64,000 nucleotides of DNA from an uncultured bacterium (GTDB taxonomy: Bacteria; Hydrothermota; UBA3073; NMUJ01): contig CBFDTI010000001.1 of the NCBI GenBank assembly GCA_965612795.1, positions 5,116 to 69,115 of the forward strand. The letters run 5' to 3'. Both the position numbers and the translations under genes were made by a program. Below are positions 1 through 64,000 of the stretch, piece after piece (within the stretch, counting starts at the first letter, position 1; each line of letters starts with the position of its first letter). Under the pieces are notes generated by a model. The model had not been told where the DNA came from. It ran no database searches and worked only from the letters and a program-made list of their open reading frames with translations.

Positions 1-3000
1 ACATACTTCAGGCTCCATCTCACCCAGCTCACGCATCGGCTGTCTCCCCTTTATCCTCAACTGCGGATACCCATACGCCCGATACCCTACCGCGGTTGCC
101 TTCACCCAATACCCCCGCCACGGCTCCATCCTATCCACCATCCTATACACACCGTCTTTATACTGCCACAACCATGGCTTTATCCATCCCCTTTGCACCG
201 CCTCATCCAACCCCACCCGCTGTATCGGTTTACCCCAGCTAACCCATTCCACCTCCACACTATCCCACTCCACTTCCATATTGAACGGCCCCCCTATAAT
301 ATTCCATCCATCATCCAACCCCACCACATACGGTTGCCCCGTATCTATCAGTGTACCAATAACTCTTATCTCACCCCCAGTATCTGCCACCACCACATAT
401 CCCTTACCTGGTTCTATGTATTCCACCTCCATGTATCTATCACCACACCATCGCATCACCTTCATCCCCCCAAATATCGAATCCACCTCACTCCATCTCG
501 GTTGCATCGGTATAGATACCAACCCCACACCATCCACCCTATGTCTCATCTCATCACCCACCACCATCACAATGTTTGGCCACTTATCATCCACCCTAAC
601 CTTCTGCTTAATGGTGTCACCCTCCACCACCGCCATCACTTCATACTCACCTGGCTCCACCTTATACTCAAACCGCCCCTTCTCATCCGTCTCCGCCTCA
701 AACTCACATCTACCATCACTCACGAACCTCACCTTCACCCCATGCTTACCATCACCCCACCAGCTACCCGTCACCCTACCTTTAGCTTCACAACTCCTTA
801 TCCCCACAAATGGGTTACCAAACAACGTCGCCCCCCACACCATACCCGTCGTATCCTCATACGGCCAACTCTTATACACCCTTCTTGTTGCCCACTTCTC
901 CACCTTCTCCGCATAGTATGCTGCCCCCATATACGCACCGCTCGCCAACCCCTTGTATACATGTTCATGATCCGTACCTATCCCCCTCGTCACCGCCATC
1001 ACCGTCGTACACATACTTCTACCCATTATATATGCCTCCGCTATTGTATAATCACTCTCTTTGTATATGAAATTACCCGCACTACATCCCCATATGAACG
1101 TTATCACCCCTCCCTGTCCCACCTGCCGTATCCACCACTCGTACACGTTACGTTTGGGCTCACGATCAAACTGCTGCAACATCGGCCCCGCATGCCCCCA
1201 CACATCCACAACCTCATACGGTTGTTGCAACAACCTCAGATACGTTTCACCGTCACCAAACACCCACCTATTACCCACTGCTATCACATTATCCCCATAT
1301 ATCGTACCTGCTATCTTCGCCATCTCCCACGCCGCACACCCATAATCATTATGCCCACAGTATATCAACACCCTATGTGGTACCACCATCTCACCCTCAT
1401 AGTAACGATGACACTTATCAAAGAAATACCGTATATTTTCCACATCACCATTCGTCCCCACGAAGCTCACCCACATCTGTGGCCGCCCTTCTTTACCCCA
1501 GTAATGCTTATCATACATACCATCACCATCCGTATCCTCAAACCTACCCTCCACATCCTCGTAATACAGTGCCATAGGGAACCTCCCATACGATGCCTCA
1601 AACATCGCCACCGGTATCCTACCCACCATTATCGCACCCGCTATCGTATCACATCGATACAACTCACGCAACATCTCTCGCACCTCCTCCGCCGTACACC
1701 ATTCCCCATAATATACATCTAATTCCATCCCCCACCCACGCTGCACATCATCCACATACCGCTCTATATAGCTCTGCAGCTCATGCTTCAACCTCCGTTC
1801 AACCAACATCACCGCTTTCCCCCTATTCATCATCTCCTTCAATGCACCATCAAACCCATACCCCGCAGGTGGCACATACTTACGTGCTGGTAGCTCACCC
1901 ACCACAGTCCTCACCCCCACTTCAACCTCACATTCATATGGTAACCTACATTTCTCACCCCCATGCACAAATCCAACCCTCACCCTGTACCTACCTGGCA
2001 CCTCCGGCACCTTCAGCTTACCACACAACTCCACTGTATCACCCACCGCTACTGGCTGTCCCAGCTTCATCACCTCCTCCCCCCGTACCAACCCCCACCT
2101 ATTTATCCACTCACAAACAAACCCATCACCCTCACTCCACGGTTTACCACCATCATTACACGCCTTAATCTTCACCTCTATCGTATCACCTGCCCTCACC
2201 TTATTATCCATATTCACCTCAATATACTTCACACCCACCACCTTCTCTCTTGTAAACTCATATATGTAGTTACCTGCCCCCACATACAGCTTATCCCCCA
2301 CCATAATGATCTCACCATCCACATACTCATCCAGCTCATACTCCCACACTATTTCACCATCACCCACATCTATCCCATACACCCGCTTATCCAACCCCCC
2401 TACATAGACAATATCGCCATCACCCCACGGCACCCCACGTGGTACATCACCTATCCTACAGCTCCACACCTCATCTCCCGTATTTTTGTCCACCGCATAC
2501 ACGTAACCATCGTCACACCCCACCACCACTTTATCATCCACCACTATCGGTTGTGTCTCCACCATACCACCCAGCTGCCTCGTCCATATCAACTCACCCG
2601 TCTCACCCTCCACCGCATACAGTTTATCCGTCCCCACATACAGTACACCATCATCCACCGCCGGCGCCCTATCCACCTTATATCCAGTCTCCACCCTCCA
2701 CATAATTCTACCATCTTCCAACCTCACCCCATACACACATCCATCAGTTCCTCCCACATACATCATATCGTCCCCCATAGCTGTTGCTTCATAGATCGAT
2801 CCATCCACCTCCGTCCTCCATATCAACCCACCCTCATCTGCATCCAAACAGTACACCCCCATCTGTGCACCAAAATACAACCTACCCTCCCTATACCATA
2901 CCTTACCCGCTATCTCACCACACGTCTCATACACCCATAAAGGTTTACCCCTGTGTCTATCAAAACAGTATACATTACCATCGAACCCCGCCACATACAG

Positions 3001-3255
3001 GTTATCACCCACCACCGTCGGTGTACCAGTGTAACTACTGTACCACCTATCCCCACATTTATATTCCCACATAAGCTCACCCGTCCTCACGTTGATAGCC
3101 TTAAGTTCACTCCCACCTGCATACATCACACTATCCACGATCGTCACCTTATTCGTCCCCACCTCATACCTATAGCCAAGATATAACGGTGGCTCCATCG
3201 CCCCCACATCTATAATCAGCATCACACCACATATCACACATACTCTTTGCCACAT
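1..3255 (-). CDS. Giant secreted multidomain surface protein, N-terminal part only; the C-terminus lies beyond the window start. It has a signal peptide and PQQ-type beta-propeller repeats, then a putative clan-CD (gingipain/C25-like) cysteine peptidase region.
   Basis: Reverse-complement translation from ATG 3255..3253 (SD AAAGGAGG 5 nt upstream, in-frame TAA just upstream) gives MWQRVCVICGVMLIIDVGAME... followed by repeats such as LYVAGFDGNVYCFDRHRGKPLW, GRLYFGAQMGVYCLDADEGGLIW, MMYVGGTDGCVYGVRLEDGRIMW (PQQ beta-propeller consensus). Further downstream (window ~900-1440) the frame stays open and reads ...VLIYCGHNDYGCAAWEM...VVDVWGHAGPMLQ...GVITFIWGCSAGNFIY..., a His/Cys arrangement (~36 aa apart) like clan CD peptidases. 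Not in ORF track because it runs off the window edge. Confidence 0.6.
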   Translation of the reverse strand, partial: MWQRVCVICGVMLIIDVGAMEPPLYLGYRYEVGTNKVTIVDSVMYAGGSELKAINVRTGELMWEYKCGDRWYSSYTGTPTVVGDNLYVAGFDGNVYCFDRHRGKPLWVYETCGEIAGKVWYREGRLYFGAQMGVYCLDADEGGLIWRTEVDGSIYEATAMGDDMMYVGGTDGCVYGVRLEDGRIMWRVETGYKVDRAPAVDDGVLYVGTDKLYAVEGETGELIWTRQLGGMVETQPIVVDDKVVVGCDDGYVYAVDKNTGDEVWSCRIGDVPRGVPWGDGDIVYVGGLDKRVYGIDVGDGEIVWEYELDEYVDGEIIMVGDKLYVGAGNYIYEFTREKVVGVKYIEVNMDNKVRAGDTIEVKIKACNDGGKPWSEGDGFVCEWINRWGLVRGEEVMKLGQPVAVGDTVELCGKLKVPEVPGRYRVRVGFVHGGEKCRLPYECEVEVGVRTVVGELPARKYVPPAGYGFDGALKEMMNRGKAVMLVERRLKHELQSYIERYVDDVQRGWGMELDVYYGEWCTAEEVREMLRELYRCDTIAGAIMVGRIPVAMFEASYGRFPMALYYEDVEGRFEDTDGDGMYDKHYWGKEGRPQMWVSFVGTNGDVENIRYFFDKCHRYYEGEMVVPHRVLIYCGHNDYGCAAWEMAKIAGTIYGDNVIAVGNRWVFGDGETYLRLLQQPYEVVDVWGHAGPMLQQFDREPKRNVYEWWIRQVGQGGVITFIWGCSAGNFIYKESDYTIAEAYIMGRSMCTTVMAVTRGIGTDHEHVYKGLASGAYMGAAYYAEKVEKWATRRVYKSWPYEDTTGMVWGATLFGNPFVGIRSCEAKGRVTGSWWGDGKHGVKVRFVSDGRCEFEAETDEKGRFEYKVEPGEYEVMAVVEGDTIKQKVRVDDKWPNIVMVVGDEMRHRVDGVGLVSIPMQPRWSEVDSIFGGMKVMRWCGDRYMEVEYIEPGKGYVVVADTGGEIRVIGTLIDTGQPYVVGLDDGWNIIGGPFNMEVEWDSVEVEWVSWGKPIQRVGLDEAVQRGWIKPWLWQYKDGVYRMVDRMEPWRGYWVKATAVGYRAYGYPQLRIKGRQPMRELGEMEPEVC

Positions 3256-3272
3256 AACACCTCCTTTAATTT

Positions 3273-3299
3273 AATTTATCGAATCCCCCCACTTGTGAA
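3273..3299 (-). promoter_or_regulatory. Putative promoter of the giant surface-protein gene (TTCACA -N15- TAAATT)
   Basis: Minus-strand reading: TTCACA (3299..3294), 15-nt spacer, TAAATT (3278..3273), ~18 nt before SD/ATG at 3255; same architecture as the tRNA promoters in this window. Confidence 0.3.
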
Positions 3300-3393
3300 C
3301 CATTTACTATCGCTATCCACCACCTCGCTGAATATAACGCCATCCTTATAAACATAACCCACAAACCCACAAGTTACCCCAGGCGTACACAAC

Positions 3394-3421
3394 TTGACAT
3401 TTTTGAAGTCTAAATTATTGA
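3394..3421 (+). promoter_or_regulatory. Putative promoter for the tRNA-Ser pair (TTGACA -N16- TATTGA)
   Basis: TTGACA at 3394-3399, TATTGA at 3416-3421, tRNA begins at 3435. Confidence 0.3.
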
Positions 3422-3434
3422 ATTATTAGACTAA

Positions 3435-3521
3435 GGAGGGTTAGCCTAATTGGTAAGGCGGCGGATTTGAAATCCGCTCCCCGCTGTAGCGGGGTTGGGG
3501 GTTCGAGTCCCTCACCCTCCG
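3435..3521 (+). tRNA. tRNA-Ser (anticodon TGA), class II with long variable arm, no encoded CCA
   Basis: Manual fold: acceptor GGAGGGT/ACCCTCC, D-arm GCC...GGC, anticodon stem GCGGA/TCCGC with loop TTTGAAA (TGA), variable arm CCCCGC/GCGGGG, T-arm GGGGG-TTCGAGT-CCCTC, discriminator G. Confidence 0.9.
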
Positions 3522-3522
3522 T

Positions 3523-3611
3523 GGAGAGGTGGCCGAGCGGCTTAAGGCAGCCGATTGCTAATCGGCTGAGGGGGTAAAACCCCTCCGTGGGTTCGAATCC
3601 CACCCTCTCCG
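3523..3611 (+). tRNA. tRNA-Ser (anticodon GCT), class II, separated from the preceding tRNA by 1 nt
   Basis: Acceptor GGAGAGG/CCTCTCC, anticodon stem GCCGA/TCGGC, loop TTGCTAA (GCT), long variable arm GAGGGGG..CCCCTC, T-arm GTGGG-TTCGAAT-CCCAC, discriminator G. Confidence 0.9.
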
Positions 3612-3618
3612 CTAATCG

Positions 3619-4548
3619 ATGTGGCTTTCTGTAATTTTTTTTATTCTCGGCCTCCTCCTGATAATCAAGGGCGCGGATTGGTTCACCGACGCCAGCCTCT
3701 CCCTGGCCAAAAAGTTAAACATCCCCACCATCGTAATAGGGGCAACCCTCGTCAGTGTAGCCACCACCATGCCCGAATTCTTCACCTCTTTAATAGCCAC
3801 CATAAGAGGTCACACCCAGATAGCCATCGGCAACGTACTCGGTTCCTGTATCTGCAACATCGGCCTCATACTCGGGCTCGTCTGGCTCTGTTCCACCTAT
3901 GTCCCCAACCACGACCGAACCGTACAGGTCAAATCCTTCCTCCTCATCGGTATGACCCTATCCGTATGGCTCCTCTCTTTCGGGTTCGGTTATACCACAC
4001 GTTGGCTCAGCCTGTTACTGCTCGGCTTCACAATCCTATTCCTCAACTACAACCGTCAGCTTACCGTCACCCACCGTCGTACCACCGTACCTATTGCATT
4101 CCCCGAGTTCTCACTCCCACGCACTTTATTATTTTTCTTCCTCGGGCTCGGCGCCCTACTCACCGGTAGCGACCTACTCGTACGTAACGGTGTCACCCTC
4201 GCACACACTCTTGGCATATCCGAGCTCGCCATCGGTATCTCACTCGTCGCCATCGGCACATCACTACCCGAGCTCGCCACCGCCATCGCCTCCATCATCA
4301 AGCATCACCCCGAACTCTCCGTCGGCAACCTCTTAGGTGCTGACGTACTCAACCTCGGTCTCATCATCGGTGTCTGTGGCCTCGTCTCCCCCTTACCACT
4401 CTCCTACATCACACGCGTATTATCCTTACCTCTGCTGTTGATACTAACGCTTATCGTCTTCTCACCCCGCGGTAACATACGTCTACGTGGCATTTCACTA
4501 TTATGCATTTACATAGCATATCTCATACTACACCTATGGTATGGCTAA
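3619..4548 (+). CDS. Ca2+:cation antiporter, CaCA family (YrbG-like Na+/Ca2+ exchanger)
   Basis: Polytopic membrane protein with the two alpha-repeat signatures GNVLGSCICNIGLILG and SVGNLLGADVLNLGLIIG. Confidence 0.8.
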   Translation: MWLSVIFFILGLLLIIKGADWFTDASLSLAKKLNIPTIVIGATLVSVATTMPEFFTSLIATIRGHTQIAIGNVLGSCICNIGLILGLVWLCSTYVPNHDRTVQVKSFLLIGMTLSVWLLSFGFGYTTRWLSLLLLGFTILFLNYNRQLTVTHRRTTVPIAFPEFSLPRTLLFFFLGLGALLTGSDLLVRNGVTLAHTLGISELAIGISLVAIGTSLPELATAIASIIKHHPELSVGNLLGADVLNLGLIIGVCGLVSPLPLSYITRVLSLPLLLILTLIVFSPRGNIRLRGISLLCIYIAYLILHLWYG

Positions 4549-5471
4549 TCCTTCTACCACTTATTTCACCTTCTGATACCGTCACCATACTCATACCCCC
4601 CGGCACCACCATCTACACAATCTCACAAACCTTACATGATTCCGGCATCATCCAAAGCCCCTGGCTTTTCCGCATATGGGCACGCCTCACCGCCACCGAT
4701 CGTCACCTCCAATCCGGCCTTTACCGTTTCCCTCGCCCCTATACCATTGAAGCCACACTACACAAACTACGTACAGGTAAGGGTGAGCTCATCAAACTCA
4801 CCATCCCCGAAGGCCTCACCTTACATGAAATTGCCACACTTGTCGAATCCCATCTTTACGTACCACGTGACAGCTTCCTCCACTATGCACACGATACCTC
4901 CTTCTTACACAGCTTAGGCATACCCGCCACCACCGCCGAAGGTTACCTATTCCCCACCACCTATTTCCTACCACCCTTCATCTCCGCCCGCCACGTACTA
5001 AAGGAGATGATACATCAGTTCTACCAACACATCACCCCCGACATGCTAAACCGTGCCTCACAGCTCGGCTTCTCCCTACACGAAATCGTCACCCTCGCCT
5101 CCATCATCGAAAAAGAAGCCGTCCTCAAATCCGAGCTACCACTCATCTCATCCGTCTTCCACAACCGGCTCTCCCGTGGCATGAAACTCGAAGCCAACCC
5201 CACCGTCGAGTATGCATTAGGTCATAAAAAGCGCTGGCTCACCAACAAAGATTTACAAACCCCTTCCCCCTATAATACCTATCTATATCCCGGGTTACCA
5301 CCCGGCCCCATCTGTAACCCCAGCCTCGACGCAATACTTGCTGCCTTATATCCCGCAGATACTGATTATCTTTACTTTGTCAGCCGTGGCGACGGCACCC
5401 ATATCTTTTCCAAAACCTACACCGCACACAAGCGTGCCGTCCGCCGTCTACGTAAGTTCTGGCTCCGTTAG
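4536..5471 (+). CDS. mltG: Endolytic murein transglycosylase MltG (YceG-like)
   Basis: C-terminal signature SPYNTYLYPGLPPGPICNP plus N-terminal TM segment; start moved to ATG 4536 (MVWLILLPLI) to avoid 45-nt overlap with upstream gene; ORF-track start 4503 also possible. Confidence 0.8.
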   Translation: MVWLILLPLISPSDTVTILIPPGTTIYTISQTLHDSGIIQSPWLFRIWARLTATDRHLQSGLYRFPRPYTIEATLHKLRTGKGELIKLTIPEGLTLHEIATLVESHLYVPRDSFLHYAHDTSFLHSLGIPATTAEGYLFPTTYFLPPFISARHVLKEMIHQFYQHITPDMLNRASQLGFSLHEIVTLASIIEKEAVLKSELPLISSVFHNRLSRGMKLEANPTVEYALGHKKRWLTNKDLQTPSPYNTYLYPGLPPGPICNPSLDAILAALYPADTDYLYFVSRGDGTHIFSKTYTAHKRAVRRLRKFWLR

Positions 5472-8400
5472 AACTTAAACTCCGTCCAGACCCTCACCCC
5501 CAATATCTGCGTATCCGTACCACGTGTCCTCTCCTTACTACGGCTGTAGTTTATGCTTGCACCCCCCACAATAACCGACGAAAACCTATACGAACCCTCC
5601 AACCTCACACTTATACTATAGCTATCACGTGTCTTATGTCCCGTCGTGATATTCTTCCTCTCATCCACTGTACGACTAACTTTAAGGTTGAAGTTCACCG
5701 ACCTCCCACCTTTCAACCACCCCAGTATCGGTGTCCCTCCCTGTGTTGTCACACTAAACGATGTACTGAAATTCACATTCTGTCGCCTATTACTCCATAC
5801 GTTGCGGTTCCAATCCTCCTCTTTACTGCGGGTTTCACTTATACTGAAGCTTATCGGCATATTGGGTTTCTTAAGGTTAGCCCCACTGATCTGCAAATTC
5901 CATTCCTCCTGCACACTCTGAATCGTATCCCCACGTTCACACCTCACCGTACGTGACTTCTTATAATTCAAAGATGGGCTCACCCCAGTTATAAGTTTAG
6001 CCATCCCCGGTATGTACCTCTCTACCCCCGTAATCCTAACCATCGCATCCGGGAACCTCACCACCTCCTGTACTGAAAAGTTACCCAACTTACCACCACT
6101 CGTCCTACTCTCCTGATAGTTGATGCTAACACTCAGAATATCTTTCAGGTTGAACCCCGACCCTACCTTCAGGTTGAACCCATCCTGCTTCATATCATCC
6201 GTATACGGTAACTTAGGTAGGTTCTCAAAATCCACCCTCCTACCGTATCGGAACTCACTCGGCGGCCGTTCCTTCAGGTAATAAAACCTAAACGTCCTAT
6301 TATTTGATACACTCACCTGCACCGGATTCACCCACCCAAGTAGTGGTAACTCCTTCGTCGGCAATGTAATATTAAACTCATTCCTTATGTCGAGCCCCAC
6401 ATTCCTCAAATCCATCGTATCACTTATGAGCTCCCTACCATGATATTCGTTATACCCCACACTGTAAGTCCATCTCGGTTGTAACTTCCATACGCTCGGC
6501 GTAAGGTTTATCGAAACGTTCTCCCTCCAATTCGTCTGTGCCTCTATAACCATATCCTGTACCACCTCCAACCCATACCTCACCGATATCATCTTCATCG
6601 GACTATACCCCACATTCGCCGAATATGTGATATTCCTCTGCCACGGTGTCCTCCTGCTCAACGTATAGGTTTCACCCATCCTCCTGTACCTCACCGCATG
6701 TTGTGCCCCATAACTTGCACCCAACCTTATACTCTGTGGCAACATCTGCCATTCCCATTTCCATATAGAAATAGGTTTGATAGATGGCCTCACCTCATAC
6801 GTCGCATTCAACGTCGCATTATACGATGAATCTATACTTTCATACGATTCGTTCCACCCCTGCCTGTAACTACCCGTAACATTCAAATTATCAAATATCA
6901 CATGCGTAAGCCAGAACTTCGACGCCTTACTCTTACGCCAGCTCACCGTCACACTACGGTTTTCTGCCAAACTCGCATAATCCTTACGCACATCCTCCTT
7001 CAGCTCAACATCCTTACCCGCCAGATATCTGGGTAAACTGCGACTCCTGCTCATCGTCACCCGCACCGGTATCACCACACCCCAATCCTTCGGCAAGAAC
7101 TTATGTAAGCTCACACTTCCGTTCACCGTATACGCGTACCTCTCACCTCCCCCAAACCTATACGCTTCACCCATCTGTTTAAAATACGGATCCCTATGCG
7201 TAAACGCAACATCCACATCCGCCACATCCGCCAGCTTCACCTTACCTCTTAACTCGCTCGCAAACCCCACCTCTGCCCGCACCTCACTCAAAAACAGATC
7301 ATCCACCCATATAACCCCAGACACAGTCTGTTCACCTTCATTCGCTATCACAAGCTCTATCCTCCTGATATTTGTAAGCGATGGCCTCCCCTTTATCCCG
7401 TATATCCCCTGCCTGAATATACCCTCAACCGTATCCGGACGTATCATCTTCAGGTTTGTCAACTCCTTAAATGGTACCCTAATCTCACGCCACTCGTACC
7501 CATCAAGCTCCACTTTATACTCATAGAAATTGGACGTATCACCCCCAAACCTCACATATAACGTAACCGGGTCACCCTCATACAGCCTCACATAGAACAC
7601 CAGACTCTTATACATCAAGAAATCCATCCCATTCGGCTCGGTAAAATACACTCTTACACTGCTGTCAGGTGCCACCTCCCGATACGTCAACACCATCGAC
7701 CCTTCTGGTTTCAACCTACCCAGTTCGTCACGCTCCACCTTCACCTCCGGTGGCGGCGTATATTCCTCCGCCCCTATCGTCGATATATACGATATTTCGA
7801 CTTTCGGTTCACCTTCCGCTGGTTTAACCACCCTCCACTTCGTACCTACCACATTAAACTCCACTATATCCACAGTATCGGGTTCACCCACCTCCACCCA
7901 TATACGTGCCATCCTTATGCGATCCCATGAGGGTACCCCCACCACCTTGTACACTTGCTTAAGCGGCACCTGATACAATCGCCACCCATTGTACTCATCC
8001 ACCAAGAACACCGTATCTTCCAGATCCACCCTATACTCGTAGTAGTTTTCCTCCAGATCGAGCACCCCATTACCGTTAAGATCCTCAGTATTCAACCGCC
8101 CATCACCCTCCGTCCCATTAATATGCGAGTAATCATACGGCCTACTCGGATCGTACCTGTAGTCATCATTACCATCGTCACCTGGTACATTATCCTCATC
8201 ATCTCCCCTAACACCGTCCAACCCCACATCATCCACATCCTGCGACCACTCCCTCGTTACAGGGTCACCCTCTGCATCCAACTCACCGTTATACCCCTGT
8301 ATTGAACCATCCGCCACCCTTCTCGGTGCATCCTCCGGTATATTAGTACCCAGATCCACATACAACACACCCTTACCACGTACACGTATCTCTATATAAT

Positions 8401-10747
8401 CCTTATCCGTAAAATCTTCACCCACCCTCGATATCAACTTTTGCAACGAAATCCAATCCCCCTCCTCGCTCGCCGGTATCACCAACCTCAGATACGATAT
8501 CCTCTCCTTCTTGTAATACTCTGGTAGGTTAGGATACACATCACCTTTCTCAACCATCTGCTCACCTACTGGGTTGTACCACAACACCTGCACAAAATCT
8601 GCCGTATCTTTACCATTTGGCACACTACCATACGACCATTCCAACCTATCCGTACCCAACCTCGTCCGTGCAAGCGTATTCTCAAAATCATCCAGATACA
8701 CCCTACCATATGTGTTCGGGTTAGGTGCCGAAACCGCCCCATGGAATGACACCTCCACCTGTGTCGGTACCTCCGTCGTCACTATCGGTAACCTATCTAT
8801 CAACTTCGATATCGCCCATATCTCCTTATTCAAATGTACTGACATCTCACCAAATATCCCACGTCGTGGCTCCTCACCTATCTTCGGTTTACCCCTAGCA
8901 GCTGCCGGTGTCTGCACCGAATTGTATATAAGTGTAAAGTACGATGCCCCCAACCCAAACTCATAATCCGCATGCAAGCCCAACAGGTTCCTTGTCGCCA
9001 GCGACAGAAACGGTGCCACCTCGTAATCTATCGATATATGTGCATCTGGTGCCATACCACCTTCCGGATGTAATGTCAACATACCTGTCTCATAATTTAT
9101 CGTGTAATCCTTATCCCTCTGCAGCACCCTACCATCCAGCTTCACAACTTCCGACCCTTCTATCACATTGAACCCCAGATTATAGTAAGTCTTCACCCCC
9201 AGGTATATTACCTTTATGTAGTAGTTACCCACAAAATCTGGCGGATATCGTGCTATATGATATATAGAATCTGGTGGCGATAACCTCAAAAACGGAAACG
9301 GCTCCGGAAATATTATAATCCCCTTCGCTGCATGTATCCTCGACAGATCCAACTCCCCATTCGGTTTCTGTAACCCCAACAGCTCCACATATGGCTTACC
9401 TGTAGCAGTATCCACATCCTGATCCTCTCCCTCACCCGTACTCCTCCTGTATACGGATATCTCCAACCTACTCACATCTATATCCTTCGCCGGTAAACTA
9501 TACACATTTTTCCATTCACGCCACCACGATAGATACGCCGGGTTAGGTGTACCCAACTTCAACGCCACCAACCTCAACGTATCACCTGTATCATCACCCA
9601 CCTGTATCGTATCACCTGCTGGTGTCACATACTTATATGTCACACCCAACTTCTCACCCTCACGTAGACCTCGATTCAACTCGATAAACTTAAGCACCTC
9701 ATCAAACGTATAAAAATCGTACCCTACAGCATCAAAGAACCCAACCTCCTTAACCTCCTGTCCACTCGTATCCATGTCATATATAACACCGACCTTAGCT
9801 GGATAGTTATTCGTCAACACATTATCATCGTAGTAAACCTTCAGGTCGATTATCTCACCCGCCGTATCCGGTACTATCGTCAACCTACCGTAAGCATCCC
9901 TAACCGTATCCACCAACACCCAGAAAAATCTTCCCCTCACAAAATCTATATCCCGTATTATCGCGCTATCACGTGCAGCCCTACCTTCGAAATGCTTCGT
10001 CTGCGTCTCACCCTGCTGTTTCGATGCTATTATTGTGAAATTCACCGGCCCCAGCATCCCATACGATTTGAGTCCAAACAACCCACGATGGCTCACCCTC
10101 GCCCCTATGAGTGACACCCCCGGCAACGTCAACGCTACGTTACCCGCCTCTATCCCCTGTATTACATCATCCTCACCACCCTCATACTTCAACCTAATCG
10201 TATTTTTGATATCAAGTTCACGCTCCGAATCGTGGTCAATAAATGCATGTAAACGCTCACCAATCGTCCCCTGAAGTTTAACCCTCAACCGCTGTTTCAT
10301 CATCAACTCAGGTAACCTCAACCTCGACTCACCTTCCTTGTACACACGGTTAGCCACAAACCGTTGCTGGCCACCCAGCTCTATCCTCTGTGACCCATTT
10401 ATCTTTATGCTACCACCTTCACCTAATATGTTACTCATAGGACCTGGCAACGTTATCGGTATATGTATGGTAGGTATAAGTCCAGCCTCTTCTTCCTCCC
10501 TCCTCTGGGTGGCTTCACCTTCCTCCAATTGTATCGATTGCCACTTATCGTGAAATACTTTCAGATACAGGTTGTTCAGATACTCATCGTACCCATGTGC
10601 CTCAAAATGTATGATATAATTGTTCGCATAAAACTTACTCAACACAAACAACCCATCGTACAAATAAACCTGCTCATTTATACTATACGCACTTGCTAAC
10701 CCTACCCACAACCCTATTATGTAGACACAAAGTTTTTTGCTGCTCAC
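5468..10747 (-). CDS. Giant (1759 aa) outer-membrane beta-barrel protein with signal peptide, Asp-rich Ca-binding-like segment and C-terminal Phe; possibly SprA-like (T9SS translocon) family
   Basis: N-terminal signal peptide MSSKKLCVYIIGLWVGLASAYS; middle DGVRGDDEDNVPGDDGNDDYRYDPS...DLNGNGVLDLEEN (thrombospondin-type-3-like acidic repeats); ends ...ILGVRVWTEFKF (OMP terminal aromatic). SprA assignment is from memory of family features and the presence of T9SS cargo in the window, not a motif match. Confidence 0.65.
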   Translation of the reverse strand: MSSKKLCVYIIGLWVGLASAYSINEQVYLYDGLFVLSKFYANNYIIHFEAHGYDEYLNNLYLKVFHDKWQSIQLEEGEATQRREEEEAGLIPTIHIPITLPGPMSNILGEGGSIKINGSQRIELGGQQRFVANRVYKEGESRLRLPELMMKQRLRVKLQGTIGERLHAFIDHDSERELDIKNTIRLKYEGGEDDVIQGIEAGNVALTLPGVSLIGARVSHRGLFGLKSYGMLGPVNFTIIASKQQGETQTKHFEGRAARDSAIIRDIDFVRGRFFWVLVDTVRDAYGRLTIVPDTAGEIIDLKVYYDDNVLTNNYPAKVGVIYDMDTSGQEVKEVGFFDAVGYDFYTFDEVLKFIELNRGLREGEKLGVTYKYVTPAGDTIQVGDDTGDTLRLVALKLGTPNPAYLSWWREWKNVYSLPAKDIDVSRLEISVYRRSTGEGEDQDVDTATGKPYVELLGLQKPNGELDLSRIHAAKGIIIFPEPFPFLRLSPPDSIYHIARYPPDFVGNYYIKVIYLGVKTYYNLGFNVIEGSEVVKLDGRVLQRDKDYTINYETGMLTLHPEGGMAPDAHISIDYEVAPFLSLATRNLLGLHADYEFGLGASYFTLIYNSVQTPAAARGKPKIGEEPRRGIFGEMSVHLNKEIWAISKLIDRLPIVTTEVPTQVEVSFHGAVSAPNPNTYGRVYLDDFENTLARTRLGTDRLEWSYGSVPNGKDTADFVQVLWYNPVGEQMVEKGDVYPNLPEYYKKERISYLRLVIPASEEGDWISLQKLISRVGEDFTDKDYIEIRVRGKGVLYVDLGTNIPEDAPRRVADGSIQGYNGELDAEGDPVTREWSQDVDDVGLDGVRGDDEDNVPGDDGNDDYRYDPSRPYDYSHINGTEGDGRLNTEDLNGNGVLDLEENYYEYRVDLEDTVFLVDEYNGWRLYQVPLKQVYKVVGVPSWDRIRMARIWVEVGEPDTVDIVEFNVVGTKWRVVKPAEGEPKVEISYISTIGAEEYTPPPEVKVERDELGRLKPEGSMVLTYREVAPDSSVRVYFTEPNGMDFLMYKSLVFYVRLYEGDPVTLYVRFGGDTSNFYEYKVELDGYEWREIRVPFKELTNLKMIRPDTVEGIFRQGIYGIKGRPSLTNIRRIELVIANEGEQTVSGVIWVDDLFLSEVRAEVGFASELRGKVKLADVADVDVAFTHRDPYFKQMGEAYRFGGGERYAYTVNGSVSLHKFLPKDWGVVIPVRVTMSRSRSLPRYLAGKDVELKEDVRKDYASLAENRSVTVSWRKSKASKFWLTHVIFDNLNVTGSYRQGWNESYESIDSSYNATLNATYEVRPSIKPISIWKWEWQMLPQSIRLGASYGAQHAVRYRRMGETYTLSRRTPWQRNITYSANVGYSPMKMISVRYGLEVVQDMVIEAQTNWRENVSINLTPSVWKLQPRWTYSVGYNEYHGRELISDTMDLRNVGLDIRNEFNITLPTKELPLLGWVNPVQVSVSNNRTFRFYYLKERPPSEFRYGRRVDFENLPKLPYTDDMKQDGFNLKVGSGFNLKDILSVSINYQESRTSGGKLGNFSVQEVVRFPDAMVRITGVERYIPGMAKLITGVSPSLNYKKSRTVRCERGDTIQSVQEEWNLQISGANLKKPNMPISFSISETRSKEEDWNRNVWSNRRQNVNFSTSFSVTTQGGTPILGWLKGGRSVNFNLKVSRTVDERKNITTGHKTRDSYSISVRLEGSYRFSSVIVGGASINYSRSKERTRGTDTQILGVRVWTEFKF

Positions 10748-10864
10748 AAACCTTCTCCTTCGCTACCCCTCCTTTTAGAGAATATACCTATTACCTACGG
10801 GTGTCAATCCACCCCTTACAGATGTTTTCACTTTACTTTCCGCTCACATCGATATTTTATTTAA

Positions 10865-11815
10865 ATGCGCAACCTATTACCGTTGGTGATTTTACTCATA
10901 ATCTGTTGCAAACGCACTCCCATAGGTATAGACGAGATCTCCTCCCGCATGGGTGCTGTCCTATACGTAAAAACTCACCCTCAAGTGGATTCACTCATCC
11001 TCTCACATCGTAGCACCGGTTACGCATCCCACCTCTACGTAGGTACGTCGTACAATTTCGAATCCAAAACCCTACTTCGGTTCGGCTACCCCGACACCAT
11101 TGCCGCTACTGCCGATTCTGCTTTCCTCTATCTGTACAACGTAGAAGGTGACACAATCCCCATCATCATCGCATACTTTCAAGACACCTGGTCAGAATCC
11201 GACACCCTACCCTGGAGTTTCCCCCATAGTTATGAACCCATAGACACATCTTATATCACCCCCGACACCACCAAACTCCCCTTACGTATACCACTACAGA
11301 CCAACATCCTACTATATGCACCCACCTCAGACACCGTTGTACGCTGGCCCTCACACGAAACTTCCATCTCTACCGAGGTCGCAATCTATCATGCCGATAG
11401 TGTCACCCACTATGTAGTTCTCGAGGATACCTATCTCGACACTTTCTATACCACCGGATTCTTCATCCAATCCGGCACCTACCCCCAACGTCTATGTGTT
11501 TCGATAGATACAACTCTACCACCTGATGCCCAATTCCACAGAGCAACCCTCCACCTCTATATGGATTCCAGTCACAACTATCAAGGTATAGTAGCCAACT
11601 ACAGTGGTGTCACCACATTTCCATCCGTACGTCACACCGATACACTTTTAATCGACCTACTACCCATCATGTCCAAACTCATCACCGACACCTCCTACAG
11701 TTTTGTACTACAGGCACACGATGAAGGTAGCTACCTCTCACGCATCTGGTTACGTGACACCTTACTACTTGAACTCATATATTCGTTACCACCCACCGGC
11801 CCGGAGGTACCATGA
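10865..11815 (+). CDS. Lipoprotein with two DNRLRE-like repeats, function unknown
   Basis: Lipobox-like LLIICC at N-terminus; segments KTLLRFGYPDTIAATADSAFLYLY and PPDAQFHRATLHLY resemble the RxLLRFDL...ATIxSAxLxLY pattern of DNRLRE domains. Confidence 0.5.
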   Translation: MRNLLPLVILLIICCKRTPIGIDEISSRMGAVLYVKTHPQVDSLILSHRSTGYASHLYVGTSYNFESKTLLRFGYPDTIAATADSAFLYLYNVEGDTIPIIIAYFQDTWSESDTLPWSFPHSYEPIDTSYITPDTTKLPLRIPLQTNILLYAPTSDTVVRWPSHETSISTEVAIYHADSVTHYVVLEDTYLDTFYTTGFFIQSGTYPQRLCVSIDTTLPPDAQFHRATLHLYMDSSHNYQGIVANYSGVTTFPSVRHTDTLLIDLLPIMSKLITDTSYSFVLQAHDEGSYLSRIWLRDTLLLELIYSLPPTGPEVP

Positions 11816-12708
11816 TCCGCATTCCACGTTTATCAATCCTCCTACCGCTATTATTACCTATCTGCCTTTACACCACTTCCTTCCACAGCATTTACGGTGA
11901 TTACGAATGGCTACCCTCTCCACCACCTTCTATCTCCTTAAGGCGTACCTTACATTCACACGTAGGGTTCGACATCACCCTGGTGACTGCAAAACAATCC
12001 CGTTACTCCGCAAACGATATCTCCGCTCGCATGACCTCACTTAGCTTACTCTTACCCATCCGCTATTCGTTATCCCTCTGGGGTGACCTCACCATGTTAC
12101 AAGATGCCACCTACTACGCACTCAGTGAACCCCACGAAATAGCTGGCGAACCCTACCATTACGAGCTCACCGGTAGTGGGTCCACCTATCGTGCCACACT
12201 TACACCTGTATTCCACTTATCTAAGCTCTCGTTCGGGTTAGGGCTCGTCCATTACTTTGGTAGGCTCGAAGAGCGCTGGTTACTGGATTTCGACAACCTC
12301 ACCGATCGTGTCGATACCTTCTCCACGTATGTTTCATCCTGGTCACCTGTATTGCTACTAAACGAGTCATATACTCCACTAAACCTACGTACTCTTATCA
12401 CCAACACCGAACTAATTCTATCCATAACCTTTCCACGGCTACCATTCGTTCCACGTATTCAGTTCAACTGGTATTCACCCTACTACTCCATATCGGCCGG
12501 CTTTACCTCTCACAACTCTGCCATTGACCTCATTTACACCCATTACGGTACAGTAACCTCAACCACCCTAAAGCTTGCCCATCCTTTTGGCTTTAAGGAG
12601 TTCACCCTAACCCCTAACCTTTCCGTCGTGTATCGTACCAGCCCTAACATACAAGAGTGGGGTTGCATAATTTCAGTAACCTTCGATGGCACCGAGCGTA
12701 TCGATTAA
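11812..12708 (+). CDS. Hypothetical secreted/outer-membrane protein
   Basis: Signal peptide MIRIPRLSILLPLLLPICLYT; beta-strand-rich alternating pattern; start overlaps stop of upstream lipoprotein gene (ATGA). Confidence 0.5.
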   Translation: MIRIPRLSILLPLLLPICLYTTSFHSIYGDYEWLPSPPPSISLRRTLHSHVGFDITLVTAKQSRYSANDISARMTSLSLLLPIRYSLSLWGDLTMLQDATYYALSEPHEIAGEPYHYELTGSGSTYRATLTPVFHLSKLSFGLGLVHYFGRLEERWLLDFDNLTDRVDTFSTYVSSWSPVLLLNESYTPLNLRTLITNTELILSITFPRLPFVPRIQFNWYSPYYSISAGFTSHNSAIDLIYTHYGTVTSTTLKLAHPFGFKEFTLTPNLSVVYRTSPNIQEWGCIISVTFDGTERID

Positions 12709-13612
12709 CCGTATCGCCGGCATCGACGTAGGTGGTACCTTCATCAAATCAGGCCTCATTTCCGGCAACCAAATCATCACCACCCGCCGTGACCCTACCC
12801 CATCCTCACCTGTAGAAATTATCGATACCCTAACATTTATAATACAGACGCTTTCACCCCAACTCGTAGGTATCGGCATGCCAGGTCTTGTCCAACATGG
12901 CGTGGTGAGCCATCCCCCCAACATACCCGGTTGGTCGGTGATCGACCTACAAACTGAACTCCGCAAAAGGGTCAACCTCCCCGTCTTTGTAGACAACGAT
13001 GCAAATATGGTCACCTACGGCGAATTCCGTATGGGTGCAGCCCAAGGTCTACGCAACGTCATCCTCTTAACCTTAGGCACCGGTGTAGGGGCTGGCTTAA
13101 TCATCGACGGTCAACTCTACCATGGCAAGGGGTATGCCGGTGAGATCGGTCACATAACGGTAGAACCTCACGGCTATCGCTGCCACTGTGGTAACCGTGG
13201 CTGCCTCGAAGCCTATGTCGGCACCTCATACGTTGTACCTCGTGTAAAAGCGATCCTACCCTATCGCGATTCATTGCTTAATAAATATCCTGAAATCACC
13301 ATGGAAACCATTGCCACCGCCGCTAAACAAGGTGACCCCTTAGCTACTGAGATCATCGACGAAATCGCATACTACTTAGGTATAGGTGTAGCGACACTCT
13401 ATTCCATCTTCGATCCCGACGCTATCATCTTAGGTGGCGGTGTCGCCAACATTGGCGACCCTTTCTTTACCAAGGTCAAATCCTACGCCATCCAACGTCT
13501 CTACGGTGACCGCGATATTATCCTTTTACCTTCTAAACTCAAGGATACAGCCGGCGTATGGGGGGCTGCCCTCTGGGCGCTCGACCAATACACTCACTCC
13601 TTGGGTGAATAG
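12686..13612 (+). CDS. ROK-family sugar kinase (glucokinase-like)
   Basis: N-terminal GIDVGGTFIK ATP-binding motif and ROK zinc signature HGYRCHCGNRGCLEAYVG. Confidence 0.8.
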   Translation: MAPSVSINRIAGIDVGGTFIKSGLISGNQIITTRRDPTPSSPVEIIDTLTFIIQTLSPQLVGIGMPGLVQHGVVSHPPNIPGWSVIDLQTELRKRVNLPVFVDNDANMVTYGEFRMGAAQGLRNVILLTLGTGVGAGLIIDGQLYHGKGYAGEIGHITVEPHGYRCHCGNRGCLEAYVGTSYVVPRVKAILPYRDSLLNKYPEITMETIATAAKQGDPLATEIIDEIAYYLGIGVATLYSIFDPDAIILGGGVANIGDPFFTKVKSYAIQRLYGDRDIILLPSKLKDTAGVWGAALWALDQYTHSLGE

Positions 13613-16014
13613 GTTTCAACCTTCTCCTTTTGTTTGACCCGTTTACGCATCAACAGCGCCTCTTTGATCGCATCTATTGCACGGTCGACAAACTTAAACT
13701 CTATCCCCTGTTTTATATAGTCCGGTATTTTTTCAAGGTCGTTCTTATTCCACTTCGGTAGTATCACTTTCTTTATCCCACTATTCTTAGCTGCTAATAT
13801 CTTCTCACGTATACCACCGACTGGTAACACCTTACCTCGTAACGTAATCTCACCCGTCATCGCCACCTCAGGATTTACCGGTACCTCCGTAAACAGTGAC
13901 GCAAGTGCTGTCGCTATCGCCACACCCGCCGATGGTCCATCCTTCGGTATAGCACCACCCGGTATATGTATGTGCACATCGTATTTTTCCAACTCTTCCG
14001 GGTTCACCCCCAGTTCCGCCAGTATCGACCTCACGTAAGAGTATGCTGCTTTCGCCGATTCCTGTAGCACCTCACCCAACCTACCCGTAAGTATAAGGTT
14101 TTTCTTACCCGGTAGCTTCACCGCCTCTATGAACATAATCTCACCCCCCGTAGGGGTCCAGCTCAGCCCCGTCACCACACCGATTTCGGGCTTCTTACCT
14201 TTGACTTCAGCAAAGTATTTTGGTGGCCCCAAAAACTTCACCAGATTCGTCTTCGTTATCTTCGTCACCCCTTTCTTACCCGCAGCCACCTCCTTGGCCA
14301 CCTTCCTACAACAAGCGGCAATCGCACGCTCAAGGTCACGCACCCCCGCCTCACGCGTATACTCCGTAATTATCCTCATAATCGCATCCTTCGTAAACTG
14401 TATATGCTTTTCGGTTAACCCATGTTCCTTCATCTGCTTCGGTATAATATGGCGGCTCGCTATTTCAAGCTTCTCCTGTGGCACATACCCCGGTATATGT
14501 ATGATCTCCATGCGGTCGAGCAACGCCGGTGGTATCGTATACGTGACGTTAGCTGTGGTGATAAACATCACCTTTGACAGATCAAACGGCACCTCCAGGT
14601 AGTGATCACTAAAGCTATCGTTCTGCTCCGGATCGAGTGCCTCCAGCAACGCAGCTGCTGGATCACCCCTGAAATCCGCCCCTATCTTATCGATTTCGTC
14701 CAACATAAATACTGGGTTCTTAACCCCCGCTTTCCTGATACCCTGTATTATCCTACCGGGTAACGCCCCTATATACGTACGTCTATGTCCACGTATCTCA
14801 GCTTCATCCCTTATACCACCCAGCGAGAACCTGACAAACTTCCTACCCAACGCACGTGCTATGGATTTACCCAATGACGTCTTACCTACGCCTGGCGGGC
14901 CCACGAAACATAGTATTGGCCCCTTCATGTCCTGTTTGACCTTCCTAACCGCAAGGAACTCGAGTATCCTTTCTTTAACCTCATCCAGATCGTAATGATC
15001 CTCATCCAATATCTTCTTAGCGCGCTCAATATCGAGGTTATCCTCAGTTTCCTTATCCCATGGCAACGCTATCAACCAATCTATATACGTACGCGATACC
15101 TCATACCCCGGCATACCTGGTTGTAGACGTTCGAGCTTCTCCAGCTCCATAAATGCCACCTTTTTCGCCTCCTCCGGCATACCTGACGCTTCTATCTTTT
15201 TGCGTAGCTCTTCGACTTCCGATACTCCTGCCTCACCCAGCTCCTTCTTTATCGCCTGCAACTGTTGACGTAACAGGTACTCACGTTGCGTCTTACCCAG
15301 CTCAGTCTGCACCTGATCCCTTATCTTTTCCGCCAACTGTATGATGTTAAGCTCTTGACTCAATATCGGTAATAACCTACCTATACGTTCCTTGGGGTCT
15401 ATTGCATTCAATATCTCCAGCCGTGCCTGATACTTCAACGAAGGCAAGTTTGACGCTATGAAATCGGCCAACTTACCCGGATCTTCTATCTTCTCCACCA
15501 CTATTGCCAGTTCATCCGGTATCTCATCCGTATGCTGTACGATCTCCCTCACAAACTTATGCACATTCTTGATGGTAGCCTGCACCTGTAGGTCCTGCAT
15601 ATCTACCGGTGGTTCGTGTATCACCTCAATCTTCACCTTGTGGAACGGCTTCGTCTGTGTCACTTTCACCACCTTAGCCCTTACGATACCCTGCAGTAAC
15701 AACCTTATCTCACCCATCGGCCCCGTAGCCATCTTCATGATACCTGACACCACACCTATCGGGTTGTACAGCTCGGTTATCGGTACATCTTCTTTCTTCT
15801 CCTTGATTGGTACCACCAAAACCAACCTATGTGCACCCAACACCGAACGTATACCTTCTTTTTCAGCCTCATCCACCACCACATGTGGCATCACCGTGTA
15901 GGGGAACGGCACCTTATCACTTACCACCAATACCGGTAGTTCATCCGGTATCTCTATTTTTGTATCTTTGGGTTCCATCTCTTCAGGTTTTGGTTGCTTT
16001 TTGCCAAACATCAT
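13594..16014 (-). CDS. lon: ATP-dependent Lon protease
   Basis: Lon N-domain, Walker A GPPGVGKTSLGKSIA, sensor/arginine finger region, catalytic PKDGPSAGVAIATAL. Confidence 0.95.
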   Translation of the reverse strand: MMFGKKQPKPEEMEPKDTKIEIPDELPVLVVSDKVPFPYTVMPHVVVDEAEKEGIRSVLGAHRLVLVVPIKEKKEDVPITELYNPIGVVSGIMKMATGPMGEIRLLLQGIVRAKVVKVTQTKPFHKVKIEVIHEPPVDMQDLQVQATIKNVHKFVREIVQHTDEIPDELAIVVEKIEDPGKLADFIASNLPSLKYQARLEILNAIDPKERIGRLLPILSQELNIIQLAEKIRDQVQTELGKTQREYLLRQQLQAIKKELGEAGVSEVEELRKKIEASGMPEEAKKVAFMELEKLERLQPGMPGYEVSRTYIDWLIALPWDKETEDNLDIERAKKILDEDHYDLDEVKERILEFLAVRKVKQDMKGPILCFVGPPGVGKTSLGKSIARALGRKFVRFSLGGIRDEAEIRGHRRTYIGALPGRIIQGIRKAGVKNPVFMLDEIDKIGADFRGDPAAALLEALDPEQNDSFSDHYLEVPFDLSKVMFITTANVTYTIPPALLDRMEIIHIPGYVPQEKLEIASRHIIPKQMKEHGLTEKHIQFTKDAIMRIITEYTREAGVRDLERAIAACCRKVAKEVAAGKKGVTKITKTNLVKFLGPPKYFAEVKGKKPEIGVVTGLSWTPTGGEIMFIEAVKLPGKKNLILTGRLGEVLQESAKAAYSYVRSILAELGVNPEELEKYDVHIHIPGGAIPKDGPSAGVAIATALASLFTEVPVNPEVAMTGEITLRGKVLPVGGIREKILAAKNSGIKKVILPKWNKNDLEKIPDYIKQGIEFKFVDRAIDAIKEALLMRKRVKQKEKVETYSPKE

Positions 16015-16424
16015 TCAATCACCAAAATACGTTTTTCTTTCTCTTTTCTATGGAGTTTAAGTGAGAACAACCCATGATAGTTATCCACCTCAATACGCTT
16101 CTCATCCACCGCAAACGGTAGCTTTATTTTCCTTTCGAACGGCCCAAAATTTATCTCCTCCGCCAAACATTCAGCCCCCTTGATGCTTTCAGGTGGGAAC
16201 GTCTCCCCTTTTATTATAAGTGTATCCCTATCTTCATCCAGATAGAAATGTACATCTTCCGTACGTACACCACCAAGGTTCACCAGCACTGTCACCACAT
16301 CACCCTTCACGTACATGCATACTGGTGGGAACACCTCCACAAACATCGAATCTGGTGTACTCAACATAGGCATCCTTCTTGCCCACCATACTGCCATAAA
16401 TTTACGATATTCAATATCGGCCAT
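16011..16424 (-). CDS. Small heat-shock protein, Hsp20/alpha-crystallin family
   Basis: Alpha-crystallin domain pattern (VLVNLGGVRTEDVHFYLDEDRDTLIIKGE ... FERKIKLPFAVDEKRIEVDNYHGLFSLKL); stop overlaps lon start (operon). Confidence 0.65.
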   Translation of the reverse strand: MADIEYRKFMAVWWARRMPMLSTPDSMFVEVFPPVCMYVKGDVVTVLVNLGGVRTEDVHFYLDEDRDTLIIKGETFPPESIKGAECLAEEINFGPFERKIKLPFAVDEKRIEVDNYHGLFSLKLHRKEKEKRILVIE

Positions 16425-16663
16425 CTTTTAAAGATATATGTCACCTTCTACGGTCAACCATATTGTGTATAAAAACGCCATACTCGATACTTTAAATACT
16501 GCTAAATAACTATCACGTGAGTGATGCCTCTCACCACAATCGTGAAATTTACCTACAAATTTTTAAACAAATAAGGAAATAAAGGTTTATTCTTTTAATA
16601 GGCATTCAGAGATATTGGCAACCGATGTTGTGAGGGATACCTTTAATGAAGGAGGTGCATGGT

Positions 16664-16777
16664 ATGGAGTGTATCTTTACAAAAGTTGTATGTGGCAAAT
16701 TATGGGAGCAATCAAATCGTAGTCTTGCAATAGAAGGGAGATGCAAAATTTTAGTAAAAAGGAGGTGTTATGTTTAA
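16664..16777 (+). CDS. Putative 37-aa Cys-containing micro-protein (MECIFTKVVCGKLWEQSNRSLAIEGRCKILVKRRCYV)
   Basis: Strong SD AAGGAGGTG 8 nt upstream of ATG 16664; stop TAA overlaps ATG of the next gene (ATGTTTAA). An alternative 24-aa frame from ATG 16659 exists. Below ORF-track size cut-off. Confidence 0.2.
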   Translation: MECIFTKVVCGKLWEQSNRSLAIEGRCKILVKRRCYV

Positions 16778-17375
16778 ATTGAGGGTATTATTGGTGATAA
16801 CTCTATACGTTGTGGCTATTACGATACCCACGTGTATGAATGGCCATAAGATGATATTGAATGAAGTAACCACTCCACATAATTTATGGCAACAGTATCA
16901 CTCTTTCAGATTAAACCCCTATGCACAAGTGACAGAGACGAGAATGTTTACTACTTGTATGAGCACGACAGAGACGGGAAGAAGTAAAAAGAATAACTTT
17001 ATCAAAACCGCTGCCATATATGGGTTAGAATGGCTTGGTACCACAGTTGTTACAGGAGTGTGGTCGTTTATAGCGATGATGGGATACTGGCCCCCTGGTG
17101 CTGATATCTCGGATCTCCCTCCGCCAGAAATTATGTTTCGTACTTTCTGTTATTTATATGTAGGAGGTAACACTCTACTAGGGGGCTTCTCTACATGGGG
17201 TATCGGTAAACTCCTGAAGCAACGTGGGTCCTTATGGGGGGCGTGTCTTGGAGCATGCATAGGTAGTGTGACAGGTCTATTTGCAGGGCGTTATATTATG
17301 GGCATGGGTGGGGTATGTCTTTATTTTTTGGCCCCTTCAATAGGGGCAGTAATAGGGTACAATTGGGGGAGGTAG
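16770..17375 (+). CDS. Hypothetical membrane protein with C-terminal glycine-zipper segment
   Basis: SD AAAAAGGAGGTG; N-terminal hydrophobic segment; C-terminus GACLGACIGSVTGLFAGRYIMGMGGVCLYFLAPSIGAVIGYNWGR (GxxxG repeats). Coding strand is G/T-rich, unlike neighbouring + strand genes. Confidence 0.5.
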   Translation: MFKLRVLLVITLYVVAITIPTCMNGHKMILNEVTTPHNLWQQYHSFRLNPYAQVTETRMFTTCMSTTETGRSKKNNFIKTAAIYGLEWLGTTVVTGVWSFIAMMGYWPPGADISDLPPPEIMFRTFCYLYVGGNTLLGGFSTWGIGKLLKQRGSLWGACLGACIGSVTGLFAGRYIMGMGGVCLYFLAPSIGAVIGYNWGR

Positions 17376-17377
17376 AG

Positions 17378-17506
17378 ATGATCAGCTCGAAAATGAACTT
17401 CATAGTAGCAATCCACGATATAACCGATGGCATAAAAAGATATGCAAATGGTACTTCATCACCATGGAGACACCCAACTACCGTGCAACGAAGAAGTTCA
17501 GCGTGA
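17378..17506 (+). CDS. Putative small protein (MISSKMNFIVAIHDITDGIKRYANGTSSPWRHPTTVQRRSSA)
   Basis: GGGGGAGG SD 5 nt upstream of ATG 17378, immediately after the stop of the membrane-protein gene. Confidence 0.2.
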   Translation: MISSKMNFIVAIHDITDGIKRYANGTSSPWRHPTTVQRRSSA

Positions 17507-17595
17507 TTCGATAATACATTATCACAAGATACGTCACGGTGCGATAGTTACTTGTCAACCCCATCCATAGCTTTACTTTTACACCTCATACCAAC

Positions 17596-18987
17596 ATGCA
17601 GATACTTAAGGTTAAACTCCAGAATGTCTCATCCTACCATGCACAGAATGATACACGCATACGTTATGTGTTGGAATTCATTTCCACCTTCTACGGTATA
17701 AGGGTAGAACCTTCACCCGAAGGCATTACCCTACCTACACCGCAATTTGATAGCTGGACACCCAATAACATACGTATCACTTACATCGATACTATACCCG
17801 TACTTTACACTGATCAACAACCCACCCACATAATCTCCACCACCGGCCATGTAGGGTTCGACCTCATAGGTGCAACGTTTTTCTTGTTATCACTATCTGA
17901 GGAGCTGAAATTCCACACCCCACGGTTCCGCTCATCACTCTCTTTACTACACAAGTTTGACCTACTCCATACACCTCTTATCAACTTATGGCTCATACAG
18001 ATAGAGCATCACCTACGTACCAAAGGTTACCACCTACCACCCCGCTGGCCTACCGGCAAATTCGCAATCGTACTAACCCATGACATCGATCGTCTCGGTA
18101 CGGTTGAGTTCACCCTTCACGGTAAACTACGTCGCATCATGTTACTCAACACCATGAAGCATCTCACCCTCCGCACATTATTACGTAGTGTAGGCGCACC
18201 CCTCCATTACCTACTGTGTAAGGGGCTCAGAATGTACTCACCCACCATCGTAAACCCTGACATCGGGGATTGGATTACTTGCGAATCCCAATACGGGTGG
18301 CGGTCGACTTTCTTCATTTTCCCCGATAAAGTCTACCCACGAGATCCATCCGACCCCATCTACACCTATCACGATAAAACGCTATTCCATGGCAAACCCA
18401 TAAAGCTTATCGATTTATTGCGAGAACTCAAACCCACCCACGATATAGGTTTACACGCCAGCCGCCACAGTTATAATAACTTCAACACCTTACGCATGGA
18501 AAGACGACGCCTTTCGCAACTCATAGGCAATATAGATGCCGTTCGTCACCACTACATAAGCTTCGACGCGTATCAATCACCCGCCACACTTGAAGCTGCT
18601 GGTTTCACCATAGATTCGAGCCTCGGTTGGCCTGATAATGTTGGCTTCCGTGCCGCTGTAGCATATCCGTTCAAGCTATGGGATCACACCCGTATGCGTT
18701 CCACAAACGTATGGGAGGTACCACTCACATTACAGGAATCCATAGCCATCGTACATTTAGGGCTTGACACACCCGCTAAATTATGGTCGCTAATCGATAA
18801 ACTCATACATGAAGCCTCCCGTAGCACCGGTATGCTTACATTGTTGTTCCATCCCGCCGCTATCGATATGCCGTTCGATACCTTCAAATTCTATCGCGAG
18901 TTACTTACCCGCTTATCGCACGAAGATGCATGGATCACCACCATCTCAGGTATTAAAGATTGGCTATCACAGCGTACACCACAATGA
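17596..18987 (+). CDS. Putative polysaccharide deacetylase-like (NodB/CE4-type) protein
   Basis: FAIVLTHDIDRLG and GLHASRHSYNNF motifs resemble NodB motif 1/2; weak assignment from memory. Confidence 0.45.
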   Translation: MQILKVKLQNVSSYHAQNDTRIRYVLEFISTFYGIRVEPSPEGITLPTPQFDSWTPNNIRITYIDTIPVLYTDQQPTHIISTTGHVGFDLIGATFFLLSLSEELKFHTPRFRSSLSLLHKFDLLHTPLINLWLIQIEHHLRTKGYHLPPRWPTGKFAIVLTHDIDRLGTVEFTLHGKLRRIMLLNTMKHLTLRTLLRSVGAPLHYLLCKGLRMYSPTIVNPDIGDWITCESQYGWRSTFFIFPDKVYPRDPSDPIYTYHDKTLFHGKPIKLIDLLRELKPTHDIGLHASRHSYNNFNTLRMERRRLSQLIGNIDAVRHHYISFDAYQSPATLEAAGFTIDSSLGWPDNVGFRAAVAYPFKLWDHTRMRSTNVWEVPLTLQESIAIVHLGLDTPAKLWSLIDKLIHEASRSTGMLTLLFHPAAIDMPFDTFKFYRELLTRLSHEDAWITTISGIKDWLSQRTPQ

Positions 18988-20144
18988 CACACGTGGTAAT
19001 GTTCGTATTTAACCCAGTCCTCCACGATAGCCGCGTACTACGTGAGGCACGCTCACTTGTACGGTTTGGCTACAAAGTGAAACTCATTGGCACCACAGAA
19101 GCTACCCGACCCGAAACCATCCCACTTGATGGTATCGAAATACTCAGGTTACCATTGCTCAGATTACCCATAATTTCAGCCTCCGACATCAAATTCCTAC
19201 GTGTCCTCCTGTACGGGCTAAGAATATTATGGTACAGCATACAGGTACGCAACACAAAAGCTGACATCTACCACATACACGATTTCGAACCCCTACTAAT
19301 CGGATATCTGTTAGCCAAGAAATATCACTCCAAGCTTGTGTATGATTCACACGAACTCTATTGGGGACGCTTCCGGTTACCTTGGTGGGGCGAACCCCTC
19401 CGTAAGTTACTTACGAAACTGGAATCCTTTCTTGCACATCGTACAGATTATGTTATCACCGTAAGTCATGGCCTGTCACAGGAACTATCGACCCGCTTCA
19501 AAACAAAAAGTATAGCCGTGGTACGCAACATATCTGAGGTATCCCATACCCACTGTACACGTAACTTACGTAGGGATGCAAACATACCAGATGACGCCAA
19601 AATCATCGTCCATACTGGTAACCTGCTACCGATGGAGAGGTGCTTCGACGAAATCATAACCTCCATGCAGCTACTACCAGCCAACATATACCTTGTATTC
19701 GTTGGCACAGGTAAACTGCTACCACATCTATTACAACTATCCAAACAGCTCAACCTAAGCTCAAGGGTTAAATTCCTCCCCCCCGTGCACCCACACGAGG
19801 TCGTCCCTTATATTAAGGAATGTGATATAGGGATCGTCAGCACACGCCCGGATACGCCATCATCCTATCATGCGTTACCTCATAAGCTGTTCGAATACAT
19901 AGCTGCTACCCTACCAGTAGTAGCTGGTAACCTACCCGAAGTTCAAACCATTGTCAAAAGTTACGATATAGGGGTTATCTTCCACTCTTACGATCCTCAC
20001 TCCATAGCAGCTGCTATTAAAAAGGCTTTAGAGCCTACCAACTACATCAGGTTTAAACATAACATAAGGAAAGCACACAAGGAATTGAACTGGCAGGTTG
20101 AACAACACAAGCTCCTATCAGTTTATGAAAATCTAACACGTTAG
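18984..20144 (+). CDS. Glycosyltransferase, GT-B fold (family 4-like)
   Basis: C-terminal EX7E-type region LFEYIAATLPVVAGNLPEVQTIV...; start moved to ATG 18984 (MTHVVMF) from TTG 18960. Confidence 0.75.
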   Translation: MTHVVMFVFNPVLHDSRVLREARSLVRFGYKVKLIGTTEATRPETIPLDGIEILRLPLLRLPIISASDIKFLRVLLYGLRILWYSIQVRNTKADIYHIHDFEPLLIGYLLAKKYHSKLVYDSHELYWGRFRLPWWGEPLRKLLTKLESFLAHRTDYVITVSHGLSQELSTRFKTKSIAVVRNISEVSHTHCTRNLRRDANIPDDAKIIVHTGNLLPMERCFDEIITSMQLLPANIYLVFVGTGKLLPHLLQLSKQLNLSSRVKFLPPVHPHEVVPYIKECDIGIVSTRPDTPSSYHALPHKLFEYIAATLPVVAGNLPEVQTIVKSYDIGVIFHSYDPHSIAAAIKKALEPTNYIRFKHNIRKAHKELNWQVEQHKLLSVYENLTR

Positions 20145-20480
20145 GTGTAACGCTGCCACCGTCCGCTTACTTTCCGCTATTTTGTTATAGGTTTTGACCG
20201 CCTCCGCTGTTATCTGTATATGAAGTTCGATACCACGTTTATTGCATACATCCACCACTTCCTTCGCTACATCCATCACCCCATACGCACCCGTACCTAT
20301 AATCAACACCTCAGGCCGTTCATCCAGTATATGCTCGATATCACACATCTGCAGGTAATGCCCCTGCTCACGCCACCACGATGATTGTACACGATCGGGA
20401 AATATAATTATATCACGTGTGTAAACCTCACCATCAACAATTATTCTACCAAACTCGTAGTGCTCCACCTTGGGTGCCAT
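20133..20480 (-). CDS. Mth938-like domain protein (DUF498 family)
   Basis: FGRIIVDGEVYTRDIII...PEVLIIGTGAYGVM...GIELHI pattern typical of Mth938 domain. Confidence 0.55.
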   Translation of the reverse strand: MAPKVEHYEFGRIIVDGEVYTRDIIIFPDRVQSSWWREQGHYLQMCDIEHILDERPEVLIIGTGAYGVMDVAKEVVDVCNKRGIELHIQITAEAVKTYNKIAESKRTVAALHLTC

Positions 20481-20490
20481 AGGATATATA

Positions 20491-20545
20491 AGCCCAGGAC
20501 CGGACTCGAACCGGCGACCTTCCCGCCAAGGCGGGATGCTCTACC
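20491..20545 (-). pseudogene. tRNA-like 3' remnant with intact T-arm and acceptor 3' strand, anticodon arm replaced by a CCCGCC-TT-GGCGGG hairpin, and 5' end missing
   Basis: RC reads GGTAGAGCATCCCGCCTTGGCGGGAAGGTCGCCGGTTCGAGTCCGGTCCTGGGCT; 3' half identical to tRNA-Thr at 20802-20874 except the anticodon region, which cannot form a 5-bp stem/7-nt loop. Confidence 0.5.
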
Positions 20546-20792
20546 GTTTTTGATGGCATATTAGCTCCTTGAATGCTCTACCTCCCTTGTAACGTTTCAA
20601 TAAAGTCTCACGACGTCGAGCCTCCCTTAACGTATCGTACTTTTCATAATAAATCAACCTCAACGGGCGCCTTGCTTTCAGTGATTTGGTCTTACCGCTG
20701 TTGTGCTCTTTTATCCGACGGTTCAAGTTCTTGGTAACCCCAATGTAATATCCATTATCCTTGAGGCTTTGCAGTACATATACATAGTACAT
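20541..20792 (-). CDS. GIY-YIG nuclease-superfamily small protein (YhbQ/UPF0213-like), 83 aa
   Basis: MYYVYVLQSLKDNGYYIGVTKNLNRRIKEHNSGK = GIY-YIG motif. First ATG is at 20792. The ORF-track TTG start at 20843 would overlap the tRNA-Thr gene and is rejected. Confidence 0.75.
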   Translation of the reverse strand: MYYVYVLQSLKDNGYYIGVTKNLNRRIKEHNSGKTKSLKARRPLRLIYYEKYDTLREARRRETLLKRYKGGRAFKELICHQKR

Positions 20793-20801
20793 AAAACATA
20801 A

Positions 20802-20874
<73 letters not shown>

Positions 20875-20882
20875 ATTTACTA

Positions 20883-20909
20883 AATTTACATCAGCTTGTT
20901 TTATGTCAA
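20883..20909 (-). promoter_or_regulatory. Promoter of tRNA-Thr (TTGACA -N15- TAAATT, 8 nt before tRNA 5' end)
   Basis: Minus-strand TTGACA at 20909..20904, TAAATTTAG at 20888..20880; identical architecture repeated upstream of each tRNA-like unit. Confidence 0.4.
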
Positions 20910-20938
20910 CAATTTAAATCCACAAGTATTTATTTAAT

Positions 20939-21000
20939 GGGACTCGAATCGGCGACCTTCCCGCCAAGGCGGGATGCTCTACCCGCTGAGCTACCTGGGC
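20939..21000 (-). pseudogene. tRNA-like 5' remnant: first 26 nt identical to tRNA-Thr, same aberrant CCCGCC-TT-GGCGGG anticodon-region hairpin, T-arm 3' strand and acceptor 3' strand missing
   Basis: RC reads GCCCAGGTAGCTCAGCGGGTAGAGCATCCCGCCTTGGCGGGAAGGTCGCCGATTCGAGTCCC then diverges (ATTAAATAAA). Confidence 0.5.
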
Positions 21001-21008
21001 ATCTACTA

Positions 21009-21035
21009 AATTTACATCGGTCTATTTCATGTCAA
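21009..21035 (-). promoter_or_regulatory. Promoter copy upstream of tRNA-like remnant (TTGACA -N15- TAAATT)
   Basis: TTGACA 21035..21030, TAAATT 21014..21009, 8 nt from remnant 5' end. Confidence 0.35.
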
Positions 21036-21071
21036 TAATTCACGACTTTCACAGTCTAAAGGACTTTTAAA

Positions 21072-21113
21072 GGGACTCGCACCGGCGCCCTCTTCCCACT
21101 GAGCTACTTGGGT
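21072..21113 (-). pseudogene. Third, more degraded tRNA-like remnant (acceptor + D-arm fused directly to T-arm-like segment, no anticodon arm)
   Basis: RC ACCCAAGTAGCTCAGTGGGAAGAGGGCGCCGGTGCGAGTCCC. Confidence 0.3.
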
Positions 21114-21120
21114 ATAACCA

Positions 21121-21146
21121 AATTTACATCGACCCCTATATGTCGA
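21121..21146 (-). promoter_or_regulatory. Promoter copy (TCGACA -N14- TAAATT) upstream of third tRNA-like remnant
   Basis: TCGACA 21146..21141, TAAATT 21126..21121. Confidence 0.3.
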
Positions 21147-21205
21147 TATAAGTTACAAAACAAATTGACCATCCCCTAACCGCTTTATCTTTAATTTGTG
21201 CGTTA

Positions 21206-21802
21206 ATGACGATATGTTCGGTTAACGAAGGTATCACACGTGCAATAGATTTGATCCATACTCTACAGACAACCCCTGTAATCATAGGTATCGCTGGCGG
21301 CTCATGTGCCGGTAAGACACTAATCGCCCAGCAGATAGCCACCAGAGTAGATGGTGTCATCCTTCCGCTCGACGATTATTATGTAGGTATCGATCACATA
21401 CCTGATAATAATTTTGACCACCCCTCAGCTATGGAATTAACCTTACTCAAACACCACCTACATCTATTAAAACAGGGTAAACCCATCCACAAACCCATCT
21501 ATGATTTTGTCACCCACAAGCGGGTAGGTTACCACCCATTTACACCTTCGCACGTAATCATCACCGAAGGCCTCTACGCATTACACCAAATATTTCGCAG
21601 CATACTCGACGTAAAGATCTACGTTGAAGCTCGTGACGCCACCCGTTTAGCACGTCGGTTAGTACGTGACATGTCAGAACGTGGCCGCACCCGTGAAAGC
21701 GTCCTCCGTCAGTGGTATACCACCGTTTTACCCATGCACAGAACTTACGTTGTACCTCAAAAATCCTACGCCGACATTATCATTGTAAACGATGGAGATT
21801 GA
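21206..21802 (+). CDS. udk: Uridine kinase / PRK-family nucleoside kinase
   Basis: P-loop IGIAGGSCAGKT, LPLDDYY motif, overall Udk-like length and layout. Confidence 0.8.
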   Translation: MTICSVNEGITRAIDLIHTLQTTPVIIGIAGGSCAGKTLIAQQIATRVDGVILPLDDYYVGIDHIPDNNFDHPSAMELTLLKHHLHLLKQGKPIHKPIYDFVTHKRVGYHPFTPSHVIITEGLYALHQIFRSILDVKIYVEARDATRLARRLVRDMSERGRTRESVLRQWYTTVLPMHRTYVVPQKSYADIIIVNDGD

Positions 21803-22364
21803 CAAAATCTACCTGCTCAAAAATTTGCGTGGCATCATACATTTCGATCCCCACCTCAACGTAACCACCGAATGGACCTGGCTACGTAAAAAATTCAGAT
21901 ACAGGAAGCTTGGCATCTCACAACATCTGTTGGAGCTCAGCGGGTTACCCACACTTTCGATGCTGGAGATACTCACCCCCACACTAAAGTTATCGGATCT
22001 ACCTTCACCAGCCAGCGATTCACTTGCACTTGCCACGGAGTACGTAACGCCTCTTATAATCCTAAAGTCGGCAAGCCTCAAACCCTACGAACCTCTTGTA
22101 CTCCATAAGGTGACAACTGTAGAGAGACTACCCGATATCGAGTTACGTCGCAATATACGGTTGGTAAACTATTCCATCATAGACTATTGTCGTGATATCA
22201 TCCACGCGGATGCTGCCACCCGCCTTAAGATCGTACAGGATGATGCGAAACGCTTCTGGCGTGTCCAACCCGGCACCATCCCCCTTATAGTATGGCTCGA
22301 TTTAGCCAAACTCAAATCCCCACCCTTAAAGTTGGTCATCCCCTCGGTAATAATCGACCTCTAA
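21792..22364 (+). CDS. Putative CYTH-domain (triphosphate tunnel metalloenzyme-like) protein
   Basis: N-terminal MEIDKIYLL matches the CYTH EIE+KFL start motif; overlaps udk stop by 11 nt (possible split of a PRK-CYTH fusion). Confidence 0.4.
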   Translation: MEIDKIYLLKNLRGIIHFDPHLNVTTEWTWLRKKFRYRKLGISQHLLELSGLPTLSMLEILTPTLKLSDLPSPASDSLALATEYVTPLIILKSASLKPYEPLVLHKVTTVERLPDIELRRNIRLVNYSIIDYCRDIIHADAATRLKIVQDDAKRFWRVQPGTIPLIVWLDLAKLKSPPLKLVIPSVIIDL

Positions 22365-22379
22365 CACCAGAAATACGGG

Positions 22380-24476
22380 TCAATTACCCAGCATCCCCAG
22401 TTGCCACATTATGAATAACAGATTGTCAGCATAAGATTCTACCACCTTACGTAATGGCTTACCCGCCCCATGTCCAGATTTCGGCTCTATGTATAACAAT
22501 ACAGGTCTATCGGGGGTTGCCAGCTCCTGCATCTTAGCTGCCATCTTCATTGCATGCATAGGGTGTACCCTCGTATCAGATTCGGCTGTCTTAAACAACA
22601 CCGCTGGATAGATTCTACCTTTCTCCACATGATGGTACGGCGAATACGCATACAGCCACTTAAATGCGTTCGGATCCTCAGGATCACCATACTCCGGTAT
22701 CCACAGGTGTGCTACCAAGAACTTGTGATACCTCAACATATCAAGTAACGGTACACTACAGATCACCACCCTAAACAGCTCCGGTCGCTGTGTCATCGCC
22801 GCCCCCACCAGCAACCCACCATTACTTCCACCCATAATTGCCAACTTATCAGGTTTAGTATACCCCACATCTATCAAGTATTCAGCAGCTGCTATGAAAT
22901 CATCGAACACATTCTGCTTTTTATCCAACATACCCGCCCTGTGCCACTCCTCACCATACTCGTCACCCCCACGTATACCCGCATGTGCATATACACCGCC
23001 ACGTGATAACCATGGTAACAACGTTCTCACAAAATATGGGCTCATACCCAACCCGAACCCACCATACCCCGTGAGTATGGTAGGGTTGTTACCATCGAGC
23101 ACGATCCCTTTCTTGTGGATCACGTACATTGGTACCTTCGTACCGTCCTTCGATTCGTAGAAGATGAGATCTTGCTCATACTCCAAGGGATCGAACTCCA
23201 CCTCTTGTTGGAACACCCGTTCAGCTTCAAACGTTTTAAGGTTCAGCCTGTATATCGTGGGTGGATAGAAGAACGACATAAATCGATAGTATAGCTCATC
23301 GCTATCCCATCGCCCGCTGAAACTCACACTCCCATACGTAGGTAGCTGCACCTCATGTACCAACTTACCTTCCGTTGTGTACACAAGTAACCTATAATAC
23401 GTATCTTGCTTTACAGTGATCACTAATTTACCTCCCACTATACCGAACTGCTTTATAACTCCCTTACCTTCAGGTATAATTTCTTGCCACTCTCCGATAT
23501 CCGGCTTATCTACTGTTGTACGCAATATCCGATACCTTGGTGCCTTATAGTTAGTCTTTATGAAAATCGTATCCCCTATAACATCCGCAGAGAATATTGC
23601 TTCCATACCGATTGCGATCGGGATTAATCTTTCACTCGATGGCTCCATAACATAGAGATCGTTTTGCGTCCACCCCTTATGTACAGTGATGATCACCCAG
23701 TTACCATCCGACGATAGCCTTACACCCGGTATCTCCTTTTCGGATAATGTTTCACCAAACACCAACCTATCATTCTCCCACGGTTCGCCCATCTTGTGCA
23801 TAAATATCATTGGCCGAAACTTTTCACTCTCCGTATTCCTCGTGTAGTAAAACCTGTCACCCTCTTTCATCCATGCAATACTTGCCCATTTCGCATCCGG
23901 TATAGTATCAGCAATAGGTTCACCTCTCTCCACATCCATAATGTAGAGTGTACTGTTTTCACTACCACTCTTCGATTTACCATATGCCACATATCTACCA
24001 TCCACCGATGGATAATACCAATCCATCGCCACCGTCCCATCCTCACTGAATTTGTTCGGATCAATAACCACCCTACCGCTATCAGGTACAAATCTACTCT
24101 CTACCACGTAAAGTATGGGATGGTTCTCCTTCCCTTTACGCTTCGTATAGAAGAAACGTTCACCATATATTGCAGGTAATGATACCACCTCCGCCTCAAA
24201 TATCTTCATCAGCTCATCGATTAACTCTCTCCTCCCAGGTAGTGAATCCAATATCCCACGTGTAAGCGCATTCTGTTGCTCTATCCACTCTCTTACTCTA
24301 CTGTCATCAAGGTTTTCCAACCACCTATATGGATCCACTATCTCAACCCCAAACATCGTATCCACGACGTTAACTTTAGGTGTCTTCGGATACTGTATCA
24401 TGATACCCCCTACAATTACTGATAATATCCATCCACACATCTCATCCAAATTTACTCTAAGTCTTCCCGACATCAA
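22380..24476 (-). CDS. Prolyl oligopeptidase (S9A family serine peptidase)
   Basis: Beta-propeller N-domain followed by alpha/beta hydrolase with nucleophile elbow MGGSNGGLL and C-terminal ...HGAGKP motifs. Confidence 0.85.
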   Translation of the reverse strand: MMSGRLRVNLDEMCGWILSVIVGGIMIQYPKTPKVNVVDTMFGVEIVDPYRWLENLDDSRVREWIEQQNALTRGILDSLPGRRELIDELMKIFEAEVVSLPAIYGERFFYTKRKGKENHPILYVVESRFVPDSGRVVIDPNKFSEDGTVAMDWYYPSVDGRYVAYGKSKSGSENSTLYIMDVERGEPIADTIPDAKWASIAWMKEGDRFYYTRNTESEKFRPMIFMHKMGEPWENDRLVFGETLSEKEIPGVRLSSDGNWVIITVHKGWTQNDLYVMEPSSERLIPIAIGMEAIFSADVIGDTIFIKTNYKAPRYRILRTTVDKPDIGEWQEIIPEGKGVIKQFGIVGGKLVITVKQDTYYRLLVYTTEGKLVHEVQLPTYGSVSFSGRWDSDELYYRFMSFFYPPTIYRLNLKTFEAERVFQQEVEFDPLEYEQDLIFYESKDGTKVPMYVIHKKGIVLDGNNPTILTGYGGFGLGMSPYFVRTLLPWLSRGGVYAHAGIRGGDEYGEEWHRAGMLDKKQNVFDDFIAAAEYLIDVGYTKPDKLAIMGGSNGGLLVGAAMTQRPELFRVVICSVPLLDMLRYHKFLVAHLWIPEYGDPEDPNAFKWLYAYSPYHHVEKGRIYPAVLFKTAESDTRVHPMHAMKMAAKMQELATPDRPVLLYIEPKSGHGAGKPLRKVVESYADNLLFIMWQLGMLGN

Positions 24477-24494
24477 GTTGACATCACTTCTTGT

Positions 24495-25457
24495 ATGATT
24501 ACTTTGTTATCACACATAACGATGGGCAATCCACTCAAACTATCAATCGTCATCCCCGCCTACAATGAAGAGGATAACATTGAGCCACTCCTCGAAAAAC
24601 TCTCCTCCGTAGTGACAACTGTCGATTTCCCTATCGAGGTAGTAATTGTTGACGATGGTAGCACGGACAACACGCTCGCAGTTGCCCAACGTTGTGCCAC
24701 CCGCTACAATTTTGTCAAAGTCATCTCACAACCCCATATGGGGTTAACACCTGCCCTCATACGTGGGTTTGAAGCCTCCACTGGTGATGTATTTATGTTC
24801 TTACCTGCCGACCTACAAGTTATGCCGGATGAGATACCGAAATTCATGTCACTCATCAACTCAGGTTATGACATCGTCTGCGCTTGGTACCACCCCATAA
24901 AGCCACCTCCGTTCACAAAATCCCTTGCCTCCAAAATCTACAACGCATTATCACGCAAAATGTTCGGCATAACAGTACATCACATGAACTCCGCCAAAGC
25001 CATCCGCCGTACCGTGATGGAGAACATCCCCTTACGGCCCGACTGGCATCGCTACATCGTAGCAATAGCACACACTTACGGTTATAAAGTGGGTGAGGTC
25101 AAGGTCAACCTCTACCCCCGTCACTCCGGTAAGAGCAAGTTCGGCTTCTGGCGTATACCCATTGGGATGTTAGATCTCATAGCTGTTAAGCTACAGCTCA
25201 AATTCCTACGTAAACCTCTACTTTTTTTCGGCCTGTGGGGTGGCATATCACTCCTAATCGGTATCATCATAGGTATCGTCGCCCTGTACATGAGGTTCAT
25301 CTTACACCATGGCCTGCGTGTACTCGCATACCCTACTATACTCTTTACACTTGCTGGCCTTATACTTATCACCATCGGCATATTCGGTGAGCTAACCGCC
25401 GGCCTAAGGGATGAACTCCGCGTATTGATGCGCAAACTCGACCGCCTAACTAAGTGA
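24495..25457 (+). CDS. Family-2 glycosyltransferase (dolichyl/polyprenyl-phosphate sugar transferase-like) with C-terminal TM helices
   Basis: LSIVIPAYNEEDNI ... IVDDGSTDNT DXD-type motifs; true start may be ATG 24522. Confidence 0.8.
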   Translation: MITLLSHITMGNPLKLSIVIPAYNEEDNIEPLLEKLSSVVTTVDFPIEVVIVDDGSTDNTLAVAQRCATRYNFVKVISQPHMGLTPALIRGFEASTGDVFMFLPADLQVMPDEIPKFMSLINSGYDIVCAWYHPIKPPPFTKSLASKIYNALSRKMFGITVHHMNSAKAIRRTVMENIPLRPDWHRYIVAIAHTYGYKVGEVKVNLYPRHSGKSKFGFWRIPIGMLDLIAVKLQLKFLRKPLLFFGLWGGISLLIGIIIGIVALYMRFILHHGLRVLAYPTILFTLAGLILITIGIFGELTAGLRDELRVLMRKLDRLTK

Positions 25458-26381
25458 CCGTTTCCTCATAATATATGCATGTTCACCATCAGGATAGTAG
25501 TTTAAACATGTTCTCTCAATTTCGAACCCCAACTTCTTATACAACCTCTGTGCGATACGGTTAGAGACTCTAACTTCAAGATAAACCTCATATCCTTCAT
25601 ATTTGTTAAGCAATTTCCTCATCAACCTCTCACCCACCCCCATCCCCCTATAATCAGGATGTACCGCTATATTTGCTATGTGAATTTTGTACCCATCTTC
25701 AACTTCAAACACCACATATCCAATGACTTGCCCCTCTTTTGTTGCCACCCATACGTATCTACCGTCACTACGGATGAAATATGCAAACGCCGCCATCGGC
25801 CATGGCATCTTAAATGACACCTTCTCTATCGCATGTATACGAGTAACATCCTCTATTGTTGCCTCCCTGATCTCAAACCCTATGATCCTGTATAGTTTCG
25901 ACTCACATATCGGACAGAACGTATCCATTTTACGGTCGGTATCGTAGATAGAGTTAGAAAAACACATCACACATTTTGTATCCCGACAATGTTCCATCAT
26001 GTGTAAATGTCCCACTTCATGCACCACTTCCTTACGTACACGTGCCAAAAATATCTGCGGTTCATCGTGTACTAACCTTGCCAACGCCACCATCGCACGT
26101 CTACCCGCTACATCTGCTAACCCGAACACAAAGTTTAACCCCTCCACATACGCATCATATGGTAAAATACACAATTTATAATCCCCGTTTGCAGGTGGTG
26201 CTACCATCCCAAGCAATGCTTCCGCATTGTATTGCCCTCTATCCATATTGTAAATACTGTTAGGGATTTGAATCGGCTCCATCACCTCCGTCACGGTGAT
26301 GAAACGTTTCCTCAAGATTTTCTCAACCTCATCAATGGTGGTACGTTCGAAATATCTATCTACGGGGATGACAAATATCAT
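25446..26381 (-). CDS. Fusion protein: archaemetzincin-like zinc peptidase (M54) N-domain + GNAT acetyltransferase (RimI-like) C-domain
   Basis: HEVGHLHMMEHCRDTKCVMCF...CPICE (HExxHxxGxxHC + Cys4 zinc-binding arrangement of archaemetzincins) followed by GNAT motifs (IANIAVHPDYRGMGVGERLMRKLL). Confidence 0.6.
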   Translation of the reverse strand: MIFVIPVDRYFERTTIDEVEKILRKRFITVTEVMEPIQIPNSIYNMDRGQYNAEALLGMVAPPANGDYKLCILPYDAYVEGLNFVFGLADVAGRRAMVALARLVHDEPQIFLARVRKEVVHEVGHLHMMEHCRDTKCVMCFSNSIYDTDRKMDTFCPICESKLYRIIGFEIREATIEDVTRIHAIEKVSFKMPWPMAAFAYFIRSDGRYVWVATKEGQVIGYVVFEVEDGYKIHIANIAVHPDYRGMGVGERLMRKLLNKYEGYEVYLEVRVSNRIAQRLYKKLGFEIERTCLNYYPDGEHAYIMRKRSLS

Positions 26382-27100
26382 CTAACGATGACACTTTCCA
26401 CATATTGCTTTAAGATTGGGACAAATGCTTCCACCTCATGTGGCAAGTATATTTTCCCCTCCTTGATACGTTCATCTAATGTCTTCACAGTATGCACTAT
26501 CTGTAACACATAGCGTTTAGCACCCTTAATCCACTCACCTATCTTCTTTGCCTCCTCTGTGTTGAAAAACATCGGCAACACTGAAGTCCTAAACTCATAA
26601 TCAATACCACTCTCCATTATCATTTTAATACTTTTGTCGATTTTTTCTATATCTACCGGCACACCTGCCACCTCTGCATACCTATCTTTCGCCCCTTTTA
26701 TGTCCATTGCAATAAAGTCTATCAACTTATCATTTATGAGCTGTGCCAACACCTCCGGGAACGCACCATTCGTATCAATCTTTACAGGATACCCCTTAGA
26801 CTTTGCTCTACGGATAAAATCTATTATCTCCTGATGTAGTAGCGGTTCACCTCCAGTTATTGCAATCCCATCTATGAGCCCCTTGCGACGTTCAAGGTAC
26901 CTGAATACTTCCTCTTCATCGATATCAGGCAATTTCTCCCACCCTATGACAAGCTCCGGGTTATGACAGTATGGACACCTAAAGTTACACCCCCCTGTAA
27001 ACACGATCGTCGCTATCCTGCCAGGAAAGTCTATCAAGCTCACTTTCTGCCATCCTTTAAATTTCATCGTTTTAAAATATCCATCCCCTTCATTAGTCAA
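26378..27100 (-). CDS. Radical-SAM activating enzyme (glycyl-radical-enzyme activase / NrdG-PflA-like family)
   Basis: GGCNFRCPYCHN CxxxCxxC cluster motif and ITGGEPLL. Confidence 0.65.
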   Translation of the reverse strand: MTNEGDGYFKTMKFKGWQKVSLIDFPGRIATIVFTGGCNFRCPYCHNPELVIGWEKLPDIDEEEVFRYLERRKGLIDGIAITGGEPLLHQEIIDFIRRAKSKGYPVKIDTNGAFPEVLAQLINDKLIDFIAMDIKGAKDRYAEVAGVPVDIEKIDKSIKMIMESGIDYEFRTSVLPMFFNTEEAKKIGEWIKGAKRYVLQIVHTVKTLDERIKEGKIYLPHEVEAFVPILKQYVESVIVR

Positions 27101-27142
27101 TTAACTTCTTGTCATTTCATCATAACTGCTATCTTTAAACAT

Positions 27143-28648
27143 ATGGAACACTTACATCCGCTCGAGGTTAAAGTCTTACGCGTATTTAAACAACATCAAC
27201 AAATAGTTGAATCAAAAATCCCCGAACTCTCAGGTATCGATCCAAAACAACTACCAAAGGTCATCAGCTGGTTACTCACAAAAAACTTACTCGAAGTTAC
27301 CGCCGAAAACATCACCCGCAAAGTACGGTTAACTGAACTCGGTAAACAGTTTCGTGACACTGGTATACCCGAGCTACGTATCTTAGATGCTGTTAAAAAG
27401 GGTGCACGTCCATTATCCGAGCTACGTAAACTTGTAAGTGACGCCCTATTTGGTAAAGCCATCGGTAGGCTTAAGCAACTAGGTGCGATAACTATTACTG
27501 ACGATAAAGCCTCATTTGTAAAACTACCGGATGAACTCACCAGCCTACAGAATATCTTAACCAAAATAGGTGATACAAGTTACCCATGGGATAAACTATC
27601 ACCCATGGAACAGGCTCTCATCACCCAATACTCACGTAAGCGTGGCAAACAACGTGGCATCTTCCGTGTCGACGAATACCGTGACCGCATATTTTCACTC
27701 ACTCCAACCGGCAAACAACTACTTACCCAGTTACCGGAAGAGATATCCGAAGAGATCTCACAGCTCACCCCCGACCTCCTACGTGACGGTAGCTGGCGTA
27801 CCTATAAGCTCAGGCCATATAATTTAATGCTACCCCCCAAACCCATCGTGGTAGGGCATCGTCACCCCTACTCACTATTTCTGTCCAAAGTACGTCAAAA
27901 GCTACTTGCGATGGGGTTTGAAGAGATGAAGGGCCCGCTCGTTGAGTACGAGTTCTGGAACATGGACGCCCTCTATATGCCACAGTTCCATCCCGCCCGT
28001 CAGATACACGACGTATATTTTGTAAAATCACCCAAATACGGCAAACCACTATCCCTACACATACTCGAAAGAGTAGCCGCCGTCCATCGCAACGGCGCTG
28101 ATACCGGGTCAAAGGGTTGGCGTTACGAATTCGATTACCAACGTGCACACAGGTTAATCCTCAGGAGCCAGGGTACTGCATTATCAGCACGTACACTTGC
28201 AAGCAACCCACACATCCCCGGTAAGTACTTCGCTATAGCCCGATGTTTCCGTTACGATAAAATTGACGCTTCACATTTACCTGACTTCTATCAAATCGAA
28301 GGCATCGTCATCAGCCCACACGTAAACCTACGCACACTGTTGGGGTTGCTCAAACTATTTGCTGAGGAGTTCGCACGCACCACGGAGGTGGAGTTCCGTC
28401 CCGGCTATTTCCCATTTACTGAACCATCGGTTGAGCTACACGCCAAAATCGACAACAAATGGGTAGAACTCGGTGGTGCCGGCATCTTCCGTAAAGAGGT
28501 AACCTATCCACTTGGGGTAGAGCTTCCCGTCCTCGCATGGGGGTTGGGCCTCGACCGTATGGCTATGTCTGCACTCGAAATAAAGGATATAAGATTGTTG
28601 TTTTCACGTGACCTTAGTTTCTTAAGACAAAGAGTTAAAAGACTATAA
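27143..28648 (+). CDS. pheS: Phenylalanyl-tRNA synthetase alpha subunit, archaeal/eukaryotic-type (~500 aa)
   Basis: Class II core motifs (FRxE-like ...CFRYD..., GLGLDRMAM), long N-terminal extension; start moved to ATG 27143 (MEHLHPLEV) from upstream TTG-type ORF-track start. Confidence 0.85.
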   Translation: MEHLHPLEVKVLRVFKQHQQIVESKIPELSGIDPKQLPKVISWLLTKNLLEVTAENITRKVRLTELGKQFRDTGIPELRILDAVKKGARPLSELRKLVSDALFGKAIGRLKQLGAITITDDKASFVKLPDELTSLQNILTKIGDTSYPWDKLSPMEQALITQYSRKRGKQRGIFRVDEYRDRIFSLTPTGKQLLTQLPEEISEEISQLTPDLLRDGSWRTYKLRPYNLMLPPKPIVVGHRHPYSLFLSKVRQKLLAMGFEEMKGPLVEYEFWNMDALYMPQFHPARQIHDVYFVKSPKYGKPLSLHILERVAAVHRNGADTGSKGWRYEFDYQRAHRLILRSQGTALSARTLASNPHIPGKYFAIARCFRYDKIDASHLPDFYQIEGIVISPHVNLRTLLGLLKLFAEEFARTTEVEFRPGYFPFTEPSVELHAKIDNKWVELGGAGIFRKEVTYPLGVELPVLAWGLGLDRMAMSALEIKDIRLLFSRDLSFLRQRVKRL

Positions 28649-30267
28649 TGCCTACAATAGTTGTACACAAAGAAGATTTCCTTACTCTGTTAGGTCACGT
28701 ACCAGATACCGACGAGCTAGCACGTGCCAAATCCCAATTAGTCGACATATTAGATGACGAACTCAAGATAGAGATAGCAGATACCAACCGCCCCGATCTA
28801 TGGAGTGCCGAAGGTATCGCACGTGAGCTATCAGGCCCCAAGGAGTACAGCTTCTTCGACACCTCCCCTCAATACGAGGTTATCGTCTCACCTGAAGTAC
28901 TCGAAGTACGCCCCTACATAGGTGCGTTCCTCGTCAAAGACATAAAATTAACCGACATTTCGCTACGTAGTATTATACAAAGTCAAGAAAAGCTCAGCGA
29001 CCTATACGGTAGAGGTAGACGTGACATAGCCATCGGCATATACGATGCATCAAAGATTGTCTTCCCCATACATTACCGTGGTGTACACCCATCAGAGGTA
29101 CGGTTCACGCCACTCGATATGACCGAGGAGCTATCACTCGATGAGATATTAGATAAACATCCAAAAGGCATCGAATACGGCCACCTAATCAAGTCGTGTA
29201 AATTCTATCCGTTACTTGTAGACAACGATAACAAGGTGCTATCGTTCCCCCCCATAATAAACAGCCGTTACATTGGTGAAGTCAAACCCGCTCACACATA
29301 TTTATTCTGCGAAACCACAGGCACTAACCTCGAAATGGTGCTACTCGTAACCAATATCCTTGCAACCAACTTCGCCGATCGTGGTGCCCAGATATTACCT
29401 ATTTTGATAGTCTACCCCAACGGCAAGAAGGTCAAAACTCCCCAGGATATCAGCGAACCTTGGGAATTATCACCCCATGAGGTACAGGAGCTGCTCGGCA
29501 TCTCTTTAGATATGGACGAAATCCACTCCACTCTACGGGCTGCTAATTACAGGATTAAAGATGGCAAACTCTATCCTCCCCCTTGGCGTGCTGATATCAT
29601 GAGTGTAGCCGATATAATCGAAGACATAGCAATACACCGTGGTTATAATACGTTTACACCAGTGGGATTGACGGATTTCACGGTAGGTCACTCCGCCCCT
29701 ATTGAGGAGCTCATCGAAGATATCCGCAACATCATGGTAGGAATAGGGTTTGAAGAGATACTCTCACATGTACTCACATCAAAAGATAACCTCATATACC
29801 GTATGAACCTACCCGAACGTAAAATCATAGAAATCGATAACGTCATGAGCTTATCCTATTCTGTTCTACGTGATACAATAATACCGTCACTGTTGGAGGT
29901 TGAATCCCTAAGCAGCAAATCACTATACCCACATAAGTTGTTCGAAGTAGGTGAAGTCGTAATTTACGATCCAGACTCACCTGAATACTCCCGTACAGTG
30001 AACCATCTCGCTGCAATAGTAGCACATCCGCAAGCAAATTTCTCCGAAACACATAGCTATCTAAATGCACTATTTCATCAACTTAACCTCACTTACAAAA
30101 TAGAGCCAACCTCACACCCTTCTTACATATCCGGTAGGGTGGCCAAAATTCTCGTCAATAATAACGAAATCGGCATCATCGGCGAACTACACCCGGAAGT
30201 ACTTACCCGCTGGAACATTAAAATACCTGTAAGTGCATTTGAGATAGAAATAGATGCTATCGGTTAA
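28648..30267 (+). CDS. pheT: Phenylalanyl-tRNA synthetase beta subunit, archaeal-type (539 aa, lacks bacterial N-terminal domains)
   Basis: B3/B4 and B5-like regions; length typical of archaeal PheT; start overlaps pheS stop. Confidence 0.8.
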   Translation: MPTIVVHKEDFLTLLGHVPDTDELARAKSQLVDILDDELKIEIADTNRPDLWSAEGIARELSGPKEYSFFDTSPQYEVIVSPEVLEVRPYIGAFLVKDIKLTDISLRSIIQSQEKLSDLYGRGRRDIAIGIYDASKIVFPIHYRGVHPSEVRFTPLDMTEELSLDEILDKHPKGIEYGHLIKSCKFYPLLVDNDNKVLSFPPIINSRYIGEVKPAHTYLFCETTGTNLEMVLLVTNILATNFADRGAQILPILIVYPNGKKVKTPQDISEPWELSPHEVQELLGISLDMDEIHSTLRAANYRIKDGKLYPPPWRADIMSVADIIEDIAIHRGYNTFTPVGLTDFTVGHSAPIEELIEDIRNIMVGIGFEEILSHVLTSKDNLIYRMNLPERKIIEIDNVMSLSYSVLRDTIIPSLLEVESLSSKSLYPHKLFEVGEVVIYDPDSPEYSRTVNHLAAIVAHPQANFSETHSYLNALFHQLNLTYKIEPTSHPSYISGRVAKILVNNNEIGIIGELHPEVLTRWNIKIPVSAFEIEIDAIG

Positions 30268-31399
30268 CCACTTTATCAAAGATTGATGCCAACTTACCCA
30301 CAACATGTGCTGCCTGGAACCCCTCAATCGTACCTCTCCATGGGTAATTATCAGAGTAGAACGCATTGTAATACTTTAGTATCAAACGTTTTATCCCATC
30401 AATATCGTCTGGATCCACTCCCTCACCCATACCATACTTTTCAACCAACTCACGTGCCCTCACCCCTCTGGGTGCTATCGCTATAACTGGATGCGGCATA
30501 CCCATATACTCGAACAACTTACATGTTATCATAAAGTGTGGCTCATACTTACCCACAAGCAACAGTAGCAACACACTGTTTTCGTAGAACCCCTTAATCC
30601 TATGATATGGCACATACGCGTAGTGTTTAATATACGGTCGTCGAGGCAGCGGTACCTCCAAATGCCCTACAAAGTTAACCTCTATTTTATCGCTATCTAT
30701 TTTACCTTCATCTATCAACTCATCGATCCCTTTAATAAATGTGTAGGGAGGTGCTAATTTACGTATCACCCCCGGATAGAGTATGGAGAATATCTCCATT
30801 TTAGGTACCTCTATAGTCATATCATATGGTGTAGGTATTATCTCAACCTTATCGTATCCATTGACATATTTGCGAAAAGTCTCATCCAACACCACAATAC
30901 GGTCGCTCACCCCATACACCCAGCGTTTAATCCAGTTATTGCTTACCCATGGGTCACGCAAGTCTATCACCAACGGCACCCCTGTTAACGTTTTCAAGAT
31001 CGCCCCTATTATGAGGTCAGTCACTGGTGGTGAGGTTGCAAATATCAGCTCTATTCTTTTGCGTTTGATCATATCGTAACCTTTGTAGATTGCAAACGGT
31101 ATCCACCCCATCTCCTTTTCTATCCATCGCAATAATTTAGGTCGTGCCTTACCACCGGTAAGTTGCGTAACACCCAAAAGTCTCAGTATCCGCAGCAGGT
31201 CGAGCGACTCAGTAAAACACACATCTTTAACAATGAGCAACGAACCATCATACGCATAGTAAGCACCAGGTTTGGGTGTCAAAACAACCGGTTCGTATCC
31301 ATATTCAGGAAGGTATTTCTCAAACCTCACCACCCTATGTACACCTGATAACCCCAATGGCGGGTGATAGTAAGCGATCAACAACACCCTACGCATCAT
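30257..31399 (-). CDS. Putative GT-B fold glycosyltransferase
   Basis: N-terminal LLIAYYHPPLGLSGVHR...GYEPVVLT and C-terminal FEYMGMPHPVIAI segments resemble GT4-like enzymes; weak. Confidence 0.45.
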   Translation of the reverse strand: MMRRVLLIAYYHPPLGLSGVHRVVRFEKYLPEYGYEPVVLTPKPGAYYAYDGSLLIVKDVCFTESLDLLRILRLLGVTQLTGGKARPKLLRWIEKEMGWIPFAIYKGYDMIKRKRIELIFATSPPVTDLIIGAILKTLTGVPLVIDLRDPWVSNNWIKRWVYGVSDRIVVLDETFRKYVNGYDKVEIIPTPYDMTIEVPKMEIFSILYPGVIRKLAPPYTFIKGIDELIDEGKIDSDKIEVNFVGHLEVPLPRRPYIKHYAYVPYHRIKGFYENSVLLLLLVGKYEPHFMITCKLFEYMGMPHPVIAIAPRGVRARELVEKYGMGEGVDPDDIDGIKRLILKYYNAFYSDNYPWRGTIEGFQAAHVVGKLASIFDKVVNR

Positions 31400-33462
31400 T
31401 TTGTAACAGCGAGCTTACCCCGTACCCAACGTCCATCAGCCAACTTAACAATAACTTGATAGACTCCCACCGGTATAGCATCCAATTCCTTCACATGTAT
31501 TATGGGGGAATCACCCTGTCCCGCAATAGAATATATTAACCTCCCACTCAACGTGTATAGATACATGGTTTGCCACACATAAGGGGTGACGATTGTCAAC
31601 GTACTATGTTTACCCACAACAAAAGGATTAGGATATATTTCAACTTTCGTAATCTCCCAACTTGGTGACAACGTAACCTTTGATATACCCCCACGTGTGG
31701 GTATCCACATTGAAAACCTCTCATTATCCCATACAATATCACGTGTAAAGTCCACATATTCCGAAGCCACCAACCCATCACCTATTGTGTAATTAATGAG
31801 TTCACCTGAACTTGGGTTAAGTACACTCACACCCTGCATATTCACCAGCATCCAGATTCTACCTTCCCAATCCTCTTCCAACGCCAGTATGTCATTGCTT
31901 GGCAGGTCACTATTGGTTGAGGTGTACTCACCGATCACCTTACCATCTCTTATCCGGAATACACCCGCACGTGTAGCCACCCATATATCACCAGCCCTAT
32001 CACATATGAGGTCCGTAACCCATGTAGTGGGTAGCAGGTTGCTCAGTATTTCAAACCCTCCATCCTTATGTATACATGCAATACCATACATGTGGCTACC
32101 TACCCACATATTTCCGTGACGATCCTCGGCAAACGCACCAGGTGTAACAAATTGCCACGTGTTGATAACCGAATCGTCCACAATCTCAAAGATATATCCA
32201 CCATTTGTACCTACCCACAGGTGATCGTTTGCATCTACGTACATACCCCAAACTATATTTGAGCCACTACCTGGTAAATGGAACCTTTTTAAAGAATCAC
32301 TTTCCGGGATATACTTTGCTAACCCTACATCATCACCCCAAAAGCTTATCCATAGGTTACCCTTACTATCACTCACGATATATCTTGCACGCTTAATTTC
32401 ATCTTCCCCAGCAAGATAATGCGCATAATACCATTTACCTTCTACCTCATATATTCGGGTGATGGCAGGCTCCCATGCCGTAAAATGTACCGCCCATATG
32501 TCACCGTTGGGGCTCAACGCTATACTGCTTGTGATATTGCTTACCATCGATGTAGGAAAACTATCCTTCAACAACGTATCCGTTGTCCAAGCTACCAACC
32601 CACATTTGAAACTACCCACCCATACTACACTATCTAAAATCACTAAATGGCCTTGCCCCCTTGGTGCATAAAGTAACGGCGTAAGTGATGGCCACCATGT
32701 ACCGTTCCACTTTTTAACACCCCACCTCGTAGAAGCCAACAGCAAAGTATCACCCTTACAGAAATCGAACACCTCCGGATACGCATTCACAAGTTGCGAA
32801 CTTCCCCTTACATACATCACTATCCCAGAGTCTGTACCCACCCATAAAGTGTCATTACACCACTCCAATGCCGTAATCCTAGCTTCCCTAACTTCAACCG
32901 GTAGATCCGTCTTTGGTATCACATGCCAGCCGTTACCTTCAACATCCGTTACACCGATACCGTCTTCTGTACAGAACCACAACGAATCGTTATGATAATA
33001 AACACGCAATACTTTATTATCCAACGGTACAGGTAGGTTCCAATAGCTTATTCTCTCAATATCGGATAAGTTAGCAGCAAGTTCCAATACCGTGACAGGT
33101 GCATCATCCTCAGTAGCTATCCATACTCTTCTACCTGCTACTGCCATTGAAGAGAACCTGTCACTTTGTGGTAACCCCTGTGCGTTCGTGTAACTGTACG
33201 ATATACCATGCGTGAAGATTACCAACCCCTTACTACGTGTAAGACACCACACCCCAGACGAGTCTACAAATATATCCTGTACGTTATTTTCGGTAAGCCC
33301 ATCCACATTTGTTAAATGTTGTAACTCATCCGTATCAGGGTTATAAATTACCACACCACCCTCGGTTGCTGCATAAATACAAGTTTCGTAATGAAAAATA
33401 TCATTCACTTTATAAGTAGAGAGAAAGCTCTCCCATACGATCCCCAATACAAACAATATCAT
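31396..33462 (-). CDS. Secreted beta-propeller protein (two-component-regulator-propeller-like repeats) with T9SS C-terminal sorting domain
   Basis: Repeated W/Y-containing blade motifs; C-terminus YPNPFVVGKHSTLTIV...GVYQVIVKLADGRWVRGKLAVTK matches the Por secretion tail (YPNPF start). Confidence 0.6.
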   Translation of the reverse strand: MILFVLGIVWESFLSTYKVNDIFHYETCIYAATEGGVVIYNPDTDELQHLTNVDGLTENNVQDIFVDSSGVWCLTRSKGLVIFTHGISYSYTNAQGLPQSDRFSSMAVAGRRVWIATEDDAPVTVLELAANLSDIERISYWNLPVPLDNKVLRVYYHNDSLWFCTEDGIGVTDVEGNGWHVIPKTDLPVEVREARITALEWCNDTLWVGTDSGIVMYVRGSSQLVNAYPEVFDFCKGDTLLLASTRWGVKKWNGTWWPSLTPLLYAPRGQGHLVILDSVVWVGSFKCGLVAWTTDTLLKDSFPTSMVSNITSSIALSPNGDIWAVHFTAWEPAITRIYEVEGKWYYAHYLAGEDEIKRARYIVSDSKGNLWISFWGDDVGLAKYIPESDSLKRFHLPGSGSNIVWGMYVDANDHLWVGTNGGYIFEIVDDSVINTWQFVTPGAFAEDRHGNMWVGSHMYGIACIHKDGGFEILSNLLPTTWVTDLICDRAGDIWVATRAGVFRIRDGKVIGEYTSTNSDLPSNDILALEEDWEGRIWMLVNMQGVSVLNPSSGELINYTIGDGLVASEYVDFTRDIVWDNERFSMWIPTRGGISKVTLSPSWEITKVEIYPNPFVVGKHSTLTIVTPYVWQTMYLYTLSGRLIYSIAGQGDSPIIHVKELDAIPVGVYQVIVKLADGRWVRGKLAVTK

Positions 33463-33851
33463 TTACCCAGCTTATTACGTATGAATTCTATCACCTGCTC
33501 TTTGTTGCCCCTAAACCTCACGTACATACCACGAAAGTTTTCCAACCTGTTGGGTTTATCAAACGGGCTAAGCAATACACCATATTTATCGACATAGTAG
33601 CTTTTGATCGACTCCCAGCGCCTGAATTGTGTCACAAAGAACCCCTTTTTATAGACACCCCTGTCGTTCATTACATAGGTGGTTGGCAAAAAATACGACA
33701 ATATATTTACAACAAGCAAAAACGTACCAAATAATGTCCACCACACTCCCCACGTATAGTAAAGACCAATCGCCAAAAACACAATAAAAGCTATCAAATA
33801 CGCTGTTTTACGTGGCTCCTCTTTAGCGGGTAACGACCGCCATTCTATCAT
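33459..33851 (-). CDS. Membrane protein with two TM helices and a bacterial PH-like (YdbS/bPH_2-type) domain
   Basis: Two hydrophobic helices then ~70-aa soluble domain; architecture-based call. Confidence 0.4.
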   Translation of the reverse strand: MIEWRSLPAKEEPRKTAYLIAFIVFLAIGLYYTWGVWWTLFGTFLLVVNILSYFLPTTYVMNDRGVYKKGFFVTQFRRWESIKSYYVDKYGVLLSPFDKPNRLENFRGMYVRFRGNKEQVIEFIRNKLGK

Positions 33852-34954
33852 AACTTAAGTTTATCAAACTCAGGTTTCAACATCTCATAGATTTTATCGA
33901 GTGCTGCTGATATCACCTTTGTATCACCAATTACTGGCATAAAGTTGGTATCCCCCAACCACCTTGGTACAATATGTACATGTATATGGTCGACCACACC
34001 CGCACCCGCCACTTTACCCACATTTATACCGATGTTGAACCCATGGGGATGCATCACCTTACGCAATATCTCCACAGAGGCTTGTACTAAACGCCCAACC
34101 TCCACAAGCTCTTCCGGAGTCAACTCTGTCAGTTCACCAGTGTGACGTGTGGGTGCTACCATCAAATGTCCGTTATTATAAGGGAAGATATTCATGACAA
34201 CAAAAGCCCGTTCACTACGATACAATACATAGCTCTTGGCCATATTTTTGAGCGCATCACAAAATATGCATCCCCCCTTGCGTGGCCCCGTTATGTACTC
34301 TATACGCCAAGGTGCCCACAACCTATGCGGTACTGTTGTCAACAGCTTTTCAGTTGTCTTAAAATGTAACTTCGCAACCTTACCTAATGCGTGTTCACCT
34401 TTTGTTAAGACAAATTCCTTACCTATCAGCTCCACTTCTGTAGACGCGCCCTTGGGTAACACCATACCTTCGCTCTCCGATAATTTATTTAATTGCTCCA
34501 AAAATGTAGCACGTGCCAAAAGTGACGCCAGCATCACCGCAAGATCCTCCTCCCCATGTGGATGTATCACCAACGGTACTCCTTTCGGGAAATACGATTT
34601 TATAAAATCCGGATCCGCAAACTGATCTATCACTATACGGTCGCAACTACCCACACTGTTAAGTAGCTTCATCACAACCCTACTATGTAGCCATGCCAAG
34701 ATATGGTTGAGGTTAGGTGTCCTACTATAGAGCTTATTGTATTCTGTAGGCGCCAGATAGCATATCTCATGTACACACAATTTTTTAATTTCCTGGCTCA
34801 GATATATAGCTTGTGCATCGGTTACCTTTTTGCTCTCCCTTATTGGTAGTTTCTTCAGTTCTGGTAGCTTCTCGTCATCCAAAAATACTGCCGCAACTGC
34901 CAATCCACCAAAATAATCCCCCTTACCAGCTTCGTCACTACCTATCCATCTCAT
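33848..34954 (-). CDS. Fusion: RNase HII-like N-domain + HIT (histidine triad) nucleotide hydrolase C-domain
   Basis: N-terminus IGSDEAGKGDYFGGLAVAAV (RNase H2 active-site motif); C-terminus GCIFCDAL...VDHIHVHIVPR (HIT HxHxHxx). Confidence 0.6.
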   Translation of the reverse strand: MRWIGSDEAGKGDYFGGLAVAAVFLDDEKLPELKKLPIRESKKVTDAQAIYLSQEIKKLCVHEICYLAPTEYNKLYSRTPNLNHILAWLHSRVVMKLLNSVGSCDRIVIDQFADPDFIKSYFPKGVPLVIHPHGEEDLAVMLASLLARATFLEQLNKLSESEGMVLPKGASTEVELIGKEFVLTKGEHALGKVAKLHFKTTEKLLTTVPHRLWAPWRIEYITGPRKGGCIFCDALKNMAKSYVLYRSERAFVVMNIFPYNNGHLMVAPTRHTGELTELTPEELVEVGRLVQASVEILRKVMHPHGFNIGINVGKVAGAGVVDHIHVHIVPRWLGDTNFMPVIGDTKVISAALDKIYEMLKPEFDKLKL

Positions 34955-37371
34955 TTTGTAACTATATTGATGAGCTTTTTAGGTACCACGATGATACGTT
35001 TCACCTGCTTACCCATAATATGTTGCCGTATTTTGGGATGTTCCAGTGCCATCTTACGTATATCGTCTTCTGTCACATCAAACGGTACCTGCAGACGTAC
35101 CCTAAGCTTACCATCAACCTGCACCGGTATCTCAATCTCCGGTAGGTATACTTTCCCTGGATCATACTGAGGCCAACTTGCGTGGAAAATAGATCCCTCA
35201 CCTCCGATCCTATGCCATAATTCTTCCGCTAGATATGGTGCAAATGGTGCAATCAGCTTCACTAACGTATAAAGCCCATAACCGAGCGTCTCGTCCTTTC
35301 CAGACTTGTAGAATTCATTGACAAGCTCCATCAACGCCGCTATCGCAGTATTATAGTGGAAATCTTCAATATCCTCCGTAACCTTCTTGATCGTGTAGTT
35401 AATCCTACGCAATAATATACTGTCATTAGCCGGTACATTCTCCGTGATTATATCGGTGTTCTCCGTCACAATCCTATAGACTCGATCAAGGAACCGCCGT
35501 GCACCTTCAACTACACGTTCGCTCCATATACCTTCTTTTTCCGGTGGCCCCAGAAACAGCACCCCCACACGTGCAACGTCTGCACCTACCCGCTGCACGA
35601 GAGGTCTCACCGGTACAGCTGTACCCCTTGAAGATGACATCACCTTTCCGTCTTCGTTCAATATCATACCCTGTGTGAACAACCGTAATGCCGGTTCATT
35701 CACCGGCGATATACCTGCATCGTATAACACTTTCGTGATAAATCTGAAGTATATCAGGTGACCGGTTGCATGCTCGATACCACCAATATATTGATCGATA
35801 GGCATCCATCTCTTCGCTATCTTAGGGTCAAATATTTCGTTATCGTTATGTGGGTCGGTGTATCGCAGTTGATACCAAGATGAATCCACGAACGTATCCA
35901 TAGTATCAGGGTCACGCTTTGCATCCCCTCCACACCGTGGACACTTTGTATTTATAAATTCAGGTACCGACTCAAGTGGCGATTTACCTTTAGGAGCGTA
36001 ATCCACCACTTCAGGTAATTTCACCGGTAACTCTTCTTCCGGCACAGGTACCACACCACAACGTGGACAATGTATCATAGGGATTGGTGCACCCCAATAA
36101 CGTTGCCGTGATACAAGCCAATCCCTAAGATGGAATTGCACCTCTCTACCACCCAATCCCATGGCCTTGAGCTCATCCGCCACTGCTGAAATCCCCTCTT
36201 CAGAGGTAAGTCCCGTAAATTTACCAGATTCTATCATCACCCCGTACTCTTCATAAGCTTTATCGAGCGGTTCGCTTAATTCACTATCCACGGGTTTAAT
36301 TACTACCTTTATCGGTAAGCCATACTTTTTAGCAAACTCAAAATCACGCTGATCGTGTGCAGGTACACCCATTACGATACCTGTCCCATATGTAGCAAGT
36401 ACATAATCACACACATAGATCGGAATACGTTCACCCGTAAAGGGATGCACCGCATATAGGCCTGTGAATACCCCAGTCTTTTCGCGTTCACGTGATGTAC
36501 GCTCTATCTCCGAAATCCTAAGCGACCTCTCGATATATTGGTGAACCTCCTCACTTAAGGGTAAGCCTTCCAATATCTCATGTTCTGGTGCTATCGCAAT
36601 AAATGTCACCCCAAATACAGTATCAGCACGTGTTGTAAACACTGGTAACTGCTTATCGAACTCTGGTAGCTTAAACACGATACGTACACCCTCGCTCTTG
36701 CCGATCCAATTTCGTTGCAGGTTTATCACCTCATCAGGCCATTTACCTTCGAGATATTTCAGATCATCCAGTAACCTCTCCGCATATGCAGTAATTTTGA
36801 AGAACCATTGGGTTAACTTACGTTTAATTACAAGGCTGCTACAACGCCAACATTTGCCATCACTCACTTGTTCGTTAGCTAACACTGTCTGACAGTTTGG
36901 GCACCAGTTCACATATGCAGGTTTACGGTAGGCCAGCCCTCTCTTGTAAAGTAGAAGGAATATCCATTGCGTCCATTTGTAGTACTCCGGTTCGCACGTC
37001 AGTATCTCACGTGTCCAATCATAACTTATACCCATGAGTCGGTAGCTTTCACGTGATATCTCGATATTCTTCATTGTCCAATCTCTTGGGTGTATACCAT
37101 GCCGTATTGCTGCATTCTCTGCGGGTAGGCCAAACGCATCCCAGCCCACCGGATGCAACACCTGATACCCCTGCATCATTTTGTACCGGGTTAATACATC
37201 ACCCAACACATAGTTACGTAGATGCCCTATGTGTAAGTCACCTGATGGATACGCGAACATCTCCAGTACGTAGAATTTTCTGGCCGGATCCGGTCTATCC
37301 GTAGTTCTATAAATACCCTGGGTCTCCCACCACTTACGCCATCTATCCTCTATTTCATGAATCGGGTACAT
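34951..37371 (-). CDS. leuS: Leucyl-tRNA synthetase
   Basis: Class I HIGH (PSGDLHIGHL) and KMSKS-region, CP1 editing domain, overall LeuS layout. Confidence 0.95.
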   Translation of the reverse strand: MYPIHEIEDRWRKWWETQGIYRTTDRPDPARKFYVLEMFAYPSGDLHIGHLRNYVLGDVLTRYKMMQGYQVLHPVGWDAFGLPAENAAIRHGIHPRDWTMKNIEISRESYRLMGISYDWTREILTCEPEYYKWTQWIFLLLYKRGLAYRKPAYVNWCPNCQTVLANEQVSDGKCWRCSSLVIKRKLTQWFFKITAYAERLLDDLKYLEGKWPDEVINLQRNWIGKSEGVRIVFKLPEFDKQLPVFTTRADTVFGVTFIAIAPEHEILEGLPLSEEVHQYIERSLRISEIERTSREREKTGVFTGLYAVHPFTGERIPIYVCDYVLATYGTGIVMGVPAHDQRDFEFAKKYGLPIKVVIKPVDSELSEPLDKAYEEYGVMIESGKFTGLTSEEGISAVADELKAMGLGGREVQFHLRDWLVSRQRYWGAPIPMIHCPRCGVVPVPEEELPVKLPEVVDYAPKGKSPLESVPEFINTKCPRCGGDAKRDPDTMDTFVDSSWYQLRYTDPHNDNEIFDPKIAKRWMPIDQYIGGIEHATGHLIYFRFITKVLYDAGISPVNEPALRLFTQGMILNEDGKVMSSSRGTAVPVRPLVQRVGADVARVGVLFLGPPEKEGIWSERVVEGARRFLDRVYRIVTENTDIITENVPANDSILLRRINYTIKKVTEDIEDFHYNTAIAALMELVNEFYKSGKDETLGYGLYTLVKLIAPFAPYLAEELWHRIGGEGSIFHASWPQYDPGKVYLPEIEIPVQVDGKLRVRLQVPFDVTEDDIRKMALEHPKIRQHIMGKQVKRIIVVPKKLINIVTK

Positions 37372-37395
37372 CGAATTTATAACTAAAACTACAGA

Positions 37396-38007
37396 TTAAG
37401 GGTTGAAGTCAACCCACCATTTCTTGCCTTTTGTGAGTTCACACAGTTTTACCACATTCTTACCGACCAATGTTGCATAATGTACCGCTTCACGATCTTT
37501 TGTAACATCCTCAAACCCTATCGAGTATGTAAACCCATACGGTGGGAATAACAGACCCATATCGTTAAGTGTACCCATCAACCCCAATATAGTTTGCATC
37601 GCACCATCCTCCGTACCGGTTACGACTATGCCACCAACTTTACCATCGAGTAACTTACCTTCGTTCTCAAGCGCTGTTAGCCTATCTATGAGGTTCTTCA
37701 TCATCCCTGACATCGCGTACCAGTACACTGGGGTGACGAAAATCAAGATATCCGCCTCCAGTATCTTTTCAAATATCCAAACCATATCATCACGCAGATC
37801 GTCCGATGTACATGTGCGGCGGGTACATTTTTTCGGATCTTCCGACCCACACCCCTTACATGGACGGATATCGCAATCTACAAGATGTAAGATTTCCACT
37901 TCATAACCACTTTCTTCTATTGTTTCAATCACCACACGAGCTAATTCCATGGTTATACCATCTTTACGAGGTGACCCATTTATAACAAGCGCTTTACCCA
38001 TTGTCAC
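37396..38007 (-). CDS. Iron-sulfur flavoprotein / NADPH-dependent FMN reductase family
   Basis: LVINGSPRKDG flavodoxin-like motif plus compact Cys cluster CKGCGSEDPKKC typical of Isf-like proteins. Confidence 0.7.
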   Translation of the reverse strand: MTMGKALVINGSPRKDGITMELARVVIETIEESGYEVEILHLVDCDIRPCKGCGSEDPKKCTRRTCTSDDLRDDMVWIFEKILEADILIFVTPVYWYAMSGMMKNLIDRLTALENEGKLLDGKVGGIVVTGTEDGAMQTILGLMGTLNDMGLLFPPYGFTYSIGFEDVTKDREAVHYATLVGKNVVKLCELTKGKKWWVDFNP

Positions 38008-38857
38008 CTCCCACTTTCACGGTAATATTATCAATAAGCCTTGCCTTACCGAGATATGCAGCAATAGCTATAAGAGCTTCACCCTTTTCCAACCTCTCTA
38101 TCGGGTTGAGTTCCTCTTTATCCACGATCTCGATATATTCCACCCTTATGCGATCGTACTTAGATAGGAACTCGTGCATAGCGGCTATAATTTTACTTGC
38201 ATCACGTTCACCCTGTTCCACAAGGTTTTTGGCCAACAATAGCGATTGATAAATAGCAGGTGCTACCTTACGTTCTTCCTCAGTAAGATATTCGTTTCTT
38301 GAGCTCATCGCCAGTCCATCTGGTTCACGTACGGTGGGCCCCACGATTATTTTGACGGGAAAGTTAAGGTCACGCACCATCCGTTTTATTATTATTGCCT
38401 GTTGTGCATCTTTCTCACCAAATACTGCAATATCTGGCATAACGATATTGAAGAGCTTCGCCACCACCGTAGTGACACCACGAAAATGTCCTGGCCTGTA
38501 TCTACCACATAGCTTATCGGAGAGCCCCTTCACCTCGACATATGTGGTAAACCCCTTAGGATACAGGTCATCAACCGATGGGTAAAACATTATATCTACC
38601 CCCATCTTCTCAAGTATCTCTTTGTCACGCTCAATATCCCTGGGATATCTATCGTAATCTTCACTCGGTCCAAACTGAATGGGGTTGACAAATATACTCA
38701 CAACCACAATATCAGCATGCTTGCGTGCTATATTTATAAGAGAAGTATGTCCCTCATGCAGATACCCCATAGTGGGTACGAACCCCACTGTCTTACCCCG
38801 TCTTTTATATTCAAGCGATAGTCGCTGCATATCTTTTGACCGTGTCACGATCCTCAT
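37994..38857 (-). CDS. panC: Pantoate--beta-alanine ligase
   Basis: PTMGYLHEGHTSLI (PTMGxLHxGH) and downstream PanC motifs. Confidence 0.9.
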   Translation of the reverse strand: MRIVTRSKDMQRLSLEYKRRGKTVGFVPTMGYLHEGHTSLINIARKHADIVVVSIFVNPIQFGPSEDYDRYPRDIERDKEILEKMGVDIMFYPSVDDLYPKGFTTYVEVKGLSDKLCGRYRPGHFRGVTTVVAKLFNIVMPDIAVFGEKDAQQAIIIKRMVRDLNFPVKIIVGPTVREPDGLAMSSRNEYLTEEERKVAPAIYQSLLLAKNLVEQGERDASKIIAAMHEFLSKYDRIRVEYIEIVDKEELNPIERLEKGEALIAIAAYLGKARLIDNITVKVGGDNG

Positions 38858-39308
38858 CGCTGAGCTCCTTCACTAACTCATACACTGTTTTCTTAAGAAC
38901 GGGATGCACCAAATTAGGTGCTATATCAGCCAGCGGTATCAACACAAACGGCCGTACATGTAAATATGGGTGTGGTATCTTAAGTTCAGGTGTATCGAGT
39001 ATCAATTCATCGTAAAATAAGATGTCAATATCTATCTCACGTGGCCCCCAACGTGGTGACGGTTGACGTCCTACCCGTTGTTCTATCGCTTTTATCTCAC
39101 GAAGAAGTAACAATGGTGCAAGCTCCGTCACCATCCTTATCACAGCGTTTAAAAATCGTGGCTGTACCATCTGACCCCATGCTTCTGTCTCATAAACTGG
39201 CGATATTGTGATTAGTTTTCCTACTTTGTGAAGCTCACCTATTGCACGTTTAAGATAGATTAACCTTTCCCCTTTGTTCGATCCTAACCCCAGATATACT
39301 TCATTCAC
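38811..39308 (-). CDS. folK: 2-amino-4-hydroxy-6-hydroxymethyldihydropteridine pyrophosphokinase (HPPK)
   Basis: VYLGLGSNKG...PRxIDIDIL HPPK motifs. Confidence 0.9.
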   Translation of the reverse strand: MNEVYLGLGSNKGERLIYLKRAIGELHKVGKLITISPVYETEAWGQMVQPRFLNAVIRMVTELAPLLLLREIKAIEQRVGRQPSPRWGPREIDIDILFYDELILDTPELKIPHPYLHVRPFVLIPLADIAPNLVHPVLKKTVYELVKELSDEDRDTVKRYAATIA

Positions 39309-40323
39309 TACCCAATTCTTTAGCTTTGTTCATATCCTGGATAGATGCATCCTTATTACCTAACTTCCAATGTATACCCGATCGTATAGTATAATACTCT
39401 GCTTTGTTGGGGTTTATCTCGATTGCTTTCGAAATCGCATCGAGCGCCTTCTCGTAATTCTCCGCCTGTATACACATCACTGCCAGCAGATACCAAGCCT
39501 CTTCATCGTCGGGGTTAAGCTCTGTAGCTTTCGCAAACTCTTCTATAGCCTTATCGTATTGTTTAAGCTGTGCGTAAAGGTTACCCAAGTTGTAATAGGT
39601 ATCGCTATTGTTAGGGTTAAGCCTGAGCGACTCCTCAAAATACACTATGGCACTATCAGCATACTCTTTATCTTGTGTATCATTGTATTTATTTGCATAG
39701 ATAACACCCATGAAGTAATGTGCATCCCCACTGGTGTCGATTGCTATCCACTTCCTAAGTATAGAGAGAGCTTCGTCCCATTTCTTCTCTTTTGTGTAGC
39801 GATTAACCAGTATTTCTGCAGACTTCGATATCCATTCCGCTCGTGGGGAGTGTTCAATTATCCCTATGAGAGTGGATTCAGCAAGCGCCTCTTCACCACC
39901 CTGCAGGTATGCTTGTGCTAGGTAAAAATGTGCTGAGAACGAGTCAGGTTCTAACTCTATAGCGCGTTTAAACCGCTCTATCGCCTTATCCCACTCCTTT
40001 TCGTTGAAACACAGAGCACCAGCGTTGAAATACACACCCCAATAGAAGCCAATATCTTTCTCCATATCCTTAAATGCATATGCTGAATCGAGCTCTATAG
40101 CGTGCTCCCATGCATCACTTGCATTCAGATAGTCTTTCTTCATAGCATACGCACGACCCAACCACATGTAAGCGTCAGCGTTCGGGTTCTCGCTAATCTC
40201 AAGTTGAAACTGTTCGATCGCCTTATCCCAGTTCTGTTGTTGCATGTAAACCTTACCACCGGTCATATGTTCAGATGCACACCCTACAACCAACAGGCCA
40301 ACAAGAATAAGCCAGTGCTTCAT
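39301..40323 (-). CDS. TPR-repeat lipoprotein
   Basis: Lipobox LLVVGCAS followed by multiple 34-aa TPR repeats (W-LG-Y...A...F...A...P). Confidence 0.7.
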   Translation of the reverse strand: MKHWLILVGLLVVGCASEHMTGGKVYMQQQNWDKAIEQFQLEISENPNADAYMWLGRAYAMKKDYLNASDAWEHAIELDSAYAFKDMEKDIGFYWGVYFNAGALCFNEKEWDKAIERFKRAIELEPDSFSAHFYLAQAYLQGGEEALAESTLIGIIEHSPRAEWISKSAEILVNRYTKEKKWDEALSILRKWIAIDTSGDAHYFMGVIYANKYNDTQDKEYADSAIVYFEESLRLNPNNSDTYYNLGNLYAQLKQYDKAIEEFAKATELNPDDEEAWYLLAVMCIQAENYEKALDAISKAIEINPNKAEYYTIRSGIHWKLGNKDASIQDMNKAKELGSE

Positions 40324-40646
40324 TCTACCCCCTTCTGGATTTAAAATACTTGTAAATCTTAGGTGTCAACATATCTCACAATGTATGGGACCGAATTCAT
40401 CTGGTACATAGCTTCAATCCATAGCTTGATGGTTACCATTTTCACATAGTTTTAGTACATGAAAGGTCAGATGCCCAGGATTTTACAAGTAATACTTTTA
40501 GAGATATATGTTACTGTTGTGGTAAACTTATTGGTAGTGACAATTTCTGAGGTATTGTGTGTACATTCCCAAAATCTATCCCTGCAGCCGTAACAGCTGC
40601 TGTAGCTGCCGCATTTGCCGTCTCAAAGAAAATACGGTAACCACGG

Positions 40647-42020
40647 TTAAGCTCCACACTTTCTGCAAACAAGTTGTATCATTATCACGAGCAATGACAC
40701 CATAACCCCAGGTATGAACCCATGTATCCCATATGGATTTCTTAGTATAAGCCATACCAATGAGGTGACAAACCCACCCAACATCGAATATATCACACGT
40801 ATACGGTAGGGTTCCCTCATATATATACCAAAAATTAATGGAAACAATGTGATAGATGCAACTACTGCCCACGCGAATGCACACAGTGTAAGCACAAGAG
40901 CGGGCGGCTTAAGCGCGATACCTAATGAGATTAACCCTATTACTATACTCCATAACCTACCATATAGGACACCCATTTCTTTGTAACGTACAAGATCCTT
41001 TACGATGCTGCTGGATAGTATTATCAAGATCGCAGAGAAAGTTGACATCCCTGCAGCTATAACACCCACAAGAAATATGGCCTCACCAAGCGGGTTAAGG
41101 ACCAGTTTAACCAAACTTGGAATCGCCAAATCCGGTGACTTTAAGTGTGGAAACAATATACGAGCTATCGCACCGTTAAAATATGGAAGCACTGCCATAC
41201 TGCAGCCCAAAGTTGCTAATATAGCACCTACACGTATGAGTTCCTTGCGTTTGATTGAATAAAATCGTACGATAAGTTGTGGCATACCCCACACACCGAG
41301 ACTCACCACTAATGCGAACGAAAACAACCCCTTAGCCCCCCATATCCCAGGGGTAGTAACTAATCCCTCATTTATAAGGCGCAACTTCTCATGTACAATG
41401 GTGAACCCACCTGTATATCGTAGTGCCATCCCCGTAATCATAACGAGTGCCACCATCATTATAATAGCTTGTACGAAGCCAGTCCATACCACCGCAAAGT
41501 AACCACCTAGTACCACATAAATAAGGATTATCAAACCCGATAATACTACACCCACCCAGTACGGCATATCCATAAGCACTTCAAATGAATGTCCCATACC
41601 TTTGAGGATGCTCACGTTGTAGACTATCATAAACAGCACGATGACAATAGCGGAGAATATCTTTGCCACCTCACTGTTGTATAATTTACCGAGGAAATCC
41701 GGCAGCGTAATACTATTGTAACGATGTGTCAACTCACGTATACGTTCACCAAGCAATATCCAACATAACGTGCCACCAAACAGCACGTTGAATGCACCTA
41801 TCCATATGGTGGCCATCCCGTATTTATAGCCATAACCCGCACCTCCCACAATTACGACTGATGAAAAATAAGCTGCTACATATGAGAGTGCAGTCACCCA
41901 CACCCCTATACGACGACCACCAAGATAATAATCTTCGTCACCCTTTGTACGTTTCTGCCATAATAATCCGATTACCAATAACAATCCAAGGTATAAGCAA
42001 AGCACAACCACATATATCAT
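40647..42020 (-). CDS. Sodium:solute symporter family transporter (PutP/PanF-like)
   Basis: SSF N-terminal pattern ...DYYLGGRRIGVWVTALSYVAAYFSSVVIVGGAGYGY...; located near panC so a pantothenate symporter role is conceivable but unproven. Confidence 0.8.
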   Translation of the reverse strand: MIYVVVLCLYLGLLLVIGLLWQKRTKGDEDYYLGGRRIGVWVTALSYVAAYFSSVVIVGGAGYGYKYGMATIWIGAFNVLFGGTLCWILLGERIRELTHRYNSITLPDFLGKLYNSEVAKIFSAIVIVLFMIVYNVSILKGMGHSFEVLMDMPYWVGVVLSGLIILIYVVLGGYFAVVWTGFVQAIIMMVALVMITGMALRYTGGFTIVHEKLRLINEGLVTTPGIWGAKGLFSFALVVSLGVWGMPQLIVRFYSIKRKELIRVGAILATLGCSMAVLPYFNGAIARILFPHLKSPDLAIPSLVKLVLNPLGEAIFLVGVIAAGMSTFSAILIILSSSIVKDLVRYKEMGVLYGRLWSIVIGLISLGIALKPPALVLTLCAFAWAVVASITLFPLIFGIYMREPYRIRVIYSMLGGFVTSLVWLILRNPYGIHGFIPGVMVSLLVIMIQLVCRKCGA

Positions 42021-42186
42021 CGATGGCGTATGTACCAGATTACACTATATATAATACATGCCAGGATCAAAACATACGCACCAAATGTAGATGGTGGGCA
42101 GCCCATCGTAACTAAGATGAAGTCCTATCATAGAAGGTCAACTCCTCAAGGCTTGTCTAACATTGAAAATGCTGTATATTATTAGA

Positions 42187-42532
42187 TGACCGGGTGGATC
42201 GGGTGGTCGCCCCGATGTTGGGGAGGAAAGTCCGGGCACCACAGGGCAGGGTACCCCGCGATAAGCGGGGGCTCTAGGAGCGATATCTCCTAGAGACGGA
42301 AAGTGCCACAGAAAACAGACCGCCAGCGGTCCCGTTCTATGGGATGCGGGCAAGGGTGAAAAGGTGGGGTAAGAGCCCACCGCTCTGGTGGCGACACCAG
42401 AGGCACGGCAAACCCTACCCGGTGCAAGGCCAAATAGGGGGAGAGGTGGCCCGCCTCGTCATCACCCCGGGTAGGCCGCTAAGATAGATGACCACCCTCG
42501 ACAGAACCCGGCTTACAGATCCACCCGGTCAT
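42187..42532 (+). ncRNA. rnpB: RNase P RNA, bacterial type A
   Basis: P1 pairing GACCGGGTGGATC (42188-42200) with GATCCACCCGGTC (42518-42530); universally conserved GGAGGAAAGTCCGGGC (P4 5' strand) and ACAGAACCCGGCTTA (P4 3' strand). Confidence 0.85.
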
Positions 42533-43611
42533 AACTTGTAGTATGGAGGATATACCAGTATATAATCACCGAACCCGTGTTCGTCCACAAATATGAACAC
42601 CATGTTACGTGAATAGTAATACCATATCTCATAGGGCTTATATTCGAGTTCGAATGGATGTGATTCCACCTCATCCGGTGGCCCCAATAGTATATAAACC
42701 CTACCTCTATCGGTACGCCATCCTTCCTGAGTTTCACGAAAATGTGTATTCGCATACTCTACACGTTCCAGGTATGTCTCCTTATATTCATTATGTGGGG
42801 TACCGGGAGTAGGGTCACGTTTTTCCCAGAACTTCTTCCATAACTGTTCACGCTCGGAGCGAGTTTTGGCCTTCCTGAACGCATCCATTTCGTCGCCTGT
42901 CGCTATGTAAGATAATACCTCGTAGTTATCGATGTACTTCCAATCAAGATATGGGCCAAACAGTAACGTATCTTCATAGACTTTATCACCAAGCCTTAAC
43001 TGATATATACCCTGCTTTTCGTCAGCTCTCACATATAACGTGCATGGGTAAGTGATTCTATCTCCACTCAAAATTATGCTGTCAGTTCTATCCCCTATTT
43101 TGTAATAAACTGTGAAAGGCGCTTTCTTCTCACGAAAATCATATACATTGAAAATCAAGTATCCCAAAAGCACACTATCTTCTGTTGCTATAAAAATAGG
43201 CGATGAGAACGTTAACACATTTTCTGGTTTATCTGGTATCCTGATAGTCTCTCGCTGCCTGGACACAGTTTGTGTCTGTAGATCACGTAGCTCCACTTCC
43301 AACGTATATTCGCCGGGTTCAAACGGCCCCATTTTCAGCTCACTTGTAAGCTCATAATACGACACGGTGGTTTCATATTCTGGGAACACTTTACGGTCTA
43401 TATGGATGTCGCCGATCTCAATTTCACCATGCCTCATGTATGCCGAGATTGCAAAATTGGTCACAAACTCCGTATCTTGACGTATGAAAGTGAGCTCGTT
43501 TGCCGGTATCGAAACATATACAAGCAGATATGGGCGCCCATCTTCCCATATAAGGGTTTTTTGGTAACTAAACCCTACCATAAAAAGGAGTAATAAACAC
43601 CACATACTCAC
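42529..43611 (-). CDS. GWxTD-domain secreted protein
   Basis: Signal peptide; C-terminal GWRTDRGRVYILLGPPDEVE matches GWxTD motif. Confidence 0.55.
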   Translation of the reverse strand: MSMWCLLLLFMVGFSYQKTLIWEDGRPYLLVYVSIPANELTFIRQDTEFVTNFAISAYMRHGEIEIGDIHIDRKVFPEYETTVSYYELTSELKMGPFEPGEYTLEVELRDLQTQTVSRQRETIRIPDKPENVLTFSSPIFIATEDSVLLGYLIFNVYDFREKKAPFTVYYKIGDRTDSIILSGDRITYPCTLYVRADEKQGIYQLRLGDKVYEDTLLFGPYLDWKYIDNYEVLSYIATGDEMDAFRKAKTRSEREQLWKKFWEKRDPTPGTPHNEYKETYLERVEYANTHFRETQEGWRTDRGRVYILLGPPDEVESHPFELEYKPYEIWYYYSRNMVFIFVDEHGFGDYILVYPPYYKL

Positions 43612-43645
43612 TTATAAGTTACTGGACAAATCCATTTATGCAATA

Positions 43646-43804
43646 TCATTCGTGTGTCCCGAACATCTGTAAGAATTTCACAATAACATTGATATTACGC
43701 CAGAGAAATATCAATCCTATAAGCAGAAATATTAGCACGATTATAGGAGTCCATGCAGGTCTTATCCTCCTATACTGCACAAATTTATAGTTAGGCCATT
43801 TCAT
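43646..43804 (-). CDS. Possible 52-aa single-TM micro-protein downstream of trmI
   Basis: ATG 43804 ... MKWPNYKFVQYRRIRPAWTPIIVLIFLLIGLIFLWRNINVIVKFLQMFGTHE; overlaps trmI stop by 14 nt; no supporting motif. Confidence 0.15.
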   Translation of the reverse strand: MKWPNYKFVQYRRIRPAWTPIIVLIFLLIGLIFLWRNINVIVKFLQMFGTHE

Positions 43805-44564
43805 TCACAATTTTATTCCCAAATGTAATATAACCCGTATGACATATCATAAACTCCCTTGGCCGTGTTTTACCCTCACGCACCAATATCTCACGTTCTA
43901 TAACCTCCACTGTACGTAACCGCACAAAGTAACTCTTCAACGCCTCATATGTTTTCTGTACCTGTTCAATGTTAGGTGAAAGTGATACCCAAAATCCACC
44001 GGGTTCTAGCACCTCATACACTGGACGGACGAATTCCCATGGTTCAGGTACATCCACAAAAGCCACCTCCACTGCAGGGATATTGAACCCTTCCTTTGTA
44101 GGGTCACACAGTAAGAATTCCACTCTATCTGCTAAGCTTGCCCTCCTCACATTGTTTATTGCATTATCCAGAAACTCCTTACGACGCTCAAATGAGTATA
44201 CTTTACCTGTTGTCCCCACGATAGTGGCAAGCACTATGGTGAATGCACCCGATCCTGTACCCACTTCGAGAACACGGCTACCACATCCTATAGACGTATA
44301 TAACAACATAAGGCCAGCATCTTTTGGATATATGATAGTTGTCAATCTACGTACCTTAAGCATTAGATCGCCGGTGGCTGGCTTTATCACATAAAATGTC
44401 GTCCCAGATGAGGAAACAATCTTCTCACCCCATTTCAAATCCTCAGGTAGGATAATCTCCCCCTTATGTGTGGAAAATTTAACCCCTGGTTTATAAACAA
44501 GTAGAAACTGTGCCTTCGGTCCACTATACAATAGAATTTGGTCACCTTCGTGCACTGATTGCAT
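43791..44564 (-). CDS. trmI: tRNA (adenine-N1)-methyltransferase TrmI
   Basis: N-terminal beta-barrel-like domain plus SAM motif I VLEVGTGSGAFT. Confidence 0.75.
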   Translation of the reverse strand: MQSVHEGDQILLYSGPKAQFLLVYKPGVKFSTHKGEIILPEDLKWGEKIVSSSGTTFYVIKPATGDLMLKVRRLTTIIYPKDAGLMLLYTSIGCGSRVLEVGTGSGAFTIVLATIVGTTGKVYSFERRKEFLDNAINNVRRASLADRVEFLLCDPTKEGFNIPAVEVAFVDVPEPWEFVRPVYEVLEPGGFWVSLSPNIEQVQKTYEALKSYFVRLRTVEVIEREILVREGKTRPREFMICHTGYITFGNKIVNEMA

Positions 44565-45697
44565 TACTTGAAAAATTCAATAATCGTATCTATAACATAA
44601 TCAACCTCATCTTCCGATAAATACTGGAAAATAGGCAAAGATAGCACCTCCTTACTAGCTTTTTCAGAAACTGGCAGATCACCCTCCCTATAACCAAGGT
44701 ATGATAACGCCGGCTGTAAGTGACACGGTATGGGATAATGTATTGCAGTTTCTATCCCTCTCTCCTGGAGGAACTTCCGCAGATTATCACGTTCTGGCGT
44801 CCTTATAGTGTACTGGTGATAGATATGGGTTCTATCAGGCTTTTTAGTTGGTATTTCAACAACCCCCTGGAGCTTCATATTGTATTTGGCTGCAATAGCT
44901 CTTCGACGTTCGTTCCACTCTTCAAGACGTTTAAAATTCACGCTAAGTATAGCAGCCTGTATCGCATCGAGCCGCGAGTTATACCCCCAATCCGGATAGT
45001 AATACTTCCTTGTGGCCCCATGTATTCTATATGTCTTGACTTTCTCATAAAGTGCAGGATCATCTGTAAATATCATGCCTGCATCACCAAATGCAGGTAG
45101 ATTTTTTGTAGGGAAGAAGCTCACCCCTCCTAACAAGCCGAACGAGCCCACCTTTTTACCTTTGTATTCAGCACCTAATGCTTGTGCAAGATCCTCTACC
45201 ACGGGTATCTCATACTTTGTAGCAATATCCATGATTTCATCCATATCCGCACTCTGGCCATAAAGATGTACAGGCATGATCGCCTTTAACCGTGAACGTA
45301 CAGATGGCGGCAGATGTTTAATCACAATAGCAAGGTGTGCGGGATCCATATTGTAGGTTTGGGGTTCGATATCCACAAAGATAGGTGTAGCACCCAACCG
45401 TATTATAACCTCAGGTGTTGCAAAAAACGTAAATGTAGTAGTTATGACGAAATCACCCTGTCCCACACCTATCGCACGTAGTGCCAGCAGTAATGCATCT
45501 GTGCCACTCGCTACTCCCAACGCATATGAGGTACCTACATAATGTGCTAATGTTTGTTCAAGCTGTGCTACAACATCACCCAGAATAAACCTACCGGTAT
45601 TAAGTACTGAGCCGATTGCTGCATCTATATCGGGTTTCAAGTCTTCATACAATCGTCGAAGATTAATCAACGGTACATGCATCTCATATCTCTTCAT
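44564..45697 (-). CDS. DegT/DnrJ/EryC1/StrS-family PLP-dependent sugar aminotransferase
   Basis: GTDAL...GDEVI-type motifs (ALGVASGTDALLLALRAIG) and PLP-lysine region. Confidence 0.85.
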   Translation of the reverse strand: MKRYEMHVPLINLRRLYEDLKPDIDAAIGSVLNTGRFILGDVVAQLEQTLAHYVGTSYALGVASGTDALLLALRAIGVGQGDFVITTTFTFFATPEVIIRLGATPIFVDIEPQTYNMDPAHLAIVIKHLPPSVRSRLKAIMPVHLYGQSADMDEIMDIATKYEIPVVEDLAQALGAEYKGKKVGSFGLLGGVSFFPTKNLPAFGDAGMIFTDDPALYEKVKTYRIHGATRKYYYPDWGYNSRLDAIQAAILSVNFKRLEEWNERRRAIAAKYNMKLQGVVEIPTKKPDRTHIYHQYTIRTPERDNLRKFLQERGIETAIHYPIPCHLQPALSYLGYREGDLPVSEKASKEVLSLPIFQYLSEDEVDYVIDTIIEFFK

Positions 45698-46254
45698 TTT
45701 ACGCGTTCAATATATTCGCCAGTACGTGTATCAACTTTGATGATATCGCCTTCCTCGATAAATAGTGGTACCGTAATGGTGAGTCCCGTCTCCAGTTTAG
45801 CAGGTTTACTACCGCCGGTCGCAGTATCACCACGTACACCAGGGGGTGTCTCAACTACTTTAAGTTCGACAAAATTTGGCAATTTCACACCTACAGGTTC
45901 GCCATCTGCATAAACTATATTCACGTTCATGTTCTCTGTAAGGTAATTACGTGCTTCACCCACAACTTCAACAGATAGCGGAAGCTGATCGTATGTTTCC
46001 ATATCCATGAAATAGAACGTATCGCCTTCACGATATATGTACTGAAAGTTCTTTTCCTCCAGATGTACGATGTCTATCTTATCGCCCGCTTTGAAGGTAC
46101 GTTCCAGCACCACACCAGTTTTAAGGTTTTTGAGCCGTGTTCGCACAAAAGCACCACCTCTACCCATTTTCACATGTTGAAAATCCACAACTGTATAGAG
46201 GGCATCCTCCAACTTTATTGTTACACCTTTTCTTAGGTCGGATGTTGTGGCCAT
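45694..46254 (-). CDS. efp: Elongation factor P
   Basis: VKMGRGGAFVRTRLKNLKTG KOW-like motif, three-domain length. Confidence 0.9.
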   Translation of the reverse strand: MATTSDLRKGVTIKLEDALYTVVDFQHVKMGRGGAFVRTRLKNLKTGVVLERTFKAGDKIDIVHLEEKNFQYIYREGDTFYFMDMETYDQLPLSVEVVGEARNYLTENMNVNIVYADGEPVGVKLPNFVELKVVETPPGVRGDTATGGSKPAKLETGLTITVPLFIEEGDIIKVDTRTGEYIERVK

Positions 46255-46255
46255 A

Positions 46256-46993
46256 TCACCCCCTTGTTATACTAAAAGTCGCCAAATACTGTTTAATAAG
46301 TGGTATGTTGGAGGTTTTGAACTCCTCAATATCGCCCTCGAAGATTATCTTACCTTCCGCCAACATCGCTATTTTATCCGCTACGGTAAATGTACACTGT
46401 AGATCATGTGTCACAATTATTGCTGTAAGTCCAAGTGTTTTCTGTAGTTCCTTTATTAACTCGTTTATCTTTTGTGCAGTGAGTGGATCCAATCCCGTCG
46501 TAGGTTCATCAAATAGTAGATATTTGGGTTCCATTGCCAACGCACGTGCAATAGCTACACGTTTTTTCATACCACCCGAGAGCTCCGATGGCATAAGTTC
46601 TTCGCTACCCGCCATCTCAACGAGTGTGAGTTTATCACGTGCTATACGACGTAGATTCTCCTCCGGCAAATGGTCGTGCACCCTCAATGCAAGTGTAACA
46701 TTTTCCCATACAGGTGACGAGTCGAGTAACGCCGAGCCCTGAAACACCATAGCCATTTTCCTACGTATGTTCCAAAGCTGTTTGCTGGATGCTCTCGTTA
46801 TATCTATACCATCTATAAATATATTACCGCTGTCAGGTTTAAGTAACCCTATGATGTGTTTCAATAACACACTTTTGCCCACCCCCGAACGCCCCAATAT
46901 TACAGTGATCTTCTTCTCTGGAATTATGAGGTTTACACCCCTTAACACATGGTTATCACCAAAGGATTTATGTAAATCTTTAACCTCTATCAT
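46256..46993 (-). CDS. ABC transporter ATP-binding protein, MlaF-like
   Basis: Walker A GRSGVGKS, signature LSGGMKKRVAIARAL, Walker B LLFDEP. Confidence 0.8.
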   Translation of the reverse strand: MIEVKDLHKSFGDNHVLRGVNLIIPEKKITVILGRSGVGKSVLLKHIIGLLKPDSGNIFIDGIDITRASSKQLWNIRRKMAMVFQGSALLDSSPVWENVTLALRVHDHLPEENLRRIARDKLTLVEMAGSEELMPSELSGGMKKRVAIARALAMEPKYLLFDEPTTGLDPLTAQKINELIKELQKTLGLTAIIVTHDLQCTFTVADKIAMLAEGKIIFEGDIEEFKTSNIPLIKQYLATFSITRG

Positions 46994-47754
46994 AAGTAAT
47001 TAAACATCAGCACACCAACAACGTTGTCAAACAACAACACAAGTACTGAAGCAGCTACTACACTTTGAGTAGCACATTTACCTACACTTTCGGCACCTCC
47101 CATAGCTTTCATCCCATAGAAGGTACCAATAATACCTATTATTACACCGAATACTGCACTCTTGACAAGGCTACCCGCAAACTCTATCGGCAGAAAATTA
47201 AACCTTAATCCCTCTATGTAGTTGATCAATTTTATATGAAGTAAAGTAGCTGCACATACCCCACCACCTATCATAGCAGAGACCTCACCCACCATCGTCA
47301 ATATCGGGGTAGCAATCAACGTCGCCATTATCCTTGGCAATATTATGTAATGATAAGGATCTATAGCAAGTGTCTCAAGAGCATCTATCTGCTCGGTGAC
47401 CTTCATGCTACCTATCTCTGCTGCTAAAGCTGACGTCACCTTACCTGCGAGTAGCAACCCCGTTAATAATGGACCTAACATTATAAGGAACGCTTTTGCT
47501 ACTGCCATACCTATGTACACTTCAGGGAAATACCCCCTCCCCTGAAAGGCGGCTTGATACGCGGTGGCAAATCCACCAAAGAAGAGCGTTATCAATATGA
47601 TGGATAACGAACCTACACCAAGCTTCCAAACTTCACTGATAATAGATGGTATCACACTGAAAACCCTCGGTAAACGCTTGAGCACTTCCCATATAAATAG
47701 TGTAAGCTCCCCTACATAACTAAGTGCCTTCATATTGCCTCTCAAGTTCCACAA
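46990..47754 (-). CDS. ABC transporter permease, MlaE-like
   Basis: Five-TM permease with conserved ...ILPRIMATLIATPIL... segment. Confidence 0.75.
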   Translation of the reverse strand: MWNLRGNMKALSYVGELTLFIWEVLKRLPRVFSVIPSIISEVWKLGVGSLSIILITLFFGGFATAYQAAFQGRGYFPEVYIGMAVAKAFLIMLGPLLTGLLLAGKVTSALAAEIGSMKVTEQIDALETLAIDPYHYIILPRIMATLIATPILTMVGEVSAMIGGGVCAATLLHIKLINYIEGLRFNFLPIEFAGSLVKSAVFGVIIGIIGTFYGMKAMGGAESVGKCATQSVVAASVLVLLFDNVVGVLMFNYL

Positions 47755-49060
47755 AACGGGTATAATCTTCTTGAAAATATAGTTGTGTTATACCCACAGG
47801 ACCATTACGATTTTTACCAATAATTACTTGGAAAATATTTTGTTCAGTTTCGGTCTCCGGTTTGTGTAAAAATATCACAATATCTGCATCCTGCTCTATA
47901 GCACCAGATTCACGTAAATCCGATAATTTTGGTGGCCTCTTCTCCCTCGCAGCAGCCCTCGATAGCTGCGATACTGCAATAACCGGTAAGTCTAACTCTT
48001 TGGCTAAATCTTTCAACGATCTGGATATAAAGCTTATCTCCTGCTGACGATTCTCCATTCTACGGTGTGACGTAATAAGCTGTAGATAATCGACTATTAT
48101 GAGCTTGACATCTTCTCGTGATTTAAGTCTCCGTGCCTTTGCACGTAATTCCAGTATAGATATTGCCGGTGTATCATCAATAAAGATAGGAGATTCGGAG
48201 AGATTACCCGACGCAGTGTATAATCGGGAGAGATCCTCTTGTGTTATATTACCGGTCCGTACTTTATGGATACCCACCTGTGCATGCATACACAGTAGAC
48301 GTTGTACAACATGCTCTTTTGACATTTCTAAACTAAAAAACGCAACCGGCACAGGTGGATCCGAACGTACCGCGAGATGTTCTATAATATTAAGTGCAAA
48401 TGCTGTTTTACCCATACCAGGGCGCGCTGCTAGGACAATAAATTCACTGTTATGAAAACCTGCAGTATATTTATCAAGATCATTGAACCCAGAAGGTATA
48501 CCAGTGATGAACCTTCGTTCCCTATAAGCCTTTTCTATCATCTCGAACACATCCGTAAGCACCGCACGTACAGGTATAAACCCCCTCTTTATTCTCTTCT
48601 CTTTAATAGAGAATATGAGTCTCTCCGCCTCATCCAACGTCTCATCCACGTCCTCCGGCATAGCATACGCTGCCTCGATGATCTTTTTACCAGCTCGTAT
48701 CATCTCACGCAAAACAGCCTTGTCTGCAACTATGCGCGCATAATGCTCGATATTTGCCAGAGAGGCGACGCTTTCTAACAAATTGGCTAAGAACTCTTTT
48801 CCGCCAATTTCTTCTAACATTCCTTTGTCTTTCAGTTTTTCGGCCAATGTCACAACATCAACAACTTCGTTTGATTCATACATTTCGACTATTGTTTCAA
48901 AGATTTGGCGATGCGATTTGAGGTAGAATGTGTTAGGTGTAAGCATAGTTATGACCTTCTCTATAGCATCTTTACTCATTATCATAGCACCCAGCAGGCT
49001 ACGTTCTGCGTCTACTGAGTGTGGTTCGTATGCCTCAATTTGTTCTTTCTTCTCTTTCAT
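47720..49060 (-). CDS. dnaB: Replicative DNA helicase DnaB
   Basis: N-terminal DnaB domain, Walker A ARPGMGKTAFALN, RecA-fold motifs. Confidence 0.9.
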   Translation of the reverse strand: MKEKKEQIEAYEPHSVDAERSLLGAMIMSKDAIEKVITMLTPNTFYLKSHRQIFETIVEMYESNEVVDVVTLAEKLKDKGMLEEIGGKEFLANLLESVASLANIEHYARIVADKAVLREMIRAGKKIIEAAYAMPEDVDETLDEAERLIFSIKEKRIKRGFIPVRAVLTDVFEMIEKAYRERRFITGIPSGFNDLDKYTAGFHNSEFIVLAARPGMGKTAFALNIIEHLAVRSDPPVPVAFFSLEMSKEHVVQRLLCMHAQVGIHKVRTGNITQEDLSRLYTASGNLSESPIFIDDTPAISILELRAKARRLKSREDVKLIIVDYLQLITSHRRMENRQQEISFISRSLKDLAKELDLPVIAVSQLSRAAAREKRPPKLSDLRESGAIEQDADIVIFLHKPETETEQNIFQVIIGKNRNGPVGITQLYFQEDYTRFVELERQYEGT

Positions 49061-49724
49061 CGTAAAGTCTCCTTAGTAATTTAAGATGTTCCCAGGCCTC
49101 TTTTTTCCAACCTCCGTGTCTAAGCAGTGCTGCTGGGTGAAATGTTGGTAACACTTTAATTCCCTTCCAGTCGCATATTTTACCTCGTAGTCTACTGAAT
49201 TCATACCTACTTTTCTCCAATATTACCGATGTAGCAAATTTACCCAATGTCAATATTATGCTGGGCTTTATAATTTCGATCTGACGTATTAGATAATCTT
49301 TACATGCTCTTATCTCTTCCGGTAGAGGATCTCGGTTCCCTGGTGGCCTGCATTTCAATACATTCGCTATATAGACGTCCTCCCTACTAAATCCAATAGC
49401 TTCTAACATCTTATCCAGCAGTTTACCTGCTTCACCCACGAACGGTCTGCCTTGCAGATCTTCTTCCCTACCTGGTGCCTCACCTACCAACATGATGACA
49501 CAATTTGGATTACCTTCCCCAAACACCACCTTGTTCCTGGTCTTGTGTAATCCACACTTTTTGCACTCCAAAACCTTCCTCTTAAGTTCATCCAAAACTT
49601 TAACCTTACCCTCTTTTATCGCCTTACCTGTTACCCTTATTACACTATTTTCAAGCCAATAGATACCCCTACCCAACAACTCTTCACTCTTAAAGTATTG
49701 CTTTAATTTATCAATTTTCATCAA
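49035..49724 (-). CDS. Uracil-DNA glycosylase, family 4
   Basis: [21 protein letters not shown] motif and Cys cluster. Confidence 0.85.
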
Positions 49725-50346
49725 AAATAAAAAAATTTTCTACCTTATCTACAATTATTTTGCTCAATTTTCTTTTCGATACCCTACCGATATCCCAAAT
49801 TTTAAGCTCTCTATCCACAATTATTGCCTCAATATTATCGCTACCAAATGTCGTTGGTTTATTAACAACTATCATATCGAGTCCTTTTTTCCTCAGCTTC
49901 TCTACCCCATTCCATACCATAAATTCTGTCTCCAATGCGAATCCGACTAGGGTCTTACCTGGGTATCGTTTTCTTGTGATTTCCAGCACATCTGGTGTGG
50001 GTTCGAACTTAGGCTCAAATTTTACATCTTTTTTAAGCTTCTTGTTGTATCTCTTGACCGGCTTAAAATCTGTGGGTGCTGCACACATTATTAATGCCGC
50101 CCCCCTCTTTAAGTTTTCGACGACTGCATTGAGCATCTCTTCTGTTGACTCCACTCGCACAAATTCTACTCCTACCGGTTTTTCCAACCCTGTGGGTCCA
50201 GACACCAGTATAACATGTCCTCCCCTATCTCTAATCTCTTCCGCTATAGCGTATCCCATTTTACCCGAAGCTGGGTTTGAGATAAATCTCACCGCATCTA
50301 TATACTCTCTAGTAGGTCCCGCTGTCACCACTATAGTTCTACCCAC
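49711..50346 (-). CDS. coaB: Phosphopantothenate--cysteine ligase (CoaB domain), encoded separately from CoaC
   Basis: VVTAGPTREYIDAVRFISNPASGKMGYAIAEE; GTG start at 50346 immediately after an A9 run. Confidence 0.8.
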   Translation of the reverse strand: MGRTIVVTAGPTREYIDAVRFISNPASGKMGYAIAEEIRDRGGHVILVSGPTGLEKPVGVEFVRVESTEEMLNAVVENLKRGAALIMCAAPTDFKPVKRYNKKLKKDVKFEPKFEPTPDVLEITRKRYPGKTLVGFALETEFMVWNGVEKLRKKGLDMIVVNKPTTFGSDNIEAIIVDRELKIWDIGRVSKRKLSKIIVDKVENFFIFDEN

Positions 50347-50900
50347 TAAACTTTTTTTTTATCCAGAATTTCTTCCACAAATTTCACTATCTTCTCGGGG
50401 TTACGCATCCTACCCTTACCGATCTTACCGGACGCCAGCTCACCCTCCTCCGGCTCTATTATCTTATATCCCATAACTTCCGACAACTTTCTGATATTTT
50501 CCTGCAACACTTTATTTTCCCATAACCTTTCTTCCATGGCAGGTGCCAACACCACCGGTGCCCTTGTTGTTGCAACTGTTGCCAACAACACATTATCTGC
50601 AATACCAGCCGCTACTTTGTTAATAAAATCGTAACTAGCGGGTGCCACTAACACCAAGTCAGCATCTGCCAACTCCACATGTACTGGTACAGTTTGTGAT
50701 ATAAAAAACTCGCTATAAACCTTATTCTGGCTCAACACCTCCGCTGCAAGTGGCGAAACAAACTGTTTAGCATCCGGTGTCAACACAACCTTCACCTCGT
50801 ATCCTTCTTTCCTGAGCAACCTCACAATTTCCAACCCTTTATATGCAGCAATACTCGCAGTAATACCGAGTATCACCTCTCCTTTTCTTCCTCTTTCCAT
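50346..50900 (-). CDS. coaC: Phosphopantothenoylcysteine decarboxylase (CoaC flavoprotein domain)
   Basis: ILGITASIAAYKGLEIVRLLRKEGYEVKVVLTPDAKQFV flavoprotein motif; ends ...LDKKKV* in the A9 run. Confidence 0.8.
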   Translation of the reverse strand: MERGRKGEVILGITASIAAYKGLEIVRLLRKEGYEVKVVLTPDAKQFVSPLAAEVLSQNKVYSEFFISQTVPVHVELADADLVLVAPASYDFINKVAAGIADNVLLATVATTRAPVVLAPAMEERLWENKVLQENIRKLSEVMGYKIIEPEEGELASGKIGKGRMRNPEKIVKFVEEILDKKKV

Positions 50901-51103
50901 ACCACCTTCTTCTCTATGAGCCTCCTTAAGCTTTCCAGGCTAAAGTTTCGCAACTCACCCCCCATTATCTCGCCACCTAACATCTTAAAATCACGAAATA
51001 TCCTATGCGCCTCTTTAGCCGCTATCACTATCGCCTTATATTTGTTATCCACAACCTTCTCCAAATCCTCAACTGCTACAAATGGTCTCTTTTTTTCTGC
51101 CAT
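50873..51103 (-). CDS. rpoZ: DNA-directed RNA polymerase omega subunit
   Basis: VAVEDLEKVVDNKYKAIVIAAKEAHRI resembles the RpoZ core; conserved position upstream of coaBC. Confidence 0.6.
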   Translation of the reverse strand: MAEKKRPFVAVEDLEKVVDNKYKAIVIAAKEAHRIFRDFKMLGGEIMGGELRNFSLESLRRLIEKKVVWKEEEKER

Positions 51104-51119
51104 TTTTATCCTGTTAAGT

Positions 51120-52205
51120 CTAACTTCCTCTATAAAAGGGTAGTTTCACTATCTCCGCATTTACTCGTTTCCCTCTTATATCCACCTCCACTTTGGTTCC
51201 CACCCCATACGTTATATTGACGTATCCCATACCAATCCCGCATCCCAGTGTAGGCGAATATCCCCCACTCGTAATGTATCCTATCTCCTCATCCCCGAAA
51301 TATAAGAGCTGACCCTTCCTCGGTACGGCCTTAGCTTCTCTCACTATTATCCCTACTCTATGTCTTGTCATCTTCTCCTTCTTCAACCTCAAACTTTCCT
51401 TACCTATAAATTCACCTTTGTTGAGTTTCACAACCCATCCTAACTTTGCTTCCCAAGGTGTAGTGGTCTCATCAATATCATTCCCATACAGTGGTAACCC
51501 AGCTTCTAACCTCAACATATCCCGTGCAATCAACCCACATACTGCCATATTGTACTTTTTACCCCTTTCTATCAACCTATCCCATACCTTCACACTATCT
51601 TCCGATGATATGTAAATCTCCACCCCATCCTCTCCGGTATACCCTGTACGAGATACCATCACCCTCACATTGTCAATCTTACTTCTCGTCATTTCGAATC
51701 TACGAATCTGTGACACCTTCCCTTCCGTAAGCTCGTCCACCATTTCTATCGCTTTTGGCCCCTGTACCGCTATAAGTACCGTTCTATCACTTATATCCTC
51801 CACCTGTACCTTAAATTTTCTGCTATTCTCCCTCACCCATTCATAATCTTTACTTATGTTTGCAGCATTGACCACCAACATAAACTCATCCCCTTCCAAC
51901 CTGTATACGATTAGATCGTCTACAATACCACCTTCCGTATTACACATCATCGAATACTGTGCTGAAAATGGTTTCAGTTTACCCACGTCATTTACTGTGA
52001 TATAGTTAACGAACTCAAACGCCCCCTTCCCTCTTATACTGAACTCACCCATGTGGGAAACATCAAACATTCCCACTTTCTCCCTAACTGATCGTACCTC
52101 TTCTATCACCCCACGATAATACATAGGCATGTAGAAGCCCGCAAACTCACCCATCTTCGCACCCAGCTCCACGTGCCTCTCATGGAGAGGCAACTGCTTC
52201 AGCAT
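51120..52205 (-). CDS. gcvT: Glycine cleavage system T protein (aminomethyltransferase)
   Basis: N-terminal ...LHERHVELGAKMGEFAGFYMPMYY...GMFDVSHMG GcvT signature. Confidence 0.9.
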   Translation of the reverse strand: MLKQLPLHERHVELGAKMGEFAGFYMPMYYRGVIEEVRSVREKVGMFDVSHMGEFSIRGKGAFEFVNYITVNDVGKLKPFSAQYSMMCNTEGGIVDDLIVYRLEGDEFMLVVNAANISKDYEWVRENSRKFKVQVEDISDRTVLIAVQGPKAIEMVDELTEGKVSQIRRFEMTRSKIDNVRVMVSRTGYTGEDGVEIYISSEDSVKVWDRLIERGKKYNMAVCGLIARDMLRLEAGLPLYGNDIDETTTPWEAKLGWVVKLNKGEFIGKESLRLKKEKMTRHRVGIIVREAKAVPRKGQLLYFGDEEIGYITSGGYSPTLGCGIGMGYVNITYGVGTKVEVDIRGKRVNAEIVKLPFYRGS

Positions 52206-53305
52206 TACTCTTCTGGTACGAATCTATCTTTGAGCTTCTCCATAACCTGCGGCAACGTTGTATACTCCATTTCGGCAAGCCCTAACCTATGTGGTTCAAA
52301 CGGTCCATGTGCCCTCATATAGTTTGCGATAACGTTCGCCATACCGCGTGCCTCATCGAAACTCGGGTCATCAAACATATCACGTGGCCCCACAAGCATC
52401 CCATCCTGCGTTATCTGTAAACCTGCTGCTATAACTCGTGGCGGGCCATCAAACCTTGATGGATTGGCTTGCTCAAATCCCACAGGCATAAGCGGTCCAT
52501 GATGAGACCCTCTCATCCATCCTGCCACCAGGTGTGGATTCGTAAACGGCTCCAACACCTCACCCACTGCTGGGAAGCCACTCTGTGTCCTCACTATAAG
52601 TACCGGATCATCTTTCCCCACATATCTACCAGCCATCATCGATAGCTTCTGAGTCGATGACACAGCTGCTATCTCGCCATCCTTTCTGAAGACTCGCTTA
52701 ATTATGTAATGCTCCATTGCCCCTATTAAAACAAGCATATCATATATCTCTTCAGGTGTATCAAACACTATTTTCTTGTGCTCATACACATCCAAGACTT
52801 CAAACTTAAACCCATTATGAAGTTTAGGATCTATCACCAATCCTGCCGTGTTGAACGGATCTGCAAAAATCTTATATAGGATGAAATTCCATGCCCCCGG
52901 TGATGTTTTATCCGCCATGAAAACAATCACAGGTTCGCTGGGTCTCACCTCAATTTCCATCTCCGCCACACCCGGTCCCATACCTTTCACATTGCCTGAG
53001 AATGCTTCACTAAGTATATCCTGGCCTGCTCCGTATAAGCCCATCTTCTTCGCAATCTCCGTACATGCGGTAAATATATCCCACGCTGTTTTGTGGATAT
53101 CCGGGTTATCTTCACCCTTCGTATGTGTCATTATGAGTTCCAGATCATCTCCACAATGCAATACCCTATAATCTTTGATGATTCCTCTCTCTTTTGCCTT
53201 ACCTAATTCCTCCTTCGCCTCATCCATGAGTGCTGGATGCATAGAAGAGTGGCCAACATATCCACCGATATCCGCTTTTATCACTGATAATGTAACCTTA
53301 CCCAT
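52205..53305 (-). CDS. fbp: Fructose-1,6-bisphosphate aldolase/phosphatase (class V FBPase, archaeal-type)
   Basis: N-terminus MGKVTLSVIKADIGGYVGHSSMHP and length match the bifunctional FBPA/P family. Confidence 0.8.
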   Translation of the reverse strand: MGKVTLSVIKADIGGYVGHSSMHPALMDEAKEELGKAKERGIIKDYRVLHCGDDLELIMTHTKGEDNPDIHKTAWDIFTACTEIAKKMGLYGAGQDILSEAFSGNVKGMGPGVAEMEIEVRPSEPVIVFMADKTSPGAWNFILYKIFADPFNTAGLVIDPKLHNGFKFEVLDVYEHKKIVFDTPEEIYDMLVLIGAMEHYIIKRVFRKDGEIAAVSSTQKLSMMAGRYVGKDDPVLIVRTQSGFPAVGEVLEPFTNPHLVAGWMRGSHHGPLMPVGFEQANPSRFDGPPRVIAAGLQITQDGMLVGPRDMFDDPSFDEARGMANVIANYMRAHGPFEPHRLGLAEMEYTTLPQVMEKLKDRFVPEE

Positions 53306-53316
53306 TTTTTCCTCCT

Positions 53317-53610
53317 TTATTTAATCTCTGACACCATACTTATGGCGTCAAACGGGCACTCCACTGCACATATGCCACATCCCTTGCAATACTCATAATC
53401 TATCACAAAACGCTCATTTTCTATCACAATAGCAGGTTCGGGACAGTACTTCCAACATATTCCACAGTTTTTACATTTTCCATAGTCGATCACGGGTCGC
53501 ATCTGACGCCATGTCCCAGTTTTGTTAACTCGCATACTACTTAATGATACAGCCAACGGTGGCATATCTTCAACACCTGCCCATTCTATCTTCTTAGCTT
53601 CCTTTTTCAT
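53317..53610 (-). CDS. 2-oxoacid:ferredoxin oxidoreductase delta subunit (2x[4Fe-4S] ferredoxin)
   Basis: CKNCGICWKYCP and CKGCGICAVECP motifs. Confidence 0.75.
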   Translation of the reverse strand: MKKEAKKIEWAGVEDMPPLAVSLSSMRVNKTGTWRQMRPVIDYGKCKNCGICWKYCPEPAIVIENERFVIDYEYCKGCGICAVECPFDAISMVSEIK

Positions 53611-54167
53611 CTTAACCTCTTCTTCATAATTTCATAAGCCTCTTCAGCTGCTTTCACATTTTCCTCTTTTTTGACGGGTGCAAGCTTATAGACTGCCTTA
53701 AGTATTGCCTCTTTCGACACTATACCCGACCACGCAGCGAATGCACCCACCATTGGTGTATTCACAATAGGTGCAGTTTTTGACCCCAACCCATACTTAA
53801 CGGCTATACTTGTAGCGTCAATAGTTGCTATACTGTAGTTCACGTTTAGATTAAGTTCATCCGGTTCCCGTGGTGTATTGATAAGCACCTTACCACCATC
53901 TTTTAACCCTTCAAACACATTAACGCCACCTCCAATAAGTGTAGGATCAAGTACCACCACCATATCTGGGTGATATATTTTGCATCTTAAAAATATCTTA
54001 CAGTCGTTCACCCTCAAAAACGTAGCCACCGGTCTACCTCTTCTTTCAACCCCATACTCCGGAAACGCCTGTGCAAACTTACCTTCGCTCACCAATGCAT
54101 CCGCAAGTATCTTAGACGCTACCACTGTACCCTGACCACCCCTACCGTGCATCCTTATTTCTATCAT
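53607..54167 (-). CDS. 2-oxoacid:ferredoxin oxidoreductase gamma subunit
   Basis: MIEIRMHGRGGQGTVVASKILA gamma-subunit signature. Confidence 0.8.
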   Translation of the reverse strand: MIEIRMHGRGGQGTVVASKILADALVSEGKFAQAFPEYGVERRGRPVATFLRVNDCKIFLRCKIYHPDMVVVLDPTLIGGGVNVFEGLKDGGKVLINTPREPDELNLNVNYSIATIDATSIAVKYGLGSKTAPIVNTPMVGAFAAWSGIVSKEAILKAVYKLAPVKKEENVKAAEEAYEIMKKRLR

Positions 54168-55300
54168 TTCGCCCTCTCCGCTAGTTCTATCGCCTTCATT
54201 GCACCCTCTTTCATAGATCGTACCGTGATAAGGTTTGCACTTTCGAGTATTTTCAATGCCTCATCCTCATTCGTCCCGGTCAACCTAACCACAATAGGCA
54301 CATCCACACGCATCTTACCTAGTGTTTCCACTATCCCTTTTGCTACGTCATCGCATCGTGTTATTCCGCCAAAGATGTTAAACCATATCGCCTTAACATT
54401 TCTATCCTCGAGTAACAATTCCATAGCCTTCATCACCTTCTCAGGGCTCGAACTTCCACCAATATCCAAGAAATTAGCAGGTTTCCCCCCATATCGCTTT
54501 ATTATATCCATAGTAGCCATAGCGAGCCCAGCCCCATTCACCACACACCCTATGTTGCCGTTCAATTTTATATAGCTCAGTCCATACTTTTTGGCTTCCC
54601 ATTCCTTGACCTCATCTTCCTCTGGCTCACGCATAAGTTCCTGCCTCCTATACAGCCCATTGTCGTCAATTATAACTTTAGCATCACACGCATATATTTT
54701 ACCCGTTGTATCAACTGCTAATGGGTTGATTTCCACAAGCGTAGCATCGTTCTCCTTGAATGCCCTGAATAAGTTCAAATATATCCTTGTGGCTTGCTTT
54801 CTAAGTTCAGCTTCCTCAAATACCTTAAACGCCAGCTGCCTTGCCTGATATGGCATGAATTCGAACAGCCCCATATCGATTGTCGTCCTATATATCTTGT
54901 CAGGTTTTTCTCTCGCTATCTCTTCGATATCTACACCACCTTCATCACTCGCCATAACTGTTATACTTTGACGTGCACGGTCCAACACCACCCCTATATA
55001 AGTCTCCTTTGCTATGTCGATTGCTCTTGCCACCAGTATCTTTTTGACTGTTATACCCTTGATCGACATCCCCAGTATAGCGTCAGCTTTCTCCCTAACT
55101 TCATCTATCGAATACGCAAGCTTCACCCCACCCGCCTTACCTCTACCACCTACTAACACCTGTGCTTTGATCACTACGGGTAACCCCACCTCTTTCGCTA
55201 TCTCTACTGCTTCCTCTTTGGAAGTCACCACTTTACCTTCACCGAACGGTATCCCATATTTTTTTAGTAACTCTCTACTCAAATATTCCGGTAGTTTCAT
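54164..55300 (-). CDS. sucC: Succinyl-CoA synthetase beta subunit (ADP/GDP-forming)
   Basis: ATP-grasp N-domain KAQVLVGGRGKAGGVKL and C-terminal GGKPANFLDIGG. Confidence 0.85.
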   Translation of the reverse strand: MKLPEYLSRELLKKYGIPFGEGKVVTSKEEAVEIAKEVGLPVVIKAQVLVGGRGKAGGVKLAYSIDEVREKADAILGMSIKGITVKKILVARAIDIAKETYIGVVLDRARQSITVMASDEGGVDIEEIAREKPDKIYRTTIDMGLFEFMPYQARQLAFKVFEEAELRKQATRIYLNLFRAFKENDATLVEINPLAVDTTGKIYACDAKVIIDDNGLYRRQELMREPEEDEVKEWEAKKYGLSYIKLNGNIGCVVNGAGLAMATMDIIKRYGGKPANFLDIGGSSSPEKVMKAMELLLEDRNVKAIWFNIFGGITRCDDVAKGIVETLGKMRVDVPIVVRLTGTNEDEALKILESANLITVRSMKEGAMKAIELAERAK

Positions 55301-55317
55301 TTCTCATTAAAATACGT

Positions 55318-55743
55318 TTAACTTACGCCTGTCAACGGAACTACTTTCATCTCAATCACACGTTCGGCCTCACCAACTATCTTCAGAAATATATCGATTC
55401 GTCCACCTGGCAAATATTCAGCCACCCTATCCGCCCATTCTATAACCACCACACCCGGTACTCTTAGGTAATCCCACAACAGTGGGAAATCTACTTCTCC
55501 TCTATATAGATCTACGTGGAACACTTTAAACCTACATTCGTATTCTACCACCCATATGAATGATGGGCTCTTAACCTCTACATCTGGACAGCCCGCACCT
55601 TTAATTATACCCCTTGCAAGCACAGTTTTACCTGATCCCAATTCCCCATACAGTGCTATGAGTTCGTCCCCTCTAAGTTTAAGTCCTACCTTCCTACCAA
55701 ACTCCTCTGTCTCCTCTGGACTATGGGTTACGATCTTCATCAA
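55318..55743 (-). CDS. tsaE: tRNA threonylcarbamoyladenosine biosynthesis protein TsaE
   Basis: P-loop GELGSGKT and SPSF motif. Confidence 0.85.
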   Translation of the reverse strand: MMKIVTHSPEETEEFGRKVGLKLRGDELIALYGELGSGKTVLARGIIKGAGCPDVEVKSPSFIWVVEYECRFKVFHVDLYRGEVDFPLLWDYLRVPGVVVIEWADRVAEYLPGGRIDIFLKIVGEAERVIEMKVVPLTGVS

Positions 55744-56810
55744 TCATATTCGTGTGCGTCGATCTCACCCCGCAACACCCTCAGTACACCAGAAGCGAGT
55801 GCTTCCATTTCACGTTCACCAGGGTATACTTTAACTGGTGCGAGAAAGCCCACCCTTTCCCTGATTAAGTCAACAAAATCCTGTTCATTTGCTAACCCTC
55901 CCGTAAGTATTATAGCGTCTATTTTACCTTTCAAAACGGCTGCACCCGCCGCTATCTCCTTAGCTATCTGATACGCCATAGCTTCGTAGATAAGTTTCGC
56001 TTCATTATCACCAGCTTCTATTCTGCGTTTCACTTCTCTCAAATCATTTGTACCAAGGTATGCAACCATCCCCCCCTGCCCTACTATTCTCTTCCAAAGC
56101 TGTTCCCTGGTGTACTTGCCGGATAGAACAAGTTCGATCAACTGCCACACGGGTAGTGTACCCGTCCTTTCAGGCGTAAATGGTCCCTCACCGTTCAGTG
56201 CATTATTAACATCCACAACCCTACCATCTTTGTGTATACCTACTGATATTCCACCTCCCATATGTGCCACTATGAATGCACACTCTTCGTAATGTTTACC
56301 CAGCTCCTCTGCCGCAATACGTGCAACGTATTTCTGGTTTAGTGCATGAAATATACTTTTACGCTCGATCTCGGGCAATCCTGACACCTTTGCGATAGGT
56401 TCCATTTCATCTACCACTACCGGATCTACAATATAGACGGGTATGTCATATGGTTGTCCTATCTCAACCCCTAAGATCGCACCCAGGTTAGATGCATGTG
56501 CACCATACTTCATGCTGCTGAGGTCATCCAACATCCGTCTGTTCACCCTGTATACGCCACTTGCGAGTGGCTTCAACAACCCACCCCTTGCTGCTATTGC
56601 CGAAAGTTCTGCCTCACGTAATCCATGCCGATGCATGCTCTCAATTATGATCTCCTTACGCATAGGTAATTGTTCGATAAGGTTCGAATATTTACGTAAC
56701 TCTTCGATGGGGTGATGTAACTTCTCTTCCCATACTTTACGTTCATCCTCAAAATACGCTATTTTCGTGGATACAGAACCCGGATTTATCACCAATATCC
56801 CAAATCCCAT
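55740..56810 (-). CDS. buk: Butyrate kinase (acetate/butyrate kinase family)
   Basis: ILVINPGSVSTK N-terminal signature; ~355 aa. Confidence 0.85.
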   Translation of the reverse strand: MGFGILVINPGSVSTKIAYFEDERKVWEEKLHHPIEELRKYSNLIEQLPMRKEIIIESMHRHGLREAELSAIAARGGLLKPLASGVYRVNRRMLDDLSSMKYGAHASNLGAILGVEIGQPYDIPVYIVDPVVVDEMEPIAKVSGLPEIERKSIFHALNQKYVARIAAEELGKHYEECAFIVAHMGGGISVGIHKDGRVVDVNNALNGEGPFTPERTGTLPVWQLIELVLSGKYTREQLWKRIVGQGGMVAYLGTNDLREVKRRIEAGDNEAKLIYEAMAYQIAKEIAAGAAVLKGKIDAIILTGGLANEQDFVDLIRERVGFLAPVKVYPGEREMEALASGVLRVLRGEIDAHEYD

Positions 56811-56819
56811 ATCATCTCC

Positions 56820-57317
56820 TTAAAACTTATACCCTATCTTACGTAGAAATTGCTTACGCTTAGCTATTTCCGTATCATCTTCCACACCTATTGGAGTAAA
56901 TCCATCCACCACACCTAGCACTCCCCTACCTTGTCCTGTCCTCACCACAATAACTTCGAGCGGGTTGGCGGTTGCTGCAAAAATATGGCATATCTCCGGT
57001 ACGCGCTTCAGGTGTGGCATTATATTTATTGGGTACGCATCTCTTATGATAAGCACAAAGGTATGACCTGCCCCTATCTTCCTGGCATTTTCCTTAGCAG
57101 CCTCTATCAATTCATCATCATTACCCGCATATCTTATAAGGCGTGCACCCGATGCTTCGTTAAATGCAAGCCCCCATTTTACACCAGGTACCGCGCCTAC
57201 GACTGCCTCACCGATGTCCTCCACACTTTTGATAAAATGTGTTTGCCCCACGATTATATTGGCATCTTTTGGTATGTTCAACTTCACAACTTCGAGTTCC
57301 ATCTTTTCCTCCTTCAT
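56820..57317 (-). CDS. Conserved hypothetical protein (possibly adenosine-specific-kinase-like family)
   Basis: 165-aa ORF in operon context; family guess from memory only. Confidence 0.4.
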   Translation of the reverse strand: MKEEKMELEVVKLNIPKDANIIVGQTHFIKSVEDIGEAVVGAVPGVKWGLAFNEASGARLIRYAGNDDELIEAAKENARKIGAGHTFVLIIRDAYPINIMPHLKRVPEICHIFAATANPLEVIVVRTGQGRGVLGVVDGFTPIGVEDDTEIAKRKQFLRKIGYKF

Positions 57318-57388
57318 CTATTTAATTTCTTATAGATATCGATACCGTCAACATTTACCAAACTCAACCTCACCTTATATTAATCACC

Positions 57389-58258
57389 ATGGCCATGGTG
57401 AAGATAAGGTTAGCATACCCTCATGATGCGGAACACATTACGCAGATACATCTGTCGGATGCACCTTCACAGGTTGTTGCAGCCACCGACCCATACACTC
57501 GTTGGTATCACGGGGGCCCTTGGATGCATCCACTTACTGCACGTAAGTATATCAAACGTGTCACCCATCGTGGTGGTAGAATCTTTCTTGCCGTTGATAA
57601 ATACCCCATAGGGGAAGCGGACGTATGGGAGAGCCATGAATGGCACACCCGTATATTACATATCTCATTGTTATGGGTACACTTAAAATATCGAAAGAGA
57701 GGAATTGGTAGCAGTTTGATGAATCACATAGTACAGTATGCAAGTCGAATAGGTGTAACTTACATAACTACCTGGCCAGAAGAGGCTGCACTAAGCTTTT
57801 ACGACAAATGGGGGTTCAGATTACATTTACCTCAAACCTATGTAAAACTGCATGCCAAGAACTGGCACCTAAATTACGAGAGGATACCCTTCACCCCACG
57901 TAAATTACCCACCACGTTCACCCTGTTGCTAGGTAAAACCCAATGTTCACGTGAGCATTGGGAAATAGTACCCTGGGAGGCAAAGTTGCTCAATCGCTAC
58001 AAAGCAACGCGTTTCTTCGCATTACGTGGAATCGTACATGGCCTTCCGTATTATCTCTACCTCATGAAATGGCCATGGGACGACTACTATAGGGCTTATC
58101 TTTGGGTGAAAGAGAAAGATCCAATCTTTATACCTTTCATCCAACAACTCGCGCATGATAATGGATGGCACTACATCACAACGGTGGTACCGAATGAGTT
58201 ACTACCCCGCAATAACTATATAAAAATAAAACCCATTAACCTGTGGTATAGGGGATAA
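57389..58258 (+). CDS. GNAT-family N-acetyltransferase
   Basis: [19 protein letters not shown] acetyl-CoA binding motif. Confidence 0.6.
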
Positions 58259-58329
58259 TCTTTAACCTACATATCATTGACACCCTACATTCTTTAGTAA
58301 CTTATAAAGATAGAAAGATAGGAGGTGAC

Positions 58330-60036
58330 ATGAACTATAGACCCATACATGCACCTCGTGGTACTCAATTAAGTTGCAAATCGTGGCCACTCGAAGCCCC
58401 CCTACGTATGTTGATGAATAACGTTGATCCCGACGTAGCAGAGATACCTGAGGAGCTCATCGTTTATGGAGGTGCCGGCAAAGCCGCCCGTAACTGGGAG
58501 TGTTTCTGGGCAATCGTTGAGAGTCTCAAGAATATGGACGAAGACGAAACCTTACTCGTACAATCCGGTAAACCGGTCGCCATATTCCGTACATCCACAT
58601 GGGCACCAAGGGTGTTGATCGCTAACTCATTACTTGTACCTAACTGGGCAAATTGGGATCACTTTCGTAAACTTGAAGCTATGGGATTAATAATGTACGG
58701 TCAGATGACTGCCGGTAGCTGGATCTACATCGGTACCCAGGGCATAATACAAGGTACTTACGAGACGTTTGCTGCCGCTGCCAGCAAACACTTTGACGGT
58801 ACACTTCGTGGCAAATTTGTACTCACCGCAGGTATGGGCGGTATGAGTGGTGCACAACCTCTTGCTATCACCATGAACGGCGGTGTTGCCCTCGTTGTAG
58901 AAGTAAACCCCGCACGTATCGAACGTCGTCTAAAACAGGGTTTTGTCGATACCATGGTATGGGATCTTGATGAAGCCTTAAAGCTTGTTGATAAATATGT
59001 AAAAGAGAAAAAACCTTATTCAATAGGGCTTGTAGGTAACGCATCCGACACACATCCAGAGCTTGTACGTCGTGGCATAATACCGGATTTGTTGACGGAT
59101 CAAACCTCTGCCCATGATACACTTAATGGCTACGTACCTGGTGGTATGACGTACGAGGAGGCGATCGACCTCCGTCACCGTGACCCCGATACCTATGTGA
59201 AACTCGCGTATGAATCAATCGCACGCCAAATGGAAGCTATGCTCGAGATGCAACGTCAAGGTGCAGTAGCTTTCGACTACGGTAATAACATACGTGGACA
59301 AGCAGTTAAGGCAGGCATCAAAGACGCATTCAACATACCCGGCTTTGTACTCGAGTATATACGGCCACTATTTTGTGAAGGACGTGGCCCATTTAGGTGG
59401 GTAGCCTTATCCGGTGATCCCGAAGATATTTACCGTACAGATCGTGCTGTACTGGAGCTATTCCCCGAGAATGACATACTTACGCGGTGGATCAAACTTG
59501 CCGAAGAGAAAGTCCCCTTCCAGGGGTTACCTGCACGTGTCTGCTGGTTAGGTTATGGTGAACGTGCTGAGTTTGGCTTACGTATCAATCACATGGTACG
59601 TAAAGGTCAGCTCAAAGCCCCCATAGTGATAGGGCGTGACCATTTGGATACTGGGTCGGTTGCTTCCCCTTATCGTGAAACTGAGCAGATGAAGGACGGT
59701 TCTGATGCGATAGCGGATTGGCCTATCCTTAACGCATTGCTGAATACTGCATCGGGTGCCACCTGGGTTTCAGTACACCATGGTGGCGGTGTAGGTATAG
59801 GTTACTCCATACATGCAGGTCAGGTTATAGTAGCTGATGGCACAAAAGTGTCAGACCTCAAACTCGAACGTGTGCTCACCAACGACCCAGGTATCGGTAT
59901 CGCACGTCATGCAGATGCGGGCTATTCCAAAGCCATAGAGGTGGCACAATCCAAACAGATAAGAATACCGATGATAGAGTTTCGCTCCCAGCTACAAGAA
60001 ATACTAGGTAAGGAGCAACCCACCAAAGTAAATTAA
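58330..60036 (+). CDS. hutU: Urocanate hydratase
   Basis: Full-length match to urocanase pattern (…[19 protein letters not shown]…[10 protein letters not shown]…); SD AGGAGGTG upstream. Confidence 0.9.
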
Positions 60037-60054
60037 CGAGTAAAAGGAGTTTGC

Positions 60055-61377
60055 ATGGAGTATGTTGAAGCATTAAGGGATAAAATTTTAAATCACTGTT
60101 CGAAAATCGGCATAATAGGGTTAGGTTATGTGGGGTTACCGCTTGCACGCGAATTCCTGAAGAAAGGGTTCAAGGTGCTCGGGTTCGATATTGACGAGGC
60201 TAAAGTTAACGCTATAAATGCAGGTCAAAGTTACATCAAACACATAGATTCTGACTTCATAAGCCACTACAGGGAGAAGGGATACCTGGAGGCAACAACC
60301 GACTTCACACGGTTAAAAGAGGCCGATCATATCTTAATCTGTGTACCAACCCCACTTGGTAAGCACAACGAACCTGACCTATCTTATGTATTGAACACCA
60401 CCCGTACCATCAGCCATAACTTACGCCCGGGTCATCACATAGTACTGGAGAGTACGACCTATCCTGGTACAACAGAAGAGGAGATGCTACCCATACTTGA
60501 GGAATCAGGCCTAAAAGTAGGTAAGACGTTCTTTTTAGGGTATTCTCCCGAACGCGAGGATCCTGGCAATAAAGAGTACACCACATCCAATATACCCAAA
60601 GTTGTGAGCGGTGTCACTCCATCTTGTTTGGAAATTACAAAGTTACTCTACGATCAAATTGTTAAGGAGACTGTCCCTGTATCATCACCCCGTATAGCGG
60701 AGTCGACAAAACTGCTCGAAAACATCTACCGTGCAGTCAACATAGCACTTGTAAACGAGTTAAAGATCATATTTGATCGCATGGGTATCGACATATGGGA
60801 AGTTATCAAAGCAGCTTCTACGAAACCGTTTGGTTTCCACCCTTTCTATCCAGGGCCTGGGCTTGGTGGCCACTGTATACCAATTGACCCATTTTATCTT
60901 ACATGGAAAGCGCGTGAATACGGGCTCAACACCCACTTTATCGAGCTTGCAGGTGAAATTAATACCTCAATGCCATATTTTGTAGTGGATAAAGTCATCC
61001 ACGCACTCAACCAGCATGGTAAATCATTAAAAGGTGCCAATATACTCATACTTGGGGTAGCTTACAAACCGGACGTGGATGATATGCGTGAGAGTCCTGC
61101 ACTTAAAATTATCGAAATACTGTGCGAACATGGTGCTATTGTGGATTATAACGACCCACATATACCTGAATTACCACCCACCCGCAAGTATCGTTACAAA
61201 ATGCGTTCTGTACCGCTTACTCCTGAGACGCTCAAAAAGTATGATGCTATCATCATAACAACAAATCATACCGCTTATGATTATGGGATGATCGCACAGC
61301 ATGCCAAATTGATAGTGGATACACGTAACGCGATGGACGGTATATCTGACCTACGTGCTAAACTTGTAAAGGCCTAA
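60055..61377 (+). CDS. UDP-sugar (UDP-GlcNAc/ManNAc/Glc) 6-dehydrogenase family enzyme
   Basis: N-terminal Rossmann IGIIGLGYVGLPLA and catalytic Cys region GGHCIPIDP. Confidence 0.85.
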   Translation: MEYVEALRDKILNHCSKIGIIGLGYVGLPLAREFLKKGFKVLGFDIDEAKVNAINAGQSYIKHIDSDFISHYREKGYLEATTDFTRLKEADHILICVPTPLGKHNEPDLSYVLNTTRTISHNLRPGHHIVLESTTYPGTTEEEMLPILEESGLKVGKTFFLGYSPEREDPGNKEYTTSNIPKVVSGVTPSCLEITKLLYDQIVKETVPVSSPRIAESTKLLENIYRAVNIALVNELKIIFDRMGIDIWEVIKAASTKPFGFHPFYPGPGLGGHCIPIDPFYLTWKAREYGLNTHFIELAGEINTSMPYFVVDKVIHALNQHGKSLKGANILILGVAYKPDVDDMRESPALKIIEILCEHGAIVDYNDPHIPELPPTRKYRYKMRSVPLTPETLKKYDAIIITTNHTAYDYGMIAQHAKLIVDTRNAMDGISDLRAKLVKA

Positions 61378-62141
61378 CCTTCACGTTTGATATAAGCGTA
61401 AGCGTTGTGATTGTGAATACTTTCCAGGCTTTCAACCTCTATTTCATATCCAAGTACACGCCCGTCATTGTTTAACTTAACTGCTACGTTACGGGCTACA
61501 TCCTCAACAAATGAAGGATGTTCGTACGCCAATTCAGTGACGTACTTCTCGTCTTCACGCTTGAGTAACGCATATACAGGGGCGGATGCACAATCCTCCA
61601 CCATTTTGATAAGATCTTCTATCCATAGCAACCCACGAAAGTGCACCTTCACCCTTATGTAAGTGCGTTGGTTATGTGCACCTTTTTCTGAAATCTCCTT
61701 AGAGCATGGACATACTGTATTTACTGGTACTTCCACCCACAGGTAAAGTTTGATCCTATCTTTGAATTTACCGATAATTCCACAGTTATAACCCATCAGA
61801 CTCTTAAGGTTAGATGCAGGTGCTTGCTTTTCAATAAAATATGGAAAAAACAACTCTATATGCGCAGATTCGGCATCAAACAGCTCTTTCATACGATGTA
61901 AAATCTTCCCAATATTTTGTATCGCTATTTCACCCCTGTACTCGTTGAGTATTTCAACAAACCTACTCATATGGGTGCCACGAAAATTATGTGGCAAATT
62001 CACGTACATGTTTACTCTTGCAATAGTGTGTTGAAATTCATGTGCTTTGTCACGCAAAAGTATAGGATACGAGAGGTTACGTACACCTACTTTATCAATG
62101 GGTATGCATCGATCGTCATTCTCCCGTTGCACATCCTTCAT
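61374..62141 (-). CDS. folE2: GTP cyclohydrolase FolE2/MptA family
   Basis: VPVNTVCPCSKEIS conserved Cys motif and length ~255 aa. Confidence 0.75.
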   Translation of the reverse strand: MKDVQRENDDRCIPIDKVGVRNLSYPILLRDKAHEFQHTIARVNMYVNLPHNFRGTHMSRFVEILNEYRGEIAIQNIGKILHRMKELFDAESAHIELFFPYFIEKQAPASNLKSLMGYNCGIIGKFKDRIKLYLWVEVPVNTVCPCSKEISEKGAHNQRTYIRVKVHFRGLLWIEDLIKMVEDCASAPVYALLKREDEKYVTELAYEHPSFVEDVARNVAVKLNNDGRVLGYEIEVESLESIHNHNAYAYIKREG

Positions 62142-62490
62142 AGTAGCGTACCCCCTGACGTTCGTCCTCCCAAACTTCTACATACGTCAAATTTAAATTA
62201 TCCGGTATTTTACGATTCAAGTTTGTGAAAATGTATTTTGCGATATTCTCAACGGTTGGTGGGTTCATTTTAAAATAGGATAAATCGTTCAAATACTTAT
62301 GATCCAATTCTTTAAGTATTTCAGTCAACCACCCTCTTAACACGCGTAGATCGACGACCATCCCATTAGCGTCTAAATTATCGCCCTCGACGGTCACCCA
62401 CACACGAAAATTATGCCCATGTAGCTCCTCACCACAAATGCTAAGCTTATGTGCAGCAGCAAACTTATCCCCCACTATGAGTCTAAACAT
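62116..62490 (-). CDS. queD: 6-carboxytetrahydropterin / 6-pyruvoyl-tetrahydropterin synthase family (QueD/PTPS)
   Basis: FAAAHKL...CGEELHGHNFRV zinc-binding HGH motif with Cys and Glu. Confidence 0.85.
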   Translation of the reverse strand: MFRLIVGDKFAAAHKLSICGEELHGHNFRVWVTVEGDNLDANGMVVDLRVLRGWLTEILKELDHKYLNDLSYFKMNPPTVENIAKYIFTNLNRKIPDNLNLTYVEVWEDERQGVRYYEGCATGE

Positions 62491-62491
62491 A

Positions 62492-63388
62492 TCAAATCCT
62501 CAAACATATTGTGATTGTGCTTACATATCCCAAATTATAGCGCCATCCACTCAACATATAAGAAAAGGTGATAGGTATATCCTTAGCGGTTAAGTTATAA
62601 TCGAACCCCACATTCCAGACCCTTGTCCTATGTGCGATAGGTATCCCCACATTGATTTTCAAATCTGGCGTCACCTCCATCTTCCCACTGATGATATAGA
62701 ACAATCGTGTATCGCTATCTTTACGTAATTCAAGATTACCTGTAAAGTTTCTTCCTTTATAACCTAGATCTATTGCCAACACGATAGGTAATCGCACCCT
62801 GTAGTATCTTTCCGGAGTGTAATATCCAATGGGACCCAAATTATCAACCACAAATCCAATCTCCCATCTATCCACGGGTCTATGTGTTATACCTATTCCT
62901 ATCGCCCAATGCGTTATACTCGACACGTATATCTTCTCATAGATCAATTTAGGTACAATACCAACCATTGTGTTATCCCATACATGTGTATAACCAAATG
63001 TAAGCACAACTTGATATACACCATAGTAAGCTTGTAGCCATCTTCCAGTTTCATCCCGTAACTCCATATCCGCAATACCTGTACCCAATCCACTTACTTT
63101 GTAAAGGCTACGGTTGTTCTTACGTACCCATTTAAATGCAAAGCAATCGTCTCCCATAAAGTATCGTGTGTACGAGGAATATAACCCTTCATCGATATCT
63201 TCAGCTGGGTTAGAGTATTTGCACCACTCATAAGCTGTGGTTGGTAATTTAATAAACGCCAACCCCACATCAGGTTCAACCCTTTGTGTCCAATTATAGA
63301 TTTTATGTATTGTATCTTCTAACCAATCCCTGAAGCGATCCCATCCACTACCAGATACCAGTATCAACAGTAATAGGGTATAACTCAT
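62492..63388 (-). CDS. Hypothetical secreted beta-rich protein (possible outer-membrane protein)
   Basis: N-terminal hydrophobic signal-like segment, alternating beta pattern; no motif recognised. Confidence 0.45.
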
Positions 63389-64000
63389 ATAAGGTTGAGT
63401 AATTTTTCGACAATTATATCGCTTGTTACACCCTCAGCTTCAGCTGCAAAGTTAAGTATAAGCCTATGCCTCAATACGGGTAGCGCCACACTTTTTACGT
63501 CATCCCATGACGGTACAGGTCGCCCTTCGAGTAACGCACGTGCTTTTGCCCCTAATATCAAGTATTGTGATGCACGTGGGCTTGCACCCCAGCTTACCCA
63601 TTCTTTTATAAATTTGGGTACGCTACTGTTTTCTGATGGTCTGGTGAGATTGACAAAACGTACTACCTCTTCGATAAGCTTAGGTGCTACCGGCATGCGA
63701 CGTACAATATCCATTAGTTTCAATATTTCCTCACGTGTGAGGACGGACGAAACTTCAGGTTCATACCCTATGGTTGTGGTCTCTACAATTTTGACCTCTT
63801 CCTTTTCAGTTGGATAGTATATATTCACTTGGAACATAAATCTATCTTTCTGTGCCTCTGGCAATGGATACGTACCTTCATGTTCGATAGGGTTTTGTGT
63901 AGCTAATACAAAAAACGGGCGCGGCAAATCGTAGTCTTTACCAGCTACTGTAACTTTATACTCTTGCATCGCCTCAAGTAGTGCTGATTGTGTCTTGGGT
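63385..64000 (-). CDS. MoxR-family AAA+ ATPase (C-terminal part only; the N-terminus lies beyond the window end)
   Basis: ...[27 protein letters not shown] (sensor/arginine region) and MoxR C-terminal lid domain. Confidence 0.85.

Follow-up and report, generated by a model that had tools for sequence, protein, structure and literature searches.

Comparative evidence for a recent fission of coaBC at an A9 homopolymer in an uncultured bacterial lineage

Introduction

In CoaBC (Dfp) enzymes, a phosphopantothenoylcysteine decarboxylase flavoprotein domain (CoaC) and a phosphopantothenate-cysteine ligase domain (CoaB) are carried by one polypeptide. The Mycobacterium smegmatis enzyme consists of CoaC (residues 1-179), a short connecting loop and CoaB (residues 190-414) (PMC7794376). 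When expressed alone, M. smegmatis CoaB forms no dimer and is inactive, whereas Escherichia coli CoaB by itself dimerises and is active (PMC7794376). CoaB can thus work without being fused, but not necessarily in every lineage. Separate coaC and coaB (PPCDC and PPCS) genes are known in Streptococcus pneumoniae and Mycoplasma iowae, and the arrangement varies among M. fermentans strains (PMC8721197).

Long A or T runs inside genes form a second body of relevant cases. Such runs are visibly selected against in many bacterial genomes once they reach nine nucleotides (PMC1088944). In dnaX of Thermus thermophilus, which harbours a 9A run, about half of the product stems from slipped transcripts, and Baranov et al. 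(2005) described genes that remain functional after frameshift mutations landing on 9A, called "pseudo pseudogenes" (PMC1088944). Slippage at the A11 run of Citrobacter rodentium tssM has been proven experimentally (PMC4256274). The catalogue of frameshifted gene clusters in PMC3711429 makes no mention of coaBC. Here we describe a coaC-coaB pair whose boundary coincides with an A9 run, and we compare it with these systems.

Results

A coaBC-type gene broken at an A9 run

The window, meaning the whole 64,000-nucleotide stretch of DNA analysed, carries on its minus strand a coaC ORF of 184 residues (50346..50900), identified from the ORF list, Pfam and TIGR00521, followed by a coaB ORF of 211 residues (49711..50346). 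CoaC corresponds to the decarboxylase flavoprotein domain and ends in ...DKKKV*, and CoaB corresponds to the ligase domain, with (M)GRTIVVTAGPTREY as its N-terminus. The 3' end of coaC on the minus strand reads ...GAA ATT CTG GAT AAA AAA AAA GTT TAG. The A9 homopolymer (50352..50360, minus strand) thus supplies three Lys codons to the linker between the domains, an in-frame TAG stands two codons past it, and coaB lies in a different frame. Stop and start share one nucleotide within a TAGTG (50344..50348, minus strand), in which TAG (50348-50346) ends coaC and GTG (50346-50344) opens coaB. The initial annotation had placed the split between the two genes exactly at the A9, and the sequence and coordinates confirm this. 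It had also proposed that one additional nucleotide, or a -1 slip, would restore a canonical CoaBC; adding one A to the run indeed generates a 396-residue ORF with ...DKKKSLVGRTIVVTAGPTREY... at the junction (hereafter called the virtual fusion), which matches TIGR00521 from end to end.

The A9 is the longest homopolymer of the 64-kb window. As 0.61 A9 or T9 runs are expected by chance per 64 kb, with at least one in 33 of 100 shuffles, a single run is within chance for this length, and we rejected the idea of a compositional enrichment. It is the location of the run that matters, not the mere existence of one A9. The second-longest homopolymer is a T8 at 3635-3642 on the plus strand. The window also displays a strand asymmetry, with 16.5% G and 28.9% C on the plus strand; most long ORFs between ~22 and 57 kb are on the minus strand, and the coding strand is rich in G and in purines.

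TIGR00521 (coaBC_dfp) is an NCBIfam equivalog with a curated cut-off of 219.7 bits. The virtual fusion gives one continuous match to it (residues 8-387, profile positions 5-391/392, 382.5 bits), while CoaC matches positions 5-181 with 192.1 bits and CoaB positions 186-391 with 174.1 bits. Both encoded halves thus fall below the cut-off, which the virtual fusion alone exceeds, and no segment of the profile is lost or duplicated at the break. In Pfam, CoaC matches Flavoprotein (PF02441) and CoaB matches DFP (PF04127), and the CoaB motifs AGPTRE, SGKMG and KKLKK are kept. Neither of the two ORFs holds both domains in one polypeptide, as a bifunctional CoaBC does. Descent from a CoaBC-type gene is apparent from fused relatives with 88-90% identity, from an identical gene neighbourhood and from the way in which the halves jointly fill the profile, and on these grounds we regard the two ORFs as CoaBC halves by descent. 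The monofunctional families of streptococci were not matched above their cut-offs (CoaC, 139.6 bits against 261.4 for TIGR02113; CoaB, 57.6 bits against 217.2 for TIGR02114). A tblastn search revealed no second copy of coaB or coaC within the 64-kb window.

The Lys run and the new stop align to the loop formed by residues 180-189 in the structure of M. smegmatis CoaBC (6TGV), and CoaB read from the GTG has its first residue no more than a few positions away from the N-termini of crystallised stand-alone constructs (5INT, 4QJI/6TH2 and 1U7U from E. coli). As judged from these alignments, the break is at the inter-domain boundary.

A separate observation concerns the substrate-binding region of CoaC. 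Residues ~115-122 (window ~50534-50557, minus strand) read PAMEERLW, both in the window lineage and in the two sister clades described below, and align with PAMHTEMW in M. smegmatis CoaBC. The E. coli and plant enzymes presumably have Asn at the substrate-binding position of this motif, and the Glu found here may be unusual.

The two genes belong to a tightly packed minus-strand operon of at least nine genes (window ~46990-54000), in which stop/start overlaps range from 1 to 28 nucleotides. Its order is por/fer4-fbp (class V FBPase)-gcvT-76-aa ORF-coaC-coaB-udg-dnaB-mlaE, as also seen in positions 1-6555 of a same-lineage contig (L001). The 76-aa ORF (50873..51103, minus strand) overlaps the start of coaC by 28 nucleotides and has a sub-threshold match to RNA_pol_Rpb6 (omega), at 17 bits for a cut-off of 26. 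It occupies the position that rpoZ has upstream of coaC in a Phycisphaerales genome (L098), and it is possibly rpoZ.

Fused sister clades and the origin of the split

The closest relatives fall into three clades, namely the split clade S, which includes the window, and the fused clades F1 (L084-86, L088 and L089) and F2 (L087, L091 and L092). The three are approximately equidistant, with 90-91.5% nucleotide identity in the coaBC gene, and have in common the neighbourhood por/fer4-fbp-gcvT-76-aa ORF-coaBC-udg-dnaB-mlaE. F1 and F2 encode fusions of 395-396 residues, with the junction GAT AAA AAG AGT TTA GCR GGT AGA (D K K S L A G R), and homologues beyond these two clades are likewise fused. Because both the sister clades and the more distant homologues are fused, the split is the derived state. 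When genome contigs were searched with the virtual fusion, the matches listed comprised distant CoaBCs only, with at most 46% identity; the close relatives compared here were retrieved by looking up exact protein sequences.

Three changes distinguish clade S at the junction. A G>A substitution leaves the A run unbroken, and two A's are gained, turning AAAAAGA into A9 with a net change of +2 nucleotides, so that GTT TAG is read where the fused frame had ..GT TTA G.. In the following codon, which is GCG or GCA (Ala) in the sisters, GCG>GTG yields a start codon that shares a base with the new stop. When the window is aligned with L088, L089 or L085 across ~6.5 kb, the junction is the sole indel, with one gap opening.

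These differences are consistent with the following course. The ancestral AAAAAGA would have become A9 through the G>A substitution and the insertion of two A's overall, for which replication slippage is the simplest cause. The ensuing frame shift would make CoaC terminate at the TAG, two codons after the A9, and the C>T transition of GCG>GTG would supply a start codon overlapping this stop (UAGUG in the mRNA). The tract may have passed from A7 to A10 and then to A9, by way of an in-frame Lys insertion, or it may have gained two nucleotides directly. As ~2 substitutions are expected per 45 nucleotides on this branch, GCG>GTG could be a coincidental Ala>Val substitution.

One F1 contig stands apart from all others. 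In L084 (JGI 3300005265; NCBI contig Ga0073580_103027), gcvT and UDG are 321 and 116 residues long, as compared with 361 and 228 in every other contig, and the upstream coordinates are offset by ~117 nucleotides, which suggests defects or indels in an older assembly.

Uniformity of the A9 run and selection on coaB

We collected eight clade-S sequences from eight samples, i.e., the window, whose own contig is on record in NCBI, and contigs from seven others (L001, L002, L003, L090, L093, L094 and L095), which correspond to two ENA k141 MEGAHIT assemblies and five JGI metagenomes. The string GGAT-A9-GTTTAGTGGGT, with the A9 run and TAGTG, occurs in every one of the eight, and so does the arrangement of an in-frame TAG two codons past the run with coaB in another frame. 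The sequences are 99.1-99.9% identical to the window in coaC-coaB, each with private SNPs, and the seven other samples encode the exact 184-residue CoaC and 211-residue CoaB or variants that differ by 1-3 residues. In the flanking 4-6.5 kb, the alignment of the window with three same-lineage contigs is gapless for two and has a single gap opening for the third. In a collection of ~15 billion proteins, we found neither the exact sequence of the virtual fusion nor any fused version of the split lineage at >90% identity; the best fused matches reach only 88-90% amino acid identity.

Parsimony on the three-clade tree assigned 10 amino acid changes in CoaC and 11 in CoaB to the branch of the window lineage, as compared with 3 and 12, and 8 and 12, respectively, for the fused lineages. 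The CoaB changes on the window branch being comparable to those on the fused branches, CoaB is not accelerated. Polymorphism in coaB within clade S, which postdates the frameshift, amounts to 10 synonymous and 3 nonsynonymous differences, where ~22% synonymous changes would be expected at random (binomial p=4e-5, or 1.3e-3 with transitions only). This synonymous excess implies that the coaB frame is translated and selected. The full-length coaB ORF is intact in all eight sequences. These patterns indicate that coaB has been under purifying selection since the split and that both halves remain functional.

The same data bear on three other readings of the locus. The initial annotation had raised a homopolymer error of sequencing or assembly, the true genome then having A10 or A7 and an ordinary fused coaBC. 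Although such length errors are frequent on some platforms, and one more base mends the ORF, the agreement of eight independent assemblies on A9, across differing pipelines and samples and in spite of variation at other sites, effectively excludes this reading; two clade-specific substitutions are also present at the junction, and no further indel was found across 6.5 kb. The genuine split envisaged in the same annotation is the version that the eight A9 and TAGTG sequences uphold. Its proposal of a phase-variable fusion fared less well. In such a contingency locus, the tract would flip within populations from A9, which splits the gene, to A10 or A7, which fuse it, and back, and thereby switch the protein architecture. 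Homopolymers of nine nucleotides are hypermutable in replication (PMC1088944; PMC3711429), and the tract length has evidently been altered once in this lineage. However, the eight consensus sequences from eight samples are all A9, with no difference in tract length among populations at the consensus level, no fused variant of the lineage is on record in the protein collection, and it is not apparent why a housekeeping enzyme of CoA synthesis should switch; we therefore hold phase variation to be very unlikely. Still harder to credit is a decaying pseudogene, in which the frameshift would have killed CoaB and pantetheine salvage or another enzyme would substitute for it. The ORF is disrupted, coaB has no Shine-Dalgarno (SD) sequence and some bacteria do have salvage routes (PMC8721197), but the 10:3 ratio of synonymous to nonsynonymous polymorphisms (p=4e-5), the lack of a surplus of amino acid changes on the window branch, and a coaB ORF that is whole in the eight sequences, with AGPTRE, SGKMG and KKLKK present, all speak against decay. 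The comparative data thus indicate that the fission of coaBC is genuine, derived, recent and fixed in one lineage, and that it is not a sequencing error.

Expression of the downstream half

No SD sequence was found upstream of the coaB GTG (ggataaaaaaaaagttta GTG). In the same operon, coaC, dnaB and fbp are preceded by clear SDs, while gcvT, which overlaps fbp through a TAATG, and udg are not. With the same strand, the same operon and the stop/start overlap of TAGTG, coaC and coaB form a pair of overlapping genes. The initial annotation had proposed to judge the break by whether a uniform A9 goes together with relatives that are also split and have independent ribosome-binding sites. The outcome is mixed, with a split gene throughout the same-lineage populations, a fused one in the sister clades and, for coaB, no SD of its own but a newly arisen GTG on the stop.

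Ribosomes that end CoaC synthesis would reinitiate at UAGUG on coaB, as they appear to do at other overlapping genes of this operon, in spite of the missing SD. The products would be two separate functional enzymes, a CoaC oligomer and CoaB. Since the clade-specific GTG arose exactly on the stop, we favour such coupling, and termination-reinitiation at UAGUG is most likely the main route to CoaB. The combined reading, a genuine fission in which CoaB is made chiefly by termination-reinitiation, with slippage as a side route, seems to us a reasonably probable account of the locus. In this reading, RNA polymerase on the A9 would probably yield a smaller share of transcripts with A10, and by analogy with the 9A genes some slippage-derived full-length CoaBC possibly supplements CoaB.

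An RNA hairpin of uncertain status, with a 10-bp stem, is predicted around the UAG stop and GUG start (50308..50350, minus strand). Two clade-S substitutions, GCG>GTG and a synonymous ACC>ACT, extend its stem from 5 to 10 bp. Its predicted energy is -11.1 kcal/mol in clade S as compared with approximately -8 kcal/mol in the fused clades at 37 C, and -3.7 as compared with approximately -2 kcal/mol at 65 C. The fold energy of the region does not depart from that of shuffled sequences (z from -0.09 to 0.19). A hairpin at this place would fit coupling, as it would leave the start accessible only to ribosomes that come from coaC; with z close to 0, however, we do not rely on it.

Several points temper the case for coupling. 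A GTG without an SD is a weak initiation site, and it may have arisen as a chance Ala>Val; CoaB need not work on its own, as the M. smegmatis protein is inactive alone (PMC7794376); and nine A's is the very length from which transcriptional slippage turns efficient in many bacteria (PMC1088944), so that most CoaB activity could derive from the fused protein. The corresponding alternative is a rescue of the "pseudo-pseudogene" type, in which CoaB activity would come mainly from full-length CoaBC, through an A added by RNA polymerase or a ribosomal -1 shift on A_AAA_AAA, with an incidental GTG. The A9, which besides being the site of the net +2 change relative to the fused relatives is a potential RNA-polymerase slippage site, coincides with the junction, and with A10 the transcript encodes intact CoaBC. 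The locus has the layout of the 9A class, i.e., a run of at least nine A or T at the junction of two ORFs, where one more base gives a product of homologue length; 9A slippage is efficient, with ~50% of the T. thermophilus dnaX product and frameshifted genes on 9A that stay functional (PMC1088944), and tssM with A11 is a further case (PMC4256274). The missing SD of coaB and the activity of M. smegmatis CoaB only when fused (PMC7794376) point the same way. By our calculation, A8 or A11 transcripts would give a CoaC ending in ...FSG*. Against this reading, the run is kept solely within a clade of at least 99% identity and shows no sign of being selected; in the sister clades, which are 90-91.5% identical, AAAAAGA takes its place within one continuous ORF, and the combination of run and two ORFs is absent across diverged homologues. 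A start codon placed precisely on the stop is moreover needless if slippage supplies CoaB. We consider this rescue possible but rather doubtful as the main route.

The A9 could also be a selected recoding device, slippage or -1 frameshifting then fixing the CoaC:CoaB:CoaBC ratio. In this event, mixed dodecamers would tune the flux or regulation of CoA synthesis in the manner of the dnaX tau/gamma or tssM length variants, but for a core metabolic enzyme. A_AAA_AAA is indeed an in-frame slippery heptamer (X_XXY_YYZ) in the coaC frame. The 20 nucleotides upstream of the heptamer contain no SD-like motif by inspection, and no stimulatory structure was predicted ~5-9 nucleotides downstream. The hairpin described above, the only one predicted, starts 1-2 nucleotides after the heptamer, too near for -1 frameshifting, and was rejected as a programmed-frameshift stimulator, its fold energy being that of shuffled sequences. 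As the run is absent in the sisters and suitable stimulators are missing, evidence for a programmed site is lacking, and the clade is too shallow to display selection; we regard a selected device as improbable.

Discussion

The locus offers an unusually clean snapshot of a gene fission, in which the ancestral junction, the homopolymer expansion and the start-creating point mutation are all visible, and population data show that the downstream half stayed under selection after the break. For annotation purposes, coaC and coaB should neither be merged, nor flagged as a sequencing error, nor called a pseudogene, as they are a real, selected pair. The lineage also represents a natural test of whether Dfp-type CoaB needs a covalent linkage to CoaC, which is the case in mycobacteria and not in E. 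coli. No new mechanism has to be invoked, since there are documented cases of separate coaB and coaC genes, of translational coupling and of rescue by slippage on A9.

With canonical CoaBC (Dfp; TIGR00521, 6TGV), the pair has in common the two domains in the same order, the motifs and the position of the linker, and its immediate relatives are fused. It differs from CoaBC by its two ORFs in different frames.

The presence of the two activities on separate polypeptides is common to this locus and to S. pneumoniae, Mycoplasma iowae, Phycisphaerales and Omnitrophota. In the complete genome of a Phycisphaerales bacterium (CP070744.1), the order is rpoZ-coaC (202 residues)-77 nucleotides-coaB (209 residues), which is also the order found here if the 76-aa ORF is rpoZ, although the 77-nucleotide spacer there contrasts with an overlap here. 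In Omnitrophota (L096 and L099), coaB has been relocated behind prfA. All these are old, settled splits with spacers or relocation, and the streptococcal proteins belong to a sequence family of their own. The split described here is in contrast very recent, with at least 99% identity within clade S and fused sisters at ~9-10% divergence; the genes still overlap, and the traces of the mutations can still be read.

A homologue search with the 211-residue CoaB returned many stand-alone Dfp-type CoaB ORFs of 205-215 residues on long contigs. As this search left out the fused proteins P0001-P0006, which are 89% identical, and thus appears biased towards similar length, it is unusable for a split:fused ratio. 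A number of DFP-only proteins from Omnitrophota, Ratteibacteria, Phycisphaerales and others (P0147, P0179, P0189, P0206, P0217, P0228, P0259, etc.) are named 'phosphopantothenoylcysteine decarboxylase' in NCBI, so that CoaB is probably being mislabelled systematically as CoaC.

The locus resembles the 9A slippage cases, dnaX and tssM, by its A run on the sense strand at an overlapping-ORF boundary, where one non-templated A gives a collinear protein. Unlike in most 9A cases, the run is limited to one shallow clade, and the downstream ORF has its own start on the stop, so that slippage is not needed. Coupled overlapping pairs of the TAATG or ATGA type, including fbp/gcvT in the same operon, have in common with coaC/coaB the one-base overlap of stop and start and a downstream gene without SD. 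The pair described here departs from them in that its start codon is GTG rather than ATG and in that the overlap arose by a frameshift inside a once-single gene.
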